Shown: positions 1 to 64,000 of the stretch, piece after piece
Position numbering within the stretch: the stretch's first letter is position 1
Layout of the letters: each line of letters begins with the position of its first letter
Origin: Candidatus Oxydemutator sp.
GTDB taxonomy: Bacteria > Pseudomonadota > Gammaproteobacteria > Poriferisulfidales > Oxydemutatoraceae
Assembly (NCBI GenBank): GCA_965203445.1
Contig: OZ241883.1
Coordinates: forward strand, 864,001-928,000
Length of the DNA stretch: 64,000 nucleotides
Reading direction: 5' to 3'
Notes under the pieces: model-generated
What the model saw: the letters and a program-made list of their open reading frames with translations, nothing else
Told to the model about the DNA's origin: nothing
Database searches by the model: none
Translations under genes and position numbers: made by a program

Positions 1-3000
1 TTCTCGCCGGCGCGCACCGCGACCGACACCGTGGCCGTGCCCGCCGCACCGCGTTCGTCCGTTACCGTCAACTCGAACACCAGCACCGCCGTCGTCGCCA
101 ACTGCTCCGGCGCCGTGAACGTCGCGGTTACCGACTGCGCGTTCGTCAGCGTGACCCTCCTGCCGCCGACCTGACGCCAGTCATACACCAGCATCTCCTC
201 TTCCGCGTCCCTGCCGGCGCCGCTCAAAACCACTATGGCATTCTCGTCCACCACCTGATCATCGCCCGCGTCCGCCACCGGCGCGTCGTTCTCGCCCGGG
301 CGCACCGTGATCACCACCGTGTTCGTCGTCTGATCGCTCAACTGCCGTTCTCTCGGCGACGACAGACCCCGCGTGTCCGTCGCCACCAGCACGAACGTCA
401 GGGTCTCGCTGCTCACCAACTGCACCGGCGCCAGGAACGTCGTGCTGCGCGCTGCGGCGTCGTGCAACGACACCTGACTGCCGCTGATCTGACGCCAGCC
501 ATACACCAGCATCTCGTCCTCCGGATCCCTACCTACGCCGGCCAGCGTTACCACCTCGCCCTCGTCCACCACCTGATCGGCGCCCGCGTCCGCCGTCGGC
601 GCGTCGTTCTCGCCCGCTTGCACCGTGATCACCACCGTCGCCGTCGTCGAACCCGCACCACGCGTGTCCGTTACACGCAGCGCAAACTCCAACTCCTCAT
701 CCGACACCAACTGCATCGGCGCCGTGAAACTCGCGGTTACCAACGTCGCGTTCCTCAACGTAACGCGCACCCCCCGGGTCTGACTCCAGCCATACGCAAG
801 CGCTTCTTTCTCCGGATCGCCACTGGCGCCGCCGTCCAGTATCACCACCGCGCCCTCGGACACCACCTGGGCAAGACCGGCGTCCGCCGTCGGCGCGTCG
901 TTCTCGCCCGGTCGCACCGTGATCACTACCGTGTTCGTCGTCTGACCGCTCAACTGCCGTTCCGCAGGCGACGACAAACCCCGCGTGTCCGTCGCCACCA
1001 GCACGAACGTCAGGGTCTCGCTGCTCGCCAACTGCACCGGCGCCACAAACGTCGTGCTGCGCGCCCCGGCGTCGTGCAACGACACCTGACTGCCGCTGAT
1101 CTGACGCCAGCCATACACCAGCATCTCGTTCTCCGGATCGCTGCCATCGCCGGCCAGCGTTACCAACTGGCCCTCGTCCACCACTTGGTCGGCGCCCGCG
1201 TCCGCCGTCGGCGCGTCGTTCTCGCCCGGCAACACCTCGACCGACACCTCGGCAGACGAACTCGCATCGCGCCTGTCCGTCACCATCAGACGGAACACCA
1301 GCGTCGCCGTCTCCGCCAACTGCACCGGCGCCGTGAACGTCGCCACCGACGACGTCGGATTGCCCAAAACCACGTCGCCACCACCGATCTGTTCCCATCT
1401 GTACGACAATACGCCACCCTCGGCGTCCGTCGCACTGCCGCGCAGCGTGACCTCCGCCCCTTCGTCCACCACTTGATCGGAACCGGCATCCACCACCGGC
1501 GGCGTGTTCGTCTCCAACTCCACCCGAACCACCACCAGCGCGGTCGTCGCCAGACCGCGCTCGTCCGTCGCCCTCAACGCAAATATCAGCACCGTCGCCT
1601 CCGCCAGACCCGACGGCGACGTGAACGTCGCCACCGACGACGTCGCACCCGACAACATCACCGTCGGCTGACCGCTGGTCTGACTCCACTGATACCTCAA
1701 CGTCTCGTTCTCCGGATCAAACGCCACCCCGCGCAGCACCACTTCCTCGCCCTCGCCCACTATCCGGCTCCGCCTCGCGCTCACCACCGGCGCGTCGTTC
1801 GGCCCCGGCAACACCTCGACCGACACCTCGGCCGACGAACTCGCATTGCGCCCGTCCGTCACCGTCAACCGGAACACCAGCGTCGCCGTCTCCGCCAACT
1901 GCATCGGCGCCGTGAACGTCGCGGTTACCGACTGCGCGTTCGTCAGCGTGACTCCCCTGCCGCTGACCTGGCGCCAGTCATACCTCAACTCTTCTCTCTC
2001 CAGATCGCTGCTGCCAGTGCCGTCCAGCGTTACCATCTCGCCCTCGTCCACCACCTGATCATCACCCGCGTCCGCCACCGGCGCGTCGTTCTCGCCCGCG
2101 CGCACCGTGATCACCACCGTGTCCGTGCCCGTCGCGTCGCGCGCGTCCGTTACCGTCAACTCGAACACCAGCGTCGCCGTCGCCGCCAACTGCACCGGCG
2201 CCGTGAACATCGCGGTGGTCGCGGTGGTCGTGGCGCCTACCGTCGCTCCCGTCAGCGCAACTCGACCGCCGCCGATCTGACGCCAGCCATACCGCAACTC
2301 CTCTCTCTCCAGGTCGCTGCTGCCATCGCCGTCCAGCGTTACCATCTCGCCCTCGTCCACCACCTGATCATCGCCCGCGTCCGCCAACGGCGCGTCGTTC
2401 TCGCCCGCGCGCACCGTGATCACCACCGTGTTCGTCGTCTGACCGCTCAACTGCCGTTCCACGGGCGACGACAACCCGCGCGTGTCCGTCACCACCAGCA
2501 CGAACGTCAGGGTCTCGTTGCTCACCAACTGCTCCGGCGCCACAAACGTCGTGCTGCGCGCCCCGGCGTCGTGCAACGACACCTGACTGCCGCTGATCTG
2601 ACGCCAGCCATACACCAGCATCTCGTTCTCCGGATCCCTGCCAACCCCGTCCAGCGTTACCACGTCGCCCTCGTCCACCATCTGGTCGGCGCCCGCGTCC
2701 GCCGTCGGCGCGTCGTTCTCGCCCGCGCGCACCGTGACCGACACCGTGGCCGTGCCCGACGCACCGCGCGCGTCCGTTACCGTCAACTCGAACACCAGCA
2801 CCGCCGTCGTCGCCAGCTGCTCCGGCGCCGTGAACGTCGCGGTTACCGACTGCGCGTTCGTCAGCGTGACCTTCCTGCCCACGGTCTGGCTCCAGCTATA
2901 CCTCAACATCTCTCTCTCCGGATCGCTGCCGGCGCCGCTCAAAACCACCACGGCATTCTCGTCCACCACCTGATCATCGCCCGCGTCCGCCGTCGGCGCG

Positions 3001-6000
3001 TCGTTCTCGCCCGGAACCACCTCGACCACCACCGTGTCCGTGCCCGTCGCGTCGCGCGCGTCCGTTACCGTCAACTCGAACACCAGCGTCGCCGTCTCCG
3101 CCAACTGCACCAGCGCCGTGAACGTCGCGGTTACCGACTGCGCGTTCGTCAGCGTGACTCCCCTGCCGCCGACCTGACGCCAGCCATACGTCAAATCCTC
3201 TCTCTCCAGGTCGCTGCTGCCATCGCCGTCCAGCGTTACCATCTCGCCTTCGTCCACCACCTGATCATCGCCCGCGTCCGCCGTCGGCGCATCGTTCGCG
3301 CCCGGGCGCACCGTGATCACCACCGTGTTCGTCGTCTGACCGCTCAACTGCCGCTCCGCAGGCGACGACAGTCCCCGCGTGTCCGTCGCCACCAGCACGA
3401 ACGTCAGGGTCTCGCTGCTCGCCAACTGCACCGGCGCCAGGAACGTCGTGCTGCGCGCTGCGACGTCGTGCAACGACACCTGACTTCCGCTGATCTGACG
3501 CCAGCCATACACCAGCATCTCGTTCTCCGGATCGCTGCCCGCGCCGGCCAGCGTTACCACGTCGCCTTCGTCCACCACCTGATCGGCGCCCGCGTCCGCC
3601 GTCGGCGCGTCGTTCGGCCCCGGCAACACCTCGACCGACACCTCGGCCGACGAACTCGCATTGCGCCCGTCCGTCACCGTCAGACGGAACACCAGCGTCG
3701 CCGTCTCCGCCAACTGCATCGGCGCCGTGAACGTCGCGGTTACCGACTGCGCGTTCGTCAGCGTGACTCCCCTGCCGCTGACCTGACGCCAGTCATATCC
3801 CAACTCCTCTCTCTCCGGATCGCTGCTGCCGGTGCCGTCCAGCGTTACCACCTCGCCCTCGCCCACCACCTGATCGGCGCCCGCGTCCGCCGTCGGCGCG
3901 TCGTTCTCGCCCGGCACCACCTCGACCACCACCGTGTCCGTGCCCACCGCGTCGCGCGCGTCCGTTACCGTCAACTCGAACACCAGCGTCGCCGTCTCCG
4001 CCAACTGCATCGGCGCCGTGAACGTCGCGGTGGTCCTGGAACCTATCGTCGCTCCCGTCAGCGTTACTCGACCGCCGCCGATCTGACGCCAGCCATACCG
4101 CAACTCCTCTCTCTCCGGATCCCTGCTGCCGTCCCCGTCCAGCGTTACCATCTCGCCCTCGTCCACCACCTGATCATCGCCCGCGTCCGCCAACGGCGCG
4201 TCGTTCTCGCCCGCGCGCACCGTGATCACCACCGTGTTCGTCGTCTGACCGCTCAACTGCCGCTCCCTCGGCGACGACAGTCCCCGCGTGTCCGTCGCCA
4301 CCAGCACGAACGTCAGGGTCTCGTCGCTCACCAACTGCTCCGGCGCCACAAACGTCGTGCTGCGCGCTGCGGCGTCGTGCAACGACACCATGCTGCCGCT
4401 GATCTGACGCCAGCCATACACCAGCATCTCGTTCTCCGGATCGCTGCCAACCCCGTCCAGCGTTACCACGTCGCCCTCGTCCACCATCTGGTCGGCGCCC
4501 GCGTCCGCCACCGGCGCATCGTTCGCGCCCGGGCGCACCGTGATCACCACCGTGTTCGTCGTATCATCGCTCAACTGCCGTCCCACGGGCGACGATAGAC
4601 CGCGCGTGTCCGTCGCCACCAGCACGAACGTCAAGGTCTCGCTGCTCACCAACTGCACCGGCGCCACAAACGTCGTGCTGCGCGCTGCGGCGTCGTGCAA
4701 CGACACCTGACTGCCGCTGATCTGACGCCAGCCATACACCAGCATCTCGTTCTCCGGATCCCTGCCTACGCCGTCCAGCGTCACCACGTCGCCCTCGTCC
4801 ACCACCTGGTCGGCGCCCGCGTCCGCCACCGGTGCGTCGTTCTCGCCCGGCAACACCTCGACCGACACCTCGGCAGACGAACTCGCATCGCGCCCGTCCG
4901 TCACCGTCAGACGGAACACCAGCGTCGCCGTCTCCGCCAACTGCATCGGCGCCGTGAACGTCGCCACCGCCACCATCGGATTCCCCAAACCCACGTCGCC
5001 ACCACCGATCTGTTCCCATCTGTACGACAATACGCCGCCCTCGGTGTCCGTCGCACTGCCGCGCAGCGTGACCTCCGCCCCTTCGTCCACCACTTGATCG
5101 GAACCGGCATCCACCACCGGCGGCGTGTTCGTCCCCAACTCCACCCGAACCACCACCCGCGCGGTCGTCGCCAGACCGCGCTCGTCCGTCGCTCTCAACG
5201 CAAATCCCAGCACCGCCGCCTCCGCCAGACCCGACGGCGACGTGAACGTCGCCACCGACGACGTCGCACCGGACAACACCACCGTCGGCTGACCGCTGGT
5301 CTGGCTCCATTGATACCTCAACATCTCGTTCTCCGGATCAAACGCCACCCCGCGCAGCACCACTTCCTCGCCCTCGCCCACTATCTGCTCCCGCCCCGCG
5401 CTCACCACCGGCGCGTCGTTCGGCCCCGGCAACACCTCGACCGACACCTCGGCCGACGAACTCGCATTGCGCCCGTCCGTCACCGTCAGACGGAACACCA
5501 GCGTCGCCGTCTCCGCCAACTGCATCGGCGCCGTGAACGTCGCGGTTACCGACTGCGCGTTCGTCAGCGTGACTCCCCTGCCGCTGACCTGACGCCAGTC
5601 ATATCCCAACTCCTCTCTCTCCGGATCCCTGCTGCCGGTGCCGTCCAGCGTTACCATCTCGCCCTCGCCCACCACCTGATCGGCGCCCGCGTCCGCCGTC
5701 GGCGCGTCGTTCTCGCCCGGCACCACCTCGACCACCACCGTGTCCGTGCCCACCGCGTCGCGCGCGTCCGTTACCGTCAACTCGAACACCAGCGTCGCCG
5801 TCTCCGCCAACTGCATCGGCGCCGTGAACGTCACGGTGGTCCTGGAACCTATCGTCGCTCCCGTCAGCGTTACTCGACCGCCGCCGATCTGACGCCAGCC
5901 ATACCGCAACTCCTCTCTCTCCGGATCCCTGCTGCCGTCCCCGTCCAGCGTTACCATCTCGCCCTCGTCCACCACCTGATCATCGCCCGCGTCCGCTATC

Positions 6001-9000
6001 GGCGCGTCGTTCGCGCCCGCGCGCACCGTGATCACCACCGTGTTCGTCGTCTGACCGCTCAACTGCCGTTCCACGGGCGACGACAGTCCCCGCGTGTCCG
6101 TCGCCACCAGCACGAACGTCAGGGTCTCGTCGCTCACCAACTGCTCCGGCGCCACAAACGTCGTGCTGCGCGCCCCGGCATCGTGCAACGACACCTGACT
6201 GCCGCTGATCTGACGCCAGCCATACACCAGCATCTCGTTCTCCGGATCGCTGCCATCGCCGGCCAGCGTTACCACGTCGCCCTCGTCCACCATCTGGTCG
6301 GCGCCCGCGTCCGCCGTCGGCGCGTCGTTCTCGCCCGGGCGCACCGTGATCACTACCGTGTTCGTCGTCTGACCGCTCAACTGCCGTTCCGCAGGCGACG
6401 ACAGACCGCGCGTGTCCGTCGCCACCAGCACGAACGTCAGGGTCTCGCTGCTCGCCAACTGCACTGGCGCCACAAACGTCGTGCGACGCGCCCCGGCGTC
6501 GTGCAACGACACCTGACTTCCGCTGATCTGACGCCAGCCATACACCAGCATCTCGTTCTCCGGATCCCTGCCTACGCCGTCCAGCGTCACCACGTCGCCC
6601 TCGTCCACTACCTGGTCGGCGCCCGCGTCCGCTACCGGCGCGTCGTTCTCGCCCGGCAACACCTCGACCGACACCTCGGCAGACGAACTCGCATCGCGCC
6701 TGTCCGTCACCGTCAGACGGAACACCAGCGTCGCCGTCTCCGCCAACTGCTCCGGCGCCGTGAACGTCGCCACCGACGACGTCGGACTGCCCAAAACCAC
6801 GTCGCCACCACCGATCTGTTCCCATCTGTACGACAATACGCCGCCCTCGGCGTCCGTCGCACTGCCGCGCAACGTGACCTCCGCCCCTTCGTCCACCACT
6901 TGATCGGAACCGGCATCCACCACCGGCGGCGTGTTCGTCCCCAACTCCACCCGAACCGCCACCCGCGCGGTCGTCGCCAGACCGCGCTCGTCCGTCGCTC
7001 TCAACGCAAACATCAGCACCGCCGCCTCCGCCAGACCCGACGGCGACGTGAACGTCGCCACCGACGACGTCGCACCCGACAACACCACCGTCGGCTGACC
7101 GCTGGTCTGACTCCACTGATACCTCAACATCTCGTTCTCCGGATCGAACGCCACCCCGCGCAGCACCACTTCCTCGCCTTCGCCCACTATCTGGTTCCGC
7201 CCCGCGCTCACCACCGGCGCGTCGTTCGGCCCTGGCAACACCTCGACCAACACCTCGGCCGATGAACTCGCATTGCGCCCGTCCGTCACCGTCAACCGGA
7301 ACACCAGCGTCGCCGTCTCCGCCAACTGCATCGGCGCCGTGAACGTCGCGGTTACCGACTGCGCGTTCGTCAGCGTGACTCCCCTGCCGCTGACCTGACG
7401 CCAGTCATATCCCAACTCCTCTCTCTCCGGATCGCTGCTGCCGGTGCCGTCCAGCGTTACCACCTCGCCCTCGCCCACCACCTGATCGGCGCCCGCGTCC
7501 GCCGTCGGCGCGTCGTTCTCGCCCGGCACCACCTCGACCACCACCGTGTCCGTGCCCACCGCGTCGCGCGCGTCCGTTACCGTCAACTCGAACACCAGCG
7601 TCGCCGTCTCCGCCAACTGCATCGGCGCCGTGAACGTCGCGGTGGTCCTGGAACCTATCGTCGCTCCCGTCAGCGTTACTCGACCGCCGCCGATCTGACG
7701 CCAGCCATACCGCAACTCCTCTCTCTCCGGATCCCTGCTGCCATCCCCGTCCAGCGTTACCATCTCGCCCTCGTCCACCACCTGATCATCGCCCGCGTCC
7801 GCCAACGGCGCGTCGTTCTCGCCCGCGCGCACCGTGATCACCACCGTGTTCGTCGTCTGACCGCTCAACTGCCGCTCCCTCGGCGACGACAGTCCCCGCG
7901 TGTCCGTCGCCACCAGCACGAACGTCAGGGTCTCGTCGCTCACCAACTGCTCCGGCGCCACAAACGTCGTGCTGCGCGCCCCGGCGTCGTGCAACGACAC
8001 CTGACTGCCGCTGATCTGACGCCAGCCATACACCAGCATCTCGTTCTCCGGATCGCTGCCATCGCCGGCCAGCGTTACCACCTCGCCCTCGTCCACCATC
8101 TGGTCGGCGCCCGCGTCCGCCGTCGGCGCGTCGTTCTCGCCCGGGCGCACCGTGATCACTACCGTGTTCGTCGTCTGACCGCTCAACTGCCGTTCCGCAG
8201 GCGACGACAGACCGCGCGTGTCCGTCGCCACCAGCACGAACGTCAGGGTCTCGCTGCTCGCCAACTGCACTGGCGCCACAAACGTCGTGCTGCGCGCTGC
8301 GGCGTCGTGCAACGACACCTGACTGCCGCTGATCTGACGCCAGCCATACACCAGCATCTCGTTCTCCGGATCCCTGCCTACGCCGTCCAGCGTCACCACG
8401 TCGCCCTCGTCCACCACCTGGTCGGCGCCCGCGTCCGCCACCGGTGCGTCGTTCTCGCCCGGCAACACCTCGACCGATACCTCGGCAGACGAACTCGCAT
8501 CGCGCCTGTCCGTCACCGTCAGACGGAACACCAGCGTCGCCGTCTCCGCCAACTGCTCCGGCGCCGTGAACGTCGCCACCGACGACGTCGGATTGCCCAA
8601 AACCACGTCGCCACCGCTGATCTGTTCCCATCTGTACGACAATACGCCGCCCTCGGCGTCCGTCGCACTGCCGCGCAGCGTGACCTCCGCCCCTTCGTCC
8701 ACCACTTGATCGGAACCGGCATCCACCACCGGCGGCGTGTTCGTCCCCAACTCCACCCGAACCACCACCTGCGCGGTCGTCGCCAGACCGCGCTCGTCCG
8801 TCGCTCTCAACGCAAATCCCAGCACCGCCGCCTCCGCCAGACCCGACGGCGACGTGAACGTCGCCACCGACGACGTCGCACCCGACAACACCACCGTCGG
8901 CTGACCGCTGGTCTGGCTCCATTGATACCTCAACATCTCGTTCTCCGGATCAAACGCCACCCCGCGCAGCACCACTTCCTCGCCTTCGCCCACTATCTGG

Positions 9001-12000
9001 TTCCGCCCCGCGCTCACCACCGGCGCGTCGTTCGGCCCCGGCAACACCTCGACCGACACCTCGGCCGACGAACTCGCATTGCGCCCGTCCGCCACCGTCA
9101 ACCGGAACACCAGCGTCGCCGTCTCCGCCAACTGCATCGGCGCCGTGAACGTCGCGGTTACCGACTGCGCGTTCGTCAGCGTGACCCCTCTGCCACTGAC
9201 CTGACGCCAGTCATACCTCAACTCCTCTCTCTCCAGATCGCTGCTGCCGGTGCCGTCCAGCGTTACCACCTCGCCCTCGTCCACCACCTGATCGGCGCCC
9301 GCGTCCGCCACCGGCGCGTCGTTCTCGCCCGCGCGCACCGTGATCACCACCGTGTCCGTGCCCACCGCGTCGCGCGCGTCCGTTACCGTCAACTCGAACA
9401 CCAGCGTCGCCGTCGCCGCCAACTGCACCGGCGCCGTGAACATCGCGGTGGTCGCGGTGGTCGTGGCGCCTACCGTCGCTCCCGTCAGCGCAACTCGACC
9501 GCCGCCGATCTGACGCCAGCCATACCGCAACTCCTCTCTCTCCAGGTCGCTGCTGCCATCGCCGTCCAGCGTTACCATCTCGCCCTCGTCCACCACCTGA
9601 TCATCGCCCGCGTCCGCCAACGGCGCGTCGTTCTCGCCCGCGCGCACCGTGATCACCACCGTGTTCGTCGTCTGACCGCTCAGCTGCCGTTCCACGGGCG
9701 ACGACAGACCACGCGTGTCCGTCACCACCAGCACGAACGTCAGGGTCTCGTTGCTCACCAACTGCTCCGGCGCCACAAACGTCGTGCTGCGCGCCCCGGC
9801 GTCGTGCAACGACACCTGACTTCCGCTGATCTGACGCCAGCCATACACCAGATCCTCTTCCTCCGGATCCCTGCCAACCCCGTCCAGCGTTACCACGTCG
9901 CCCTCGTCCACCATCTGGTCGGCGCCCGCGTCCGCCGTCGGCGCGTCGTTCTCGCCCGGTCGCACCGTGATCACTACCGTGTTCGTCGTCTGACCGCTCA
10001 ACTGCCGTTCCGCAGGCGACGACAGACCGCGCGTGTCCGTCGCCACCAGCACGAACGTCAGGGTCTCGCTGCTCGCCAACTGCACTGGCGCCACAAACGT
10101 CGTGCTGCGCGCTGCGGCGTCGTGCAACGACACCTGACTTCCGCTGATCTGACGCCAGCCATACACCAGCATCTCGTTCTCCGGATCCCTACCTACGCCG
10201 GCCAGCGTCACCACGTCGCCCTCGTCCACTACCTGGTCGGCGCCCGCGTCCGCTACCGGCGCGTCGTTCTCGCCCGGCAACACCTCGACCGATACCTCGG
10301 CAGACGAACTCGCATCGCGCCTGTCCGTCACCGTCAGACGGAACACCAGCGTCGCCGTCTCCGCCAACTGCTCCGGCGCCGTGAACGTCGCCACCGACGA
10401 CGTCGGATTGCCCAAAACCACGTCGCCACCGCCGATCTGTTCCCATCTGTACGACAATACGCCGCCCTCGGCGTCCGTCGCACTGCCGCGCAACGTGACC
10501 TCCGCCCCTTCGTCCACCACTTGATCGGAACCGGCATCCACCACCGGCGGCGTGTTCGTCCCCAACTCCACCCGAACCGCCACCCGCGCGGTCGTCGCCA
10601 GACCGCGCTCGTCCGTCGCTCTCAACGCAAACATCAGCACCGCCGCCTCCGCCAGACCCGACGGCGACGTGAACGTCGCCACCGACGACGTCGCACCCGA
10701 CAACACCACCGTCGGCTGACCGCTGGTCTGACTCCACTGATACCTCAACATCTCGTTCTCCGGATCGAACGCCACCCCGCGCAGCACTACTTCCTCGCCT
10801 TCGCCCACTATCTGGTTCCGCCCCGCGCTCACCACCGGCGCGTCGTTCGGCCCCGGCAACACCTCGACCGACACCTCGGCCGATGAACTCGCATTGCGCC
10901 CGTCCGTCACCGTCAACCGGAACACCAGCGTCGCCGTCTCCGCCAACTGCATCGGCGCCGTGAACGTCGCGGTTACCGACTGCGCGTTCGTCAGCGTGAC
11001 TCCCCTGCCACTGACCTGACGCCAGTCATACCCCAACTCTTCTCTTTCCAGATCGCTGCTGCCGGTGCCGTCCAGCGTCACCATCTCGCCCTCGTCCACC
11101 ACCTGATCAAGTCCGGCGTCCGCCGTCGGCGCGTCGTTCTCGCCCGGCACCACCTCGACCACCACCGTGTCCGTGCCCGTCGCGTCGCGCGCGTCCGTTA
11201 CCGTCAACTCGAACACCAGCGTCGCCGTCTCCGCCAACTGCATCGGCGCCGTGAACGTCGCGGTGGTCGTGGCGCCTATCGTCGCTCCCGTCAGCGTCAC
11301 TCGACCGCCGCCGATCTGACGCCAACCATACCGCAACTCCTCTCTCTCCAGGTCGCTGCTGCCATCGCCGTCCAGCGTTACCATCTCGCCCTCGCCCACC
11401 ACCTGATCATCGCCCGCGTCCGCTATCGGCGCGTCGTTCTCGCCCGCGCGCACCGTGATCACCACCGTGTTCGTCGTCTGACCGCTCAACTGCCGCTCCG
11501 CAGGCGACGACAGTCCCCGCGTGTCCGTCGCCACCAGCACGAACGTCAGGGTCTCGTCGCTCACCAACTGCTCCGGCGCCACAAACGTCGTGCTGCGCGC
11601 TCCGGCGTCGTGCAACGACACCTGACTGCCGCTGATCTGACGCCAGCCATACACCAGATCCTCTTCCTCCGGATCCCTGCCAACGCCGTCCAGCGTTACC
11701 ACGTCGCCCTCGTCCACCATCCGGTCGGCGCCCGCGTCCGCTACTGGCGCGTCGTTCGGCCCCGGTCGCACCTCGACCGACACCGTGGCCGTGCCTATCG
11801 CGTCGCGCGCGTCCGTTACCGTCAACTCGAACACCAGCGTCGCCGTCTCCGCCAACTGCTCCAGCGCCGTGAACGTCGCGGTGGTCCTGGAACCTATCGT
11901 CGCTCCCGTCAGTGTCACTCGACCGCCGCCGATCTGACGCCAGCCATACCTCAACTCCTCTCTCTCCGGATCGTTGCTGCCATCGCCGTCCAGCGTCACC

Positions 12001-15000
12001 ATCTCGCCCTCGTCCACTACCTGGTCGGCGCCCGCGTCCGCTACCGGCGCGTCGTTCGGCCCCGGCAACACCTCGACCGATACCTCGGCAGACGAACTCG
12101 CATCGCGCCTGTCCGTCACCGTCAGACGGAACACCAGCGTCGCCGTCTCCGCCAACTGCACCGGCGCCGTGAACGTCGCCACCGACGACGTCGGATTGCC
12201 CAAAACCACGTCGCCACCGCCGATCTGTTCCCATCTGTACGACAATACGCCGCCCTCGGCGTCCGTCGCACTGCCGCGCAACGTGACCTCCGCCCCTTCG
12301 TCCACCACTTGATCGGAACCGGCATCCACCATCGGCGGCGTGTTCGTCCCCAACTCCACCCGAACCGCCACCCGCGCGGTCGTCGCCAGACCGCGCTCGT
12401 CCGTCGCTCTCAACGCAAATCCCAGCACCGCCGCCTCCGCCAGACCCGACGGCGACGTGAACGTCGCCACCGACGACGTCGCACCCGACAACACCACCGT
12501 CGGCTGACCGCTGGTCTGGCTCCATTGATACCTCAACGTCTCGTTCTCCGGATCGAACGCCACCCCGCGCAGCACCACTTCCTCGCCTTCGCCCACTATC
12601 TGGTTCCGCCCCGCGCTCACCACCGGCGCGTCGTTCGGCCCCGGCAACACCTCGACCAACACCTCGGCCGATGAACTCGCATTGCGCCCGTCCGTCACCG
12701 TCAACCGGAACACCAGCGTCGCCGTCTCCGCCAACTGCATCGGCGCCGTGAACGTCGCGGTTACCGACTGCGCGTTCGTCAGCGTGACTCCCCTGCCGCT
12801 GACCTGACGCCAGTCATATCCCAACTCCTCTCTCTCCGGATCGCTGCTGCCGGTGCCGTCCAGCGTTACCACCTCGCCCTCGCCCACCACCTGATCGGCG
12901 CCCGCGTCCGCCGTCGGCGCGTCGTTCTCGCCCGGTCGCACCGTGATCACCACCGTGTCCGTGCCCACCGCGTCGCGCGCGTCCGTTACCGTCAACTCGA
13001 ACACCAGCGTCGCCGTCTCCGCCAACTGCTCCGGCGCCGTGAACGTCGCGGTGGTCGTGGCGCCTACCGTCGCTCCCGTCAGCGCAACTCGACCGCCGCC
13101 GATCTGACGCCAGCCATACCGCAACTCCTCTCTCTCCGGATCGTCGCTGCCGTCGCCGTCCAGCGTTACCATCTCGCCCTCGCCCACCACCTGATCATCG
13201 CCCGCGTCCGCCACCGGCGCGTCGTTCTCGCCCGCGCGCACCGTGATCACCACCGTGTTCGTCGTCTGACCGCTCAACTGCCGTTCCCTCGGCGACGACA
13301 GTCCCCGCGTGTCCGTCGCCACCAGCACGAACGTCAGGGTCTCGTCGCTCACCAACTGCTCCGGCGCCACAAACGTCGTGCTGCGCGCCCCGGCGTCGTG
13401 CAACGACACCTGACTTCCGCTGATCTGACGCCAGCCATACACCAGCATCTCGTCCTCCGGATCGTTGCCGGTGCCGGCCAGCGTTACCACGTCGCCCTCG
13501 TCCACCATCTGGTCGGCGCCCGCGTCCGCTACTGGCGCGTCGTTCGGCCCCGGTCGCACCGCGACCGACACCGTGGCCGTGCCCATCGCGTCGCGCGCGT
13601 CCGTTACCGTCAACTCGAACACCAGCGTCGCCGTCGTCGCCAACTGTTCCGGCGCCGTGAACGTCGCGGTTACCGACTGCGCGTTCGTCAGCGCGACCCT
13701 CCTGCCGCCGATCTGACGCCAGTCATACCCCAGCATCTCGGCTTCCTCGTCCCTGCCGGCGCCGCTCAAAACCACCACGGCATTCTCGTCCACCACCTGA
13801 TCATCGCCCGCGTCCGCTACCGGCGCGTCGTTCTCGCCCGGACGCACCGTGATCACCACCGTGTTCGTCGTCTGATCGCTCAACTGACGTTCCACGGGAG
13901 ACGACAGGCCGCGCGTGTCCGTCGCCACCAGCACGAACGTCAGGGTCTCGCTGCTCGCCAACTGCACCGGCGCCAGGAACGTCGTGCTGCGCGCCGTGGC
14001 GTCGTGCAACGACACCTGACTTCCGCTGATCTGACGCCAGCCATACACCAACATCTCGTTCTCCGGATCGCTGCCGGTGCCGGCCAGCGTCACCACGTCG
14101 CCCTCGTCCACTACCTGATCGGCGCCCGCGTCCGCTACCGGCGCGTCGTTCTCGCCCGGGCGTACCGTGATCACCACCGTGTTCGTCGTCCGATCGCTCA
14201 ACTGCCGCTCTCTCGGCGACGACAACCCGCGCGTGTCCGTCGCCACCAGCACGAACGTCAGGGTCTCGCTGCTCACCAACTGCACCGGCGCCAGGAACGT
14301 CGTGCTGCGCGCCGTGGCGTCGTGCAACGACACCTGACTGCCGCTGATCTGACGCCAGCCATACACTAGATCCTCTTCCTCCGGATCGCTGCCGGTGCCG
14401 GCCAGCGTCACCAACTGGCCCTCGTCCACCACCTGATCGGCGCCCGCGTCCGCCGTCGGCGCGTCGTTCGCGCCCGCGCGCACCGTAATCAGCACCGTGT
14501 TCGTCGAATCCTCGCTCCGACTCGAGGACAGGCCGCGCGTGTCGCTCACCACCAGGAAAAACTCCAGCTCCTCGTCGCTCGCCAACTGCACCGGCGCCGT
14601 GAACATCGGATTCGCCACGGAAGCGTCCGTCAGCTCCACCATACTGCCGCTGACCTGACGCCAGCCATACACTAGATTCTCTCTCTCAGGATCCCTGCCA
14701 AAACCGCGCAGCGTTACCACGTCGCCCTCGTCCACCACCTGATCGGCGCCCGCGTCCGCTACCGGCGCGTCGTTCGGGCCGGCCTGCACCGTGACCACCA
14801 CCGACGCGGGGGCTGCATTAGCGCCCCGCTCATCGTTCACATACAACGTGAACTCCAAATCCTCATCATTGATCAACTGCGACGGCGCCGTGAACGTCGT
14901 ACGCCTGCTTTCGCCAAATCCCTCCAGATCCACAGGGTAGACCCTGACGGACGGATTGCTGCCGCCTCCGGTTTGAATCCAGCGATACCTCAGCGCATCG

Positions 15001-18000
15001 CCTTCCGGATCGCGCGCGCTGCCGATCAGAACCACCACGGCGCCCTCGGACACCACCTGGTCAAGACCGACGTACGCCGTCGGCGCGTCGTTCGGGCCGG
15101 CGCGCACCGTGATCACCACCGTCGCCGTCGGCGAGCGTTCGCCTTGTGCGTCCCGCACCCGCAATGAAAACTCCAATGTTTCGTCCGACACCAACTGCAA
15201 CGGCGCCGTGAAACTCGCGGTTACCGACAGCACGCCCGTCAGCGTAACGCTCCTGCCGGCGGTCTGGCTCCACTGATACGTCAGCAACTCTTCCTCCGGA
15301 TCGCGGCTGGCGCCGCCGTCCAGAATCACCACCGCACCCTCGGACACCACCTGCGCAAGACCCGCGTCCGCCTCCGGCGCGTCGTTCTCGCCCGCGCGCA
15401 CCGTCACCACCACCGACGCGGTCGAAACCGCACCCCGCGTGTCCGTTACCCGCAGCACAAACCCCAGTTCCTCGTCCGACAACAACTGCATCGGCGCCGT
15501 GAAACTCGCGGTTACCGACACCGCGTTCGTCAGCGTAACGCGCACGCCCCGGGTCTGACTCCAGCCATACAACAGCACCTCCTCCTCCGGGTCGCTGCTG
15601 CCGGTGCCATCCAGTATCACCACCGCACCCTCGGACACCACCTGCGCAAGACCCGCGTCCGCCGTCGGCGCGTCGTTCGGGCCGGCGCGCACCGTCACCA
15701 CCACCGTGTTCGTCGTGATCTCTCCACCCACGCTCTGGTTCCGTATCCGCGAGCGCGTCGAAGACTCGCCACGCTCGTCCGTCGCCACCAACAGAAACTC
15801 CAATACCTCGTCGTCCACCAACTGCGACGGCGCCGCGAACGTCGTAGTCAACGACTGCGCATCCGTCAGCGTGACCCTCCTGCCCACGGTCTGGCTCCAG
15901 CGATACCGCAACGTCTCGTTCTCGGCGTCGCTGCCGCTGCCGGTCAACACCACCACCGCGCTCTCCGACACGCTCTGATCCTCCCCGACTTGCACCGTCG
16001 GCGCGTCGTTCTCGCCGGCGCGCACCTCGACCACCACCACGTCCGCGTCCGTCGCGTCGCGCGCGTCCGTTACCGTCAACTCGAACACCAGCGTCGCCGT
16101 CGCCACCAACTGCATCGGCGCCGTGAACGTCGCGGTGCTCGCGACGCCTATCGTCGCTCCCGTCAGCGTCACCCGACCGCCGCTGATCTGACGCCAGGCG
16201 TACCGCAACTCCTCTCTCTCCGGATCGGTGCTGCCGTCGCCGTTCAGCGTCACCAACTCTCCCTCCTGCACGACCTGGTTTCCGCCCGCGTCCGCCTCCG
16301 GCGCGTCGTTCGCGCCGGCCTGCACCGTAATCACCACGGTATTGGTCGTGTTACCGGTCCGTTCGGGGGTCGGATCCGAACCCAATCCGTGCACGTCGGC
16401 AACCACCAGCGTGAACTCCAACTGCGCGTCGGCCTGCAACTGCGTCGGCGCACGGAAACTCGGCGTCGCCGACGACGCATCACTCAAACTCACGCGCGCC
16501 ACGTCCACGCCGCCCGTCTGACGCCACTGATACGTCAGCCGATGATCCTGCGGATCGCTGCTCCCCGTGCCGTCCAGGATGACCACCGCACCCTCGGACA
16601 CCACCTGGTCAGGGCCGGCGTTCGCCGTCGGCGTCGTGTTGGCGCCCGCCTCCACCGTAATGACCACGGTGGCCGTCGTCGCCAGATCGCGCGCGTCCGT
16701 CGCCCTCAATGCAAATCCCAGCACCGCCGCCTCCGACAAACCCGACGGCGCCACGAAGCTTGCGTTGATAGACGTTGCGCCCGTCAACGTAACCAACGGC
16801 TGCCCGCTGGTCTGGCTCCATTGAAGACTCAACCTCTCCCCCTCCAGATCAAACGCGCTGCCGCGCAGGGTTACCGTCTGGCCTTCGCTGACGAACCGGT
16901 CGTCGCCCGCGTCCACCACCGGCGCGTCGTTCGGGCCGGCCTGCACCGTGATCACCACCGACACGGGGGCCGCACGACCGCCCCGATCGTCTTCCACATA
17001 CAACGCGAATTCCAAATCCTCGTCATTGACCAACTGCGGCGGCGCCGTGAACGTCGTACGCCTGCTTTCGCCAAATCCCTCCAGATTCACAAAGTAAGAC
17101 CTGAGCGGATTGCTGCCGGCTCCGGTTTGAAACCAGCGATACCTCAGCGCATCGCCTTCCAGATCGCGCGCGCTGCCGATCAGAACCACCACGGCGCCCT
17201 CGGACACGACCTGAGCAGGCACGGCGTCCACCTCCGGCGCGTCGTTCGGACCGGCGCGCACCGTGATCACCACCGTGTTCGTCGTGTCATCACCCGACTG
17301 CGCTTCCCTAGGCGACGACAACCCCCGCGTATCCGTCACCACCAGCACGAACGAAAGGGTCTCATTACTTCTCAACTGCACTGGTGCCGCGAACGTCGTC
17401 GTTACCGACAGCGCGTTCGTCAGCGTGACGCTCCTGCCGCCGATCTGACGCCAGCCATACACCAGCACCTCGTCCTCCGGATCGCTGCTGCCGGTGCCGT
17501 CCAGCGTTACCACGTCGCCCTCGTCCACCACCTGATCGGCGCCCGCGTCCGCTACCGGCGCGTCGTTCGCACCGGCACGCACCTCGACCGACACCGTATC
17601 CGTGCCCGCCGCGTCGCGCACGTCCGTCACCGTCAGCCGGAACACCAGCGTCGCCGTCTCCACCAACTGCAACGGTGCCGTGAACGTCGCCGCCGCCGTC
17701 ATCGGAGTGCCCAACCCCGCGTCGCGCCCGCCGATCTGTTCCCACCTGTACGCCAACGCGCCGCCCTCGGTGTCGCTCGCACTGCCGCGCAACGCGACCT
17801 CGGCCCCTTCGTCGACCACTTGATTGGGGCCCGCCTCCACCACCGGCGGCGTGTTCGCGCCCAACTCCACCGTGACCGCAACCGTGGCGGTCGCCGCCAG
17901 ATCGCGCTCGTCCACAACCCTTAACGCAAACCCCAGCACCGTCGCCTCCGCCAGACCCGTCGGCGCCGTGAACGTCGCCACCGACGACGTCGCACCGGAC

Positions 18001-19350
18001 AACGCCACCGTCGGTTGCCCGCTGATCTGGCTCCATTGGTACGTCAGCATCTCCCTCTCCGGATCGTTGCTGGCGCTGCCGTCCAACGTCACCATCGCGC
18101 GCTCGGTTACCGTCTGGTCGGACCCGGCGTCCGCCGTCGGCGCGTCGTTCGGACCCGGCCTTACCCGAACCAGCACCCGGTCCGACGAACTCGCGTTGCG
18201 CACGTCGGTTACCGTCAGCGTGAATTCCAACGTCGCCGTCGTCGCCAGCTGTGGCGGCGCCGTGAAGGTCGCGGTCGCCGTCGTCGCACCGCCCAACGCC
18301 ACCCGCGCCACGTCGAGACCGCCGGTTTGTCGCCAGCTGTACATCAGGCGTCCACCTTCCGAATCGTCGGCGACGCCGCGCAGCGTCACCGTCTCTCCTT
18401 CGGTCGTCACTTGATCCAGTCCGGCGTCCACCGTCGGCGGCGTGTTGGCGCCCAATTCCACCGTGACGATCACCGTGTCGGTCGTCGCCATATTGCGCTC
18501 ATCCGTCGCTCTCAATGCAAACCCCAACGTCGTTGCCGCCGCCAGACCCCTCGGCGCCGTGAAGGTCGCGGTCGCCGACGTCGCATCGCGCAACGTCACC
18601 AACGGCTGGCCGCTGGTCTGGCTCCACTGGTACCTGAGATTCTCTCCTTCGGGATCGTTGGCGGCGCCGCGCAGCGTCACCAACTCGCCCTCGCCTACGG
18701 TCAGGTCCATACCCGCGTTCACCTCCGGCGCGTCGTTCGGGCCGGCGCGCACCGTGATCACCACCGTGTTCGTCGAAGCCTCGTCGCGTTGGGGGCTTGC
18801 CACGGACGGCAAGCCGCGCGTATCGCTCACTATCAGGAAAAACTCCAACTCCTGATCCTGCACCAGCTGCGTCGGCGCCGCAAACGTCGTGACCGCCGCG
18901 CTATCGTCCGCCAGCACCACGTCCCTGCCGGCGATCCGCGTCCAGTGATACGTCAACGACTCGTTTTCCGGATCGCTGCTTCCGGTGCCGTCCAACGTCA
19001 CCACTTCGCCCTCGGCCACCGTCTGGTCGGGGCCCGCGTTGGCCGTCGGCGCATCGTTCTGGCCGGGTGTCACCGTGATCATCAGCGCGTCGGAGGGGCT
19101 CAGCAGGCCCCCCGAATCACGCACATTCAGCCAGAACACGAGAAGGACGGTCTCCGCCAGTTGGGTCGGCGCACGAAAAGTCGGACGCGCCGTCGCTGCA
19201 CCCGTCAGGGTAACGTTCGGTCCTCGGACTTGTCGCCACTGATAGGATACCGGCTGCCGCGTATCGCTATCTCTGCTGGCGCTGCCGTCGAGCGTCACTA
19301 CGGCGCCCTCGGTCACGGTCTGGTCCAGTCCGGCATCTGCTATCGGGCTC
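1..19350 (-). repeat. Array of ~60-65 PKD/Ig-like ~300-bp coding repeats (NDAPxADAGxDQVVDEGxxVTLDG...DP...YGWRQ)
   Basis: Recurrent + motif GGCGCGTCGTTC (=NDAP) about every 300 bp. Homologous shadow ORFs at 1286, 4907, 6713, 8519, 10334, 12122 give periods of 3621, 1806, 1806, 1815 and 1788 bp. Domain count is an estimate from length. Confidence 0.9.
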
Positions 19351-22300
19351 TGGTTCGGGCGTTGCAGCCCGACGTCGAAATTGGCGTAGCGCAAAGCCGG
19401 ATATTGCAAATCACTGCCGAAATCCCAGGGGGTGTCCACGGCGCCGTCGTTGTCCACGTCCACGTTCCAGGTGGTGTAGATACCGGTGTAGGTAGTGGGC
19501 GACTGCAACTCGCGGGTCGTTCCCGGCGTGCCACCGGCGCTGCTTTGTTGGCGGCTTCGATCTGTATCCCAGTAACTGTTGGCCACGCGGGCGGTACTCA
19601 AACCCTCACCCACCAAGCCGCCGCTCTGGCCAGTACTCAACGTGTAACTAGCGGTCACTACTCCATGGTTAAGGCCCACCAGGCCGCCACTGAGGCCGTA
19701 ATATGAGCCAACGCCGGAGGCAACTCTCCCTATGTTGATCGCTGCGTAACTGGCGACTATCGTTCCGGCGTTATAACCCACCAGGCCGCCAATTTGGGAT
19801 CTGCCAAAAATGGAAGCTCGAATCGAACCGATTTGAGGTAACTGTTGGGTTGTCAGTTCCCTCATCGCATAACAGGCTGCTATCGTTCCGAAGTTCCGGC
19901 CCGCCAGCGCACCGATGCTATTTCTTCCAGCTACTCTGACGTCAGGCAGCCCCACCCCCACTATCATGCCGCCGCTGCCTACTTGGCCGAACAAGCCAGC
20001 GTCGTCGCCCGCATTCCCCAAGGTATAGTCTGGCCTGCCCTGGTCGTTGCTGTCGGCCAAAAGGTTGATCGCAAGGCTCCTGATAGCGTAACCATTGCCC
20101 TGGAACGTCGCGTTGAACGAATCGTTGCGGTTGCCGATGGGGTTCCAGCCAGAACGCGGACTCACGTCGGAAGACAGTTCATAGCCGAGGCAACGGCCAT
20201 CGCGACACCCCATATCCGCTCGTCCGTCGGGGAAAGCCTCGTGATAACTCACGACAGCGGAACCGACCGGAACGCCGTCGCCGTCCAGATCCCAGCGAAT
20301 AGCGTTCAGCTGACTCTCGTTTCCGACTTCGATGAGATGATCGCCGTCCAGGTCGTAGCTCCTGTTGCGCTCCGATACCGCGATAGTGATCGTCAGAACG
20401 GCCGTATTGCCGTCCTCGTCGGTGACGCTGATGCGATAAGTGTCGGGACCGGATTTTGTCGTCGGCGTGCCTATGATGGTGCCGATTTGCGCCGTGGTGG
20501 GCTGGTCGTGGCGCAGTCCCTGCGACAGCGAGGGCAGATTCGAGTACGTCACCCGGCCGAAACCACCCGACGCCTGCGGCAGATTAAAGGAGACCGGTTC
20601 ACCCACCGTGAAAAGCCTCTGGATAGACGCGGGCGTGAAAAACGGCGGCTGGGGTCGCCGGATTACAAAGGGAACGAGCAGCGTCGCGCTGTCCGTCTCC
20701 GATCTGTCGGCGTCCTCATCGTGTGCGATAAACTCCAATACGTAGGTGCCCGGATTGTTTCCTATCTGAAAAGTTACACTCCGTAACCGAGGACTGGCAG
20801 GATCAGGTATTTGCAGTTGCAAGGTTTGCAGGAAAGAAGCCGTTTCTTCGGAAACCCCGTAGCTAAGGTTGCCGTCACCGCCCGACGCCCGCGGCAGCTC
20901 AATATAAAGGCCGAACACGAGATCGGGCCTCTGGCCTACTAAGATGGTCCGCGTAGTCTGTCTCGCATCGGCGGCAAACGTCGGATGCACGTTGCCGAGC
21001 ACGTTCGTGCGCGGCCCCCTGGTGACGGTATGCGCGCCAAGATCGAGATTGGCGTCGGCGCCGCCCGTCGCGGAGCGAATGGCGGCTGCGGCGGGCGTCG
21101 TCAGCGCCCGCGCCGATATATCAATGCCGTCATCGTCCCGATCCGGCGTGCGCACGCGGTATTCAAACCGCAGCGAACCATCCGCCTCCAGCCCGGCAAA
21201 GCTCGCGCGCGCGTCGGTGGTGCCGATGGTCAGCGCCAGTTGCGGCGTGCCCGTCACCGCCACCGGCCTGTCGAAGCCGACGTACGCGGTGATGACGTCG
21301 CGCCAGCGAAAAGCACCGCCGGCGCGCGTGGTGCCGTCAAGCCTGACGCTGTTCACCACCGGGGGCAAGGCGATACGGCCATCCACTCTGTGGCGCGTGC
21401 TGTTGACCACGGCGTGGACGCCGAGATCGAGATTCACCGGATTGCCGCTCTCCGACACGACGCTCTCCCCGGCACCCAACTTGATCGCGTCCGCGGCAAT
21501 GGAGAGACCGCCGACGTCGCTCCAGGTGGTCTGTACGACGGCGCGGAAAATCAACAGGGTATTGGTGTCGGTAGTGACCTGAGGGAAGCGCACGCTGGCG
21601 GGGTTCTCCAACCCGACTTCCAGCTCGGGCGAACCGTTGACGGAGATCGGATTGTCAAAGCGCACCTGCGCCTCTATCGTGTCGCCGGCGGTGTAGGTGT
21701 CGGTGCGCCCCTGGCGCCCGCCGAGGGACACGTCAACCACGACCGGCACGACTGTCACCGCCAATTCGAAAGTCAGCGTGTCGGTGTCCCCGTCTTCGTC
21801 GCTTACGGTCAGCACGTAGGTCGTCGTGGAATGCCCCGCGATCGGCGTGCCGCCGATGGCGGTCGGCGCGGTGTGGGTCACTCCCGCCGGCAGCGGCGGG
21901 GATATGCGATAGCTCAGCGCACCGTCGCCGCCCGACGCCTGCGGCAAAAACGTCGGAGGGTTGAACACGTTCAGCGAGAGAGTGAGCGATGGCGCCTCGG
22001 CACCGCCGAACGACGGAAACAAGTCCCGCACCACCGTGACCGCATAGGTCGTCACATACGCCGGGTCCTGCGCCGTCACCTCTGCGGTAATGACGGTTTC
22101 GCCGGCGCCGAGATCAACCTGATGGCCGAGCATCGTCGAATCCGCGTCCGCCGGCTCGATGCGCACGGTGGCGGCGGCGTTCGCTTTCGTTGCCGTCACC
22201 GTCAGGCGCATCAAGCCGCTGGCAACGTTGGCACGGTACCTGGTGACGCCGGAATCAAACGCCGGGGTCAGCGTGCCGTCCGAGACGACCAGCGCCCCCA

Positions 22301-25300
22301 GGGTCGCGTCGTCGGACAGTACCGGCGGCGGGGCCGGAGAAAGTGCGTGCGCGCGCAACGTCGGATATTGGCTCGACGTGCCGAAATTCCACGGATCGTC
22401 GGCAACGTCGTCTCCATCCAGGTCCACGTTCCAGTTGGCGTAGATGCCGGTGTAGGTAGTGGGGCCCTGCAACCCGGCGGGGCTTTGGCCCGTTCCCGCG
22501 CAGAAGCTGCCTACCGTGTTTGCGTTGCTCCAGTAGCTGTCGGTTACCGTTCCACCCCACCTCAAAGCCGGATGCGCAACCGTCAAACCACAACTGAAAG
22601 AAGCAAATCCCCCTTCGGGATTACCCGTCGCATAGCTCGCGATTATCGTTCCTCTGTCATTCACGTTGGTGCCGACCAGGCCGCCGACCGATCGGCGGGC
22701 TTCTACCGATGCCGTCGCATAGCTCGCGATTATCGTCCCCTCATTGCGGCCCACCAGGCCACCCACTTCCGTAAAGGCGTTTGCTATATGGCTATAAACC
22801 GCTTGGGTCTCCACTGTGCCTCTGTTTCCGCTTCTGAACCACGTGCCGCCCGTTGCATAACAAGCTGCAATTGTCCCGTCGTTTCGGCCCGCCAGACCAC
22901 CGACGTAGTTTCTCCCCACTACCAGAACGTTACGCAAACCGAGTCCGACAATCGTGCCGCTGCTGCCGACGTAACCAAACAGACCGACGTAATCGTTATC
23001 GAATCGGTAAATAGACAGCCTGTTATTTGCCGTGCCACCACCCAGGTTGGTACCGCTGATTTCATAGCTGTTGCCGTCGAAGGTGGCGTTGAACGGAGTG
23101 TTGGCATCGCCGATCGGGTCCCACTGAGAACTACCAACGTTCAAGTTGGATCCCAGCTCATACCCGCGACAACCGCTGGAAGGACACCCCATGCCCTGCC
23201 GCCTCGTGGGAAAAGCCGAATCGTAGGAAGCGGCGTTCGTCGGCATGCCGTCGCCGTCCAGATCATGGCGAATGGCGTTCATCTGCGCCACGTTGCGCAC
23301 CTCTATCAGACCATCGTTATCGAGGTCGTAATCGGTACCGCTGGGGCCGGTGCCGGGATCAACGGGCGGCGCCTCGCGCGGCTGCTCGGCGGGGCGGAAA
23401 TTGCGATACTGCAACACCGGATAAAAGCCGTTCGCAATGCTCCACGGGGAGTCGGCGGCGTTGTCGCCGTCCACGTCCGCGCTCTGCCAGGAAGAATACA
23501 GAGAGAGCGCGGAAGACAGCAGATCGGCAGTCGAGGCGGCCAGACCGCCGCCGCCACTGACCGACCAGCCGCTGGTTTGCCGATCCCATCCGCTGTCTAT
23601 CACGCGGGAGCCTCTGAAACTATGACCTACCAGGCCACCGAAGCTACCCGTACCCCCGGGTATGACGGCCCCTCTCGCGTAACTGTAGCGGATCGTGCCG
23701 GCGCTGCGCCCCACCAAGCCGCCGACCCGTCCGACGCCGGTGACCGAAGCGGCCGCGTAACTCGCCACCACGGTGCCGCCGCCGGCCAGCTCACCGACCA
23801 GACCGCCGGCGTCGCGCCCCGAGACCGCGCCGGTCACGTAGCAGGCGCCGATCCGGCCCGCGCTTCGGCCCGCAATACCGCCGACCCGGTGGCCGCGCGA
23901 CGTCACGTCGGCGTTCGCCAGACCGACTCCCAGCACCTCGCCGCCGCCACCGATGCTGCCGAACAGACCGGCGTAGTTATCGGCGCTGTTGATGTACAGG
24001 TTGGATATGACGCGGCCATTGCCGTGGAAAGTGGCGGTGAAGTCGTTATTGAGGCCGCCGATGGGTCGCCAACTGACGCGCCCGGTCGTCGGGAACGACA
24101 AATCCCGGGCCAGTTCGTAGCCGCTGCAACGGCCGCCGCAATCCACCTGCGGATCCAATAACGGGAAACCGGCGCCGTAGGCGGCGGCGTCAGCCCCGGC
24201 GTCGACCCGCCCATTGCCGTTCAAATCCCAGCGGATTGCGTCCAGTTGCCGAACGTCGTTGATCTCGATGAGGCCGTTGCCGTTGGCATCGTAGTCGAGC
24301 ATTCTGACGTCCAAATAAAAAGTCGCCGTCGCGGTGCGGTTCGCGCGGTCCGTCGCCGTGTAGGTATAGGGGCCGTAGATTCCGGCCGCGACGGCGTTGC
24401 CCGGCGCGTCGGCCCGCCCGGAAAGGACACGCGTCGCCGGGTCGAGCGAGAAGTTGCCCGGCAACGACGGCGACACCGTGTAACGCAGCGGCGCGAATCC
24501 GCCCGCGGCCGGCGGCAGCGTCATCTGGAAAGCCACCCGCCGTCGCAGGAAAATATAGCCGGGGGTCGTCGAATGGGCGTTGGAAATCGTCGCCTGCGGG
24601 AACGCCAGCGGCGCCGATGCCCGCGCGAACTGCGCCGAAATCTGCGCGCCCGCGCGCTCGTGCTTCGACGCCGGAAACTGGCTCGCGGTGCCGAAATCCC
24701 ACGGATCGTCGGCGACGCCGTCTCCATCCACGTCCACGTTCCAGGCGGCGTAAATCGCAACGCCGGCGTTGCCGGCGGTGTCGTCGTAACTGGTGGGCGT
24801 CTGCAAGTTGCCGATGGTCCTGGAGGTGCCGCCGTTGCTGTGGGAAAAACCGCTCAATACGGCGTTGTAGTAACTGGCGGCGACCGTGCACCCGCCGGAG
24901 CAGTCTGCATTACGGCCTATCAAGGCGCCGTGCTGCTGAACGTCGCCGGCCGGCCGAGTCGAGCGCACGCGGCCAATCGCGTAGCTGGCGATTACGGCCG
25001 CCGGTGCTCCCTGCGCGCCGACCAGGCCGCCAACCACGCTGCCCGTTACCGAGACCGAGGCATAAGAGGCTACGACGTCTCCTTGCTGCCAGCCCACCAG
25101 ACCACCCGTGCCCCATGCGCCAACCACCTGACCATCCGCAACGTAGCTGGCGGTGATCGTCGAACCCGTATGCATACTGCCCGCCAGGGCGCCGGCGTTA
25201 CTGCCGCCCGACCTTATATTCACGTCGAGCAGGCCGAGCGCCCTGATCACGCCGCCGCTTCTCAACACGCCGAACAAACCGCGATCACTACGCGCGGCGT

Positions 25301-27233
25301 CGCCGCTGTCAATGAACAAATGGGAGATGGTGTGCCCGTTGCCGTCGAAGACCGCGGCGAAATTGATGGGTTGCCAACCCGCGCCTCCGTTCCAATAGGC
25401 GCCGTTGGAATCGGCCGCCGTTATCTCGCCGTCGCCATCGGTGTCGAAGTCCAGGTCGGCCAGCAATTCGTAGCCCTCGCAGACGGGCCAGCAGTCGGTG
25501 CTCGGAAAAGCGAGGACGTAGGCGGAGGTGTTGGCCTCGGGCACGCCGTCGCCGTTCTCGTCCCAGCGCATCGCGTGCAACTGCTCGAGCGTTCGCACTT
25601 CTATCAATCGCGAGTGCGAACCTTCGAGTATTGTCACCGTAAGCCGGTCCGGGTTTATCGTCACCCTCTCGGGAGCAGGCGCCCCCGCAACAAAACCCAA
25701 GCGCACGGTGAACGTCTCCGAACTCTCGACGACGTCATCGGCGATCAAAGCGACGTCGTGGCACAGCCTGCGGTTGCCGCCGTCCAGGGGACCTACCACC
25801 GTGGCGGAAGACACGTAGTCGTCGCCCGCTACGGCGCTGCCGTCCGCCGTGGTCACACTCAGAAACAGACTGCTCCTCTCTATCGCGTCGCCGGCGCTCG
25901 GATCCGTGATTGCGACGCACACCGAGGCCGGCGCTCCAGCGCCCTCATTCACGACTATCGCAGTGTCCTCGAAACCGACGGTAATTTCGTCGTCCTCGGC
26001 TATCGTGACCTCCGTTACCGCGGGATTGACGGTGACTCTTGGCAACGTCTGGCCCTGGGGCGCGGTCAAGTCCAGGAAAAAGCTCTCGTTGTCTTCGGGT
26101 ATCGCATCGTCGGTGATCGCAATGGCGAAGCACTGACGCCGAGTCCTATTCGAGAACGGCCCGACGTCCTGCCGATTGATCGAAGTAAAGTCGTTGGTGC
26201 CGGCGGTGCCCGGCCTGGTCGAGACGTTCAGACTGAACGGCGACCTCTCTATAGGCTGCGCATTCGACGGCGTGGCCACGGCCACGCATACGGTAATCCC
26301 GCCACCGCCCTCAGCCGCGCTATAGGAGGTTCTTGCAAAACCGACTACAACCGGGTCGTCGTCCTCTATCGTCACCGTCGCCGTGCGCGTGGATTCCGAA
26401 TAACCGGCGCTCACCAGCCGCAACGGGATGGTCTCCGCTTCCTCCGGTATCGCGTCGTCAATGATGCTGATCGTTACATCGGTGCGCGTGGTGCCCGACG
26501 CATTCAACGAAAACGCGACCGACGACGTCGACACGTCGTAATGAAAGAACGCAGCACCTCCCGACAGCGTCAGCAGCGTGCCGTCGTCCAACGCCGTCAC
26601 CGTGCCGGTGACCGAAAAATCGCTTATCCTCAGCGCCTCGTCCGAAAGCCGCACCGTCGTCGTAACGACACTGCCGGAGCTTTCAACCGCCGAATACGTC
26701 GAACTGGTGAAAACCACCGGCGGCCCCGTCAATTCGGGCGGCGACCCACGCTGCCGTTGGACGTCGAAGCCGCCATATTGCAGTGCCGGATACTGAGTCG
26801 ACGTGCCAAAATCCCACGGATCGTCGTTGCCGTCGTAGTCCCTGTTGCGCGCCGATACCGCGATGGTGATTTGAAAAGTGGCGGTATCGCCGTCCTCGTC
26901 GGTGGCGATCAGCCGATGGGTGGCGGTGCTGGTGCTCGCCGCCGGCGTGCCCCGGATGGTTCCGCTCCGGGTCGTGGCGGACTGGTCGTGGATCAGCCCC
27001 TGCGGCAGCGAGGACAGACTCGAGTAGGTCAGCGTGCCGTCGCCGCCCGACGCCTGCGGCAGAGGCAGGGAAACCGGCCGACCGACGACGAAGAGCCAGG
27101 TGACGGACGAAGGCGTGAACGACGGTGTTCTGTCGTCGGGCTGCGCGTACGCGTGCGCGCCGACGAGAATATTGCAGGCGAGGGCGAAAGCGACGAACGA
27201 CACCACGCCGCCGATGCCCGGGCGCCGCGTCAT
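1..27233 (-). CDS. Giant secreted repetitive adhesin/surface protein (>=9,077 aa, 3' end outside window)
   Basis: ATG at 27233 reads MTRRPGIGGVVSFVAFALACNILVGAHAYA|QPDD (Sec signal, AYA site). The same frame at the window start reads ...ATFTAPEQLATTAVLVFELTVTDERGAAGTATVSVAVRAGE. All long + shadow ORFs (462, 4695, 7989, 11610, 13398, 15990, 18015, 19845, 20985, 24246) share this register, and the track lists no stop-terminated ORF in this frame. Domains read by eye: He_PIG/Ig-like, Calx-beta-like, four GLUG-type modules, a cadherin-like beta-sandwich, then ~100-aa PKD-like repeats. Alternative GTG start at 27275. Confidence 0.88.
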   Translation of the reverse strand, partial: MTRRPGIGGVVSFVAFALACNILVGAHAYAQPDDRTPSFTPSSVTWLFVVGRPVSLPLPQASGGDGTLTYSSLSSLPQGLIHDQSATTRSGTIRGTPAASTSTATHRLIATDEDGDTATFQITIAVSARNRDYDGNDDPWDFGTSTQYPALQYGGFDVQRQRGSPPELTGPPVVFTSSTYSAVESSGSVVTTTVRLSDEALRISDFSVTGTVTALDDGTLLTLSGGAAFFHYDVSTSSVAFSLNASGTTRTDVTISIIDDAIPEEAETIPLRLVSAGYSESTRTATVTIEDDDPVVVGFARTSYSAAEGGGGITVCVAVATPSNAQPIERSPFSLNVSTRPGTAGTNDFTSINRQDVGPFSNRTRRQCFAIAITDDAIPEDNESFFLDLTAPQGQTLPRVTVNPAVTEVTIAEDDEITVGFEDTAIVVNEGAGAPASVCVAITDPSAGDAIERSSLFLSVTTADGSAVAGDDYVSSATVVGPLDGGNRRLCHDVALIADDVVESSETFTVRLGFVAGAPAPERVTINPDRLTVTILEGSHSRLIEVRTLEQLHAMRWDENGDGVPEANTSAYVLAFPSTDCWPVCEGYELLADLDFDTDGDGEITAADSNGAYWNGGAGWQPINFAAVFDGNGHTISHLFIDSGDAARSDRGLFGVLRSGGVIRALGLLDVNIRSGGSNAGALAGSMHTGSTITASYVADGQVVGAWGTGGLVGWQQGDVVASYASVSVTGSVVGGLVGAQGAPAAVIASYAIGRVRSTRPAGDVQQHGALIGRNADCSGGCTVAASYYNAVLSGFSHSNGGTSRTIGNLQTPTSYDDTAGNAGVAIYAAWNVDVDGDGVADDPWDFGTASQFPASKHERAGAQISAQFARASAPLAFPQATISNAHSTTPGYIFLRRRVAFQMTLPPAAGGFAPLRYTVSPSLPGNFSLDPATRVLSGRADAPGNAVAAGIYGPYTYTATDRANRTATATFYLDVRMLDYDANGNGLIEINDVRQLDAIRWDLNGNGRVDAGADAAAYGAGFPLLDPQVDCGGRCSGYELARDLSFPTTGRVSWRPIGGLNNDFTATFHGNGRVISNLYINSADNYAGLFGSIGGGGEVLGVGLANADVTSRGHRVGGIAGRSAGRIGACYVTGAVSGRDAGGLVGELAGGGTVVASYAAASVTGVGRVGGLVGRSAGTIRYSYARGAVIPGGTGSFGGLVGHSFRGSRVIDSGWDRQTSGWSVSGGGGLAASTADLLSSALSLYSSWQSADVDGDNAADSPWSIANGFYPVLQYRNFRPAEQPREAPPVDPGTGPSGTDYDLDNDGLIEVRNVAQMNAIRHDLDGDGMPTNAASYDSAFPTRRQGMGCPSSGCRGYELGSNLNVGSSQWDPIGDANTPFNATFDGNSYEISGTNLGGGTANNRLSIYRFDNDYVGLFGYVGSSGTIVGLGLRNVLVVGRNYVGGLAGRNDGTIAACYATGGTWFRSGNRGTVETQAVYSHIANAFTEVGGLVGRNEGTIIASYATASVEARRSVGGLVGTNVNDRGTIIASYATGNPEGGFASFSCGLTVAHPALRWGGTVTDSYWSNANTVGSFCAGTGQSPAGLQGPTTYTGIYANWNVDLDGDDVADDPWNFGTSSQYPTLRAHALSPAPPPVLSDDATLGALVVSDGTLTPAFDSGVTRYRANVASGLMRLTVTATKANAAATVRIEPADADSTMLGHQVDLGAGETVITAEVTAQDPAYVTTYAVTVVRDLFPSFGGAEAPSLTLSLNVFNPPTFLPQASGGDGALSYRISPPLPAGVTHTAPTAIGGTPIAGHSTTTYVLTVSDEDGDTDTLTFELAVTVVPVVVDVSLGGRQGRTDTYTAGDTIEAQVRFDNPISVNGSPELEVGLENPASVRFPQVTTDTNTLLIFRAVVQTTWSDVGGLSIAADAIKLGAGESVVSESGNPVNLDLGVHAVVNSTRHRVDGRIALPPVVNSVRLDGTTRAGGAFRWRDVITAYVGFDRPVAVTGTPQLALTIGTTDARASFAGLEADGSLRFEYRVRTPDRDDDGIDISARALTTPAAAAIRSATGGADANLDLGAHTVTRGPRTNVLGNVHPTFAADARQTTRTILVGQRPDLVFGLYIELPRASGGDGNLSYGVSEETASFLQTLQLQIPDPASPRLRSVTFQIGNNPGTYVLEFIAHDEDADRSETDSATLLVPFVIRRPQPPFFTPASIQRLFTVGEPVSFNLPQASGGFGRVTYSNLPSLSQGLRHDQPTTAQIGTIIGTPTTKSGPDTYRISVTDEDGNTAVLTITIAVSERNRSYDLDGDHLIEVGNESQLNAIRWDLDGDGVPVGSAVVSYHEAFPDGRADMGCRDGRCLGYELSSDVSPRSGWNPIGNRNDSFNATFQGNGYAIRSLAINLLADSNDQGRPDYTLGNAGDDAGLFGQVGSGGMIVGVGLPDVRVAGRNSIGALAGRNFGTIAACYAMRELTTQQLPQIGSIRASIFGRSQIGGLVGYNAGTIVASYAAINIGRVASGVGSYYGLSGGLVGLNHGVVTASYTLSTGQSGGLVGEGLSTARVANSYWDTDRSRQQSSAGGTPGTTRELQSPTTYTGIYTTWNVDVDNDGAVDTPWDFGSDLQYPALRYANFDVGLQRPNQSPIADAGLDQTVTEGAVVTLDGSASRDSDTRQPVSYQWRQVRGPNVTLTGAATARPTFRAPTQLAETVLLVFWLNVRDSGGLLSPSDALMITVTPGQNDAPTANAGPDQTVAEGEVVTLDGTGSSDPENESLTYHWTRIAGRDVVLADDSAAVTTFAAPTQLVQDQELEFFLIVSDTRGLPSVASPQRDEASTNTVVITVRAGPNDAPEVNAGMDLTVGEGELVTLRGAANDPEGENLRYQWSQTSGQPLVTLRDATSATATFTAPRGLAAATTLGFALRATDERNMATTDTVIVTVELGANTPPTVDAGLDQVTTEGETVTLRGVADDSEGGRLMYSWRQTGGLDVARVALGGATTATATFTAPPQLATTATLEFTLTVTDVRNASSSDRVLVRVRPGPNDAPTADAGSDQTVTERAMVTLDGSASNDPEREMLTYQWSQISGQPTVALSGATSSVATFTAPTGLAEATVLGFALRVVDERDLAATATVAVTVELGANTPPVVEAGPNQVVDEGAEVALRGSASDTEGGALAYRWEQIGGRDAGLGTPMTAAATFTAPLQLVETATLVFRLTVTDVRDAAGTDTVSVEVRAGANDAPVADAGADQVVDEGDVVTLDGTGSSDPEDEVLVYGWRQIGGRSVTLTNALSVTTTFAAPVQLRSNETLSFVLVVTDTRGLSSPREAQSGDDTTNTVVITVRAGPNDAPEVDAVPAQVVSEGAVVVLIGSARDLEGDALRYRWFQTGAGSNPLRSYFVNLEGFGESRRTTFTAPPQLVNDEDLEFALYVEDDRGGRAAPVSVVITVQAGPNDAPVVDAGDDRFVSEGQTVTLRGSAFDLEGERLSLQWSQTSGQPLVTLTGATSINASFVAPSGLSEAAVLGFALRATDARDLATTATVVITVEAGANTTPTANAGPDQVVSEGAVVILDGTGSSDPQDHRLTYQWRQTGGVDVARVSLSDASSATPSFRAPTQLQADAQLEFTLVVADVHGLGSDPTPERTGNTTNTVVITVQAGANDAPEADAGGNQVVQEGELVTLNGDGSTDPEREELRYAWRQISGGRVTLTGATIGVASTATFTAPMQLVATATLVFELTVTDARDATDADVVVVEVRAGENDAPTVQVGEDQSVSESAVVVLTGSGSDAENETLRYRWSQTVGRRVTLTDAQSLTTTFAAPSQLVDDEVLEFLLVATDERGESSTRSRIRNQSVGGEITTNTVVVTVRAGPNDAPTADAGLAQVVSEGAVVILDGTGSSDPEEEVLLYGWSQTRGVRVTLTNAVSVTASFTAPMQLLSDEELGFVLRVTDTRGAVSTASVVVTVRAGENDAPEADAGLAQVVSEGAVVILDGGASRDPEEELLTYQWSQTAGRSVTLTGVLSVTASFTAPLQLVSDETLEFSLRVRDAQGERSPTATVVITVRAGPNDAPTAYVGLDQVVSEGAVVVLIGSARDPEGDALRYRWIQTGGGSNPSVRVYPVDLEGFGESRRTTFTAPSQLINDEDLEFTLYVNDERGANAAPASVVVTVQAGPNDAPVADAGADQVVDEGDVVTLRGFGRDPERENLVYGWRQVSGSMVELTDASVANPMFTAPVQLASDEELEFFLVVSDTRGLSSSRSEDSTNTVLITVRAGANDAPTADAGADQVVDEGQLVTLAGTGSDPEEEDLVYGWRQISGSQVSLHDATARSTTFLAPVQLVSSETLTFVLVATDTRGLSSPRERQLSDRTTNTVVITVRPGENDAPVADAGADQVVDEGDVVTLAGTGSDPENEMLVYGWRQISGSQVSLHDATARSTTFLAPVQLASSETLTFVLVATDTRGLSSPVERQLSDQTTNTVVITVRPGENDAPVADAGDDQVVDENAVVVLSGAGRDEEAEMLGYDWRQIGGRRVALTNAQSVTATFTAPEQLATTATLVFELTVTDARDAMGTATVSVAVRPGPNDAPVADAGADQMVDEGDVVTLAGTGNDPEDEMLVYGWRQISGSQVSLHDAGARSTTFVAPEQLVSDETLTFVLVATDTRGLSSPRERQLSGQTTNTVVITVRAGENDAPVADAGDDQVVGEGEMVTLDGDGSDDPEREELRYGWRQIGGGRVALTGATVGATTTATFTAPEQLAETATLVFELTVTDARDAVGTDTVVITVRPGENDAPTADAGADQVVGEGEVVTLDGTGSSDPEREELGYDWRQVSGRGVTLTNAQSVTATFTAPMQLAETATLVFRLTVTDGRNASSSAEVLVEVLPGPNDAPVVSAGRNQIVGEGEEVVLRGVAFDPENETLRYQWSQTSGQPTVVLSGATSSVATFTSPSGLAEAAVLGFALRATDERGLATTARVAVRVELGTNTPPMVDAGSDQVVDEGAEVTLRGSATDAEGGVLSYRWEQIGGGDVVLGNPTSSVATFTAPVQLAETATLVFRLTVTDRRDASSSAEVSVEVLPGPNDAPVADAGADQVVDEGEMVTLDGDGSNDPEREELRYGWRQIGGGRVTLTGATIGSRTTATFTALEQLAETATLVFELTVTDARDAIGTATVSVEVRPGPNDAPVADAGADRMVDEGDVVTLDGVGRDPEEEDLVYGWRQISGSQVSLHDAGARSTTFVAPEQLVSDETLTFVLVATDTRGLSSPAERQLSGQTTNTVVITVRAGENDAPIADAGDDQVVGEGEMVTLDGDGSSDLEREELRYGWRQIGGGRVTLTGATIGATTTATFTAPMQLAETATLVFELTVTDARDATGTDTVVVEVVPGENDAPTADAGLDQVVDEGEMVTLDGTGSSDLEREELGYDWRQVSGRGVTLTNAQSVTATFTAPMQLAETATLVFRLTVTDGRNASSSAEVSVEVLPGPNDAPVVSAGRNQIVGEGEEVVLRGVAFDPENEMLRYQWSQTSGQPTVVLSGATSSVATFTSPSGLAEAAVLMFALRATDERGLATTARVAVRVELGTNTPPVVDAGSDQVVDEGAEVTLRGSATDAEGGVLSYRWEQIGGGDVVLGNPTSSVATFTAPEQLAETATLVFRLTVTDRRDASSSAEVSVEVLPGENDAPVADAGADQVVDEGDVVTLAGVGRDPENEMLVYGWRQISGSQVSLHDAAARSTTFVAPVQLASSETLTFVLVATDTRGLSSPAERQLSGQTTNTVVITVRPGENDAPTADAGADQMVDEGDVVTLDGVGRDPEEEDLVYGWRQISGSQVSLHDAGARSTTFVAPEQLVSNETLTFVLVVTDTRGLSSPVERQLSGQTTNTVVITVRAGENDAPLADAGDDQVVDEGEMVTLDGDGSSDLEREELRYGWRQIGGGRVALTGATVGATTTATTAMFTAPVQLAATATLVFELTVTDARDAVGTDTVVITVRAGENDAPVADAGADQVVDEGEVVTLDGTGSSDLEREELRYDWRQVSGRGVTLTNAQSVTATFTAPMQLAETATLVFRLTVADGRNASSSAEVSVEVLPGPNDAPVVSAGRNQIVGEGEEVVLRGVAFDPENEMLRYQWSQTSGQPTVVLSGATSSVATFTSPSGLAEAAVLGFALRATDERGLATTAQVVVRVELGTNTPPVVDAGSDQVVDEGAEVTLRGSATDAEGGVLSYRWEQISGGDVVLGNPTSSVATFTAPEQLAETATLVFRLTVTDRRDASSSAEVSVEVLPGENDAPVADAGADQVVDEGDVVTLDGVGRDPENEMLVYGWRQISGSQVSLHDAAARSTTFVAPVQLASSETLTFVLVATDTRGLSSPAERQLSGQTTNTVVITVRPGENDAPTADAGADQMVDEGEVVTLAGDGSDPENEMLVYGWRQISGSQVSLHDAGARSTTFVAPEQLVSDETLTFVLVATDTRGLSSPRERQLSGQTTNTVVITVRAGENDAPLADAGDDQVVDEGEMVTLDGDGSRDPEREELRYGWRQIGGGRVTLTGATIGSRTTATFTAPMQLAETATLVFELTVTDARDAVGTDTVVVEVVPGENDAPTADAGADQVVGEGEVVTLDGTGSSDPEREELGYDWRQVSGRGVTLTNAQSVTATFTAPMQLAETATLVFRLTVTDGRNASSSAEVLVEVLPGPNDAPVVSAGRNQIVGEGEEVVLRGVAFDPENEMLRYQWSQTSGQPTVVLSGATSSVATFTSPSGLAEAAVLMFALRATDERGLATTARVAVRVELGTNTPPVVDAGSDQVVDEGAEVTLRGSATDAEGGVLSYRWEQIGGGDVVLGSPTSSVATFTAPEQLAETATLVFRLTVTDRRDASSSAEVSVEVLPGENDAPVADAGADQVVDEGDVVTLDGVGRDPENEMLVYGWRQISGSQVSLHDAGARRTTFVAPVQLASSETLTFVLVATDTRGLSSPAERQLSGQTTNTVVITVRPGENDAPTADAGADQMVDEGDVVTLAGDGSDPENEMLVYGWRQISGSQVSLHDAGARSTTFVAPEQLVSDETLTFVLVATDTRGLSSPVERQLSGQTTNTVVITVRAGANDAPIADAGDDQVVDEGEMVTLDGDGSRDPEREELRYGWRQIGGGRVTLTGATIGSRTTVTFTAPMQLAETATLVFELTVTDARDAVGTDTVVVEVVPGENDAPTADAGADQVVGEGEMVTLDGTGSRDPEREELGYDWRQVSGRGVTLTNAQSVTATFTAPMQLAETATLVFRLTVTDGRNASSSAEVSVEVLPGPNDAPVVSAGREQIVGEGEEVVLRGVAFDPENEMLRYQWSQTSGQPTVVLSGATSSVATFTSPSGLAEAAVLGFALRATDERGLATTARVVVRVELGTNTPPVVDAGSDQVVDEGAEVTLRGSATDTEGGVLSYRWEQIGGGDVGLGNPMVAVATFTAPMQLAETATLVFRLTVTDGRDASSSAEVSVEVLPGENDAPVADAGADQVVDEGDVVTLDGVGRDPENEMLVYGWRQISGSQVSLHDAAARSTTFVAPVQLVSSETLTFVLVATDTRGLSSPVGRQLSDDTTNTVVITVRPGANDAPVADAGADQMVDEGDVVTLDGVGSDPENEMLVYGWRQISGSMVSLHDAAARSTTFVAPEQLVSDETLTFVLVATDTRGLSSPRERQLSGQTTNTVVITVRAGENDAPLADAGDDQVVDEGEMVTLDGDGSRDPEREELRYGWRQIGGGRVTLTGATIGSRTTATFTAPMQLAETATLVFELTVTDARDAVGTDTVVVEVVPGENDAPTADAGADQVVGEGEVVTLDGTGSSDPEREELGYDWRQVSGRGVTLTNAQSVTATFTAPMQLAETATLVFRLTVTDGRNASSSAEVSVEVLPGPNDAPTADAGADQVVDEGDVVTLAGAGSDPENEMLVYGWRQISGSQVSLHDVAARSTTFLAPVQLASSETLTFVLVATDTRGLSSPAERQLSGQTTNTVVITVRPGANDAPTADAGDDQVVDEGEMVTLDGDGSSDLEREDLTYGWRQVGGRGVTLTNAQSVTATFTALVQLAETATLVFELTVTDARDATGTDTVVVEVVPGENDAPTADAGDDQVVDENAVVVLSGAGSDPEREMLRYSWSQTVGRKVTLTNAQSVTATFTAPEQLATTAVLVFELTVTDARGASGTATVSVTVRAGENDAPTADAGADQMVDEGDVVTLDGVGRDPENEMLVYGWRQISGSQVSLHDAGARSTTFVAPEQLVSNETLTFVLVVTDTRGLSSPVERQLSGQTTNTVVITVRAGENDAPLADAGDDQVVDEGEMVTLDGDGSSDLEREELRYGWRQIGGGRVALTGATVGATTTATTAMFTAPVQLAATATLVFELTVTDARDATGTDTVVITVRAGENDAPVADAGDDQVVDEGEMVTLDGTGSSDLEREELRYDWRQVSGRGVTLTNAQSVTATFTAPMQLAETATLVFRLTVTDGRNASSSAEVSVEVLPGPNDAPVVSARRSRIVGEGEEVVLRGVAFDPENETLRYQWSQTSGQPTVMLSGATSSVATFTSPSGLAEATVLIFALRATDERGLATTALVVVRVELETNTPPVVDAGSDQVVDEGAEVTLRGSATDAEGGVLSYRWEQIGGGDVVLGNPTSSVATFTAPVQLAETATLVFRLMVTDRRDASSSAEVSVEVLPGENDAPTADAGADQVVDEGQLVTLAGDGSDPENEMLVYGWRQISGSQVSLHDAGARSTTFVAPVQLASSETLTFVLVATDTRGLSSPAERQLSGQTTNTVVITVRPGENDAPTADAGLAQVVSEGAVVILDGGASGDPEKEALAYGWSQTRGVRVTLRNATLVTASFTAPMQLVSDEELEFALRVTDTRGAGSTTATVVITVQAGENDAPTADAGADQVVDEGEVVTLAGVGRDPEDEMLVYGWRQISGSQVSLHDAAARSTTFLAPVQLVSSETLTFVLVATDTRGLSSPRERQLSDQTTNTVVITVRPGENDAPVADAGDDQVVDENAIVVLSGAGRDAEEEMLVYDWRQVGGRRVTLTNAQSVTATFTAPEQLATTAVLVFELTVTDERGAAGTATVSVAVRAGE

Positions 27234-27505
27234 GCGACGCTCATTCCTGACTACGCAAGTGAACAGTTTCCGCACAAAAAATTATTCTTATTTTATGTAT
27301 CAAAACCCGCACGTGGTCACGGCACCAAGCGGCTTTCTACCACGGTGGTCTTAGCGGACGAGGTTTGCGGATTTTGGGACAGAACATTATACCCCAGCAG
27401 GCCGGTTTCGGAAAACCGCCAATAGTCTCGTAAAATCATACGATTAGGTTCCCTTATATCCCCTCGGCCACCCTCGCCGGCCATTCCCCTCGCCTGCGCG
27501 CCGAT

Positions 27506-27552
27506 TGTATAAGGCCAGAAACACGCCGGACGGATCGTGGTGGCCGCATACA
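27506..27552. mobile_element. 47-bp miniature element made of both ends of the IS481-like element
   Basis: TGTATAAGGCCAGAAACA matches the IS end at 34104 (TGTATAGGGCCAGAAACA, 17/18). The other end read inward, TGTATGCGGCCACCAC, matches the IS end at 33009 (TGTACGGGGCCACCAC, 14/16). Confidence 0.7.
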
Positions 27553-27557
27553 GATTG

Positions 27558-27586
27558 TTGATAAAACGGCGACTATTCTTTATAGT
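27558..27586 (+). promoter_or_regulatory. Sigma70-like promoter
   Basis: TTGATA-N17-TATAGT. Confidence 0.6.
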
Positions 27587-27642
27587 AATTGCCCGGTTCG
27601 GCCGAAGAGTCTTTTCACTCACTTTATACGGAAATTCGCGCC

Positions 27643-27717
27643 ATGGAATTGTACCGCTCCGTCGTTATCGTCCTCGGCGTCGTCATCATGACGGCCGCTT
27701 TTCTGCTGGCCCGGTAA
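27643..27717 (+). CDS. Putative 24-aa single-TM small protein
   Basis: MELYRSVVIVLGVVIMTAAFLLAR*, host-like GC3 codons, 56 bp downstream of the promoter; weak RBS. Confidence 0.4.
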   Translation: MELYRSVVIVLGVVIMTAAFLLAR

Positions 27718-27774
27718 TCCGTCATCCGGGCCGTCATCCAAAAAATCCATTCCGAAGGCTTATTCCGAAGGGAC

Positions 27775-28464
27775 GTGATCCCAGGCCGGCGGCGGCCGCG
27801 CCACCAGGCGCGGGTGGCGCGGCGGGCGCGCCTTGTATTCGCGGCGGCGTGCGCCACGTGCGCGTTAGGCGCGGCGCAAAACGCCGGCGCGCTGTCCATC
27901 GTCGAACAAAAAAAGGTCGAGAACGACATCGCCGAGATGCTGTTCGTCGCCGAGGCGCAAAGCGTCGGGCGGCTGGGCGCGGCGGCGGACGCCGACGCCG
28001 CGATAGACTGGGCGTTGTCGCACAGCGCGGCCTACCCGAACGTGCGCATGGCCGCGTCGAACGTGCACGCGGTGCAACGCTACGACAGCCGCAGCGGGCG
28101 GCGCACGTGGCTCGCGCGGCGCGAGCTGCGCCTGGAGAGCAAAAACACCGAACGCCTGGCGCTGCTCGCCGGCGCGTTGCTCGCGCGCCTCAAGATCAGC
28201 CGCGCGCGCTTCAAGCTGTCCGAGCGCCTGCGCCGCATGACCGAGGTGCAGTTGATGAGCAGCGCGATGAAGCGCTTCGAGCGCGAGAAGCCGGCGACGG
28301 TCGAGCGCCCGAACTCCATCGAGGTCACCGTGGACAATCTGGGGCGCGCCGAAATGCCGCGGCTGGAGAGCCTGCTTGGCGGCGCCAAGCCGGGCGACGA
28401 ACAAATCCGGCCGGGATACAGCGTCATACGAATCACGTTGCGCACGCGCGATGCCCCGCGCTGA
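27775..28464 (+). CDS. SIMPL/DUF541-like periplasmic protein
   Basis: Signal-like N-terminus; VENDIAEMLFVAEAQ...WLARRELRLES pattern; overlaps ubiA start; start uncertain. Confidence 0.55.
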   Translation: MIPGRRRPRHQARVARRARLVFAAACATCALGAAQNAGALSIVEQKKVENDIAEMLFVAEAQSVGRLGAAADADAAIDWALSHSAAYPNVRMAASNVHAVQRYDSRSGRRTWLARRELRLESKNTERLALLAGALLARLKISRARFKLSERLRRMTEVQLMSSAMKRFEREKPATVERPNSIEVTVDNLGRAEMPRLESLLGGAKPGDEQIRPGYSVIRITLRTRDAPR

Positions 28465-29359
28465 CGACGGCCACACGCTCCTCGGCAAGGCAAAACTGTA
28501 CGCGGAGCTGGCGCGCCTGCACCGCCCGATAGGCATTTATCTGCTGTTGTGGCCGACGCTGTGGGCGTTGTGGTTTGCGGCGGGCGGCGTCCCCGACGCC
28601 AAAATCCTGCTGATATTCATAGCCGGCGTCGTGCTGATGCGCTCGGCGGGTTGCGTCATCAACGACTACGCCGACCGCGAATTGGACGCGCTGGTCGAGC
28701 GCACGAGAGGGCGCCCGCTTGCGGACGGGCGCGTGCGTCCCGGCGAGGCGCTGGCGTTGTTCGGGGCCCTGGCGGCGCTCGCGTTCGCGCTGGTGCTGCT
28801 GACCAACCGCGAGACCGTGCTGATGTCGTTCGTGGCACTGGCGCTGGCGGCTTCCTACCCGTTCATGAAGCGCATCCATCCGCTGCCGCAGGCGCATCTG
28901 GGGCTGGCGTTCGGGTGGGCGATACCGATGGCCTGGGTGGCGCAGACGCAAAGTTTTCCGCCGCTCTCGATCTGGACGCTCTACGCCGCCAACACGACGT
29001 GGGTCGTCGCATACGACACGATGTACGCGATGGCCGACCGCGACGACGACGTGGCCGCCGGCATCCACTCGAGCGCGATCCTGTTCGGCGCGTGGGACAG
29101 GCGCTGGATAGGCGCGTTGCAGGCCGTAACACTCGCGCTGCTGTTCGCGGCCGGGCGTCTCGAGGGGTTCGGGCTTTTGTTCAACGCCGGGCTGGCCGCC
29201 GCCGCGGGCCTGGCCCTCTACCAACAGCGTCTGCTGGGCCAATGCAAACGCGAGCGGCGCGCCGCCGCCTGCCTCGCCGCGTTCGCCAACAACGGATACT
29301 TCGGCTTGGTCGTGTTCGCGGGGTTGTTGGCGGAGACGGCGGCGCGCCCCCCTATCTGA
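28451..29359 (+). CDS. ubiA: 4-hydroxybenzoate polyprenyltransferase
   Basis: RLHRPIGIYLLLWP, MRSAGCVINDYADR, YDTMYAMADRDDD motifs; ATG 28451. Confidence 0.95.
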   Translation: MPRADDGHTLLGKAKLYAELARLHRPIGIYLLLWPTLWALWFAAGGVPDAKILLIFIAGVVLMRSAGCVINDYADRELDALVERTRGRPLADGRVRPGEALALFGALAALAFALVLLTNRETVLMSFVALALAASYPFMKRIHPLPQAHLGLAFGWAIPMAWVAQTQSFPPLSIWTLYAANTTWVVAYDTMYAMADRDDDVAAGIHSSAILFGAWDRRWIGALQAVTLALLFAAGRLEGFGLLFNAGLAAAAGLALYQQRLLGQCKRERRAAACLAAFANNGYFGLVVFAGLLAETAARPPI

Positions 29360-29380
29360 TACCGGTCTGATGCCAGTCTG

Positions 29381-31423
29381 ATGCCGGAAGACGTCCCGTC
29401 CACTCGACCCGCGTCCCCGAGACTTTCGGCCACGTTCGCCGCGACGATGCTGGCCGTCGCCCTGCCCACGTTCATGGTCATGGTCACGGCCACGACGCAG
29501 GCGGCGGCGCAGGCGGCGGAGACGTCGGGAACCACGATACGGGCGCGCGTGTTTTTGCAGGGCGCGTACGACGGGGCCGGGCGCCCGATGAAGACCACGT
29601 ACCTGAAATACCTGCCGGCTGAACAGCCGTACGGCGGCGTGCCGTGGCGCGCGCCGGCAACCACCGTGCCGCGCGTTGCGACGAACGCGGACGGTTTCGG
29701 TCTGGCGGCGGTCACCGCGACGATAGTGGACTGGGTGCTGGTCGAGTTGCGCACCACGGCGCGCGGCGCCAGTGCCGACGCGGGTGCGGGCGCGGCACCG
29801 CTGGCCAGCCGCGCCGCCTTGCTGCTCAGCAACGGCGACGTCGTCGGCGTCGACACGAGCGCCTCGGCGCCCGCGGCGGTGGCGCGAACCGACGGCGTGC
29901 ATTTCGCCGCGGCGATAGACGACGCGCAAGACCTGTACGTGCTGATTCATCACCGCAACCACATGTCCATCATGTCGCCCGCTCCGGTGGCCGCCTGCGC
30001 CGACGACGGCGGCTATTGTATTGACTTCACGCGCGCGCAGTCTTACCGCAACGGGCAGTATGCGCTCCGCGGCGGGCGCGGTGAGCGCGGTGAGCGCGGC
30101 GGCCCATTCGCAATGTACGCGGGCGACACCAACCGCGACGGCGTGATTGACGACGCCGACCGGCGATCCATCCGCGCGCACAACCTGACGACCATCGGCG
30201 CCGACCACTACGACGAACCCGACGCCGCCGGGCGCTACGTCATAGACTCCGACCTCGACTTCGACGGCGACGTCCTTTCGGCGGACGGATTCTTCATCGT
30301 CGGTCGAGACGCCGTAAGAGGCGGGCTGTCGAGGCCTTCCAGCGACGTCGCAGGCTTGGCCGCCGAAGTCGAAATCTGCCGCAATCCGGCGGCCGCCTTC
30401 GCCACGACGCGCTCGGCGACGAACGAACACGGCGATTACTGGGTGGCCTACCGGTGCCGGGAAGTTTGCGACGACTGGCGCCAATGCCTGCAACGCAGCG
30501 GCTCCCGACAGGATCTGGCCTTTGTGGTGGATAACATGGGCGGGCGCCTCAGATTCTCGGTGGATCGCGGCGGCGACGAAGTGCTGTATTTGCAACGCGG
30601 CGTCGGCGGCATCTCATTCATGCCGTTTCTGCCCGACCAGATCGAGCGCGCATCGAGCGCGGGCGTCGTGATGGTGGCCTGGGAGTCGGGTTTCCACAGT
30701 TGGGGGTGGTTCACGCGCACGGCGCAGGCGGCGACGCGGGTGCCGCGCGTGACCAGGCGCATCGCCGCCATCATCGCCTGGGTGCACGAAAACCTGGCGG
30801 GCGACGCGCGGCTCGGCACGGTCGGTTGCAGCATGGGCGCGCAGGCGACCTTCGGCGCGGTCTATTGGCACGGGATAGACGAAGCGGTGGACTACCAGCT
30901 GTTCATCGGCGGCCCGGCGCTCTGGGACATCAACGCCGGATGCGGGCGGCGCACCTACGCCTCGGGCCATTGCGACCGCGACCCCGGCATCGCCTGCACC
31001 AGCGACGCGGATTGCCGCGCCCTCGGCGCGAACAGCCGCTGCGACAGGCTCGGCCCGATATACCGCCGCAACGTCTGGCTGTACGAACAAGTCGTCAACC
31101 ACGTCCACGCCACCACCGCCTGCGACGTCTCGCAAGCGCAAAGCCGCGCGCCGCTTGCGTCTTTTGACGAAAGCGGTTTCGCGTTCACCGACGGCGACTG
31201 GGATTTCGACCATCCGGTGGACTTTGCGATAGACCTGCAACACCGGCGCGGCGCCGACGGCGACGAGGATTGGGCGCTCAGCGACATGATGCGATCATTC
31301 AACGGCGTTACGTCGCAAGCCGGCCACGCCAAACGCTGGCTCACCAAAAGCAATGCCCGGCATTGCAACGCGGCCCACGACGGCCGCGCGCTCGACCTCA
31401 TCCGGGCATGGATGGGGCCGTAA
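29381..31423 (+). CDS. Secreted protein: dockerin/EF-hand-like N-terminal domain fused to an alpha/beta-hydrolase-like domain
   Basis: Hydrophobic leader; VFLQGAYD...VDWVLVELR...HRNH block; Ca-loop motifs GDTNRDGVIDDAD and SDLDFDGDVLSAD; nucleophile elbow GCSMG; Cys-rich insert. Confidence 0.6.
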   Translation: MPEDVPSTRPASPRLSATFAATMLAVALPTFMVMVTATTQAAAQAAETSGTTIRARVFLQGAYDGAGRPMKTTYLKYLPAEQPYGGVPWRAPATTVPRVATNADGFGLAAVTATIVDWVLVELRTTARGASADAGAGAAPLASRAALLLSNGDVVGVDTSASAPAAVARTDGVHFAAAIDDAQDLYVLIHHRNHMSIMSPAPVAACADDGGYCIDFTRAQSYRNGQYALRGGRGERGERGGPFAMYAGDTNRDGVIDDADRRSIRAHNLTTIGADHYDEPDAAGRYVIDSDLDFDGDVLSADGFFIVGRDAVRGGLSRPSSDVAGLAAEVEICRNPAAAFATTRSATNEHGDYWVAYRCREVCDDWRQCLQRSGSRQDLAFVVDNMGGRLRFSVDRGGDEVLYLQRGVGGISFMPFLPDQIERASSAGVVMVAWESGFHSWGWFTRTAQAATRVPRVTRRIAAIIAWVHENLAGDARLGTVGCSMGAQATFGAVYWHGIDEAVDYQLFIGGPALWDINAGCGRRTYASGHCDRDPGIACTSDADCRALGANSRCDRLGPIYRRNVWLYEQVVNHVHATTACDVSQAQSRAPLASFDESGFAFTDGDWDFDHPVDFAIDLQHRRGADGDEDWALSDMMRSFNGVTSQAGHAKRWLTKSNARHCNAAHDGRALDLIRAWMGP

Positions 31424-31600
31424 ATTCGGCCCACCCTCACCCAGAGGGAGAAGTTGTCCGCGGGCCCGTAATGTAACCCTCTCCCCAATTCTTGAAACAG
31501 GTGGGCTGATAAAACGGGTTTTAGAAATTCCCTGAACTCCAGTATGGGCGCCTGCCTCCGCTGCGATCGAACCACCTCGAAGTTATTGCAGTACAATAAT

Positions 31601-31780
31601 GGGAACTATATACGATTGTATGCAATCGTATCCATTTGACGTTTCACAGACCGTGCCCTGTCGGATAAAAGTTCCTTCAGGGTCTTACCGCCATCTCCAC
31701 GTCCGGCAGCCCCGTTCCCGGAGGCCTTCAAACTCATTACGACCTCACCCCGCTTCTTGATGTTCAGAGCAGCGTTCCAG
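31601..31780 (-). ncRNA. Putative omega-RNA scaffold overlapping tnpB 3' end
   Basis: TnpB omega-RNAs are known to overlap the ORF 3' end. A perfect 9-bp hairpin ATACGATTG-TATG-CAATCGTAT (31610-31631) is present only at this end. 5' boundary is a guess. Confidence 0.5.
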
Positions 31781-32874
31781 TCCGCATTATCCCGATGACC
31801 GCAATCAACACAAACAAATAACGATTGCGATACTCTGTTCTTCTTGTTTTTGCACTTGCACTTGTTGCACGTTATACTCGTGTACTGAGCAGGCACATAA
31901 TTAACTTGGGTCTTGTAACCCAAATACTGTTCCATCTTATACCAGTCAGTCTTCAGTATCCCTTTGTTCAGGCCCGACTTGGCCTTCACATTCCTGCCGG
32001 GGACGACAGCCGTGCCCTTGGCACTTCTTGTCATCCCCTTCGTATTTAAATCCTCCAGATGCACTACAGAGTATCTCTCCGATACTTCTTTGGATACATG
32101 ATGGCACCAGTTAACTCTCTTCTGTCTTATCTTCCTGCACGTTATCGCATGGGAATGCTTGGCCCTCAAGTATCTGTTGGATGGCTTCACCTTGTGCTTT
32201 CTGCTGCCACACTTCCGCCTCGCCATCATCCTCTGATAACGGCGACGACGCGCCTCTAATAAAGTAGTATCAGGCCCTCGATATACAATCCCATCCGAAC
32301 AAGTAATCTGACCCACATTCCTATCTATGCCCACTGAATAGTACTCCCGTTTAATCTCTTTCTGTTCCACGGCATAAACTACATACGCATACCAATTCCC
32401 GCATTCCCTTTTAACCGTGCCCGACACGGGCTTTGCATCCGGATATGGATTATGACCAAGCAACAGAAACTCGCCTATCTTGGCGATGTGCAAATGGCGT
32501 CCCCTTATTCGGAACAAGCCAGATACAAGAGGGAAACTCTCATGATGTACATACCTTGCATGAAACCTCGGCAGCCCGCCCTTCTTGTCATAGAACTTCT
32601 TGTATGCAATCTCTATGGGCTTCAAAGATGATTTCACTATGTTGGCCGAGTATTCCTGCAACCAAGGTTCGCAGTGGCGACGTAGCAAAGTGAATTGCTT
32701 GCCCAGCGTGTAATACCATGGCTTGCACCTTCCATACGCCAGATACTCGTCCCGTAACTTCCCCACAAAGTGGTTCCATACAAACCGACAAGCACCCGCC
32801 AATCCCGCCAACTTGCGGGCTTTGGCCTGCGTACCGGGATGCACTCTGTAGCGGATTGTTCTATGAACCTTCAT
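31606..32874 (-). CDS. tnpB: RNA-guided endonuclease TnpB
   Basis: N-terminal YRVHP...GACRFVWN; RuvC-I GIDRN, RuvC-II LEDL, zinc finger CNKC...CVDC, RuvC-III ADWNAALNI; stop TAG lies inside the TIR. Confidence 0.93.
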   Translation of the reverse strand: MKVHRTIRYRVHPGTQAKARKLAGLAGACRFVWNHFVGKLRDEYLAYGRCKPWYYTLGKQFTLLRRHCEPWLQEYSANIVKSSLKPIEIAYKKFYDKKGGLPRFHARYVHHESFPLVSGLFRIRGRHLHIAKIGEFLLLGHNPYPDAKPVSGTVKRECGNWYAYVVYAVEQKEIKREYYSVGIDRNVGQITCSDGIVYRGPDTTLLEARRRRYQRMMARRKCGSRKHKVKPSNRYLRAKHSHAITCRKIRQKRVNWCHHVSKEVSERYSVVHLEDLNTKGMTRSAKGTAVVPGRNVKAKSGLNKGILKTDWYKMEQYLGYKTQVNYVPAQYTSITCNKCKCKNKKNRVSQSLFVCVDCGHRDNADWNAALNIKKRGEVVMSLKASGNGAAGRGDGGKTLKELLSDRARSVKRQMDTIAYNRI

Positions 32875-32936
32875 TGATATTTCTATTTTAATTTGCTTGT
32901 CAAGAAATTATCATAAATTATTGGATTATCTGCATT

Positions 32937-34049
32937 TTATTTGCTTCTTTGCATACAATGGTATATAATTCCCACAATAATTCTACACGCTATCAGGCGA
33001 CCAGAACTTGTACGGGGCCACCACATTCTGGACAAATGGGGTAGTTGTTTTTGGATGGCTTGGCACGGGGTGATATTCCCCAGGCTCCGGTGCGGGCGCT
33101 CGCCGTTGTAGCGTTCCAGATACGTGAACAACGCATCGTTGAAGGCATACAAATCATCAAACAATCTGTCTTCCCGGTAGTCCACGAACTCCTCCTGCAC
33201 GGTTCTGTTGAAGCGCTCGCATAATGCGTTCATCTTCGGACAACGCGGGTAAGTGTAACAGTGTTCTATACCCGCACGCTTCAGGTATTCGTCGAACTCT
33301 CCCTGATACTCGCTGCCGTTGTCCGTCAGTACTTTCTCGATGCGCCCCGGAAACACTTCGCACACCAAGCGCATGAAACACGCCGCGTCGCGACTGCTGG
33401 CGCGACGACTGGCCAACGCCAACGCAAAGCGACTGCTGTGATCCGTCGCCGTGAAGATATGGCGGCGACTGTTGTTCACGAAGCGCACTATCGTATCAAC
33501 CGCCACGCAATGGCCTGCATGCCCGGCATGGAAGTCTTTGCCCAAGCGCGGGCGCGGTCGGCGCTTGAACTCCTTGCGCCGACCGCGACTGTCCAGGCGA
33601 ACCGCCACCTTGCGCATCTTGTCCGGGGCATCCGCTATCAGGCGGCCTATCGTGCGCTCCCCGGGACATCTCACCCCGCGCTCGGCGCACCACGCAACCA
33701 GCAGCACGTGAACCTTCTCCTTGCCTAAATTCGGGTGGCGCTCGCGCAAGCGTCTGATCTCTTGGACCACCGCCACCGGCCACCGCCGCACCCGCCTGTT
33801 CTTGGGCGCCTTGCTGACGTCGTGCAACCCACTGAGACCGCCTTCGCGGTGGCGCTTGCGCCACGCATACAGGGTGCTGCGCGAAACCCCGAAGGCGTCT
33901 TGGGTTGCAGGCAAGCCATGATTATCCCAGAATATCAGGGCGTCGTATTTGCGTTCGGCACTCGTTGCCATGATAGCCTCCATTCGGTTTGCATAGGAAG
34001 CTATTTTACGCAACCCTGGGACGCGGTAGCCGACGTGCTTTATTTGCAT
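32937..34049 (-). CDS. IS481-like DDE transposase (HTH + integrase core)
   Basis: GVSRSTLYAWRKR HTH; VAVDT, LTDNGSEY, CERFNRTVQEE; ORF reads through the IR, stop outside the element. Confidence 0.9.
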   Translation of the reverse strand: MQIKHVGYRVPGLRKIASYANRMEAIMATSAERKYDALIFWDNHGLPATQDAFGVSRSTLYAWRKRHREGGLSGLHDVSKAPKNRRVRRWPVAVVQEIRRLRERHPNLGKEKVHVLLVAWCAERGVRCPGERTIGRLIADAPDKMRKVAVRLDSRGRRKEFKRRPRPRLGKDFHAGHAGHCVAVDTIVRFVNNSRRHIFTATDHSSRFALALASRRASSRDAACFMRLVCEVFPGRIEKVLTDNGSEYQGEFDEYLKRAGIEHCYTYPRCPKMNALCERFNRTVQEEFVDYREDRLFDDLYAFNDALFTYLERYNGERPHRSLGNITPCQAIQKQLPHLSRMWWPRTSSGRLIACRIIVGIIYHCMQRSK

Positions 34050-34104
34050 GTCGGCTACCTTTCTGCGGCTAAGATATTGTCCAGAATGTTTCTGGCCCTA
34101 TACA
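33009..34104 (-). mobile_element. IS481-like insertion sequence (1,096 bp)
   Basis: TGT...ACA ends; IRs TGTACGGGGCCACCACATTCTGGACA and TGTATAGGGCCAGAAACATTCTGGACA; 5-bp TSD GAACT (33004-33008, 34105-34109). Confidence 0.9.
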
Positions 34105-34125
34105 GAACTGACTGGCAGAAAAATA

Positions 34126-34782
34126 ATGGCAAAATCAAAGCTTACCGTTGACGCACTCAAAACCGAAGCCGGGACATTTGCCGTGGCCGAGTCAACGCAC
34201 CATGAACCCAGCCTTTTCGGTGTAACCGACGGCAAGGCCATCGGCACGTATTTTGAGCACAAATTCCGCGGCCGTCTCCGCAAAAGATTTGACTTTGCAG
34301 AGGGGTCATCGGCCAAAGGAATTGACTTTCCAGGCCTTGGCGTGGACGTGAAAGTCACAAGCGTCAAACAACCTCAGTCCTCCTGCCCGTACGAGTCCGC
34401 CAGACAGAAAATATTCGGACTCGGCTACTCCATTCTGGTTTTTGCGTACGACAAGACGGAGGATCCGGCGACCCGGACCGGGCAACTGAACGTCCGACAC
34501 GCCATCTTCATCGAAAAAGAGCAGACGGCCGATTTTCAGACGACGACGGGCATTCGCAAGATACTCGAAAATCAAGGGAACAAGGATGACTTGCTCTCCT
34601 TTCTTCAGGAGCGCATGCTACCCGTCGACGAGATCGAGGCGCTCAGGATTGCCGACGACTTGCTGAAAACTCCTCCAAAAATCGGCTACCTGACCATATC
34701 CAATGCGTTGCAGTGGAGATTGCAGTATCGCCGCGTCATAGACGCCGCAGATGCCGCGCCCGGCGTAACCAGGCTCAAGTAA
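34126..34782 (+). CDS. Type II restriction endonuclease (NspV-like family, tentative)
   Basis: GVTDGKAIGTY...GIDFP...VDVKVTS (D-x-D-x-K) QPQSSCP; paired with downstream MTase; ATG 34126. Confidence 0.7.
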   Translation: MAKSKLTVDALKTEAGTFAVAESTHHEPSLFGVTDGKAIGTYFEHKFRGRLRKRFDFAEGSSAKGIDFPGLGVDVKVTSVKQPQSSCPYESARQKIFGLGYSILVFAYDKTEDPATRTGQLNVRHAIFIEKEQTADFQTTTGIRKILENQGNKDDLLSFLQERMLPVDEIEALRIADDLLKTPPKIGYLTISNALQWRLQYRRVIDAADAAPGVTRLK

Positions 34783-34784
34783 AA

Positions 34785-36353
34785 ATGTCTCGGAAACAGC
34801 CGGCCGCGGTCGAGTTCGGCGACTTTCAGACGCCGCCGGATCTTGCGCGGCGCGTTTGTGCGGTCGTAGCACGTTCCGGTTTCCGCCCGGCCTCTATCGT
34901 CGAACCAAGCTGCGGGCGCGGCGCCTTCCTGCAGGCGGCCCTTAAGGCGTTTCCCGACGCCCGCCGTTTTCTCGGCGCGGATCGAAATCCGGGACACGTG
35001 CAAGCAGCCAGGACGCTCCTCGCCCATGCCGACGGCAACGGGCGGATACAGATAATACAGAGCGACTTTTTCGACGCCGACTGGACGACCCTCACGGCCG
35101 GCCTGCCGAAACCGCTCCTGATCGTGGGCAATCCGCCTTGGGTAACCAATGCCGCCCTGGGGGCCTTGGGGAGTACGAATCTTCCGAAAAAAGCCAATCA
35201 GGACGGACTTCGAGGTATAGCCGCGCTGACCGGGAAATCAAACTTCGACATATCGGAGTGGATGTTGCGGGAGAATCTTGCGTGGCTCGCCGCGGCCTCG
35301 GGAACATTGGCCGTTCTCTGCAAAACGACGGTGGCGAGAAGGGTGCTCAGCCACGCATGGTCGAACAAACTGCCAATCGCGTCCGCCGCAATGTATCGCA
35401 TTGACGCGAAACTCCACTTTGGCGCCGCGGTCGACGCGTGCCTGCTGATCGTGCGCTGCGGCCCGGGCGCGGCATCAATGGACTGCCGCGATTACCCTAC
35501 TCTCGAAGCCGCAACGCCCGGCACCTCCTTCGGGCTTCGGGACGGCACCTTGATCGCCGATATTCGTCGCTACGAGCAGTGGCACGACCTGCTCGGGCGC
35601 GGCCTCAGCGGATGGCGCTCGGGAATCAAACACGATTGCAGCAAGGTCTTTGAGCTCGACCAGCATAAGACCGGATACGAAAACGGCTTGGGGACAAAAG
35701 TGCAAATCGAAGCCGACGTGGTCTTCCCTCTGCTCAAAAGTTCGGACATAGCCGCGAGAAAACGCCCTCGCAAATGGATGCTCGTACCGCACAAGACGAT
35801 GATCGCATCGCCCGAGAAACTCCGGCGCCAGGCTCCCAAGGCGTGGCGGTATCTCGTTGCGAACGCGCCCCTCGTGGAAAAGCGCCGCAGCACGATCTAT
35901 CGCAACCGGCCGCGCTTCTCGATCTTCGGAGTGGGGGAGTATTCCTTTTCGCGCTGGAAAGTCGCGATCTCAGGTTTGTACAAAAAACTCGACTTCGTCG
36001 AGGTCCCTCCCTTTCAGAATCGGCCGGTTGTATTCGACGACACGTGTTATTTTTTCGCCTGCAATTCGGCGCAGGAGTGCCGGACGTTGCAGCGGCTGGT
36101 CGCGTCCCGGCCGGCCCAGGAATTCTGGTCGGCCTTCGTGTTCTGGGACGCCAAGCGCCCGATCACGGCACAAATACTCAACCTTCTCGATTTTGCGGCC
36201 GTGGCGCGCGTGCTGGGCGTACGATCCGACGTCGCGCGCGCCCTTGCCGACCGGCAATTGGTGCAATACACCGAAAAACCCTGCCAACAAATGCTCATCA
36301 GAGAGCACCGCCGAAAGAACCCCGTCCATCCAAACGTCACCGACTACGACTAA
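34785..36353 (+). CDS. N6-adenine DNA methyltransferase (gamma-type), cognate of the REase
   Basis: EFGDFQTP, EPSCGRGAF (motif I), GNPPW (motif IV); ATG 2 bp after REase stop. Confidence 0.85.
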   Translation: MSRKQPAAVEFGDFQTPPDLARRVCAVVARSGFRPASIVEPSCGRGAFLQAALKAFPDARRFLGADRNPGHVQAARTLLAHADGNGRIQIIQSDFFDADWTTLTAGLPKPLLIVGNPPWVTNAALGALGSTNLPKKANQDGLRGIAALTGKSNFDISEWMLRENLAWLAAASGTLAVLCKTTVARRVLSHAWSNKLPIASAAMYRIDAKLHFGAAVDACLLIVRCGPGAASMDCRDYPTLEAATPGTSFGLRDGTLIADIRRYEQWHDLLGRGLSGWRSGIKHDCSKVFELDQHKTGYENGLGTKVQIEADVVFPLLKSSDIAARKRPRKWMLVPHKTMIASPEKLRRQAPKAWRYLVANAPLVEKRRSTIYRNRPRFSIFGVGEYSFSRWKVAISGLYKKLDFVEVPPFQNRPVVFDDTCYFFACNSAQECRTLQRLVASRPAQEFWSAFVFWDAKRPITAQILNLLDFAAVARVLGVRSDVARALADRQLVQYTEKPCQQMLIREHRRKNPVHPNVTDYD

Positions 36354-36593
36354 ACGGCAAATACCAGGACTATGCAAATTGCATAGCCGAATCATTCAAG
36401 GGAGCCCCTGATAATTACGTTTTCAAGAAGACATGCTTGAAAACTGTCGCTGGCATCGAGACCACGCCCGCACCAGTGAACGCGACCGCGCCCATGCGAT
36501 CTTTGCCTTCTCGAATCCAGGGCCGTTCCGGCCTTATAAACCAGTAAGGGTTTCAGTGGGCAACCTGTGCTATTATTGTTGAATATCTTACCT

Positions 36594-37772
36594 ATGAAGC
36601 ACGATATACAACAATCTTTTGCCCGCTCCGGCTTGGTGAAAACGACTACCGCCATGCTTTCCGAAGCGCCGGTCGTGGCGCTGTTGGGCGCGCGGCAGGT
36701 CGGCAAGACGACGCTGGCCGGGAAGGTGGCGTCGGCATGGCCCGGCGGACTTGCGACGTTCTTCGATCTGGAGACGGCCGCCGGCAAGCAGGCGTTGTCG
36801 GAGACTCCCGAGAAACTGTTGCGCGACAGCGAGGGCCTGGTCGTCCTCGACGAAGTACAGCGTATGCCGGAACTGTTCGAGGTGCTGCGCCCGATCTGCG
36901 ACGACCCCGACCGCAAGGCGGCGTTTCTGCTGTTGGGCAGCGCCTCCTGGGACTTGATCCGGGGAGTATCCGAGACCTTGGCGGGAAGGATACTGTTCAT
37001 CAACATGGGCGGCTTTTCGCTGGCCGAGGTAGAACCGCAAAACCAGGATCGGCTTTGGATGCGCGGCGGTTTCCCGCGCGCCTGGCTGGCGCGGTCGGCG
37101 GCGGCATGGACGCGCTGGATGGATGCGTTCACGCGTACGTTCATCGAGCGCGACGTGCCAGGATTGGGCTCGAAGGTGTCGCCCGAGGCGCTGGGGCGCT
37201 TTTGGAGAATGCTGGCGCATTATCACGGACAGAACTGGAACGCCGCGGAGTTGGCGCGCTCGATGGACGTGAGCGTCAAGGCCGTGAACCATTACCGCGA
37301 TCTGCTGGCGGGCGCCTTCATGATTCGGATCCTGCCGCCGTGGTTCGAGAACCTCGGCAAGCGCATCGTCAAGTCGCCCAAGGTGTTCCTGCGCGACAGC
37401 GGCGTCCTGCATTTCCTGCTGGGGCTTGAGGACGACAAGGAATTGCCGCTGCATCCGCGCTACGGCGCGAGCTGGGAGGGATTCGCGCTGGAGCAGACGC
37501 TGCTCGCCCACGGCGCGCACGAGGCGTACTTCTACGCCACCCAGCGCGGCGCCGAACTCGACCTGCTGCTGCTGCGACGGGGGCTGCGCTGGGGGTTCGA
37601 GTTCAAATGCACCGACGCGCCGCGCACGACCAAGTCCATGCACGGCGTCAGCAAAGACCTGGGGCTTGCGCACTTGTGGGTGATCTACCCCGGCGACCGC
37701 GAATACCCTCTCGCCGACGCCATCACCGCGCTGCCGCTGAAAAACATCCACGACCTCGCGCTGCGACGGTGA
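36594..37772 (+). CDS. AAA_14 ATPase with DUF4143/PD-(D/E)xK-like C-terminus
   Basis: GARQVGKT, VLDEVQ, ETLAGR, GGFP, KSPKVFLRDSG, ELDLL...FEFK. Confidence 0.85.
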   Translation: MKHDIQQSFARSGLVKTTTAMLSEAPVVALLGARQVGKTTLAGKVASAWPGGLATFFDLETAAGKQALSETPEKLLRDSEGLVVLDEVQRMPELFEVLRPICDDPDRKAAFLLLGSASWDLIRGVSETLAGRILFINMGGFSLAEVEPQNQDRLWMRGGFPRAWLARSAAAWTRWMDAFTRTFIERDVPGLGSKVSPEALGRFWRMLAHYHGQNWNAAELARSMDVSVKAVNHYRDLLAGAFMIRILPPWFENLGKRIVKSPKVFLRDSGVLHFLLGLEDDKELPLHPRYGASWEGFALEQTLLAHGAHEAYFYATQRGAELDLLLLRRGLRWGFEFKCTDAPRTTKSMHGVSKDLGLAHLWVIYPGDREYPLADAITALPLKNIHDLALRR

Positions 37773-37791
37773 CCGGCGCACCCTTGCTATC

Positions 37792-38616
37792 ATGACGCGC
37801 GTGAAACGACTGAAACACGCCTGCGAGCGGGTCGCGCAAACGCGCGCCTTCGACAACGTCGTCATCGGCATGATACTGGCGACCGCGCTCGGTCTCGGCA
37901 TGGACACCGACGCCGCGCTGCACGCGCGTTTCGGCGCGCTCATCGGCTGGGTCTATCAGGCGGCGCTGGCGGTCTTCGTCGTCGAGGCCGCGGTCAAGCT
38001 CACGGCCGTCGCGCCGCGCTTCGAGCGCTATTTCCGCGACGGCTGGAACCTGTTCGATTTCAGCGTGCTCGTGCTGGCGCTGATACCGGCCACCGGCCAG
38101 TTCGCGCTGATCGCGCGGCTTGCGCGGCTGCTGCGGGTGCTGCGCCTGGTAACCGTGGTGCCGCAACTGCGCGTCATCGTCGCAACCCTGATCCGGTCGC
38201 TGCCGGGACTCGGCCACGTGATGCTGCTGCTGCTGGTGCTCTACTACGTGTACGCGGTGGCCGGCGTCCACCTGTTCGGCGACCACGACCCGACACACTG
38301 GCGCTCGCTCGGCATCGCGCTGCTGACGCTGTTTCGCGTGATGACGCTCGAGGACTGGACCGACGTGATGTACGTCGCAATGGAACTGCACCCGATGAGC
38401 TGGCTGTTCTTTGTCAGCTTCGTGCTGATCGCCGCGGTCATCATGATCAACCTCGTGATCGCGGTGGTGATCAACAATCTGCACGACGCGCGCCTCGAGG
38501 CGACGCTGGCGCAAGACGACAAGACCTTGGAAACCATCCGCAAAGACGCGGCCCACGCCCGCGACGCGCTGCAACGCATCGAAGCGCACGTCGAACGCCT
38601 GGACAAAGGGCCGTGA
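37792..38616 (+). CDS. Bacterial voltage-gated cation channel (BacNav-like)
   Basis: WNLFDF, S4 RLARLLRVLRL, filter TLEDWTD, S6 NLVIAVVINNL, C-terminal coiled coil. Confidence 0.9.
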   Translation: MTRVKRLKHACERVAQTRAFDNVVIGMILATALGLGMDTDAALHARFGALIGWVYQAALAVFVVEAAVKLTAVAPRFERYFRDGWNLFDFSVLVLALIPATGQFALIARLARLLRVLRLVTVVPQLRVIVATLIRSLPGLGHVMLLLLVLYYVYAVAGVHLFGDHDPTHWRSLGIALLTLFRVMTLEDWTDVMYVAMELHPMSWLFFVSFVLIAAVIMINLVIAVVINNLHDARLEATLAQDDKTLETIRKDAAHARDALQRIEAHVERLDKGP

Positions 38617-38625
38617 AAAATCAAA

Positions 38626-38646
38626 CCCTCTCCCAAAGGGAGAGGG
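38626..38646. repeat. BoxC-like hairpin
   Basis: CCCTCTCCC-AAA-GGGAGAGGG, same core as the 51.7-52.2 kb array. Confidence 0.6.
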
Positions 38647-38683
38647 AGAATTTTGTCCGGTATACATTGGCCCATACAGGCGG

Positions 38684-38712
38684 TTGACTTTCTGCCAGCA
38701 ATAGCGCATCAT
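38684..38712 (+). promoter_or_regulatory. Putative sigma70 promoter for ncRNA/DUF3800
   Basis: TTGACT-N17-CATCAT; predicted start site just before the RNA structure. Confidence 0.45.
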
Positions 38713-38721
38713 TAGTCATCA

Positions 38722-38786
38722 GCGGTTGGGAGGGCTGTGGACACACGGTTCGTTGAGGCCAGGTGCCTCACCCGGCCGCGTTTTTA
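38722..38786 (+). ncRNA. Three-way-junction structured RNA upstream of DUF3800 gene (DUF3800-motif-like)
   Basis: P1 GCGGTTGGG/CCCGGCCGC, P2 GGGCTGTG/CACGGTTC, P3 TGAGGC/GCCTCA, then a T-tract. Confidence 0.6.
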
Positions 38787-38816
38787 TGTACCGCTTTTAT
38801 GTAACTTTGGACCCGC

Positions 38817-39578
38817 ATGCATTTACTATACCTGGACGGGTCCGGTTCCGTGAAAAATCCGGACGAGCGTTACTTCGTGCTTGCTGGTATTTCCGTGTTC
38901 GAGCGGCAGATCTACCATCTGATTTCTGCAACCGACGCATTCATTACCTCTCTCGATATAGGTGATGCCCACGATATTGAGTTACACGGGAGCATCATGG
39001 CAAACGGGAAGAAAGCCCCGTGGAAGAGTATTGCACGGAAAAGGCGCCTTGACGTCATTGAGCGTAGCTTAGGCCTGCTACGCGACGCTCACTGGGGTAT
39101 AAGAGCCTTCGCCGTGGCCGTGGACAAGCGCGCGGTATCTCCCAATGATCCCGTCACATATGCCTTTGAAGAAATTTGTAACCGTTTCAATTGGTTTCTC
39201 TCGCGGTTGTGGAGAAGCAAAAAAGAAAAGCAGCGCGGCCTCGTCATAATGGACAACTCACATTATGAAGAGACTTTGCAGGGATTAGCCCGTCGTTTCC
39301 GCGAGCGAGGCACACAGTGGGGAAAACTCCACAATCTTGCCGAAGTTCCTTTGTTCGTTGACTCTGCCGCCTCGCGTCTGATCCAGCTAGCCGACCTGCT
39401 GGCTTGGGCGGTTTTGAGGCGCTACGAGCGTAGCGACACGCGCTACTTCGATCAGGTTGTTCGTCGCTTTGATCGAGAGGGCGGAGTGTTGCACGGCTTG
39501 GTACATCGCAAGAGTCCGAATGATGCTTGCCATTGTCCGGCGTGCATGTCCCGCTCATATCGAGGCAATAACCAGTAA
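38817..39578 (+). CDS. DUF3800 family protein
   Basis: LYLDGSG, ELHGS, GLVIMD, FVDS...IQLADLLAW; C-terminal CHCPAC. Confidence 0.8.
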   Translation: MHLLYLDGSGSVKNPDERYFVLAGISVFERQIYHLISATDAFITSLDIGDAHDIELHGSIMANGKKAPWKSIARKRRLDVIERSLGLLRDAHWGIRAFAVAVDKRAVSPNDPVTYAFEEICNRFNWFLSRLWRSKKEKQRGLVIMDNSHYEETLQGLARRFRERGTQWGKLHNLAEVPLFVDSAASRLIQLADLLAWAVLRRYERSDTRYFDQVVRRFDREGGVLHGLVHRKSPNDACHCPACMSRSYRGNNQ

Positions 39579-39682
39579 ATCGGGTTCGCCTTTTCGCACT
39601 ATTCATGGCGCATGGCGGCCGCCGGAAAATGTTATCAGCATAAGGGATAGGTGAGATAGTGTTGTAATATCCGTATGAGATT

Positions 39683-42600
39683 ATGAGCACGCCATCATTC
39701 TTTGAGCGCCCGATTCTGAACTCGCCTTACGAATATCCGCGCAGGCATTGGGAGCTTGACGACGCCGGCCAGCCCACGCAAGAGATCATCGAGAGGCGCC
39801 GGAGCGCCGACTTCATCACGCCGATACCGAAATCGAAGAAGAGAAAATCCGAGCGCAAAACAGACGAACTGGTATTCGACGAAGGCGCGGGGCTTTCCGA
39901 CGAGAAGCAGCAATACCATACGAAGATCATCAACGGCGTCCGCCAGCAGGTGGATCGCTGGCGCGAACTGCCCGCTTCTCAGTGGCGCGTCACGGCGGAT
40001 ACCGCGCTCCTGTTGCGGCACTGGCGCCATCACAAGTTCGGCGCCATCCGCCCGTTTTTCTGCCAGGTCGAGGCCGTCGAGACCGCCATCTGGCTGACCG
40101 AGGTCGCGCCGCATACAGGCAACGTCGGCAAACCCTTTCTCGAGCACCTTGCCAACGCCAGCCGCGACGCCAACCCGGAACTATTACGGATCGCGCTCAA
40201 ACTGGCGACCGGCGCGGGCAAGACCACGGTCATGGCGATGCTCATCGCGTGGCAGACCATCAACGCCGTACGCCATCCGCAGAGCAAAAAGTTCACGCGC
40301 GGGTTTTTAGTGGTGACACCGGGCTTGACGATCCGCGACCGCCTGCGCGTGCTACAGCCGAACGACCTCCACAGTTACTACCGCAGCCGCGAGCTGGTTC
40401 CCGCCGACATGATGGGCGAGCTTGACCGCGCCGAAATAGTCATCACCAATTTCCACGCCTTCAAGCAGCGCGAGCGCCTCGAAGTCAGCACGGGCGGGCG
40501 CAGGCTGCTGCAAGGCCGCGGCCGCGCGCCGCTGAACACGCTGGAGACCGAGGGCCAGATGCTGCGACGGATCATGCCGCAACTGATGAACATGAAGAAC
40601 GTGCTCGTGCTCAACGACGAGGCCCACCACTGCTACCGCGAGAAATCGGGCGAGTCCGAAGAAGAGAAACGCACCGGAGACGAACGCAAAGAGGCAAAGA
40701 AAAACCAGGAGGCGGCGCGCCTGTGGATCTCCGGGCTGGAGGCGGTCAAGCGGAAGATCGGCATCGAGCGTGTGTTCGACCTTTCCGCGACCCCGTTTTT
40801 CCTGAGCGGTTCCGGCTATGCGGAAGGCACCCTGTTTCCGTGGACGATGAGCGACTTCTCGCTGATGGACGCGATTGAGTGCGGCATCGTCAAACTGCCG
40901 CGCGTTCCGGTGGTCGACAATCTGCCGCAAGGCCAGGAGATGCCGATGTTCCGCAATCTGTGGGAACACGTCGGCAGGAAAATGCCGAAGAGGGGCCGCA
41001 GCCGGGAAAAGGCGTTGAACCCGGACGACCTGCCGCCGCCGCTGCTCGTCGCGCTGGAGGCGCTGTATGGCCACTACAAGACCACCTTTGATCTCTGGCC
41101 GCGGTCGGAGAACGATGCGCCTCCCTGTTTCATCATCGTGTGCAACAACACGGCGACGTCGAAGCTGATATACGACTATATCGCCGGGTATTGCCGGCAG
41201 AACGAAGACGGCACCGAAATTTTCAGGCCAGGCCGCCTGGAGTTGTTCCGCAACTACGACGAGAACGGAACCCGGTATCCGCGCCCGCGCACGCTGCTGA
41301 TTGACAGCGAGCAGCTGGAATCGGGAGACGCGCTGAGCGCCGACTTCCGCGAGGCGGCGGCGGCTGAGATCGAACAATTCCGGAGTGAAATCATCACGCG
41401 CACCGGCGACAGGCACAAGGCCGAGAACATCAGCAACGAGGATCTGCTGCGCGAGGTCATGAATACCGTCGGCAAGCCGGGGCGCCTGGGCGGCGACGTT
41501 CGCTGCGTCGTTTCCGTCGCGATGCTCACCGAAGGCTGGGACGCGAATACCGTCACCCACGTGCTGGGAGTTCGCGCCTTCGGCACCCAGCTGCTGTGCG
41601 AACAGGTCATAGGCCGCGCCCTGCGCCGCCGCTCTTATGTGCCGAACGAAGACGGGCTGTTCGACGTGGAATACGCCGACGTGTTCGGCATTCCCTTCGA
41701 CTTCACGGCCAAACCCGTCGTGGTAAAGCCGCTGCCGCCGCCGGAAACCATCCAGGTCAAGGCCGTCCGCCCCGAGCGCGACGCGCTGGAAATCCGTTTT
41801 CCGAGGGTCACCGGCTACCGCGTCGAACTCCCCGAGGATCGCCTGACCGCCGAGTTCAACGACGACTCGACGTACGTGCTGACAACCGAAGAGGTGGGCC
41901 CCACGCAGACGCGAAACGAAGGAATCATAGGCGAGGCTGTCGAACTCAACCTTGTCCATACCGGCGCCGTTCGCCAGTCGCAGGTGTTGTATGCGCTTAC
42001 CCACCAGTTGCTGAAAGAATGGCGCGACAAAAACGGAATGCCGGAGATTCACCTGTTCGGCCAGCTAAAACGCATCACGCGCCAATGGCTGGATAACCAT
42101 CTGGTATGCAAGGGAGGGACGCGCCCGGCCCAGCTGATGTACAAGCCAATCGCGGCCAGGGCTTGCGAGCGCATCATGACCGCAATCAACAGAGCGGAGA
42201 CCGAGAAAGGCAATAAGCCATACGCGATTCTCGACCCCTACAACCCGACCGGTTCGACGGCGCACGTGAACTTCACCACCTCGAAGCAGGACTGCTACAA
42301 GACCGACGCCCAGCGTTGCCACGTCAACTGGGTGATACTCGACAGCGACTGGGAGGCGGAGTTCTGCCGCGTCGCCGAGGCGCATCCGCGCGTGAAGGCG
42401 TACGTGAAAAATCACAATCTGGGGCTGGAAGTGCCGTACCGCGACGGCTCGCAAATGCGCACCTATATCCCGGATTTCATCGTTCTGGTGGACGACGGGC
42501 GCGGCGACGACGACCCGCTGCACCTTGTCGTCGAGATCAAAGGCTACCGGGGAGAGAACGCCAAAGACAAAAAGAACACGATGGAAACCTATTGGGTGGA

Positions 42601-42742
42601 CGGCGTCAACAATCTCGGCAGCCACGGCCGCTGGGATTTTGCCGAGTTCACCGACGTGTATGAAATACAGTCCGACTTTGCAAGCAAGGTAGAGGAGAAA
42701 TTCAACTTACGTTATAAAAACCCGCGCAGGGGGCGGAGCTGA
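39683..42742 (+). CDS. Type III-like restriction helicase-endonuclease (BPTD_3080-type Res)
   Basis: PILNSPY start, ATGAGKT, DEAHH, SATP, MLTEGWD, C-terminal YIPDF...EIKG. Confidence 0.9.
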   Translation: MSTPSFFERPILNSPYEYPRRHWELDDAGQPTQEIIERRRSADFITPIPKSKKRKSERKTDELVFDEGAGLSDEKQQYHTKIINGVRQQVDRWRELPASQWRVTADTALLLRHWRHHKFGAIRPFFCQVEAVETAIWLTEVAPHTGNVGKPFLEHLANASRDANPELLRIALKLATGAGKTTVMAMLIAWQTINAVRHPQSKKFTRGFLVVTPGLTIRDRLRVLQPNDLHSYYRSRELVPADMMGELDRAEIVITNFHAFKQRERLEVSTGGRRLLQGRGRAPLNTLETEGQMLRRIMPQLMNMKNVLVLNDEAHHCYREKSGESEEEKRTGDERKEAKKNQEAARLWISGLEAVKRKIGIERVFDLSATPFFLSGSGYAEGTLFPWTMSDFSLMDAIECGIVKLPRVPVVDNLPQGQEMPMFRNLWEHVGRKMPKRGRSREKALNPDDLPPPLLVALEALYGHYKTTFDLWPRSENDAPPCFIIVCNNTATSKLIYDYIAGYCRQNEDGTEIFRPGRLELFRNYDENGTRYPRPRTLLIDSEQLESGDALSADFREAAAAEIEQFRSEIITRTGDRHKAENISNEDLLREVMNTVGKPGRLGGDVRCVVSVAMLTEGWDANTVTHVLGVRAFGTQLLCEQVIGRALRRRSYVPNEDGLFDVEYADVFGIPFDFTAKPVVVKPLPPPETIQVKAVRPERDALEIRFPRVTGYRVELPEDRLTAEFNDDSTYVLTTEEVGPTQTRNEGIIGEAVELNLVHTGAVRQSQVLYALTHQLLKEWRDKNGMPEIHLFGQLKRITRQWLDNHLVCKGGTRPAQLMYKPIAARACERIMTAINRAETEKGNKPYAILDPYNPTGSTAHVNFTTSKQDCYKTDAQRCHVNWVILDSDWEAEFCRVAEAHPRVKAYVKNHNLGLEVPYRDGSQMRTYIPDFIVLVDDGRGDDDPLHLVVEIKGYRGENAKDKKNTMETYWVDGVNNLGSHGRWDFAEFTDVYEIQSDFASKVEEKFNLRYKNPRRGRS

Positions 42743-42744
42743 CA

Positions 42745-45609
42745 ATGGCGAAGAGAGCGAAGAAGGCAAAGAAGAAAAGCATCAAAACGCTGGCCCACAA
42801 AGAGGCAAAGCGTTCGAACATTCCGACGGCCGAGCATCAGTCGGTGATGACAGGCGAGGAGCAGAATCCGGTTCCGGTAACGTATAAGCGCAACCGCGAC
42901 CTCGATCCGCAGCTCGTCTGGCGCGGTAAGGACGAGCAGGACTGGTCGGATCTGGTGGTGCCGGCGCCGCCGCTGTACATTCAGGAGAAGGTTCATCCGA
43001 AGGTGCTGATTGACGATCTTGCGCGTCGCAGCCGCGAGCTGGAAGCGGAGGCCGGGGCGGGGGCCGCCGGCACCACGGAGGATCAGACCGATCTGTTCGC
43101 CGACTTCAACGGCCTGCCGGACGACGGCGCCCGCACCGAGTTCTACCGCCACGACGCCAACTGGTCGAACCGGATGATCCTGGGCGACTGCCTGCAAGCG
43201 ATGACGTCGCTGGCGGAACGCGAGGGACTGCGCGGCAAAGTGCAGTGCATCTACATTGATCCGCCCTATGGCATCAAGTTCAACTCGAACTTCCAGTGGT
43301 CCACCACCAGCCGCAACGTGACGGACGGCCAGACCGATCACATCACGCGGGAACCGGAGCAGGTGAAGGCGTTTCGGGATACCTGGCGGGACGAGATACA
43401 TTCGTATCTGACGTATCTGCGCGACCGGTTGACAGTGGCGCGGGATCTGTTGACCGAGAGCGGATCGGTGTTCGTGCAGATCGGGGATGAGAACGTGCAC
43501 CGGGTAAGGGCGGTGATGGATGAGGTTTTTGGGGACAGCAATTTCGTCAGTGAGATAGTTTTCACAAAGACACGCTCGTTGGTTTCCTCAGATTTTGTGA
43601 CAACAATATGCGACTATATTCTTTGGTACGCGAAGAACAAAGATTCCGCAAAAGGAAAGATGCGAAAGATATTTCTGCAAAGGCAAGACAATTATTTAGC
43701 TTCACATTTTGAAAATCCTGCTGGGGAAATTTTGACCACTCGTGAGCATAGACTGAGACAACAAAACGGCGAGTCTGTTGACGAGTATAAACCGTTTAAA
43801 TCGGATGATTTAATTCGCCGCCCGAACCCTGAAGTCAGCTTTAATTGGCAAGGCAGGGAAATTACAGGGCGATTCCGGACGAACGAGTTAGGAATCACCA
43901 GAGCCTTACAAGCCAACAGAATTTTGTTCACCAAATCAGGGATTCGCTACAAATTTTTCCTTGATGACTTTGCCGTATCACCCCTCAATCATCTGTGGCA
44001 GGATGTAATCGGCGCACAAAATCCGACCTATGTAGTACAGACAAACAATACGGTCATCCAACGCTGCATCCTCATGACCACCGACCCCGGCGACCTCGTC
44101 CTCGACCCCACCTGCGGTTCCGGCACCACCGCCTATGTCGCCGAGCAATGGGGCCGACGCTGGATCACCATGGACACCTCCCGCGTCGCCCTCGCGCTGG
44201 CCCGCGCCCGCATCATGGGCGCCCGCTATCCCTACTACCTGCTGGCCGACAGCCGCGAAGGGCAACGCAAAGAAGCCGAACTCGCCCGCAAAGCGCCGTC
44301 GGAAATGCCGACTTACGGCGACATCCGCCAAGGCTTCGTCTACAAGCGCGTCCCCCATATCACCCTCAAAGCCATCGCCAACAACGCCGAGATTGACGTT
44401 ATCCACGACAAGTTTCAGGAAACCCTCGAGCGCTTGCGAACCGACCTCAATGCCGCCGCCGGAACCGACTGGCAGGAATGGCAGGTGCCGCGCGAAGAAC
44501 AGGAATCGTGGTCGCAGGAGACGCGCGAACTTCACGCCGAATGGTGGAAAACCCGGATCGAACGGCAACGGGAGATGGACGCCTCCATCGCCGCCCACGC
44601 CGACTACGAATACCTCTACGACAAACCATACGAGGACAAAAGCGTGGTGCGCGTGGCCGGCCCGTTCACGGTCGAGAGCCTGTCCCCCCACCGCGTCCTG
44701 GCCGTAGATGAAAACGACGAACCGATAATGAGAGTAGCCGATTCTCATCCCGACTACGGCGCCGACAACTTCGTCAGGATGATTTTCGAGAACTTGAAAA
44801 CCGCGGGCGTGCAGCAGGCGGACAAGAAAGGCAGGATCAAGTTCACGTCGCTCACGCCCTGGCCCGGACACTGGGTCTGCGCCGAGGGGCGCTATATCGA
44901 AGGGGACGCCGAGGGTGCCGATGGCGCCGCCGCCACTGAAAAACGCGCCGCGATTTTCATCGGCCCGGAGTTCGGCACCGTCTCGCGCCCCGATCTGGTC
45001 GCGGCCGTAAAAGAGGCCGCCGACGCCGGTTTCGACGTGCTCATCGCCTGCGCCTTCAACTACGACGCCCACTCCTCGGAGTTCAACAAGCTCAGGAAGA
45101 TCCAGGTGCTCAAGGCACGCATGAACGCCGACCTGCACATGGCCGAAGACCTGAAAAACACCGGCGAAGGCAACCTGTTCATCATCTTCGGCGAACCGGA
45201 TATAGAGATCCTCAGACCGGGTGACAAAGACGCAACGGGCGACGAGACGGACGACGGAGCAGGCGACACGATGGGCGACAACGAGATTCGAGTCCGAGTG
45301 CGCGGCGTGGACGTGTTCCACCCACAACAAGGAAAAGTGCAATCCGACGGCCCCGAAGGCATCGCCTGCTGGTTCATAGACACCGACTACAACGAAGAAA
45401 GTTTCTTCGTCCGCCAAGCCTACTTCCTCGGCGCCAACGACCCCTACAAAAAACTGAAAACAACACTCAAAGCCGAAATAAACCAGGAAGCCTGGGCCAC
45501 CCTGAACCGCAACACATCCCGCCCCTTCCCCAAACCCCAATCCGGCCGAATAGCCGTAAAAGTAATCAACCACCTCGGCGACGAAGTCATGAAGGTATAC
45601 CGGGTATAA
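42745..45609 (+). CDS. Type III-like DNA methyltransferase (Mod, beta class)
   Basis: IDPPY, DPTCGSGTT; AT-rich central TRD (~43540-44050); C-terminal RIAVKVINHLGDEV. Confidence 0.9.
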   Translation: MAKRAKKAKKKSIKTLAHKEAKRSNIPTAEHQSVMTGEEQNPVPVTYKRNRDLDPQLVWRGKDEQDWSDLVVPAPPLYIQEKVHPKVLIDDLARRSRELEAEAGAGAAGTTEDQTDLFADFNGLPDDGARTEFYRHDANWSNRMILGDCLQAMTSLAEREGLRGKVQCIYIDPPYGIKFNSNFQWSTTSRNVTDGQTDHITREPEQVKAFRDTWRDEIHSYLTYLRDRLTVARDLLTESGSVFVQIGDENVHRVRAVMDEVFGDSNFVSEIVFTKTRSLVSSDFVTTICDYILWYAKNKDSAKGKMRKIFLQRQDNYLASHFENPAGEILTTREHRLRQQNGESVDEYKPFKSDDLIRRPNPEVSFNWQGREITGRFRTNELGITRALQANRILFTKSGIRYKFFLDDFAVSPLNHLWQDVIGAQNPTYVVQTNNTVIQRCILMTTDPGDLVLDPTCGSGTTAYVAEQWGRRWITMDTSRVALALARARIMGARYPYYLLADSREGQRKEAELARKAPSEMPTYGDIRQGFVYKRVPHITLKAIANNAEIDVIHDKFQETLERLRTDLNAAAGTDWQEWQVPREEQESWSQETRELHAEWWKTRIERQREMDASIAAHADYEYLYDKPYEDKSVVRVAGPFTVESLSPHRVLAVDENDEPIMRVADSHPDYGADNFVRMIFENLKTAGVQQADKKGRIKFTSLTPWPGHWVCAEGRYIEGDAEGADGAAATEKRAAIFIGPEFGTVSRPDLVAAVKEAADAGFDVLIACAFNYDAHSSEFNKLRKIQVLKARMNADLHMAEDLKNTGEGNLFIIFGEPDIEILRPGDKDATGDETDDGAGDTMGDNEIRVRVRGVDVFHPQQGKVQSDGPEGIACWFIDTDYNEESFFVRQAYFLGANDPYKKLKTTLKAEINQEAWATLNRNTSRPFPKPQSGRIAVKVINHLGDEVMKVYRV

Positions 45610-45614
45610 ACCAA

Positions 45615-48600
45615 ATGCAATTCATAAAAAACGGCCCCAACGTCCCCGACCGCCTCCTACACCTGCACGAGAAAGGTAGCGTCGTGTTCTTCTGCGGCGC
45701 GGGCATCTCCCACCCGGCGGGGCTGCGTGGTTTTAAGAGTCTGGTCGAGGAAGTTTTCGAGCGATTTCCCGAATACCCCGATGCAGAGCAGGATGCTGCG
45801 ATGAAAGCACGTCGGTTCGATGAAGCGATCTGGTTGTTGGAAAATGAAGTCGTCGGAGGCAAGAAAAGAGTGCGCCAAATTTTGGCAGAAATCCTTACCC
45901 TCTCATCCAACGAATCAAATGCCACTGCCACTCATGAGGCGCTTTTACGCCTTGGCACAAACCGGGATGGTCGCGTTCGCTTGGTCACAACAAATTTTGA
46001 CCGTCTGTTTAAAAAGACTATTGCTGAAAAATCTTTGGACGTCAAACCTTTCCGGGCCCCTTTATTGCCTGTACTGAAGAGCGGCTGGAACGGTCTTGTT
46101 TATCTTCATGGGCTATTGCCAGAGGAACCAACGTCTGAGAAGTCAACCACCGAAGAACTCTATAACCTTGTAGTTTCGAGCGCTGATTTTGGGCGTGCAT
46201 ACCTGACGGGAGGGTGGGCGGAACGCTTCATCAGCGAGTTACTTCACAACTACACCATATGCTTCATCGGTTACAGCCTCAATGATCCGATGATGCGTTA
46301 TATAGTGAACGCATGGGCAGAGGATAGATTGTCGGGCGAATCGGATAAAGAAATTTTTGCATTTGTAGATTATGCCAAAGGTAAAAAATCAACACGGGAG
46401 AGTGAATGGAAAGCGAGGCAGGTGACTCCCATTCTTTATCGAAGATATAACAAACATTTTTATCTTCATAGGACGCTGAAAAAATGGGCGGATATTTATC
46501 AAGACAGTAACGGCAAGGAGAATATTGTTTTGGACTATGCGAAGAAAAATCCCTCTCTGAGCACCAGCAAGGATGATTTCGTTGGTCGCATATTGTGGGC
46601 GCTCAGCGATCCAGGCGGGCTGCCGGCAAAATGTTTTGCCGAACGTGAACGAGTGCCGTCTCTCGATTGGCTGGATGTGCTTTGTGACAATCGTTATGGC
46701 ATGGAGGATCTGGATCGTTTCGGCATAGCGCGTTCCCCCGTGCATGACGCTCAACGCGATCCATTACAGTTCAGTCTCCTGCGAAGGCCTGTTTCTTCTT
46801 GCGATCGTGGGCCTCGAATGGCGCTGGTCGGTGCCAGTGCAGATAGTGTCATATTAGATGACGTCATGCGTCGGCTGGGCGATTGGCTTACACGTCATCT
46901 GAACAACCCGGAGTTGTTGCTCTGGGTGGCCAATCACGGCGGGTGTCTGCATAGCGAGTTTGCCGAAGCAGTGGCAAGGCGATTGGATGAGATTGCCGAA
47001 TTGGAACGTAACGGCAAACAAGATGAGATAGAGCGTACCCGAACCCATGCACCTGACGCAATTCCATCACCGGGAATGCGCACTTACTGGCGGTTGGCCG
47101 TCACTGGACACTTGTCCCGGCAGGATCTTTTCCTGGATTTTTACTTCTGGCGTGATCAGTTTCAGCGCGATGGACTGACTCCCTCTATTCGTATCCGGTT
47201 GTGTGAGATGTTGAGGCCGCGAATTTCCTTAGGGAGAGTAATGACATTATCCGAATCCGATGATGGCTGGCTTGTTCCTGCTCCCGTTCAGGATGAAGAG
47301 GAACCCGCACACTGTATCTGCCCGGAGATAGTGCTTTCGGCCTCTTATGGACGGCATGGTGTTATACGGCATGGTGTTATACGGCATGGCATTCGTCGAA
47401 TGTCCGAAGGGAATCAGCGATGGGGGAAAGCCTTGCCTGACCTCATGGAAGCCATGAACATGTTGCTGCGAGAGACGTTGGATCTAATGTGTGAGCTTGA
47501 AAAAGCCGATGACAAAAGCGACCGGACATATATTCAGATGCCGTCAATCAGCGACCATCCGCAGAACAAACACTACAACGAATGGACAATATTGATCACA
47601 TTGTGCAGGGATGCCTGGTTGGCAATGGCAGAGAACAATCCAGATGACGCCCGGTTGGTTGCCGAGCGTTGGTGGCGCGAACCTTATCCGATATTCAAGC
47701 GGCTTGCGCTGTTTGCAGCTGCACAGGACGACGTCATACCTGTTGAGCTGGCACTGGACTGGCTGACCGCTGAGAAGGATGGTTGGTGGTTATGGTCACC
47801 GGAGACAAAGCGCGAAGCGATAAGGCTGCTCGATGCGCTGGCAAGCAGACTGGAAGGATCGAACCTCGCAAAAATAGAGCAGGCTATTTTGCAGGGGCCG
47901 CCACGCGACATGCACGAGGAGGCCACTCAAGAAGAACATTGGAATGATATTGTGGGCCGTAGTATCTGGCTGCGGCTTGCCAAGTTGGAGCGGGCAGGAG
48001 CAGTTCTACATGAAGAGACGCAGACGAGACTCAAGGAGTTGGCTAAGCAAGGTCATGATTGTAGTTTTGAACCAGATCAAAGAGAGGAGTTTCCTATCTG
48101 GATTGAAGCCAGAGAACGGAGCCTGCCCATCCCTCAAGTTGCGCCCCGCCGTCGTCGTGAACTTGTCCAGTGGCTTAGGGAGGATCACAAGTTTGATTTT
48201 GTTGTACGAAAGGATGATTGGAAGTGGCGCTGTCAAAAGAATTTTCCCACTGCGGCTTGTGCGTTATGTGCGCTCGCCAAAGAAGATGTATGGCCGCCTG
48301 ATTGCTGGCGGGCAGCACTTTTTATATGGTCGCAAGAAAGCCCGGATGGTCTGACAAAGAGATCATGGCGTTATCTGGCACCGGTATTGGCTGAGGCACC
48401 GGATGATCTGGTGCAATCGGTTGATCGCCAAATCAGCAGGTGGTTGGAGTCCGTCGCCGCAGTTTTTGACGAGCACGAGGAACTGTTCACCAAGCTATGC
48501 GCCCGTGTTTTGGAATTGAGCAGGCAACAGGGAAACGGCGATGACGAGACTGATGGTGTCAGTAATTTAACTTCGAAAGCGATCAACCACCCCGTCGGCA

Positions 48601-49523
48601 AAGTGACGGAGGCTTTGTTGTGCCGGTGGAACCGGCAGCCGCTTGAGGATAAGCAGGATTTGTCTGACGATTTGCATGACATATTCACCGCCTTGTGCAA
48701 CCCTGACGTTAAAAATTTCTGGCATGGGCGTGTGCTTCTGGCAACGCGGGCTATTGCTCTTTTTCGCGTGGACCGCGAATGGACGACGGAACATTTATTG
48801 CCGCTGTTTGATTGGTACCGTCCTTCGGAAGCTTGCGCCGCATGGCAAGGATTCTTGTGGTCGCTGCATCTGGATCGCCCCTTGGACCGTCCCTTGATGA
48901 AGGCGATCAGGCCCCATTTTCTTGCCACCACGCAACATTATGACGAACTCGACAAATGGAGAGCACAGTACTCTGATTTTCTCGCTATCACGGCGCTTAG
49001 TCAGCCCGATATATTTGACGGAGGGGAGCTTGCGAAAGCGGCCGCTGCTTTACCACCTGAAGGGTTACATCAAACCGCATATACATTAGTACGGGAATTA
49101 GAAAGCGTAGATGAACCGCAGCGCGGTGATTATTGGGAAAACCGCATGCGGCCATGCCTGGAGGCTGCATGGCCGCAATCACGCCATCACGTGACTCCAG
49201 ATATTTCAAGATGCTTCGCCGAGCTATGCGTTGCCACACGCGATAAGTTTCGCAAGGCAATAGAAAAACTTGACTGGTGGCTGCAACGGTTGCCTTACCA
49301 AGGCAGTGCCGTGGGCAATTTGTACGAATATGAGCTTTGTAAAAAGTTTCCTGCTGAAGCCTTGCGTTTTCTGGATAAAACTGTTTCCGATGACTATCAA
49401 TCACTCGATGAGGTGCGTAATTGTCTCCAATCTATTCGCCAAGCCGATTCCGACTTGGCTACCGAACCTGCATTCCAACGCCTCGAAAACATCCTGCGCC
49501 GAGGCGGAATAGAACTCGACTGA
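45615..49523 (+). CDS. Defence-associated sirtuin, Dsr1-like (SIR2 NADase + long helical C-terminus)
   Basis: MQFIKNGPNVP...VVFFCGAGIS, TTNFD, YLHG, FIGYSLND; AINHPVG in C-terminal part. Confidence 0.85.
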   Translation: MQFIKNGPNVPDRLLHLHEKGSVVFFCGAGISHPAGLRGFKSLVEEVFERFPEYPDAEQDAAMKARRFDEAIWLLENEVVGGKKRVRQILAEILTLSSNESNATATHEALLRLGTNRDGRVRLVTTNFDRLFKKTIAEKSLDVKPFRAPLLPVLKSGWNGLVYLHGLLPEEPTSEKSTTEELYNLVVSSADFGRAYLTGGWAERFISELLHNYTICFIGYSLNDPMMRYIVNAWAEDRLSGESDKEIFAFVDYAKGKKSTRESEWKARQVTPILYRRYNKHFYLHRTLKKWADIYQDSNGKENIVLDYAKKNPSLSTSKDDFVGRILWALSDPGGLPAKCFAERERVPSLDWLDVLCDNRYGMEDLDRFGIARSPVHDAQRDPLQFSLLRRPVSSCDRGPRMALVGASADSVILDDVMRRLGDWLTRHLNNPELLLWVANHGGCLHSEFAEAVARRLDEIAELERNGKQDEIERTRTHAPDAIPSPGMRTYWRLAVTGHLSRQDLFLDFYFWRDQFQRDGLTPSIRIRLCEMLRPRISLGRVMTLSESDDGWLVPAPVQDEEEPAHCICPEIVLSASYGRHGVIRHGVIRHGIRRMSEGNQRWGKALPDLMEAMNMLLRETLDLMCELEKADDKSDRTYIQMPSISDHPQNKHYNEWTILITLCRDAWLAMAENNPDDARLVAERWWREPYPIFKRLALFAAAQDDVIPVELALDWLTAEKDGWWLWSPETKREAIRLLDALASRLEGSNLAKIEQAILQGPPRDMHEEATQEEHWNDIVGRSIWLRLAKLERAGAVLHEETQTRLKELAKQGHDCSFEPDQREEFPIWIEARERSLPIPQVAPRRRRELVQWLREDHKFDFVVRKDDWKWRCQKNFPTAACALCALAKEDVWPPDCWRAALFIWSQESPDGLTKRSWRYLAPVLAEAPDDLVQSVDRQISRWLESVAAVFDEHEELFTKLCARVLELSRQQGNGDDETDGVSNLTSKAINHPVGKVTEALLCRWNRQPLEDKQDLSDDLHDIFTALCNPDVKNFWHGRVLLATRAIALFRVDREWTTEHLLPLFDWYRPSEACAAWQGFLWSLHLDRPLDRPLMKAIRPHFLATTQHYDELDKWRAQYSDFLAITALSQPDIFDGGELAKAAAALPPEGLHQTAYTLVRELESVDEPQRGDYWENRMRPCLEAAWPQSRHHVTPDISRCFAELCVATRDKFRKAIEKLDWWLQRLPYQGSAVGNLYEYELCKKFPAEALRFLDKTVSDDYQSLDEVRNCLQSIRQADSDLATEPAFQRLENILRRGGIELD

Positions 49524-51691
49524 TGCAGTTCCGCATTGCCGACACCTTTACCGATAGTCTGGCGAAGCTGACCGGCGGCGAGCAGAAGGCGGCAAAGATC
49601 ACCGCGTTTGATTTGCAGCGGAACCCGGCCAGCCCGGGTTTGCGGTTTCATAAATTGAGCGGGGCGCGCGATCCGAACTTCTGGTCGGTGCGCGCGGGGC
49701 GCGATCTTCGGTTGATAGTGCACCGCACGCCGGACGGCCTGCTGCTGTGTTACGTCGGCCACCACGACAAGGCGTATCGGTGGGGTGAGCGCAGAAGGCT
49801 GGAAACCCATCCCCGCACCGGTGCCGCCCAGTTTGTCGAAATACGCGAGACCGTGCGCGAGACGGTGCACGAGACCGCCGCCGCGCAACCCGTCGAAGGC
49901 GCCCCGCCCGCACCGTCCGCACCGCCCACACAACCCACACCGCCCCAAAGAACCTTGTTCGCCGATATGGAGGACGAAAGCCTGCTCGCCTATGGCGTGC
50001 CTGAGGAATGGTTGGGCGAGGTTCGCGCGGCGAACGAGGACAGCCTGCTGGAGGTGGCCGAACATCTGCCGGCGGAGGCCGCGGAGGCGTTGCTGGAACT
50101 GGCGACCGGCGGGCGTCCCGAGCTTCCACGCGCGCCGGTTGCCGGCGCCGATCCGTTCGCGCATGCGGATGCCGGGCGGCGTTTCGGGGTCATCGAGAAT
50201 GCGGACGAACTGGCGCGGGCGCTCGAATATCCGTGGGAGAAGTGGACGGTTTTTCTGCATCCGGCGCAGCGTCGGATTGTCGAGTGGGACTACGACGGGC
50301 CGGCGCGCATTTCGGGTTCGGCGGGCACGGGCAAGACGATAGTGGCGCTGCACCGCGCGGCGTTTCTGGCGCGCCGCCACCCGGAGGCCCGGGTGCTGCT
50401 GACGACTTTTTCCGCGCCGCTGGCGGCCGCGCTGCAAACAAAACTGCGGCGGCTGATATGCAACGAGCCGCGCCTCGGCGAGCGTATCGAAGTCGGCGCC
50501 GTGGACGAGGTCGGGGAGCGTCTTTACAAAGCGCGCTTCAAGGCGCGCTTCGGCGCCCCGCGGATTGCGTCCCGCGAACACGTCCGGCGGCTGCTGGCGC
50601 AGGCGGGCCGCGACCTGGAGGGCCTCGCGTCGCGGCGGCGCTTTCTGCTGGAGGAATGGGAAGACATGGTGGACGCCCCGCAGATCGAGACCTGGGAAGC
50701 CTATCGGGACGTGCGCCGGGCGGGGCGCAGGATACGCCTGTCGGAACGCCAGCGCGCCGAACTGTGGCCCGTTTTTGCGAAGGTTCACGCGGGCTTGCGC
50801 GAGCAGGGCCTGATAACGCGCGCGGGGATGTTCCACCGGCTCGCGCGGGACATGGGCGGCACGGGCGACGTGGGCGACGTGGGCGAGCGGCGCGATCCGC
50901 CGTTCGATTTCATCATCGTGGATGAGGCGCAGGACGTAAGCGCCGCGCAGTTGCGGTTTCTGGCGGCGATGGGCGGGCGCCGGGCGAACGGCCTGTTCTT
51001 TACCGGCGATCTCGGTCAGCGGATCTTTCGGATGCCGTTCTCCTGGAAAGCGATGGGCGTCGACGTGCGCGGGCGCTCGCGGACGCTGCGCGTCAACTAC
51101 CGGACGTCGCACCAGATCAGGATGCGCGCGGATTGCCTGTTGGGTGCCGAAGTCGCCGACGCCGACGGCAACGTCGAGGATCGGCGCGGCACGGTATCCA
51201 CGTTCGGCGGGGAACCGCCGTTTGTCGGCGTGTTCGATACGCGAGGAGGCGAAACCGACGCGGTCACCGCCTGGCTGGAGAAGTGCGAACGGGACGGCAT
51301 GAAACCGCACGAGATCGGCGTTTTTGTCCGCTCGGGCGGGCAGATGACGCGGGCCGAGGAGGCCGTCCGCCAAGCGGGATTGTCGTTCAAGGCTTTGCGC
51401 GATGACGTCGAGATCGTCGCGGGACACGCCCTGATCGGCACGATGCATCTGGCCAAGGGGCTGGAGTTTCGCGCCGTCGCCGTGATGGCCTGCGACGAGG
51501 AGGTCATCCCGCTGCAACAGCGAATCGAGGCGGTGGCGGACGAGGCGGGTCTCGAAGAGGCGTACAACACCGAACGCCACCTGCTCTATGTAGCCTGCAC
51601 GCGCGCCAGAGACCGCCTGCTGGTGACGGGGGTCGCGCCAGCATCCGAGTTTCTGGACGACTTGCGGAACACGGGGGGAACCACAAGCTGA
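49523..51691 (+). CDS. UvrD/SF1 helicase with N-terminal RelE-like domain
   Basis: ATG overlaps upstream stop (TGATG); PGLRFHKL...WSVR...RLI RelE-like head; GSAGTGKT, VDEAQD, KGLEF, YVACTRAR. Confidence 0.85.
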   Translation: MQFRIADTFTDSLAKLTGGEQKAAKITAFDLQRNPASPGLRFHKLSGARDPNFWSVRAGRDLRLIVHRTPDGLLLCYVGHHDKAYRWGERRRLETHPRTGAAQFVEIRETVRETVHETAAAQPVEGAPPAPSAPPTQPTPPQRTLFADMEDESLLAYGVPEEWLGEVRAANEDSLLEVAEHLPAEAAEALLELATGGRPELPRAPVAGADPFAHADAGRRFGVIENADELARALEYPWEKWTVFLHPAQRRIVEWDYDGPARISGSAGTGKTIVALHRAAFLARRHPEARVLLTTFSAPLAAALQTKLRRLICNEPRLGERIEVGAVDEVGERLYKARFKARFGAPRIASREHVRRLLAQAGRDLEGLASRRRFLLEEWEDMVDAPQIETWEAYRDVRRAGRRIRLSERQRAELWPVFAKVHAGLREQGLITRAGMFHRLARDMGGTGDVGDVGERRDPPFDFIIVDEAQDVSAAQLRFLAAMGGRRANGLFFTGDLGQRIFRMPFSWKAMGVDVRGRSRTLRVNYRTSHQIRMRADCLLGAEVADADGNVEDRRGTVSTFGGEPPFVGVFDTRGGETDAVTAWLEKCERDGMKPHEIGVFVRSGGQMTRAEEAVRQAGLSFKALRDDVEIVAGHALIGTMHLAKGLEFRAVAVMACDEEVIPLQQRIEAVADEAGLEEAYNTERHLLYVACTRARDRLLVTGVAPASEFLDDLRNTGGTTS

Positions 51692-52230
51692 CCTTCTCCC
51701 GGAGGGGAAGGGTGGCCGCAGGCCGGGTGAGGGTGCTAAGTTATGCAACGGCCCTGAACGGCCCTCACCCCTGCCCCTCTCCCAGAGGGAGAGGGGTTTT
51801 GTCAGGGAGAAGGTAGCCGCAGGCCCCCCATCAAACCTTCTCCCTCTACAAAAGGACAGCCGCAGGCTCCCTATCAAACCCTCTCCCTCTGGGAGAGGGT
51901 GGCCGTAGGCCGGGTGAGGGTGCCAAGTTATGCAACGGCCCTCAACGGCCCTCACCCCTGCCCCTCTCCCAGAGGGAGAGGGGTTTTATCAGGGAGAAGG
52001 TAGCCGCAGGCCCCCCATCAAACCTTCTCCCTCTACAAAAGGACAGCCGCAGGCTCCCTATCAAACCCTCTCCCTCTGGGAGAGGGTGGCCGTAGGCCGG
52101 GTGAGGGTGCCAAGTTATGCAACGGCCCTCAACGGCCCTCACCCCTGCCCCTCTCCCAGAGGGAGAGGGGTTTTGTCAGGGAGAAGGTAGCCGCAGGCCC
52201 CCCATCAAACCCTCTCCCTCTGGAAGAGGG
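51692..52230. repeat. Tandem array of 187-bp BoxC-like palindromic units (~2.9 copies)
   Basis: GGTGGCCG anchors at 51711, 51898, 52085; hairpins CCCTCTCCC-AGA/TCT-GGGAGAGGG. Confidence 0.85.
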
Positions 52231-52237
52231 AAAGTGG

Positions 52238-52531
52238 TTACCTCCAGTGCCGTTCTATGGCCTGGCGGTAACTTTCTCTGGCTTGTCGCACCCTTGCCTG
52301 CTCTTCCAGCCGGCGCGCGTGCCGGTTCGCCTTCCTGATCAGCCTGTTCTGTTCCTCCAGCAATCTGTTCTGGCGTCGGGCTTCATGCAGCGTCTGGCGC
52401 TGCTCCCAACGCGCGCTTCCATACGAGACCCTGTCGTCGTCGCAGGCCTCGGCCACGCCGACAAATGCCGGCAACGCGACGAGGATAAGTCCCAGGCAAA
52501 TCCCACCCATCAGATAATTGTCTCTCATCAT
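52238..52531 (-). CDS. Small secreted coiled-coil hypothetical protein (97 aa)
   Basis: AAGGAGGAG RBS; signal-like LMGGICLGLILVALPAFVGVAEA. Confidence 0.6.
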   Translation of the reverse strand: MMRDNYLMGGICLGLILVALPAFVGVAEACDDDRVSYGSARWEQRQTLHEARRQNRLLEEQNRLIRKANRHARRLEEQARVRQARESYRQAIERHWR

Positions 52532-52704
52532 TGGTTCTCCTCCTTTGTTCGTTCGGGAAACGCGATCACATCTTCCGTTTCCTCGATCTGCTTCCTGAGT
52601 GCCCGTCTTTCCAACTCCCTCTTCTTGACCCCTGTCCGGATTCGGCACCTGGCAATCTCGATGGGGGCTATTGTATATAATTTCCTGAAATCCGCCGACT
52701 TCCA

Positions 52705-53172
52705 AAAGCAAGGGAACGCCCCACGGACGTTCCCGAATTATGCTACTCTATGGTTTATGGAGAGCAGGCCTTCAGGAATTGGGCTTTCGAGCGCGGGGGC
52801 GGTATTGGCCCAGGTCGCCCGTGGCGCCATGCGAATGCGTGCTTCCCTTTTTATTACTAACTCAGAATGAAAGAGGTTCGAGATGTCAGTCAAAAGAAAC
52901 ACTTATAAATACTACCTGAAAAAAGGTAATAGAATTGTACACGTCGGCATCACCAATAACCTGGAACGACGTGAAGCAGAGCATCAGCAAGGGCAAGCTG
53001 GCATACATATATATAAGGTAGGCAATCGTACTACTCGTCTGGCAGCTTTGGAATGGGAAGAGGAGCAAAGAAAAAAAGGCAAGCCGACGGGGCCTTAGGC
53101 CAAAAATCAGGGCAGAGTGTAGCAGCGCGCCATACTGCGCTTGTACACATCCCGAACCACCGAATGCCCGCA
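52705..53172 (+). repeat. ~468-bp direct repeat copy 1 (non-coding leader + mini GIY-YIG + 3' hairpin)
   Basis: Colinear with 54668-55135; last 56 bp identical. Confidence 0.9.
52883..53098 (+). CDS. Minimal GIY-YIG nuclease-domain protein, copy 1
   Basis: YKY...HVGITNNLERREAEH...ALEWE; RBS GAAAGAGG. Confidence 0.8.
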   Translation: MSVKRNTYKYYLKKGNRIVHVGITNNLERREAEHQQGQAGIHIYKVGNRTTRLAALEWEEEQRKKGKPTGP

Positions 53173-53350
53173 TACCGGTCGCCGGGACAAACCCGTCATC
53201 ATGGCAGGGTACCTGATTATGGGGGATAAATCGGCGCTTCTCGCGCATGTAAGAAACCAGCCGATATATTGCCAGCGTATTCAATAAAGCTGGAATTGCA
53301 AAATCAGGCCCCGCGCAAACCAAGGTTGTGCATTAAAAACAAATAAAACA

Positions 53351-54643
53351 ATGAGCCAACCAGCAAAACTGTTCATTACTTATGCCCATAAGGACAAAGC
53401 GGAAAAAGACGCCTTGATCGAGTGCCTTGCGGTGATGCGACAAAGAAGGGAGATAGAAATCTGGCACGACAACGAAATTCTCCCGGGCGACCAATGGAAG
53501 GAAAAAATTTCCCGTCGTCTTGCCGGTTCGGATATTCTCCTCTATCTCACCTCTCGGGCCAGCCTTGCCTCCGAAAACTGCAACAAAGAACTGTCTGAAG
53601 CATGGGAAATCAAAGAAAGGATACGCACGATTCCGATCATCCTTGAAGAATGCGACTGGGAGCGACATCCGATCAGTGAATTCGAGGCGCTGCCCCGCAA
53701 GGGCAAGCCCGTTAACAAATGGCAACATGAGGCTGAAGGTTGGCAAAATGTAGTCGAGGGCATACGCAAAATTGTCCGGGAAACTCGCCCGCGAACCGAA
53801 GAAGATCAAGATGAATCGCCGGCCCGCCTGATGCTGGAAACAGGCAATTTTTTCAGGATGCTGAGGCGATCAGGAGACGCAATAGACGTTTATTCGCAAG
53901 CCATCAAAATCGAACCGGATTATGCCGAGGCTTATAACAATCGCGGCATTGCTTACGATGACACAGGCGACTACGACCAAGCCATCCGAGACTACAGCAA
54001 AGCTATTGAACTCAAGCCGGATTATGCCGAGGCTTATAACAATCGCGGCATTGCTTACGATGACATGGGCGACTATGACCAAGCCATCCGAGACTACAGC
54101 AAAGCTATCGAACTCAAGCCGGAGCATATCGAAATCCATAACAATCGCGGCATTGCTTACAACAACAAGGGCGATTATGAAGAAGCCGTTCGAGACTTCA
54201 ACCAAGCCATTGAACTCAAGCCTGATTATGTCGAGGCCTATAACAATCGCGGCAATGCTTACGTTGAAAAAGGCGACTATGACCAGGCACTCCATAACTT
54301 CAACGTGGCGATTACACTGAAGCCGGATTATGCGGATATTTATAACAATCGCGGCAGTGTTTACGTTGACCAAGGCAAATTTGACCAAGCCATCCGAGAC
54401 TACGGCAAAGCCATTGCGCTGAGCTCGAATCTCGTCGAACCGTATCCCTATTTCAACCGCGGCATGGCTTGGTTGTACAAGCAGGCATGGGATAAAGCCA
54501 AGGCAGATTTGAAAGCCGCCGAGCAGAAGGGCGCAAGCGTTGTCGAGCTGTTTGCTAACGACTTCGACAGCGTCTCAACTTTTGAACGGGAATACCAGCT
54601 TCGACTACCGGATGACATCAGAGATATGTTGACTGTGGTCTGA
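53351..54643 (+). CDS. TIR domain-TPR repeat protein
   Basis: LFITYAHKD, WHDNEILPG, SENCNKEL (catalytic Glu position); about six 34-aa TPRs (AEAYNNRGIAY). Confidence 0.9.
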   Translation: MSQPAKLFITYAHKDKAEKDALIECLAVMRQRREIEIWHDNEILPGDQWKEKISRRLAGSDILLYLTSRASLASENCNKELSEAWEIKERIRTIPIILEECDWERHPISEFEALPRKGKPVNKWQHEAEGWQNVVEGIRKIVRETRPRTEEDQDESPARLMLETGNFFRMLRRSGDAIDVYSQAIKIEPDYAEAYNNRGIAYDDTGDYDQAIRDYSKAIELKPDYAEAYNNRGIAYDDMGDYDQAIRDYSKAIELKPEHIEIHNNRGIAYNNKGDYEEAVRDFNQAIELKPDYVEAYNNRGNAYVEKGDYDQALHNFNVAITLKPDYADIYNNRGSVYVDQGKFDQAIRDYGKAIALSSNLVEPYPYFNRGMAWLYKQAWDKAKADLKAAEQKGASVVELFANDFDSVSTFEREYQLRLPDDIRDMLTVV

Positions 54644-54667
54644 TGCAGGGGGCGGAAGAGGGGAAAT

Positions 54668-55135
54668 AAAGCAAGAGAACGCCCCCACGAGCGTTCCCGA
54701 ATTATGCTACTTTATGGTTTATGGAAAGCAGGTCTTCAGGAATAGGGCTTCCGAGCGCGGGGCCGGTATTGGCGCGGGGCGCCCGTGGCGCCATGCGAAT
54801 GCGTGCCGCCCTGTTTGTTACTAACTCAGAATGAAAGAGGTTCGATATGTCAGTCAAAAGAAACACTTATAAATATTACCTGAAAAAAGGCAATAGAATT
54901 GTGTACGTCGGCATTACCAATAATCTGAAACGACGTGACGCGGAGCACCGGCAGGGGCGGGGCGGCATACATATATATAAGGCGGGCCATCGCAGCAATC
55001 GTCTGGACGCTTTGAAGTGGGAAGCGGAGCAAAGAAAAAAAAGGGAGGCGACAGAGCCTTAGACCAAAATGGGGGCAGGGTGTAGCAGCGCGCCATACTG
55101 CGCTTGTACACATCCCGAACCACCGAATGCCCGCA
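54668..55135 (+). repeat. ~468-bp direct repeat copy 2
   Basis: Colinear with 52705-53172. Confidence 0.9.
54847..55062 (+). CDS. Minimal GIY-YIG nuclease-domain protein, copy 2
   Basis: YKY...YVGITNNLKRRDAEH...ALKWE; 54/71 aa identical to copy 1. Confidence 0.8.
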   Translation: MSVKRNTYKYYLKKGNRIVYVGITNNLKRRDAEHRQGRGGIHIYKAGHRSNRLDALKWEAEQRKKREATEP

Positions 55136-55233
55136 CCAGAGTTTGGGGAACATCACCCCGTGCGAAGCCATCGAGAAGCAATTTTCTCATTTTTCCAGAA
55201 TGTGTTGGCCCCATATTTTCCTCATACATTGCA

Positions 55234-55262
55234 TTGCAAACTGTAATGTTATATGTTACACT
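55234..55262 (+). promoter_or_regulatory. higBA promoter with overlapping operator palindrome
   Basis: TTGCAA-N17-TACACT; inverted repeat TGTAA-N9-TTACA (55242-55260). Confidence 0.6.
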
Positions 55263-55271
55263 TCGTAAACC

Positions 55272-55550
55272 ATGATCAAAAGCTTTTCGCACAAAGGAAT
55301 CAGAAACTTTTTCAGGACGGGTACAACTTCCGGCATTCAGACAAATCACGCCGCAAGGATCCGACTGATACTGACCAATCTGGATGTGGCGGAAAAGCCT
55401 GAAGACATGGATTTACCCGGCTTGGCTTTGCACCCATTGACAGGCGGACGAAAGACCTTCTGGGCAGTGAAAGTCAGCCGAAATTGGCGCATCACGTTTC
55501 GTTTCGATGAGCATGATGCTGAACTGATAGACTATGTGGATTACCACTGA
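55272..55550 (+). CDS. higB: HigB/RelE-family toxin
   Basis: MIKSFSHKG...LHPLTG...WAVKVSRNWRITFRF...DYH; toxin-first order. Confidence 0.9.
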   Translation: MIKSFSHKGIRNFFRTGTTSGIQTNHAARIRLILTNLDVAEKPEDMDLPGLALHPLTGGRKTFWAVKVSRNWRITFRFDEHDAELIDYVDYH

Positions 55551-55561
55551 GGCGACAAACC

Positions 55562-55855
55562 ATGCGTATGTACAATCCGGCCCACCCGGGCGAGATCATA
55601 AGAGAACTGGTCATCACGCCGTTGGGCTTGACAATCAGTGAGACGGCCGACGCTCTTGGCGTAAGTCGCAATACGCTGCACCGGATACTGAAAGGCGACG
55701 GCGCCATCACGGCGGAGATGGCGATGCGCCTGGAAACGGTCTTTGGCAAGCCGGACGCTGCCCATTGGCTGCGGCTGCAAAACGCCTACGATCTCTGGCG
55801 CGTGGCACGCAAGGCCAAAAGCCTGGGCGCCCGTCCCATCGAACACGCCGCATGA
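55562..55855 (+). CDS. higA: HigA antitoxin (HTH)
   Basis: PAHPGEII...ALGVSRNTL...ITAEMAMRL...WLRLQNAYDL. Confidence 0.9.
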   Translation: MRMYNPAHPGEIIRELVITPLGLTISETADALGVSRNTLHRILKGDGAITAEMAMRLETVFGKPDAAHWLRLQNAYDLWRVARKAKSLGARPIEHAA

Positions 55856-55909
55856 AGAACTGCAAAAACCCGTAAAGCTCATGCCGGGCGGCGGCGCGTT
55901 CGGGTTTTG

Positions 55910-56719
55910 TCACATCGTCGCGCGCGCGACGACCCAGACTTCTATGTACCCGACGCCGGCGCGCGCGAGCAGTTTGGCGATTTCGGCGGCGGTGGCGCCG
56001 GTCGTCATCACGTCGTCCACGATGGCGACGCCGGTAGCGGCGGTCTTGCCGGCGCGCGGGGGCCGGCGCAGGCGGAACGCGCCTTGCAGGTTGCGGCGAC
56101 GATGTTGCGCATCGAGCGCGGTTTGCGGTTCCGTGTGGCGCGACTTCTCAAGACAGGCCGCATCCAGAGACAACCCCAGTTCCGTCGCCAGCACGCGCGC
56201 GATCTCAAGCGATTGATTGAAACCGCGTCGGCGCAGACGTTCCCGGTGCAGCGGCACCGGCACTATGCAATCCGGCGCGCCGGGCGGCACGCCGGTCAAC
56301 ACGTCGGGCGGCGCACCGCCACGCGCGCGGACGTGGCGTGCCAGCAGTTTGCCAAGCGTCAGCGCGTGTTCGAGGCGAAGGCCGTATTTGAACTCGCGCA
56401 CCAGGCGGTCGGCAGGGGGCGCGTAACGACACGGCGCCAGCGTCCGGTCGTAGGGCGGCGGCTTGCGCAGACACCGGGCGCACGTCCTGACCGCCGCGTC
56501 CGGCGGCGACGTCAGAGGCTCGCAGCAGATGCGGCAGTGCGTCGCCAACGCGGGCAGTTCGCCGAAACAGTGATCGCAGAGGCCGCCGTCGGTCTCGACA
56601 ACGCAACACAGCGGGCAGCGATACGGAAACAGGCGGCGCGTCGGCAGCGCCGCCGGCAGCGTCGGCAGCAAACCCGTCAACGAATGCACGAAGCGCCTCT
56701 TCAGCGCACGAGTTGACAC
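55910..56719 (-). CDS. comF: ComF family double zinc-ribbon/phosphoribosyltransferase protein
   Basis: CxxC pairs, PVPLH...[17 protein letters not shown]; start uncertain. Confidence 0.88.
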
Positions 56720-56763
56720 GCTCCCCGCTCCTTATAGACTGCCCCGAAACCCTCGCGCGGACG

Positions 56764-57843
56764 ATGAACGATCAAACGAACGGCCAGGCGACCGGCCCGA
56801 CAAACGACCCGACAAACGACTTGGCAAACAACTTGGCGAACAACCCGGCAAACGGCCCGACAAACGGTTCTGCAAATGGCCGAAGCGGGGCCGTGCGCCA
56901 CGACTGGCGCAAACGGGAAATCCTGCACCTGCTCGGCATGGCGTTCAACGACCTGCTGTCGCAGGCGCACCGGGTTCACCGCGCGTTTCACGATCCGAAC
57001 CGGGTACAGATCAGCACCCTGGTGTCGCTGAAGACCGGCGCCTGCCCCGAGGACTGCGCCTACTGCCCGCAAAGTGCGCGCTACCAGACACAGGTGACGC
57101 CCGAACGCCTGCTGCCGCCCGAACGGGTGCTCGAGGCGGCGCGGCGCGCGCGCGAGCAGGGCGCCGACCGCTTCTGCATGGGCGCGGCGTGGCGCTCGCC
57201 GCGCGCCAAGGACCTCGAGCGGGTGGCGGAGATGATCGAGGGCGTCAAGGCGCTGGGGCTTGAGACCTGCGCCACGCTCGGCATGTTGAGCGAGGAGCAG
57301 GCGCGGCGGCTGGCGGACGCCGGCCTCGACTATTACAACCACAACCTCGACACGTCGCCGGAGTTTTACGGGCGCATCATCACGACGCGCGTATATCAGG
57401 AGCGTCTCGACACGCTCGACAACGTGCGCAAGGCCGGCGTCAAGGTCTGTTGCGGCGGCATCCTCGGCATGGGCGAGACGCGCGCCGACCGCGCCGGCCT
57501 GCTGCAACAGCTTGCGAACCTGCCGCGACACCCGGAGTCGGTGCCGATCAACCGCCTGGTGCAGGTCGAGGGCACGCCGCTCTACGGCACCGACGCGCTC
57601 GATGCGCTCGAGTTCGTGCGCACGGTGGCCGCGGCGCGCGTGCTGATGCCGCGCGCCTGGGTGCGGCTGTCGGCGGGACGCGAGGAGATGTCCGACGAGA
57701 TGCAGGCGCTGTGTTTCTTCGCCGGCGCCAATTCGATCTTCTACGGCGAAAAACTGCTGACGACGCCGAACCCGGATACGCACGAAGACCGCCGGCTGTT
57801 CGAGCGGCTCGGTCTGCAAGCGGTCGCGGCGCGGCGCAGCTGA
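56764..57843 (+). CDS. bioB: Biotin synthase
   Basis: [31 protein letters not shown]; low-complexity N-terminal extension; start uncertain. Confidence 0.96.
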
Positions 57844-57858
57844 GCGACGCGCGCGGAC

Positions 57859-59076
57859 GTGGCCCACGCGAACAGGGGGCGCGCGGACGCCGACGACCTG
57901 CGCGCGGATCTTGCGGCGCGCAAACGCCTGCACCTGTACCGCGAGCGCGGCGTAAGCGAAGGCCCGACCGGGACGCGGCGGCTGTGGAACGGGCGCGAGG
58001 TGCTGTCGTTCTGCGGCAATGATTATCTGGGCCTGGCGGCGGATAGGCGCGTGATCGAGGCCGGCGCGCGCGGCCTGCGACGCTACGGCGCCGGCGCCGG
58101 CGCGTCGTGCCTGGTCAACGGCTACACCGGCGCACACCGCGAGCTGGAGGAAAGCTTGGCGGCGTTTCTGGCGCGCGAACGGGCGCTGCTGTTCTCGTCC
58201 GGCTACCTTGCCAATCTGGGCGTCGTCGGCGCGCTGGCCGGCAGGACGAGCCGCCTGTTCGAGGATCGCCTGAACCACGCTTCGCTGGTCGACGCCGGCA
58301 TCCTGTCGAGGGCGCGCCTGCGACGCTATCCGCACCGCGACACCGCGTTTCTGCGCGCGCGGCTGCGGGCGCGGCTGCGCGCGCAGCTGCGGCGCGAAGA
58401 CGACTGCATCGTCGCAAGCGACGCGGTGTTCAGCATGGACGGCGACGTGGCGCCGCTCGCCGAACTCGCCGCGCTGTGCGCCGACGCCAGCGCCACGCTG
58501 ATAGTGGACGACGCGCACGGCATCGGCGTGCTCGGCGAAAACGGCGCCGGCGCGGTCGAGGCCGCGGGGTTGGGGTCGCGCGACGTGCCGTTGCTGGTCG
58601 GCACGCTCGGCAAGGCGTTCGGCGCCGCCGGCGCGTTCGTCGCCGGCGACGCCGACTGGATCGAGACGCTGGTGCAACGAGCGCGTACTTATATATATAC
58701 GACCGCGCCGCCGCCGGCGATTGCGTGCGCGGCTTTGCAAAGCCTTGCCCTCGTTCGTGAAGAAGGCTGGCGGCGGCAAAAATTGTTCGAGCACGTCGCG
58801 CGCTTTCGGCGCCTGGCGGCGCGCGCCGGGTTGCCGTGCCTCGCTTCCGAGACGCCGATCCAGGGCGTCGTCGCCGGCAGCGCCAAGCGCGCGCTCGCGT
58901 GGTCGCGGGCGCTGCTGGACGACGGCCTGCACGTGGCCGCCATACGTCCGCCGACGGTGCCGCAAGGCGGGGCGCGGCTGCGGATCACGTTGTCCGCCGC
59001 GCACGAACCCGGCGACGTCGAGCGGCTGGTCGAGACACTGGCGCGACACGTTCCGTGCACCGTCAAAGCAGATTGA
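57859..59076 (+). CDS. bioF: 8-amino-7-oxononanoate synthase
   Basis: NDYLGL, NHASLVD, FSMDGD, DDAHG, GTLGKAFG, AIRPPTVP. Confidence 0.95.
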   Translation: MAHANRGRADADDLRADLAARKRLHLYRERGVSEGPTGTRRLWNGREVLSFCGNDYLGLAADRRVIEAGARGLRRYGAGAGASCLVNGYTGAHRELEESLAAFLARERALLFSSGYLANLGVVGALAGRTSRLFEDRLNHASLVDAGILSRARLRRYPHRDTAFLRARLRARLRAQLRREDDCIVASDAVFSMDGDVAPLAELAALCADASATLIVDDAHGIGVLGENGAGAVEAAGLGSRDVPLLVGTLGKAFGAAGAFVAGDADWIETLVQRARTYIYTTAPPPAIACAALQSLALVREEGWRRQKLFEHVARFRRLAARAGLPCLASETPIQGVVAGSAKRALAWSRALLDDGLHVAAIRPPTVPQGGARLRITLSAAHEPGDVERLVETLARHVPCTVKAD

Positions 59077-59746
59077 GTTCCGCAAACGACGTGACGATTT
59101 CGCCGACGACAAAGTGATCGAGCACGCGCACTTCCACCAGCGCCAGCGACCGCTTCAGCTGCTGCGTCATGCGGCGGTCGGCGTTACTCGGCTCGGATAT
59201 GCCCGAAGGGTGATTGTGCGCGAAGATCGTCGCCGCGGCGTTGTGGTACAGCGCGCGCTTGACGACCTCGCGCGGGTAAATGGTGGCGCCGTCTATGGTG
59301 CCGTGGAACAGCTCCTCGAACGCGATCAGCCGATGCTGGTTGTCGAGGAACAGACAGGCGAACACCTCGCGCCCGTAGTCGCGCATCTTCAATGCAAGGT
59401 AGTGGCGCGCCTTTTCCGGGTTGACGAACACGTCGTCGCGGCGCATGGACTCCTCCAACGTGCGCCGCACGATCTCGAGCGACGCCTGCAAGCGGGCATA
59501 GCGCGCCGCCCCCATGCCGACGGTGCGGCATAGCCTGGCGCGGTCGGCGCGCAGGACCGCGCGCAGACCGCCGGTGTCAGCCAGCAGCTTGCGCGCGACG
59601 TCGAGCGCGTTGTTGCCGCGCGTGCCCGAGCCGATGACGACCGCCAGCAGCTCGGCGTCGGACAACGTCCCGGCACCGTGCGCCAGCAGCTTTTCGCGCG
59701 GCCGCTCCTGCACCGGCCATTCCTTGATTACGTGTTGTGACATCAT
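59063..59746 (-). CDS. radC: RadC/JAB domain protein
   Basis: ERPREKLL, LSDAELLA, YPREVVK, AHNHPSG...SNAD, LDHFVVG. Confidence 0.93.
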   Translation of the reverse strand: MMSQHVIKEWPVQERPREKLLAHGAGTLSDAELLAVVIGSGTRGNNALDVARKLLADTGGLRAVLRADRARLCRTVGMGAARYARLQASLEIVRRTLEESMRRDDVFVNPEKARHYLALKMRDYGREVFACLFLDNQHRLIAFEELFHGTIDGATIYPREVVKRALYHNAAATIFAHNHPSGISEPSNADRRMTQQLKRSLALVEVRVLDHFVVGEIVTSFAELNLL

Positions 59747-60145
59747 TGCGGACTGACGCGCACAGTGTCCGCCCGGACCAGACACGGAAGACGAAAACGC
59801 TGGACAAGCGGTAGCAGATAGCCGACTTGTAACGGGCAAGGACGTTTTCGGCGTTAGAACGGCGAGGGACCTGTCCTGCGGCGTGCAGAGGCGCTGACCA
59901 TTCGTCGGATTTATTCCGCCACTATTTCTTGACCTTGGCTATTTTTTGCAGGGGAAACAGCAGTTTCAGACGAGAAAAAGCCCGCAAACACGCTTATACT
60001 TCCGCCATGAATCCAGGTGTGGCAATCTGCTTCTCCGTCATTCGTCGGCCAGACGCTACCTCTCGTCGGCCGCGTCGCCCCGCGCGCGCATCAAAGATAT
60101 ACAAAACCAGCCTCTGCTCACCGATAAACCATAGAGGAGCATTCC

Positions 60146-60832
60146 ATGACGGATGAATACAAAAAAGAGGTGCGCGAGGCCCTGCCGCGGGAAGTCGAAT
60201 GGGGCACGCCGGTTACGCGAGGCCAATTCAGGGAAGGCATGGCCGACGTGCGCGCCGAGTTTGCCGACGTGCGCGCCGAGTTTGCCGCCGTGCGTGGAGA
60301 ACTCAGCGAACTCCACGCCGATCTCAAGGAGGACATCGGCAAGCGATATACCGAACTCAAAGGGGAGATCAACAGACTCGATAAAAGCATCGTCGAGCGA
60401 CATACCGAACTCAAAGAGGAGATCAACAGACTTGATAAAAGCATCATCGAGCGATATGCCGAACTCAAAGAGGAGATCAACAGACTCGATAAAAGCATCG
60501 TCGACTTGCGCAGCGAACTGAAGGAAGCCATCAGTGGCTTGCGTAGCGAACTGAACGAAGCCATCAGTGGCCTGCGTAGCGAACTGAAGGAAGACATAAA
60601 CAGGCTTGACAAAGATATTGCCAATTTGCGCAGCGAGCTTAAGAGAGACATCGCCATGCTCGACAAGAGCACCGATGAGAAGATCAACAAACTCAACGAA
60701 AACATGATCAAGCTGCACGGCGAACTCAAGACGGAAATCGCCAAATCCCAAACCAGGTTGATTCTATCTTTTATCAGCGCCATGGCGGTCTTCAACGGGC
60801 TTCTATTCGGCCTGATGCGCTACATGCAATAG
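60146..60832 (+). CDS. CCDC90/DUF1640-like membrane-anchored coiled-coil protein
   Basis: GAGGAG RBS; 7-, 11- and 18-aa tandem repeats; C-terminal TM helix. Confidence 0.7.
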   Translation: MTDEYKKEVREALPREVEWGTPVTRGQFREGMADVRAEFADVRAEFAAVRGELSELHADLKEDIGKRYTELKGEINRLDKSIVERHTELKEEINRLDKSIIERYAELKEEINRLDKSIVDLRSELKEAISGLRSELNEAISGLRSELKEDINRLDKDIANLRSELKRDIAMLDKSTDEKINKLNENMIKLHGELKTEIAKSQTRLILSFISAMAVFNGLLFGLMRYMQ

Positions 60833-60853
60833 ACAAACCGCTGAAACCGGCCC

Positions 60854-61723
60854 GTGACGAAGCGACGCGACAATCGAAAAACCGCCCTGCAACGAATCGC
60901 GACTCTGTTTGTCGGGTTCGTATCCTCGGCCTCTGCCGCCGGCGAGAACGGCTTTCAGACGACGTGTCTGACCGAAAGCGCGCTGATACGCGCGTACAAG
61001 GCCGCGATCTACGATCCGCACGCCAAGACCGACTGGGCTCGTTACGCCGGCGACGGCCTGACAAGAGACAGTTTCCAAGCACGGGACGGCGGCGTTATCC
61101 GCGGACTGGTCTGGAAGGCGGCGCGACCCAAAGGGTATCTGCTCATCGCCCAGGGCACCTCGATGTTGGCCGCCGAGATCTATGAGCTGTTCCGGGAGTT
61201 CCGCGACCTCGGCCTTGACGTTTATCTGTACGATTATCGTGGCTACGGCGAATCCGGCGACGCCGAGACCACGTTGGCGGGGATTATTTCCGACTACGCG
61301 GTTCGCATCCGCACGCTCAATGCGATCCCCGAATACAAGGCGCGCTACCTGTTCGGCATCTCGCTCGGCGGCATCGTGTTTGCCAACGCGATCCGCGGGC
61401 TGCACCGCGAGATCAACGGCGTCGTGTTCGACTCGGTTCCCCACGCGACGCCGTGGTACACGTTCTGCCCGTCGAGTATAGACCCGGTGAAACTGCTGCC
61501 CGACTCGTGCCGGGATTGGCTCATCATCGGCGGCACCAGAGACACGGTAATCGGCGACCGGGCGGCCAAGCTGGCAAAGGCCGCCGCCCGCTGCGGCGCG
61601 CAATCAAAAATAGAGGAACACTTCGGCCACATCTTCATGGACGGCCGCAAAAACACCACGGAAAGAACGTCCGCCGCCAGACGCCACTTCGAGCGGCTGC
61701 TCCAGAACCACACGGGCGGGTAG
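60854..61723 (+). CDS. Exported alpha/beta hydrolase
   Basis: YDYRGYGES, GISLGG elbow, GTRDTVI, FGH; signal-like N-terminus. Confidence 0.75.
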   Translation: MTKRRDNRKTALQRIATLFVGFVSSASAAGENGFQTTCLTESALIRAYKAAIYDPHAKTDWARYAGDGLTRDSFQARDGGVIRGLVWKAARPKGYLLIAQGTSMLAAEIYELFREFRDLGLDVYLYDYRGYGESGDAETTLAGIISDYAVRIRTLNAIPEYKARYLFGISLGGIVFANAIRGLHREINGVVFDSVPHATPWYTFCPSSIDPVKLLPDSCRDWLIIGGTRDTVIGDRAAKLAKAAARCGAQSKIEEHFGHIFMDGRKNTTERTSAARRHFERLLQNHTGG

Positions 61724-61838
61724 CAGGTACCCGATTTTCGGAGACGGTGGATTGGAAGAACAGGAATTGCGCTGAATCTTGACATCCCCGCGAATATGAT
61801 TAACTATGTTTTCAAGTCCCGATTTTCCTGATTTGACC

Positions 61839-62318
61839 ATGGAAACCGCAGCGCAACATTTCGACACCCTTGCCGCCGCCGAGCGTTTGCAGGAAGCCGG
61901 CCTGACGTCAGAGGCCGCCAAGGCCATCAGTCTGGTTGTGGAAAGCAGCCGCGGCAACGGCTTCCTGGCCGCAGAATTGAAGGTTCTGCGCAGCGAGGTC
62001 AGGGAAGATATGGCGGCTTTGCGCAGCGAGGTCAGGGAAGATATGGCGGCTTTGCGCAGCGAGGTCAGGGAAGAGATCGGCAAAGTCAATGCCCGGGTTG
62101 ACAGCCTCGAGGCCAAGGTCGACAACCTCAGTGCCCGGGTTGACAACCTCGAGGCCAAGGTCGACAGCCTCAGTGCCCGGGTTGACAGCCTCAGTGCCAA
62201 GGTTGATAAAGTTGCCGGCGAATTGCATACGATCAAGTGGGTCCTCAACATTCAAACCACTGCGCTCGTTGCGCTCTTTGGAGCGTTCATCGCGATAGCA
62301 CTGCGCCTGTGGGCGTAG
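61839..62318 (+). CDS. CCDC90/DUF1640 family coiled-coil protein
   Basis: FDTLAAAERLQEAG head; LRSEVREDMAA repeats; heptad repeats; C-terminal TM. Confidence 0.8.
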   Translation: METAAQHFDTLAAAERLQEAGLTSEAAKAISLVVESSRGNGFLAAELKVLRSEVREDMAALRSEVREDMAALRSEVREEIGKVNARVDSLEAKVDNLSARVDNLEAKVDSLSARVDSLSAKVDKVAGELHTIKWVLNIQTTALVALFGAFIAIALRLWA

Positions 62319-62364
62319 ACCCCGAAGAGAACCGGCGGCGCACCAAGCGGACAACGCGCCCTCG

Positions 62365-63735
62365 TCATTTGCCGACGCAAAACCCCGCGAAAATATCCCC
62401 CAATAGTTCCTCGGTAGCATAGTCGCCGACGATGGCGGCGAGCGCCTCGCGCGCCTCGCGCAGGTTCTCGGCGGCCAGTTCGGGGTGCGTGACGGCACCT
62501 TTGGAGGGCAGGTGTTCGAGAGCGCGCAGCAGCGCCTTGCGGGCTTGCTCCAGCGCTTCGAGGTGGCGGCGGCGCGCGGCCAAGGCGTCTTCGCCGCCGT
62601 CGCTGACGCCGATTGTGCGCTTGATCAGGGTGTGCAGGTCGGCCAGACCTTCGCCGGTCTTTGCCGAGATCCAGGCGTCAACGCGACGCGCCCGCCGGTA
62701 CTCGATCAAATCGGCTTTGTTGAACACGGTCAGCACGTCGGTCTTGCCGGCAAGGCGACGCCGCACCTCTTCCTCGGCGGCGCCGACGCCCTCGGTCGCG
62801 TCCACCAGCAGCAGCACGACGTCGGCGTCGTCCATCGCCCGCCACGCGCGGCGCACGCCCTCCTCCTCCACCGGATCGCCGGGCGCGCCGAGGCCGGCGG
62901 TGTCGAGCACGCGCAGCGGGATGCCGTCCATCAGTATCTCGCTTTTTACGACGTCGCGCGTGGTGCCGGCGCGGTCGCTTACGATGGCCTCGTCGGTTTG
63001 CGACAGCCGGTTCAGCAGGCTCGACTTGCCGGCGTTCGGGCGCCCGACGATGACCAGCTCGACGCCTTCGCACAGGCGCGCGCCGTGCGCGGCTCTCGCC
63101 TTGATCGTGCCGATGGACTCGACCAGCCGTTGCAGCCGCTCGCGCAGCCGATAGTCGCCGACGACGTCCACGCCGTCCTCTTCCGGGAAGTCGAGCGTCG
63201 CCTCGGTTACCACCCGCAGTTCCTCGATTGCCGCCGACAGCCGTGCGATGCTTTGCGAGAACTCGCCCTGCAACACGCGCTGCGCGCTGCGCGCCGCCTG
63301 CAAACTCGCGCTGCCGACGAGATCGGCGATGGCCTCGAGCTGCGCCAAGTCGTATTTGCCGTTCATGAACGCGCGCCGGCTGAACTCGCCGGGGTGCGCA
63401 GCGCGCGCGCCCAGCTCGAACACCCTGCCCAACAGCGCGTCGAGCACGACGGGGCTGCCGTGGGCGTGGATTTCGAGCACGTCCTCACCGGTGAAACTCG
63501 CGGGCGCCTTGAACAGGATGGCAAGCCCCTCGTCCAGCACGCCGCCGGCGGCGTCCAGGAAGCGGCGGAAGGCGGCCTCTCGGGGACGCGGCGCGACGGC
63601 GCCGGTCAAGCCTTCGCAGACGACGGCGGCGCGCGGGCCGCTTACGCGAATGACGCCGATGCCGGAGCGCCCGGGCGGCGTGGCCACGGCGGCGATGGTG
63701 TCGCCCGGCGCGGCGCCCGCCTCAGCTTGCTTCAA
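62365..63735 (-). CDS. mnmE: tRNA modification GTPase MnmE (TrmE)
   Basis: [33 protein letters not shown]. Confidence 0.97.
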
Positions 63736-64000
63736 CTTGCTTCAACGCGCCTCGTGATCATCCACTGCTGGGCTATGGACAGAACGTTGTTGGCCAGCCA
63801 GTAAAGCACTAGCCCGGCCGGAAAGAACGCGAAGAACACCGTGAAGATGACCGGCAGCGCCATCATCACCTTGGCCTGCATCGGATCCGGCGGCGTCGGG
63901 TTCAGCTTGGTCTGGATGATCATCGTCGCCCCCATCAGCAACGGCAGCACGAAGTACGGGTCGCGCGTCGACAGGTCGTGTATCCACAGCATGAACGGTG
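63732..64000 (-). CDS. yidC: Membrane protein insertase YidC (C-terminal part)
   Basis: WIHDLS...DPYFVLP...DPMQAKVM...PAGLVLYW...SIAQQW; upstream of mnmE. Confidence 0.95.

Follow-up and report, generated by a model that had tools for sequence, protein, structure and literature searches.

A TIR-bounded tnpB element of Candidatus Oxydemutator as a probable non-autonomous IS1595-family derivative with a predicted TnpB-omegaRNA module

Here we describe an element that very likely belongs, in non-autonomous form, to a lineage of IS1595-family (DDE) transposons, its whole cargo being a predicted working TnpB-omegaRNA module. It occupies positions 31601-32973 of a 64,000-nt stretch of contig OZ241883.1, the entire stretch that we analyzed and from here on the window; coordinates without a prefix are window positions, and the prefix C1: marks coordinates in the organism's own genome. 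The element carries tnpB and no transposase, and because it is without a DDE_Tnp_IS1595 transposase it is a non-autonomous derivative rather than an insertion sequence in the strict sense. Its movement probably depends on a transposase whose gene lies at another place in the genome, and it is from sequence that we infer both this mobilization in trans and the homing of the element.

Read directly, the sequence gives a 1373-bp element flanked by an exact 8-bp target-site duplication (TSD), ACAATAAT, at 31593-31600 on the tnpB-3' side and at 32974-32981 on the tnpB-5' side. Just inside lie two 25-nt terminal inverted repeats (TIRs): the one at 31601-31625, at the tnpB-3' end, reads GGGAACTATATACGATTGTATGCAA, and the one at 32949-32973, at the tnpB-5' end, reads GGGAATTATATACCATTGTATGCAA when reverse-complemented. 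The two agree at 23/25 positions, and a repeat search returns the pair as the longest inverted repeat in the region. Between these ends tnpB (31606-32874, minus strand) is the sole long open reading frame, and its stop codon (31606-31608) falls within the tnpB-3' TIR. On each of these points direct reading and the list of open reading frames bear out the original prediction, which had described a tnpB alone between 25-bp inverted repeats and an exact 8-bp duplication, with its stop codon inside the repeat. The boundaries are also fixed independently, because contigs from three runs of another study, labeled sponge metagenome (X3-X5), carry a copy of the element at 90-99% likeness, and their match starts at 31600/31601 and ends at 32974, after which the contigs continue into different flanks. 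Between the start codon and the tnpB-5' TIR lies an AT-rich 74-nt leader (32875-32948, minus strand); its one sigma-70-like site (32914..32885) is a weak candidate, with 3 such sites in the region vs 2.4 expected.

The protein of 422 aa is recognized as a TnpB by several profiles. It scores 174 bits against NCBIfam guided_TnpB (NF040570, cut-off 100), 50.8 bits against Pfam Cas12f1-like_TNB and 28.5 bits against HTH_OrfB_IS605, both above their cut-offs, and 22.8 bits against OrfB_IS605, which is under the cut-off of that model. It aligns to ISDra2 TnpB (8H1J/8BF8) over residues 10-387 with an E-value of 1.5e-19, and its best solved-structure relatives are ISDra2 TnpB, matched over the full length; no entry titled Fanzor is among its 17 sequence matches in the PDB at E<=0.001. 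The D of vgiDrnv, the E of vhlEdln and the D of hrDnaDwNAA lie within conserved blocks of the ISDra2 alignment, and these residues we take to be the catalytic D/E/D of ISDra2. With this RuvC-like triad, a C-terminal zinc finger (CxxC...CxxC), a length of about 400 aa and an N-terminal HTH/WED region, the protein has the features of the TnpB class, and the gene is as intact as it had first appeared. It is not a Fanzor, a term for TnpB homologues of eukaryotes or giant viruses that have Fanzor-specific extensions or a rearranged active site: its glutamate is in the canonical position, and its close relatives, as far as they were found, are all bacterial. The original prediction had spoken of a bacterial Fanzor-like capture: the part that stands is a non-autonomous DDE-type element with a TnpB, while the likeness to Fanzors goes no further than analogy, the protein being a prokaryotic TnpB of the usual ISDra2-like kind.

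The window tnpB is under purifying selection. Its dN/dS against paralogues in the same genome is 0.12-0.18, values across paralogue pairs run from 0.09 to 0.24 (35/45 pairs with unsaturated dS, at identities down to 58%), and the D/E/D triad and zinc finger are retained in 11/11 full-length own-genome copies aligned. Such constraint argues against the reading in which tnpB is inert cargo that merely hitch-hikes in an IS1595-type element, without any RNA-guided activity that matters. That reading draws on the expectation that a transposase alone should suffice, on the existence of MITEs and of transposase-only forms that share these ends, and on the truncation of several own-genome tnpB copies (C1:247602-248387, and fragments at 2222918 and 1480642). 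Besides selection and the kept active site, it would have to accommodate three results set out below, namely an RNA scaffold conserved with compensatory changes, an orientation-specific flank bias at tnpB targets that is missing from transposase-only elements, and retention of the tnpB module across several phyla; we consider it very unlikely.

The genome is complete in one contig and holds at least 13 full-length tnpB paralogues, 58-100% identical in amino acids. Twelve own-genome tnpB elements, 786-1377 bp long, have paired ends, all of which start GGGAAYTAT. Their TSDs are exact and all different in 7 cases, match at 7/8 positions in 2 and at 6/8 in 1, and reach 3-4/8 in the remaining 2, so the further copies with different duplications that the original prediction called for do exist. 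The sequence GGGAATTATRTA, allowing at most one mismatch, occurs genome-wide 33 times in forward and 36 times in reverse orientation, vs 0 and 1 for the reversed control; the 25-nt TIR pattern of the window copy, at up to 3 mismatches, is found just at its two own sites in the 2.38-Mb genome, and the reversed control at none.

A single match to PF12762 in the genome lies within a 2616-bp element, C1:1978350-1980965, which has GGGAAYTAT-type ends, a perfect 26-nt TIR GGGAATTATATACTTAAATCTACAAA and an exact 8-bp TSD ATCAGAAA. Its transposase of 314 aa scores 205.9 bits against NF033547 (cut-off 75) and matches Pfam DDE_Tnp_IS1595 and Zn_ribbon_IS1595, and its passenger gene is a methylase-HNH fusion. 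The assignment of the tnpB element to an IS1595-like, non-autonomous DDE type, together with the expectation of an IS1595-family transposase having the same ends, finds its counterpart in this resident element. IS1595 members of the ISNwi1 type have ends of the form 'ggnnatTAT' and make an 8-bp duplication (ISfinder). In the present genome and its relatives, GGGAAYTAT ends with exact 8-bp TSDs are found on 19 transposase-bearing elements, and the same ends are found on tnpB elements. The window TIR matches that of the resident transposase element at 17/25 positions, and because the match goes no further, the cognate transposase of the window copy may be that of another IS1595 relative, one that the genome no longer has. 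Among the tnpB elements, C1:2133905-2135281 has the ends nearest to those of the resident element, at about 23/25 by a hand count.

An empty site could be examined for a paralogue. Once the flanks of C1:174463-175774 are joined through one copy of its TSD, they form a colinear alignment with IS481-like copies that have no interruption (92/115), which supports the 8-bp duplication. For the window copy, the contigs of X1 and X3-X5 contain no joint across the element, and three genomes of the same genus (G001-G003) hold no orthologue of the left flank. On the right, an IS481-like element begins after 27 bp of unique DNA, so that no empty site for this insertion can be read from other IS481 copies. 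The empty allele sought by the original prediction was therefore obtained in paralogous form and not for the window site itself.

The same genome bears on the alternative that this is an ordinary IS200/IS605 or IS607 tnpB element, nested in an unrelated MITE or moved by a TnpA in trans, with the TIRs and TSD incidental. The nearest annotated plasmid relatives of the protein (31-34% identity) are classical IS200/IS605 elements with an adjacent tnpA, as such an origin would have it. Yet neither a Y1 TnpA (PF01797) nor a serine recombinase (PF00239) has a match in the complete genome, controls matching in 6/14 and 12/14 genomes, and the element has symmetric ends and an 8-bp TSD. There is also no room for a nested IS605 or IS607 end, with only 74 nt between the tnpB-5' TIR and the ATG in the window copy (14-36 nt in other copies) and the reading frame ending in the other TIR. 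Since TIRs with an 8-bp TSD further occur in every subclade of the TnpB tree, this alternative is close to refuted and we give it almost no credence.

The shared ends extend well beyond one genome. In related genomes the same ends border IS1595 elements of 1246-1410 bp that carry a transposase only, 18 of them with exact 8-bp TSDs; their inner-TIR subtypes match those of the tnpB elements, and the best of them matches the window TIR at 21/25 positions. PF12762 is present in 11/12 genomes with this TnpB vs 8/19 genomes without it, these genomes being kin and hence not independent, and the related genome G030 has 16 TnpB matches, yet no PF12762 at E<=1e-10. Elements with these ends and with tnpB as their one gene were also found in MAGs from several phyla, many of which are titled sponge symbionts, with TnpBs down to ~35% identity, so that relatives sharing both TIR and TSD, another expectation of the original prediction, are found across phyla. 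Good TIRs (>=20/28) border 42/68 bacterial tnpB loci examined, the script returning no good pair at the other 26/68. At those 42 loci the TSD matches at 8/8 positions in 23, at 7/8 in 4, at 6/8 in 5 and at 5 or fewer in 10, a spread in which decay and script error are not separated. A quick tree splits 70 ingroup TnpBs from 10 outgroups at 100 SH-aLRT, and every subclade has TIR-bearing members. A transposase lies inside 0 of the ~100 tnpB loci examined, and because it is never found within the tnpB element, the shared ends are the one line of evidence on which mobilization in trans is argued. In two loci only, L035 and L049, transposase remnants lie ~2 kb away from the tnpB element. Among viral contigs the best relative of the window TnpB is 27% identical, so no phage vector was seen with this query. 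Archaeal relatives (25-28%) have no TnpA among the 8 neighboring reading frames scanned; at one archaeal locus a DDE_Tnp_1 gene adjoins.

Comparison among relatives also indicates that the last ~125 nt of the element (31601-31726, minus strand), which overlap the 3' end of tnpB and extend to the last base of the element, are a conserved, covarying omegaRNA-like structure that draws on the inner end repeat for its final stem. In an alignment of 33 relatives (A1), 14 base pairs are paired in 95.7% of cells vs 80.1 +/- 1.2% after shuffling, with 0/500 shuffles as high, and there are 65 double-change cells vs 24.7 in shuffles, with compensatory changes in 7 pairs; controls in which the alignment was slid reach at most 49% of cells paired. 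Part of the conservation of this scaffold is protein-derived, because it overlaps coding sequence. Across 48 elements the hairpin at the 3' end has a mean MFE of -10.1 vs -5.0 at the 5' end, and 9.4/15 inner-TIR bases are paired at the 3' end vs 5.9/15 at the 5' end. In the window copy this last hairpin pairs 31610-31618 with 31623-31631, its 3' arm lying in the tnpB-3' TIR. Rfam has no match at E<=1 in window 31300-33300, and the sequencing runs found to contain the element include no RNA run. Two further candidates were set aside: a second inner helix (A1 columns 94-97 with 102-103 and 140-141) failed across clades and was dropped, and a 163-bp MITE with the same ends (C1:113341-113503), considered as a stand-alone omegaRNA, is without the core motif of the scaffold.

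With a scaffold that reaches the very last base of the element, the guide would consist of the duplicated 8 bp and the adjoining flank. We accordingly place the predicted guide at 31581-31600 (minus strand), running outward from the scaffold with the TSD copy at 31593-31600 as its first 8 nt, on the basis of conservation that ends at the element end and of TnpB/omegaRNA architecture as presented in the accessible parts of PMC10691335 and PMC10711439. A guide so placed puts the target-adjacent motif (TAM) on the far side of the element, directly outside the TSD on the tnpB-5' side, at what we call position -1. A purine stands there at 43/45 tnpB-element sites vs 10/19 transposase-only IS1595 sites. 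In the discovery set, where the motif was chosen after looking, the count is 34/36, of which 25 are G, and in the hold-out set it is 9/9 (3 G, 6 A). At the mirrored position, +8, a pyrimidine is found at 15/45 tnpB-element sites and 6/19 transposase-only sites. A narrower rule of G at -1 held at 25/36 discovery sites but 3/9 hold-out sites and was replaced by a purine at -1. The window copy has an A at -1, within AGA on the tnpB strand at 32982-32984, our candidate TAM position; by clade, the nucleotides outside the TSD that would serve as TAM read roughly R-T/G-R.

Taken together, these features suggest the following model. An IS1595 transposase supplied in trans would bind the inverted ends and insert the element by an 8-bp staggered cut. 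The tnpB transcript would be processed to an omegaRNA whose scaffold finishes at the last base of the element, and the predicted target would be ATTATTGT and the following 12 nt. In the unoccupied allele this target would be preceded by 2-3 nt from outside the TSD at the other end of the element, which would act as TAM, so that TnpB could cut empty alleles and spare the occupied site, where the same target comes after ...TTCCC. Repair off the occupied chromosome copy might then restore or spread the insertion.

An active TnpB-omegaRNA could also have a role other than homing, such as aiding the DDE transposase by breaking or marking DNA, excluding competing DNA that bears the flank, or regulating host genes. 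Several possible TnpB roles are listed in the accessible part of Altae-Tran et al. 2023 (PMC10691335), and as a 2026 review points out in the part available (PMC13565253), cut-and-paste DDE excision already makes a double-strand break, so that the benefit of a TnpB is less obvious than in IS200/IS605. A TldR-like repressor is unlikely, however, given the intact active site; the flank bias falls precisely where the empty allele would need its TAM; and guides that differ with each insertion are ill-suited to a fixed host target. We regard a role other than homing as unlikely.

If the homing model is joined to the distribution of the elements, IS1595-family DDE transposons may have taken a whole bacterial TnpB clade into their service as a cut-and-paste gene drive that spread across phyla, its guide starting with the TSD. 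Because the last stem of the omegaRNA is built from the end repeat that the transposase binds, RNA and transposase site would co-evolve subtype by subtype, and because the TAM spans the insertion site, only insertions beside the purine-rich 2-3 nt motif would home and persist. We put this forward tentatively, as a reading with somewhat less than an even chance of being right; if true, it would parallel in prokaryotes the way in which TIR transposons captured Fanzors, and the transposase family involved would be one that has yet to be named in print as a partner of TnpB. The many independent insertions in one complete genome indicate that a TnpB-omegaRNA module can pass from one transposition chemistry to another, with the nuclease type of HUH "peel-and-paste" elements here serving a DDE element that makes 8-bp duplications. 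The predictions that the scaffold ends in the TIR, that the guide starts with the TSD and that the TAM lies on the far side give a testable guide definition for TIR/TSD elements. The clade also offers compact TnpB variants of 406-428 aa with predicted short purine-type TAMs, and it documents how one mobile module has spread between phyla, for the most part in MAGs whose titles name sponge symbionts.

TnpB in DDE transposons has been in print since 2023, and the window element is a well-documented new example rather than a new principle. In the accessible text, Altae-Tran et al. 2023 (PNAS, PMC10691335) describe six DDE-associated TnpB branches (DDE-1 to DDE-6) with inverted terminal repeats, as well as solo TnpBs mobilized in trans. 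Like those branches, our element places a prokaryotic TnpB between the inverted terminal repeats of a transposon, with the 3' end of tnpB no more than 250 bp from the transposon end, and like the solo TnpBs it is flanked by ends that belong to transposase-bearing elements. Unlike the transposase-associated branches, there is no transposase inside the tnpB elements examined here, and the partner elements are without tnpB. The main text of that paper names IS630 (DDE-6) only, and the 2026 review (PMC13565253) gives the DDE partners of TnpB as ISL2, IS630 and IS1031; 'IS1595' has 0 occurrences in the main texts of both. One of the six branches, which are listed in the supplements of PMC10691335, may be the present clade, and literature linking TnpB to IS1595 ends was not found in a search of open-access papers without their supplements.

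The passenger-carrying forms of IS1595 share with the window element the GG-initiated inverted ends, the AT-rich 8-bp TSD and, in autonomous relatives, a DDE_Tnp_IS1595 and zinc-ribbon transposase; the window element differs in having no transposase and in a cargo that is an RNA-guided nuclease, with a predicted RNA scaffold that is joined to the end repeat. The tnpB elements of IS200/IS605 (ISDra2, and the tnpB-only IS1341 type) have the same protein architecture and active site, and their omegaRNA-like scaffold likewise overlaps tnpB at its 3' end and stops at the element boundary. In contrast to them, the window element has neither subterminal hairpin ends nor a Y1 TnpA, has inverted ends and an 8-bp TSD instead, and has a predicted guide that begins with duplicated bases. 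Fanzor1 and Fanzor2*, as presented in the accessible part of Yoon et al. 2023 (PMC10711439), likewise sit in non-autonomous TIR/TSD elements that encode the nuclease only, and there the TIR is part of the guide-RNA scaffold, as predicted here. That account reports the TSD inside the scaffold, whereas in the window element the variable 8-bp TSD is more likely part of the guide, and whereas Fanzors reside in eukaryotic transposons, the window element combines a bacterial host with a canonical TnpB.

Direct reading of the window, together with the ORF call, confirmed the architecture described by the original prediction: a tnpB gene standing alone between terminal inverted repeats (TIRs), bounded by an exact 8-bp target-site duplication (TSD), with its stop codon inside an end repeat. 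The element occupies 31601-32973 (1373 bp). Its inverted ends (31601-31625 and 32949-32973) are 25 nt long and identical at 23/25 positions, the two copies of the TSD (ACAATAAT, at 31593-31600 and 32974-32981) are identical, and the sole long ORF between the ends is tnpB itself, encoding 422 aa on the minus strand at 31606..32874. In a repeat search, no other inverted repeat of the region was as long as the TIR pair, and the 25-nt end pattern, allowing up to three mismatches, occurs in the 2.38-Mb genome at the two window sites only (reversed control 0). The element has a G+C content of 47%, against 63.6% for the genome. Sponge-metagenome-labelled contigs from three runs of another study carry a copy at 90-99% likeness, and since their match starts at 31600/31601, ends at 32974 and then enters different flanks, the boundaries are real.

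Judged by its sequence, the window ORF encodes a TnpB: it reaches 174 bits against NCBIfam guided_TnpB (cut-off 100), exceeds the cut-offs of Pfam Cas12f1-like_TNB and HTH_OrfB_IS605, and has ISDra2 TnpB (8H1J/8BF8, E 1.5e-19) as its best solved full-length relative. The D, E and D of the RuvC motifs fall within aligned conserved blocks, at positions that we take to be the catalytic residues of ISDra2 TnpB. The protein also has the CxxC...CxxC finger. Past the RuvC-II glutamate, residues of about 285-305 (GMTRSAKGTAVVPGRNVKAKSGLNK) resemble PDB chain 9j09_A ('Transposase', 540 aa) nearly motif for motif, a likeness that ISDra2 TnpB does not share.

Directly left of the element lies a repeat of about 53 nt (31434-31486), which looks REP-like, recurs in at least 13 other genome places at 77-93% identity and is covered too by contigs of sponge-metagenome-labelled runs. 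Upstream, a 680-aa ORF (29381-31423) has no Pfam match at E<=0.01. On the other side, an IS481-like element (33009-34104) begins 27 bp from the tnpB element; its 370-aa rve-type ORF reaches 190.6 bits against NF033577, under the cut-off of 224, and the genome holds two further full copies at 98%, one at 85% and many fragments. The IS481 ORF call (32937..34049) extends by chance beyond the IS end into the tnpB element. Next, at 34048-36353 and in DNA of lower G+C, come two overlapping ORFs, one of 244 aa that matched nothing in Pfam and one of 546 aa that matched methyltransferases weakly; they may mark a restriction-modification or defence island alongside the IS elements.

The original prediction had proposed looking for further copies with the same ends and different TSDs, and these exist. 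A protein search of C1, the complete one-contig genome holding the window, found 13 full-length tnpB places plus fragments. Ends could be paired for 12 own-genome elements of 786-1377 bp, all 12 starting GGGAAYTAT, and seven of these have exact 8-bp TSDs, all different (CTTTTTTG, AATAGTAG, ACAATAAT, AAACATAA, TAATTTTT, CTATTCTG and CAAAGATA); the TSDs of the rest agree at 7/8 positions in two, 6/8 in one and 3-4/8 in two. Two further full-length copies lie at C1:430970-432296, with exact AAAATGTT, and near 1431141, with a TSD of 6/8. At one insertion (C1:174463-175774), the flanks plus one TSD copy are colinear (92/115) with uninterrupted IS481-like copies, a paralogous empty site. The TAA within ...TATATAATTCCC terminates the ORF in 8/12 elements, 5 nt short of the last base. 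The own-genome TnpB paralogues share 58-100% identity, with dN/dS of 0.09-0.24 in the 35 of 45 pairs with unsaturated dS. Genome-wide, the 12-nt end motif (at most one mismatch) gives 33 forward and 36 reverse matches, compared with 0 and 1 for the reversed control; many of these are solo ends.

What could move such elements? No Y1 TnpA (PF01797) or serine recombinase (PF00239) was found in the genome, searches that were positive in 6/14 and 12/14 control genomes, and no IS1595 transposase lies inside the tnpB elements at the loci examined. The genome does contain exactly one IS1595-family transposase (PF12762, 151 bits; NF033547, 205.9 bits, cut-off 75), complete with the IS1595 zinc ribbon. 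It resides in an autonomous element of 2616 bp at C1:1978350-1980965 (fetched locus L013 spans 1978503-1981940), with a perfect 26-nt TIR, GGGAATTATATACTTAAATCTACAAA, and an exact TSD, ATCAGAAA. The 314-aa transposase adjoins a passenger, a 436-aa N6_N4 DNA methylase-HNH fusion. Transposase-only elements of related genomes (1246-1410 bp) also start GGGAAYTAT, and 18 have exact 8-bp TSDs, or 19 sites once the own-genome element is counted. The outer 12-13 nt of the TIR are common to all, while the inner 12 nt fall into subtypes, and the same subtypes (for example ...AACTTGACAG, ...ATTCTGCACA, ...GTTTGACAA and ...AAATCTACA) appear on transposase and tnpB elements alike. With the resident transposase element the window TIR shares 17/25 positions; its best counterpart, an element from a related genome (L114), shares 21/25. 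Shared ends, 8-bp TSDs, a resident IS1595 transposase with the same ends and the lack of Y1 or serine TnpA in the genome thus support the IS1595-type reading first offered, and we infer that the tnpB elements are mobilised in trans. Among 31 genomes (30 related plus the window's own), PF12762 occurs in 19 and this TnpB in 12, and 11 of those 12 carry both, although the genomes are kin and so not independent. The exception, the related genome G030, has no PF12762 match at E<=1e-10 despite 16 matches to this TnpB; its tnpB elements (e.g. L022, L196) may be orphaned or mobilised by something else.

A spread scan with one genome per species returned 80 loci, by record title mostly MAGs, many with sponge-symbiont names (Candidatus Porisulfidus, Candidatus Poriferihabitans) and others titled Arenicellales, Caldilineaceae, Anaerolineales, Thermodesulfobacteriota, Rhodothermales, Bacteroidota, Spirochaetia and Dadabacteria. 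Twelve were dropped before end finding: L037, L073 and L091 (cut or short) and L097-L105 (six distant archaeal and three short or partial bacterial matches). Among the 68 external bacterial loci left, 42 have TIRs of at least 20/28, with TSDs that are exact in 23, 7/8 in 4, 6/8 in 5 and at most 5 in 10; the script found no good TIR pair at 26, some of which had ends by a cruder script. A quick maximum-likelihood tree, midpoint-rooted, split 70 ingroup TnpBs from 10 outgroups (two IS200/IS605 TnpBs adjoining tnpA, five archaeal and three viral proteins) with 100 SH-aLRT. TIR-bearing members are present in each subclade, and phyla are intermixed. A single capture at the base of the clade would be compatible with this tree, yet is not proven by it because the tree is quick and midpoint-rooted. 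One distant archaeal relative (26% identity, L101:3938-5218) has a divergently oriented DDE_Tnp_1 gene beside it (PF01609, L101:2711-3889, minus strand), possibly a further case of DDE-TnpB association, from a different family.

In 33 diverse elements the final 150 nt align as a conserved block; this region is also coding, so that the protein contributes to its conservation. RNAalifold gave two helices with compensatory changes, and we added a third, counting 14 pairs in total. Standard pairs fill 95.7% of cells against 80.1 +/- 1.2 when shuffled (0/500 shuffles as high), both sides change at 7/14 pairs, double-change cells number 65 against 24.7, and sliding the partners by 1-3 columns lowers pairing to 33-49%. 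Further downstream, the inner TIR supplies the 3' arm of a hairpin. Across 48 elements, mean fold energy is -10.1 kcal/mol at the 3' end versus -5.0 at the equivalent 5' end, and a mean of 9.4 of 15 inner-TIR bases are paired versus 5.9, a comparison whose Wilcoxon p-values overstate the case because the sequences are related. The hairpin varies in sequence with TIR subtype, and therefore its upstream arm co-varied with the transposase-binding end. Past it come the invariant ...TATAATTCCC, the TSD and unrelated flank. This layout suggests a TnpB guide RNA (omegaRNA) with its scaffold ending at the element boundary. A 163-bp MITE (C1:113341-113503, 30% G+C) has GGGAATTATGTA ends as in the tnpB elements and lacks the omegaRNA core motif.

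With such an RNA, the guide would be the TSD plus 3' flank. In the empty allele, the target would be preceded by the bases just outside the TSD at the tnpB-5' end, the predicted position of the TAM (the motif 5' of a TnpB target); in the occupied site ...TTCCC precedes the same target, and self-cutting would therefore be avoided. Of 36 discovery sites with TSDs of at least 7/8, 25 have G at position -1, 9 have A, 2 have T and none has C; at -2, 17 have T and 11 have G, and at -3, 21 have A. The mirrored position +8 carries C at 3 sites and T at 7. Since the motif was chosen after looking, we fetched a hold-out set of 20 further places and two extra own-genome copies; ten of these 22 passed the same filters, and nine were left once L181 was removed as a duplicate of L033. 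All nine have a purine at -1, and six have T at -2. A G-specific base at -1 was rejected, G being found in 3/9. The purine at -1 holds: it occurs at 43/45 pooled sites, against a pyrimidine at the mirrored position in 15/45 (Fisher 3e-10) and a purine in 10/19 transposase-only sites (Fisher 1e-4); at +8, 6 of these 19 sites have a pyrimidine. The preference looks clade-specific, with TG in the Poriferihabitans-titled clade, TA in one relative family and RG/RA in this genome; the window copy has AGA. Because the ends are nearly identical, a DDE transposase should be orientation-blind, and this asymmetry thus points to selection linked to tnpB. From sequence, we infer the RNA, its guide, the TAM and homing.

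TnpB has been paired with DDE transposases before. Altae-Tran et al. 2023 (PMC10691335) describe six TnpB branches associated with DDE transposases. Every branch has inverted terminal repeats, and the tnpB 3' ends lie at most 250 bp from the transposon end; solo TnpBs mobilised in trans are described as well. Their main text mentions IS630 alone by name. A 2026 review (PMC13565253) gives the DDE partners as ISL2, IS630 and IS1031, and describes these associations as rare among prokaryotes. The term 'IS1595' is absent from the main texts of both, and our literature search found no paper linking TnpB to IS1595. The clade studied here may be one of the six branches, which are defined in the supplementary files of PMC10691335. 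The novelty is thus modest, IS1595 as a partner within a kind described in 2023, and what is added is a cognate autonomous element within the same complete genome, a predicted RNA scaffold fused to the end repeat and a hold-out-tested flank bias at the predicted TAM position. The predicted RNA layout resembles that of Fanzor RNAs, whose scaffold includes the TIR according to Yoon et al. (PMC10711439).

Follow-up and report, generated by a model that had tools for sequence, protein, structure and literature searches.

In prokaryotes, it is a question how a TnpB protein could be provided with both a guide and a TAM when its gene is carried by a DDE transposon that makes target duplications without a fixed target motif. 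Inflexible TAM recognition has been put forward as one possible reason why TnpB-DDE pairings are rare (PMC13565253). As a general type, TnpB carried by DDE/TIR transposons has been reported before. Altae-Tran et al. (2023) described six DDE-associated TnpB branches (DDE-1 to DDE-6) with inverted terminal repeats, in which the 3' end of tnpB lies within 250 bp of the transposon end, as well as solo TnpB genes with the same ends (PMC10691335). The window analyzed here, a stretch of 64,000 nucleotides from contig OZ241883.1 of Candidatus Oxydemutator sp., contains a tnpB gene enclosed by TIRs and an 8-bp target duplication. A first-pass annotation, made from the letters of the window, had proposed that the omega-RNA of this gene runs through the TIR and that the guide would begin with the duplication. 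The feature itself is real and well defined, and that core proposal has partial support from comparative evidence. We establish here the anatomy and family of the element, covariation in its 3' region and a bias in its flanks. The explanation that we consider likely as a whole is that an IS1595-type element carries tnpB together with a scaffold ending at the TIR, that the guide comes from the flank, and that a purine at position -1 would serve as the TAM.

The features of the locus are collected in Table 1. The statements of the first-pass annotation on the element, its TIRs, its duplication and its flanks all held when the sequence was re-checked. The two 25-bp TIRs differ at 2 of 25 positions. 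The duplication, ACAATAAT on the + strand, reads ATTATTGT on the tnpB strand, where ATTATTGTACTGCAATAACT lies beyond the element end and the 5' flank terminates in GCGTGTAGA. The element stands out as a discrete insert of lower GC (about 0.38-0.53, vs 0.63-0.72 in the left-hand gene), and tnpB is its sole long ORF, with 5 bp between stop codon and element end. The stop codon, TAG at 31606-31608, falls within the 3' TIR.

Table 1. Features of the tnpB element and its flanks in the window (positions are those of the window; a minus sign marks features read on the tnpB strand)
Feature	Position	Strand	Description
IS1595-type tnpB element	31601-32973		1373 bp; from sequence reading and repeat search
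tnpB	31606-32874	-	422 aa, intact; RuvC D184, E274, D365; zinc-ribbon cysteines 336/339 and 355/358
5' TIR	32949-32973	-	tnpB strand reads GGGAATTATATACCATTGTATGCAA
3' TIR	31601-31625	-	from the terminus inwards GGGAACTATATACGATTGTATGCAA; tnpB-strand end ...TATAGTTCCC
8-bp target duplication, copy on the tnpB-5' side	32974-32981	.	identical to 31593-31600
8-bp target duplication, copy on the tnpB-3' side	31593-31600	.	ACAATAAT on the + strand
Minimal omega-RNA-like scaffold	31601-31732	-	from alignment A1; overlaps the tnpB C-terminal coding region
Hairpin S1	31709-31725	-	31725-31721 with 31713-31709; loop GGGAAC (31719-31714) = proposed pseudoknot 5' strand
Core motif GGACGTGGAG	31695-31704	-	GACGT = 5' arm of helix S2
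Helix S3	31649-31695	-	31695-31688 with 31654-31649; inner stem 31682-31678 with 31660-31656; from RNAalifold and pair counts
Core motif GAAACGTCAA	31636-31645	-	family consensus GAAGCGTCAA; ACGTC = 3' arm of helix S2
Hairpin S4	31610-31631	-	9-bp stem, 4-nt loop; 3' arm in the TIR
GTTCCC, proposed pseudoknot 3' strand	31601-31606	-	6/6 pairing with GGGAAC 31714-31719
Predicted guide region	31581-31600	-	ATTATTGTACTGCAATAACT; first 8 nt = duplication; predicted from the scaffold end at 31601
Position -1 of the reconstructed empty site	32982	-	A, last base of GTAGA; candidate TAM position

The 422-aa product is identified from profile searches and structural alignment as a TnpB of the RNA-guided nuclease family, with ORF and catalytic triad intact. 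It scores 174.1 bits against NCBIfam guided_TnpB (cut-off 100), and the Pfam models Cas12f1-like_TNB (50.8 bits) and HTH_OrfB_IS605 (28.5 bits) are likewise above cut-off. Pfam OrfB_IS605 reached 22.8 bits, under its cut-off of 30.5, and two narrower NCBIfam models were missed (IS200_TnpB, 135.9 vs a cut-off of 425; IS607_TnpB, 72.6 vs 350). The protein is a full-length homologue of ISDra2 TnpB (PDB 8bf8/8ex9/8exa and 8h1j; Nakagawa et al. 2023, PMC10097598): residues 10-387 align to structures 8bf8 and 8h1j, the three residues of the triad fall opposite the acidic RuvC residues of ISDra2 TnpB, and the zinc ribbon is aligned too.

The carrier of the gene was classified by its ends. An IS200/IS605 (IS1341-type) identity was considered and rejected on account of the 25-bp TIRs, the 8-bp duplication and the sub-threshold IS200_TnpB and IS607_TnpB scores. 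Elements of the IS200/IS605 group have neither TIRs nor a target duplication, and end in subterminal hairpins (PMC13565253). Members of the IS1595 family, relatives of the eukaryotic Merlin, make 8-bp duplications, have ends beginning GG, and encode Zn_ribbon_IS1595 and DDE_Tnp_IS1595 domains (PMC8101967). The TIRs of the window element likewise begin GG and abut 8-bp duplications; the element departs from the family in that tnpB replaces the transposase and the inner TIR is present in one additional, inverted copy at one end. In the ISNwi1 subgroup, the ends have the consensus ggnnatTAT (ISfinder).

The rest of the host genome, a single contig of 2.38 Mb with 63.6% GC, supports this classification. 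It holds 13 full-length tnpB copies including that of the window, plus fragments, with 56-87% amino acid identity to the window copy. All 13 have the TIR start GGGAATTAT with at most one mismatch, and their 8-bp AT-rich duplications are perfect in eight cases, have 1-2 mismatches in four and are unmatched in one. The 13-mer GGGAATTATATAC occurs 78 times in the genome at up to two mismatches, and one pair of 13-mers encloses an autonomous element of 2616 bp with an 8-bp duplication of its own. The 314-aa product of this element, which contains Zn_ribbon_IS1595 and DDE_Tnp_IS1595 (149 bits) and scores 206 bits against NCBIfam transpos_IS1595, is the only full-length transposase of its kind in the genome; the passenger of the element is a DNA methyltransferase-HNH. 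The outer 13 bp of the 3' TIR are common to the 12 paralogues and this autonomous element; in the inner TIR, the window copy differs from it. The IS1595 transposase gene is absent within the window element, which encodes only tnpB. Because an element with the same TIRs does encode the transposase, we identify the window element as a non-autonomous derivative of the IS1595 family, whose cargo would be only tnpB and its predicted omega-RNA. The first-pass annotation had not recognized the carrier as an element of this type.

The IS1595 DDE transposase, supplied in trans, probably mobilizes the window element, as we infer from the common ends and from the different duplications at 65 insertion sites; its TIRs and 8-bp duplications would be those of a non-autonomous IS1595-type element moved in this manner. 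Among 40 related genomes, the tnpB family is present in 16 and the transposase in 24, and the same architecture recurs. Autonomous elements with matching TIRs and duplication were resolved at 22 of 40 loci, with one dubious case, and the subfamilies of tnpB elements each have an inner TIR in common with particular autonomous subfamilies. In these respects the window element resembles the DDE-associated TnpBs of Altae-Tran et al. (PMC10691335): TnpB lies between inverted repeats that also bound DDE elements, with its 3' end well within 250 bp of the transposon end. The solo tnpB genes of that study have ends in common with transposase-bearing elements, implying mobilization in trans, and likewise here.

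When 20 relatives were searched with the left flank, no orthologous site for an empty allele was found; only a short interspersed repeat surfaced. Contigs of two sequencing runs of unrecorded kind, both from one sample, bridge both element junctions without differences (31200-33400). None of the contig joints in the two runs skips the element, which is uninformative on empty alleles because contigs drop rare variants. One contig joint (31653 to 31781, with a side of 23 nt) fits cross-mapping of shorter paralogues.

The last ~130 nt of the tnpB elements are conserved at the nucleotide level across copies, and an alignment of 53 distinct 3' regions (A1) was analyzed for RNA structure. From A1, RNAalifold returned helices S1, S2 and S3 with 16 pairs in total, and compensatory changes are seen at 9 of these. 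Two pairs of S1 are altered on both sides in 17 of the 53 sequences and compensatory changes in S3 are many; S2 varies mostly by wobble changes and is a weakly supported helix. When S1-S3 are taken together with the pseudoknot described below, 96.8% of the cells in A1 are paired, vs 88.2% in shuffles (0 of 500 shuffles reach 96.8%) and 31-55% in slid controls, in which partners were moved by 1-3 columns. The fold of the single sequence 31601-31740 is modestly better than that of shuffles (MFE -45.7 kcal/mol, z -2.28), and Rfam gave no match at E up to 1 in positions 31000-34500 of the window. A scan for transcription signals was uninformative, with three promoter-like sites vs 2.3 expected and two terminator-like sites vs 1.3 expected. 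Within the 3' TIR there is an outward TGGATA-18-TATAGT match, the spacing of which varies across copies.

According to this model, the scaffold would overlap the 3' end of tnpB and extend to the final base of the 3' TIR, in the order S1 with its loop GGGAAC, S2 and S3, a conserved GAA(A/G)CGTCAA junction, S4 and the outer TIR. The arms of S4 would be the inner TIR and, immediately internal to it, an inverted copy of that sequence. The region is predicted to be transcribed as an omega-RNA that continues past the TIR. The core motifs GGACGTGGAG...GAAGCGTCAA are present in many phyla, with 81 occurrences in 80 loci among the matches listed, and a TnpB homologue is detectable beside 48 of these 81. 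Only 9 of the 81 listed occurrences have an IS1595-type TIR end; it is absent in 72, of which 30 have a GAGGATGTCAA-like terminus. Because the core motifs recur with other termini, often beside a TnpB homologue, the family resembles a canonical TnpB/omega-RNA module in which an IS1595 TIR has been used to rebuild the end next to the guide. A scan with a 19-base pattern gave mostly chance matches from unrelated phyla, and only 31 true family matches among the loci examined, a set in which 9 loci from a prior scan were included.

Hairpin S4 is a feature of one end only. Its arms, 31610-31618 and 31623-31631, are 100% complementary over 9 bp in the repeat search. That this hairpin is confined to the tnpB-3' TIR had been claimed beforehand and is borne out, the other TIR having no such partner. 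Folding of the last 55 nt in 43 distinct members gave a mean of -12.9 kcal/mol at the tnpB-3' end vs -6.9 kcal/mol at the other end read in like manner, with the tnpB-3' end being the more stable in 39 of 43 (Wilcoxon p 2.6e-7). This asymmetry exceeds chance. The arm sequences vary between subfamilies, and the hairpin is family-wide and found only at the 3' end.

The target of the window copy is itself palindromic, as had been pointed out earlier: TTATTG-N5-CAATAA is indeed present at 31583-31599. Across the family, the longest inverted-repeat arm at target sites averages 3.7, vs 3.6 in shuffles, and arms of at least 6 occur at 4 of 39 target sites, vs 3.6% of shuffles. A palindromic target was thus rejected as a family trait, and the palindrome is considered incidental, the arm lengths not exceeding chance.

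The element terminus appears to be tied to the upstream scaffold by a pseudoknot, in which the six terminal TIR bases would pair with the S1 loop. In the window copy the two strands are GGGAAC:GTTCCC, whereas the 5' TIR retains the consensus GGGAAT, and in one lineage of a related genome they are GGGACT:AGTCCC, again unlike that lineage's own 5' TIR. A complete scan of a species-representative genome collection yielded 83 stretches, and with these GGGATT:AATCCC (5 scaffolds), GGGATT:AGTCCC (5 scaffolds) and GGGATT:ATTCCC, with a T:T mismatch (8 scaffolds), were found. Over 118 distinct scaffolds, pairing is complete (six of six positions) in 96, extends to five positions in 19 and to four in 3, counts that partly reflect conservation because most pseudoknot columns are near-invariant. 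Position 5 is mismatched in 14 of the 118 (T:T in 11). The association test for the pseudoknot ignores relatedness among these scaffolds, and the loop is also under protein constraint because it encodes Gly-Asn of the TnpB tail. With these qualifications, the pseudoknot has modest support. Between the loop and the 3' end there are 95-145 nt (median 108); in ISDra2, a pseudoknot beside the guide joins -5..-3 with -103..-105 (PMC10097598). Given the pseudoknot at the TIR end, its covariation and the ISDra2-like distance, it is most likely that the scaffold ends at the TIR terminus and that the guide is the flank.

The same sequences might instead act at the level of DNA. The 3'-only hairpin and the internal GGGAAY would then be transposition signals (e.g. 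for end discrimination or extra transposase binding), the omega-RNA would stop before the TIR or be unused, and the purine at -1 reported below would reflect target choice by the transpososome on asymmetric ends. The hairpin arms do consist of TIR sequence, and the S1 loop repeats the six bases with which the TIR begins and is thus a possible third transposase site. However, changes in the S1 loop track the 3' TIR rather than the 5' TIR, and where the two TIRs differ the loop complements the former. S1-S3 moreover covary as RNA helices, the core motifs also occur at the 72 of 81 listed positions that lack an IS1595-type TIR end, and the distance of the loop agrees with the ISDra2 pseudoknot. 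Autonomous elements, finally, have no bias at -1 in either orientation. We therefore regard a purely DNA-level role as quite improbable.

Some family members contain stop codons, and two of these pseudogenized copies also have broken pseudoknot pairs. Decay of this kind could be taken to mean that TnpB is degenerating or domesticated here without a targeting role, and that the patterns are inherited noise. We give this reading very little credence, in view of the intact ORF and catalytic triad of the window copy, the 13 full-length copies in the genome, most of them with intact duplications at different sites, and the 65 distinct insertion sites across many genomes.

For a scaffold that extends to the last base of the TIR, the guide would be flanking DNA, and it would begin at the first duplicated base, or one or two bases from it (AUUAUUGUACUGCAAU...). 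In its 16-nt version, the predicted guide of the window copy has this junction as its sole genome match, and no other match was found in the genome at up to two mismatches. The identity between near-identical copies ends exactly at the TIR terminus, and the final scaffold base is C in 116 of 118 scaffolds.

The first-pass annotation had suggested aligning the flanks of other copies for a conserved motif beside the duplication, and this was carried out. Unique insertion sites with matching duplications (at most two mismatches) were collected, at first 41, then 43 and then 65; sites from kin, which are not independent of one another, are included. At position -1 on the tnpB strand, the 65 sites have G in 42, A in 22, T in one and C in none, i.e. 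a purine in 64 of 65. The single T lies within a T-run in which the register is ambiguous. Autonomous elements with the same TIRs have a purine at -1 in 12 of 21 cases, or in 8 of 21 if read the opposite way round (Fisher p 5.5e-6); this control, n=21, is small. Position +9, 3' of the duplication, has no bias among the 65 sites, and the flank signal is thus orientation-specific. An apparent avoidance of T at -3 in the 41 sites faded at 65 (7/65 vs 4/21, not significant) and was dropped.

If the guide begins at the first duplicated base, -1 is the place of the 3'-most base of a TAM. In the unoccupied site the other flank would precede the target, and the only TnpB-specific need would apparently be a purine at -1 (A in this copy). 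Once the site is occupied, this position holds the C at the TIR terminus, so that the junction of the element itself would be spared, and the terminal pyrimidine of GTTCCC is accordingly a candidate 'self' mark beside the guide. We infer from the flank counts that the -1 purine may be the TAM and that cutting of empty sites by TnpB may let purine-adjacent insertions persist; the bias could also stem from transposition of asymmetric ends. Two alternatives had been offered initially, namely a TAM near GTAGA, or relaxed, with a guide that includes the duplication, and an AT-rich duplication that itself supplies the TAM. The purine at -1 favors a relaxed TAM in the GTAGA flank, and favors the duplication as TAM less so. 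The proposal of an omega-RNA through the TIR with a guide from the duplication has likewise gained comparative support, from the covarying scaffold, the pseudoknot and the -1 purine, with a register that is uncertain by one to a few bases.

This uncertainty bears on a register resembling that of Fanzor, in which the 3' duplication copy, or its first bases, would belong to the scaffold, the TAM would combine the -1 purine with the first, AT-rich bases of the duplication, and the guide would begin inside or after the duplication. Fanzor has its 5' TSD in the TAM and its 3' TSD in the scaffold (PMC13565253), and ISDra2 has one unpaired base between pseudoknot and guide (PMC10097598). Positions 1-3 of the duplication are A/T-rich, and G stands at position 1 in only one of 65 sites, as such a register might lead one to expect. 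The AT-richness is not TnpB-specific, however, because AT-rich duplications are common to the autonomous elements without tnpB, and apart from the rare G at position 1 no position within the duplication is conserved enough in the 65 sites for a TAM read by the protein; the TnpB-specific signal is at -1. A TAM wholly within the duplication would also mark the occupied site, and the halt of identity between near-identical copies at the TIR terminus speaks against a scaffold that includes the duplication. A Fanzor-like register seems the less likely of the two, and we prefer the one in which the scaffold ends at the TIR and the guide starts at or near the first duplicated base.

As proposed for the window element, the ISDra2 scaffold lies over the 3' end of the gene, with a pseudoknot linking the bases beside the guide to a stretch ~100 nt upstream and a guide from the DNA just outside (PMC10097598). 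The ISDra2 carrier has hairpin ends and no duplication, whereas the carrier here has TIRs and 8-bp duplications, and the guide-adjacent strand of the proposed pseudoknot is, unlike that of ISDra2, a TIR terminus of transposase type. With a single purine, the candidate TAM would be far shorter than the 5-nt TTGAT of ISDra2, which counts against it, and it does not coincide with the transposase's target motif. Fanzor1 and Fanzor2 are also TnpB-type cargo of eukaryotic DDE/TIR transposons with target duplications, and their RNA runs through the terminal repeat (PMC13565253). In Fanzors the 5' duplication forms part of the TAM and the 3' duplication part of the scaffold, and Fanzor1 is without a pseudoknot (PMC13565253). 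In the window family, by contrast, no flank signal specific to TnpB was seen other than the one outside the 8-bp duplication, and a pseudoknot appears to be kept.

The description of this coupling as unusual in the first-pass annotation needs qualifying, since TnpB in DDE/TIR transposons has been described (PMC10691335). IS1595 has no occurrence in the main text of Altae-Tran et al., where only IS630 is named, and the supplements could list it (PMC10691335). A 2026 review names ISL2, IS630 and IS1031 as TnpB-linked DDE families (PMC13565253). The text of Altae-Tran et al. on the DDE branches contains no analysis of a pseudoknot in the TIR, of the TAM or of flanks (PMC10691335). A search of titles and abstracts found no report of TnpB in IS1595 elements, and we found no description in the literature of a TIR terminus as a pseudoknot strand, of covariation that follows the 3' TIR or of a purine footprint outside the duplication.

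We tentatively propose a broader reading, about which we have more doubt than conviction. The outer TIR would have a triple role: it would be the transposase end, it would supply the pseudoknot's 3' strand, and its terminal C would act as the 'self' mark. The TAM would be purine-only, and the -1 purine would be a footprint of selection, since the transposase itself is without such a preference, with TnpB activity measurably helping a DDE transposon to be retained or to home in bacteria. If this is true, insertions last only where TnpB can cut the empty allele, and a flank bias that arises by selection would count as evidence from nature that cut-and-paste-type elements, too, profit from TnpB. 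For genome editing, a TnpB whose TAM is nearly absent would be of interest as well. To the question of how guide and TAM are secured in a DDE transposon without a fixed target motif, the family offers a testable solution, in which the scaffold is fused to the TIR via the pseudoknot, the guide begins within the duplication and the TAM is maybe a single purine. The family contains dozens of natural variants of this design, each with a matching autonomous element.

The scaffold motif of the tnpB family, that of its predicted omega-RNA-like 3' region, was found by a scan of the species-representative genome collection in records titled Rhodothermales, Rhodothermaceae and Bacteroidota, and likewise in several gammaproteobacterial metagenome-assembled genome (MAG) lineages. 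This distribution suggests that the element family has been transferred across phyla. A second, more distant TnpB family, with open frames of about 440-480 aa and 35-39% identity, is abundant in the related genomes listed in the table. The best-scoring solved chain for the window TnpB was PDB 9j09/9udi, and both carry, between RuvC-II and the zinc ribbon, an insertion (AKGT..PG.NV..KSGLN) that is absent from ISDra2 TnpB.

Within the source genome, which is 64% GC, the 13-base TIR terminus has 78 matches at two or fewer mismatches. Many solo copies are among them, as are a MITE-like pair of 163 bp and a 786-bp deletion derivative whose tnpB is truncated. One full-length tnpB copy with good TIRs (c9, locus L010) is flanked by differing 8-mers, ATATAATG vs AAATATCC. 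It lies approximately 4 kb from another tnpB copy, and its unmatched 8-mers may reflect recombination between tnpB copies. The passenger of the intact IS1595 element is a 436-aa protein in which an N6/N4 DNA methyltransferase is fused to an HNH nuclease domain.

Locations of elements, repeats and related sequences (window positions unless a locus or genome is named)
Feature	Location	Strand	Remarks
Short interspersed repeat	about 31431-31490		
IS481-like ORF	32937-34049	minus	domain matches: rve, rve_3, HTH
IS481-like element	about 33010-34098		
Sole intact IS1595 element of the source genome	L021:501-3116		outside the window; with passenger gene
Scaffold-motif stretches outside the phylum or in gammaproteobacterial MAGs	L349, L360, L362, L364, L369, L378, L391, L401, L352, L395		
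Distant TnpB family, places at 35-39% identity	related genomes G030, G032, G034, G036, G038, G040		

Next to the tnpB element, at a distance of 28 bp, is a separate IS481-like element that is present in multiple copies. In the assembled contigs of two sequencing runs, its depth is 3-7x that of the flanks and loose ends occur at 33009. Its ORF has no stop codon within its own element, and extends across the 28-bp spacer, across the duplication and into the 5' TIR of the tnpB element. The short interspersed repeat in the window is approximately 55 bp long and occurs about 20 times in the source genome at 77-96% identity. It looks REP- or MITE-like and also occurs in DNA flanking other tnpB copies.
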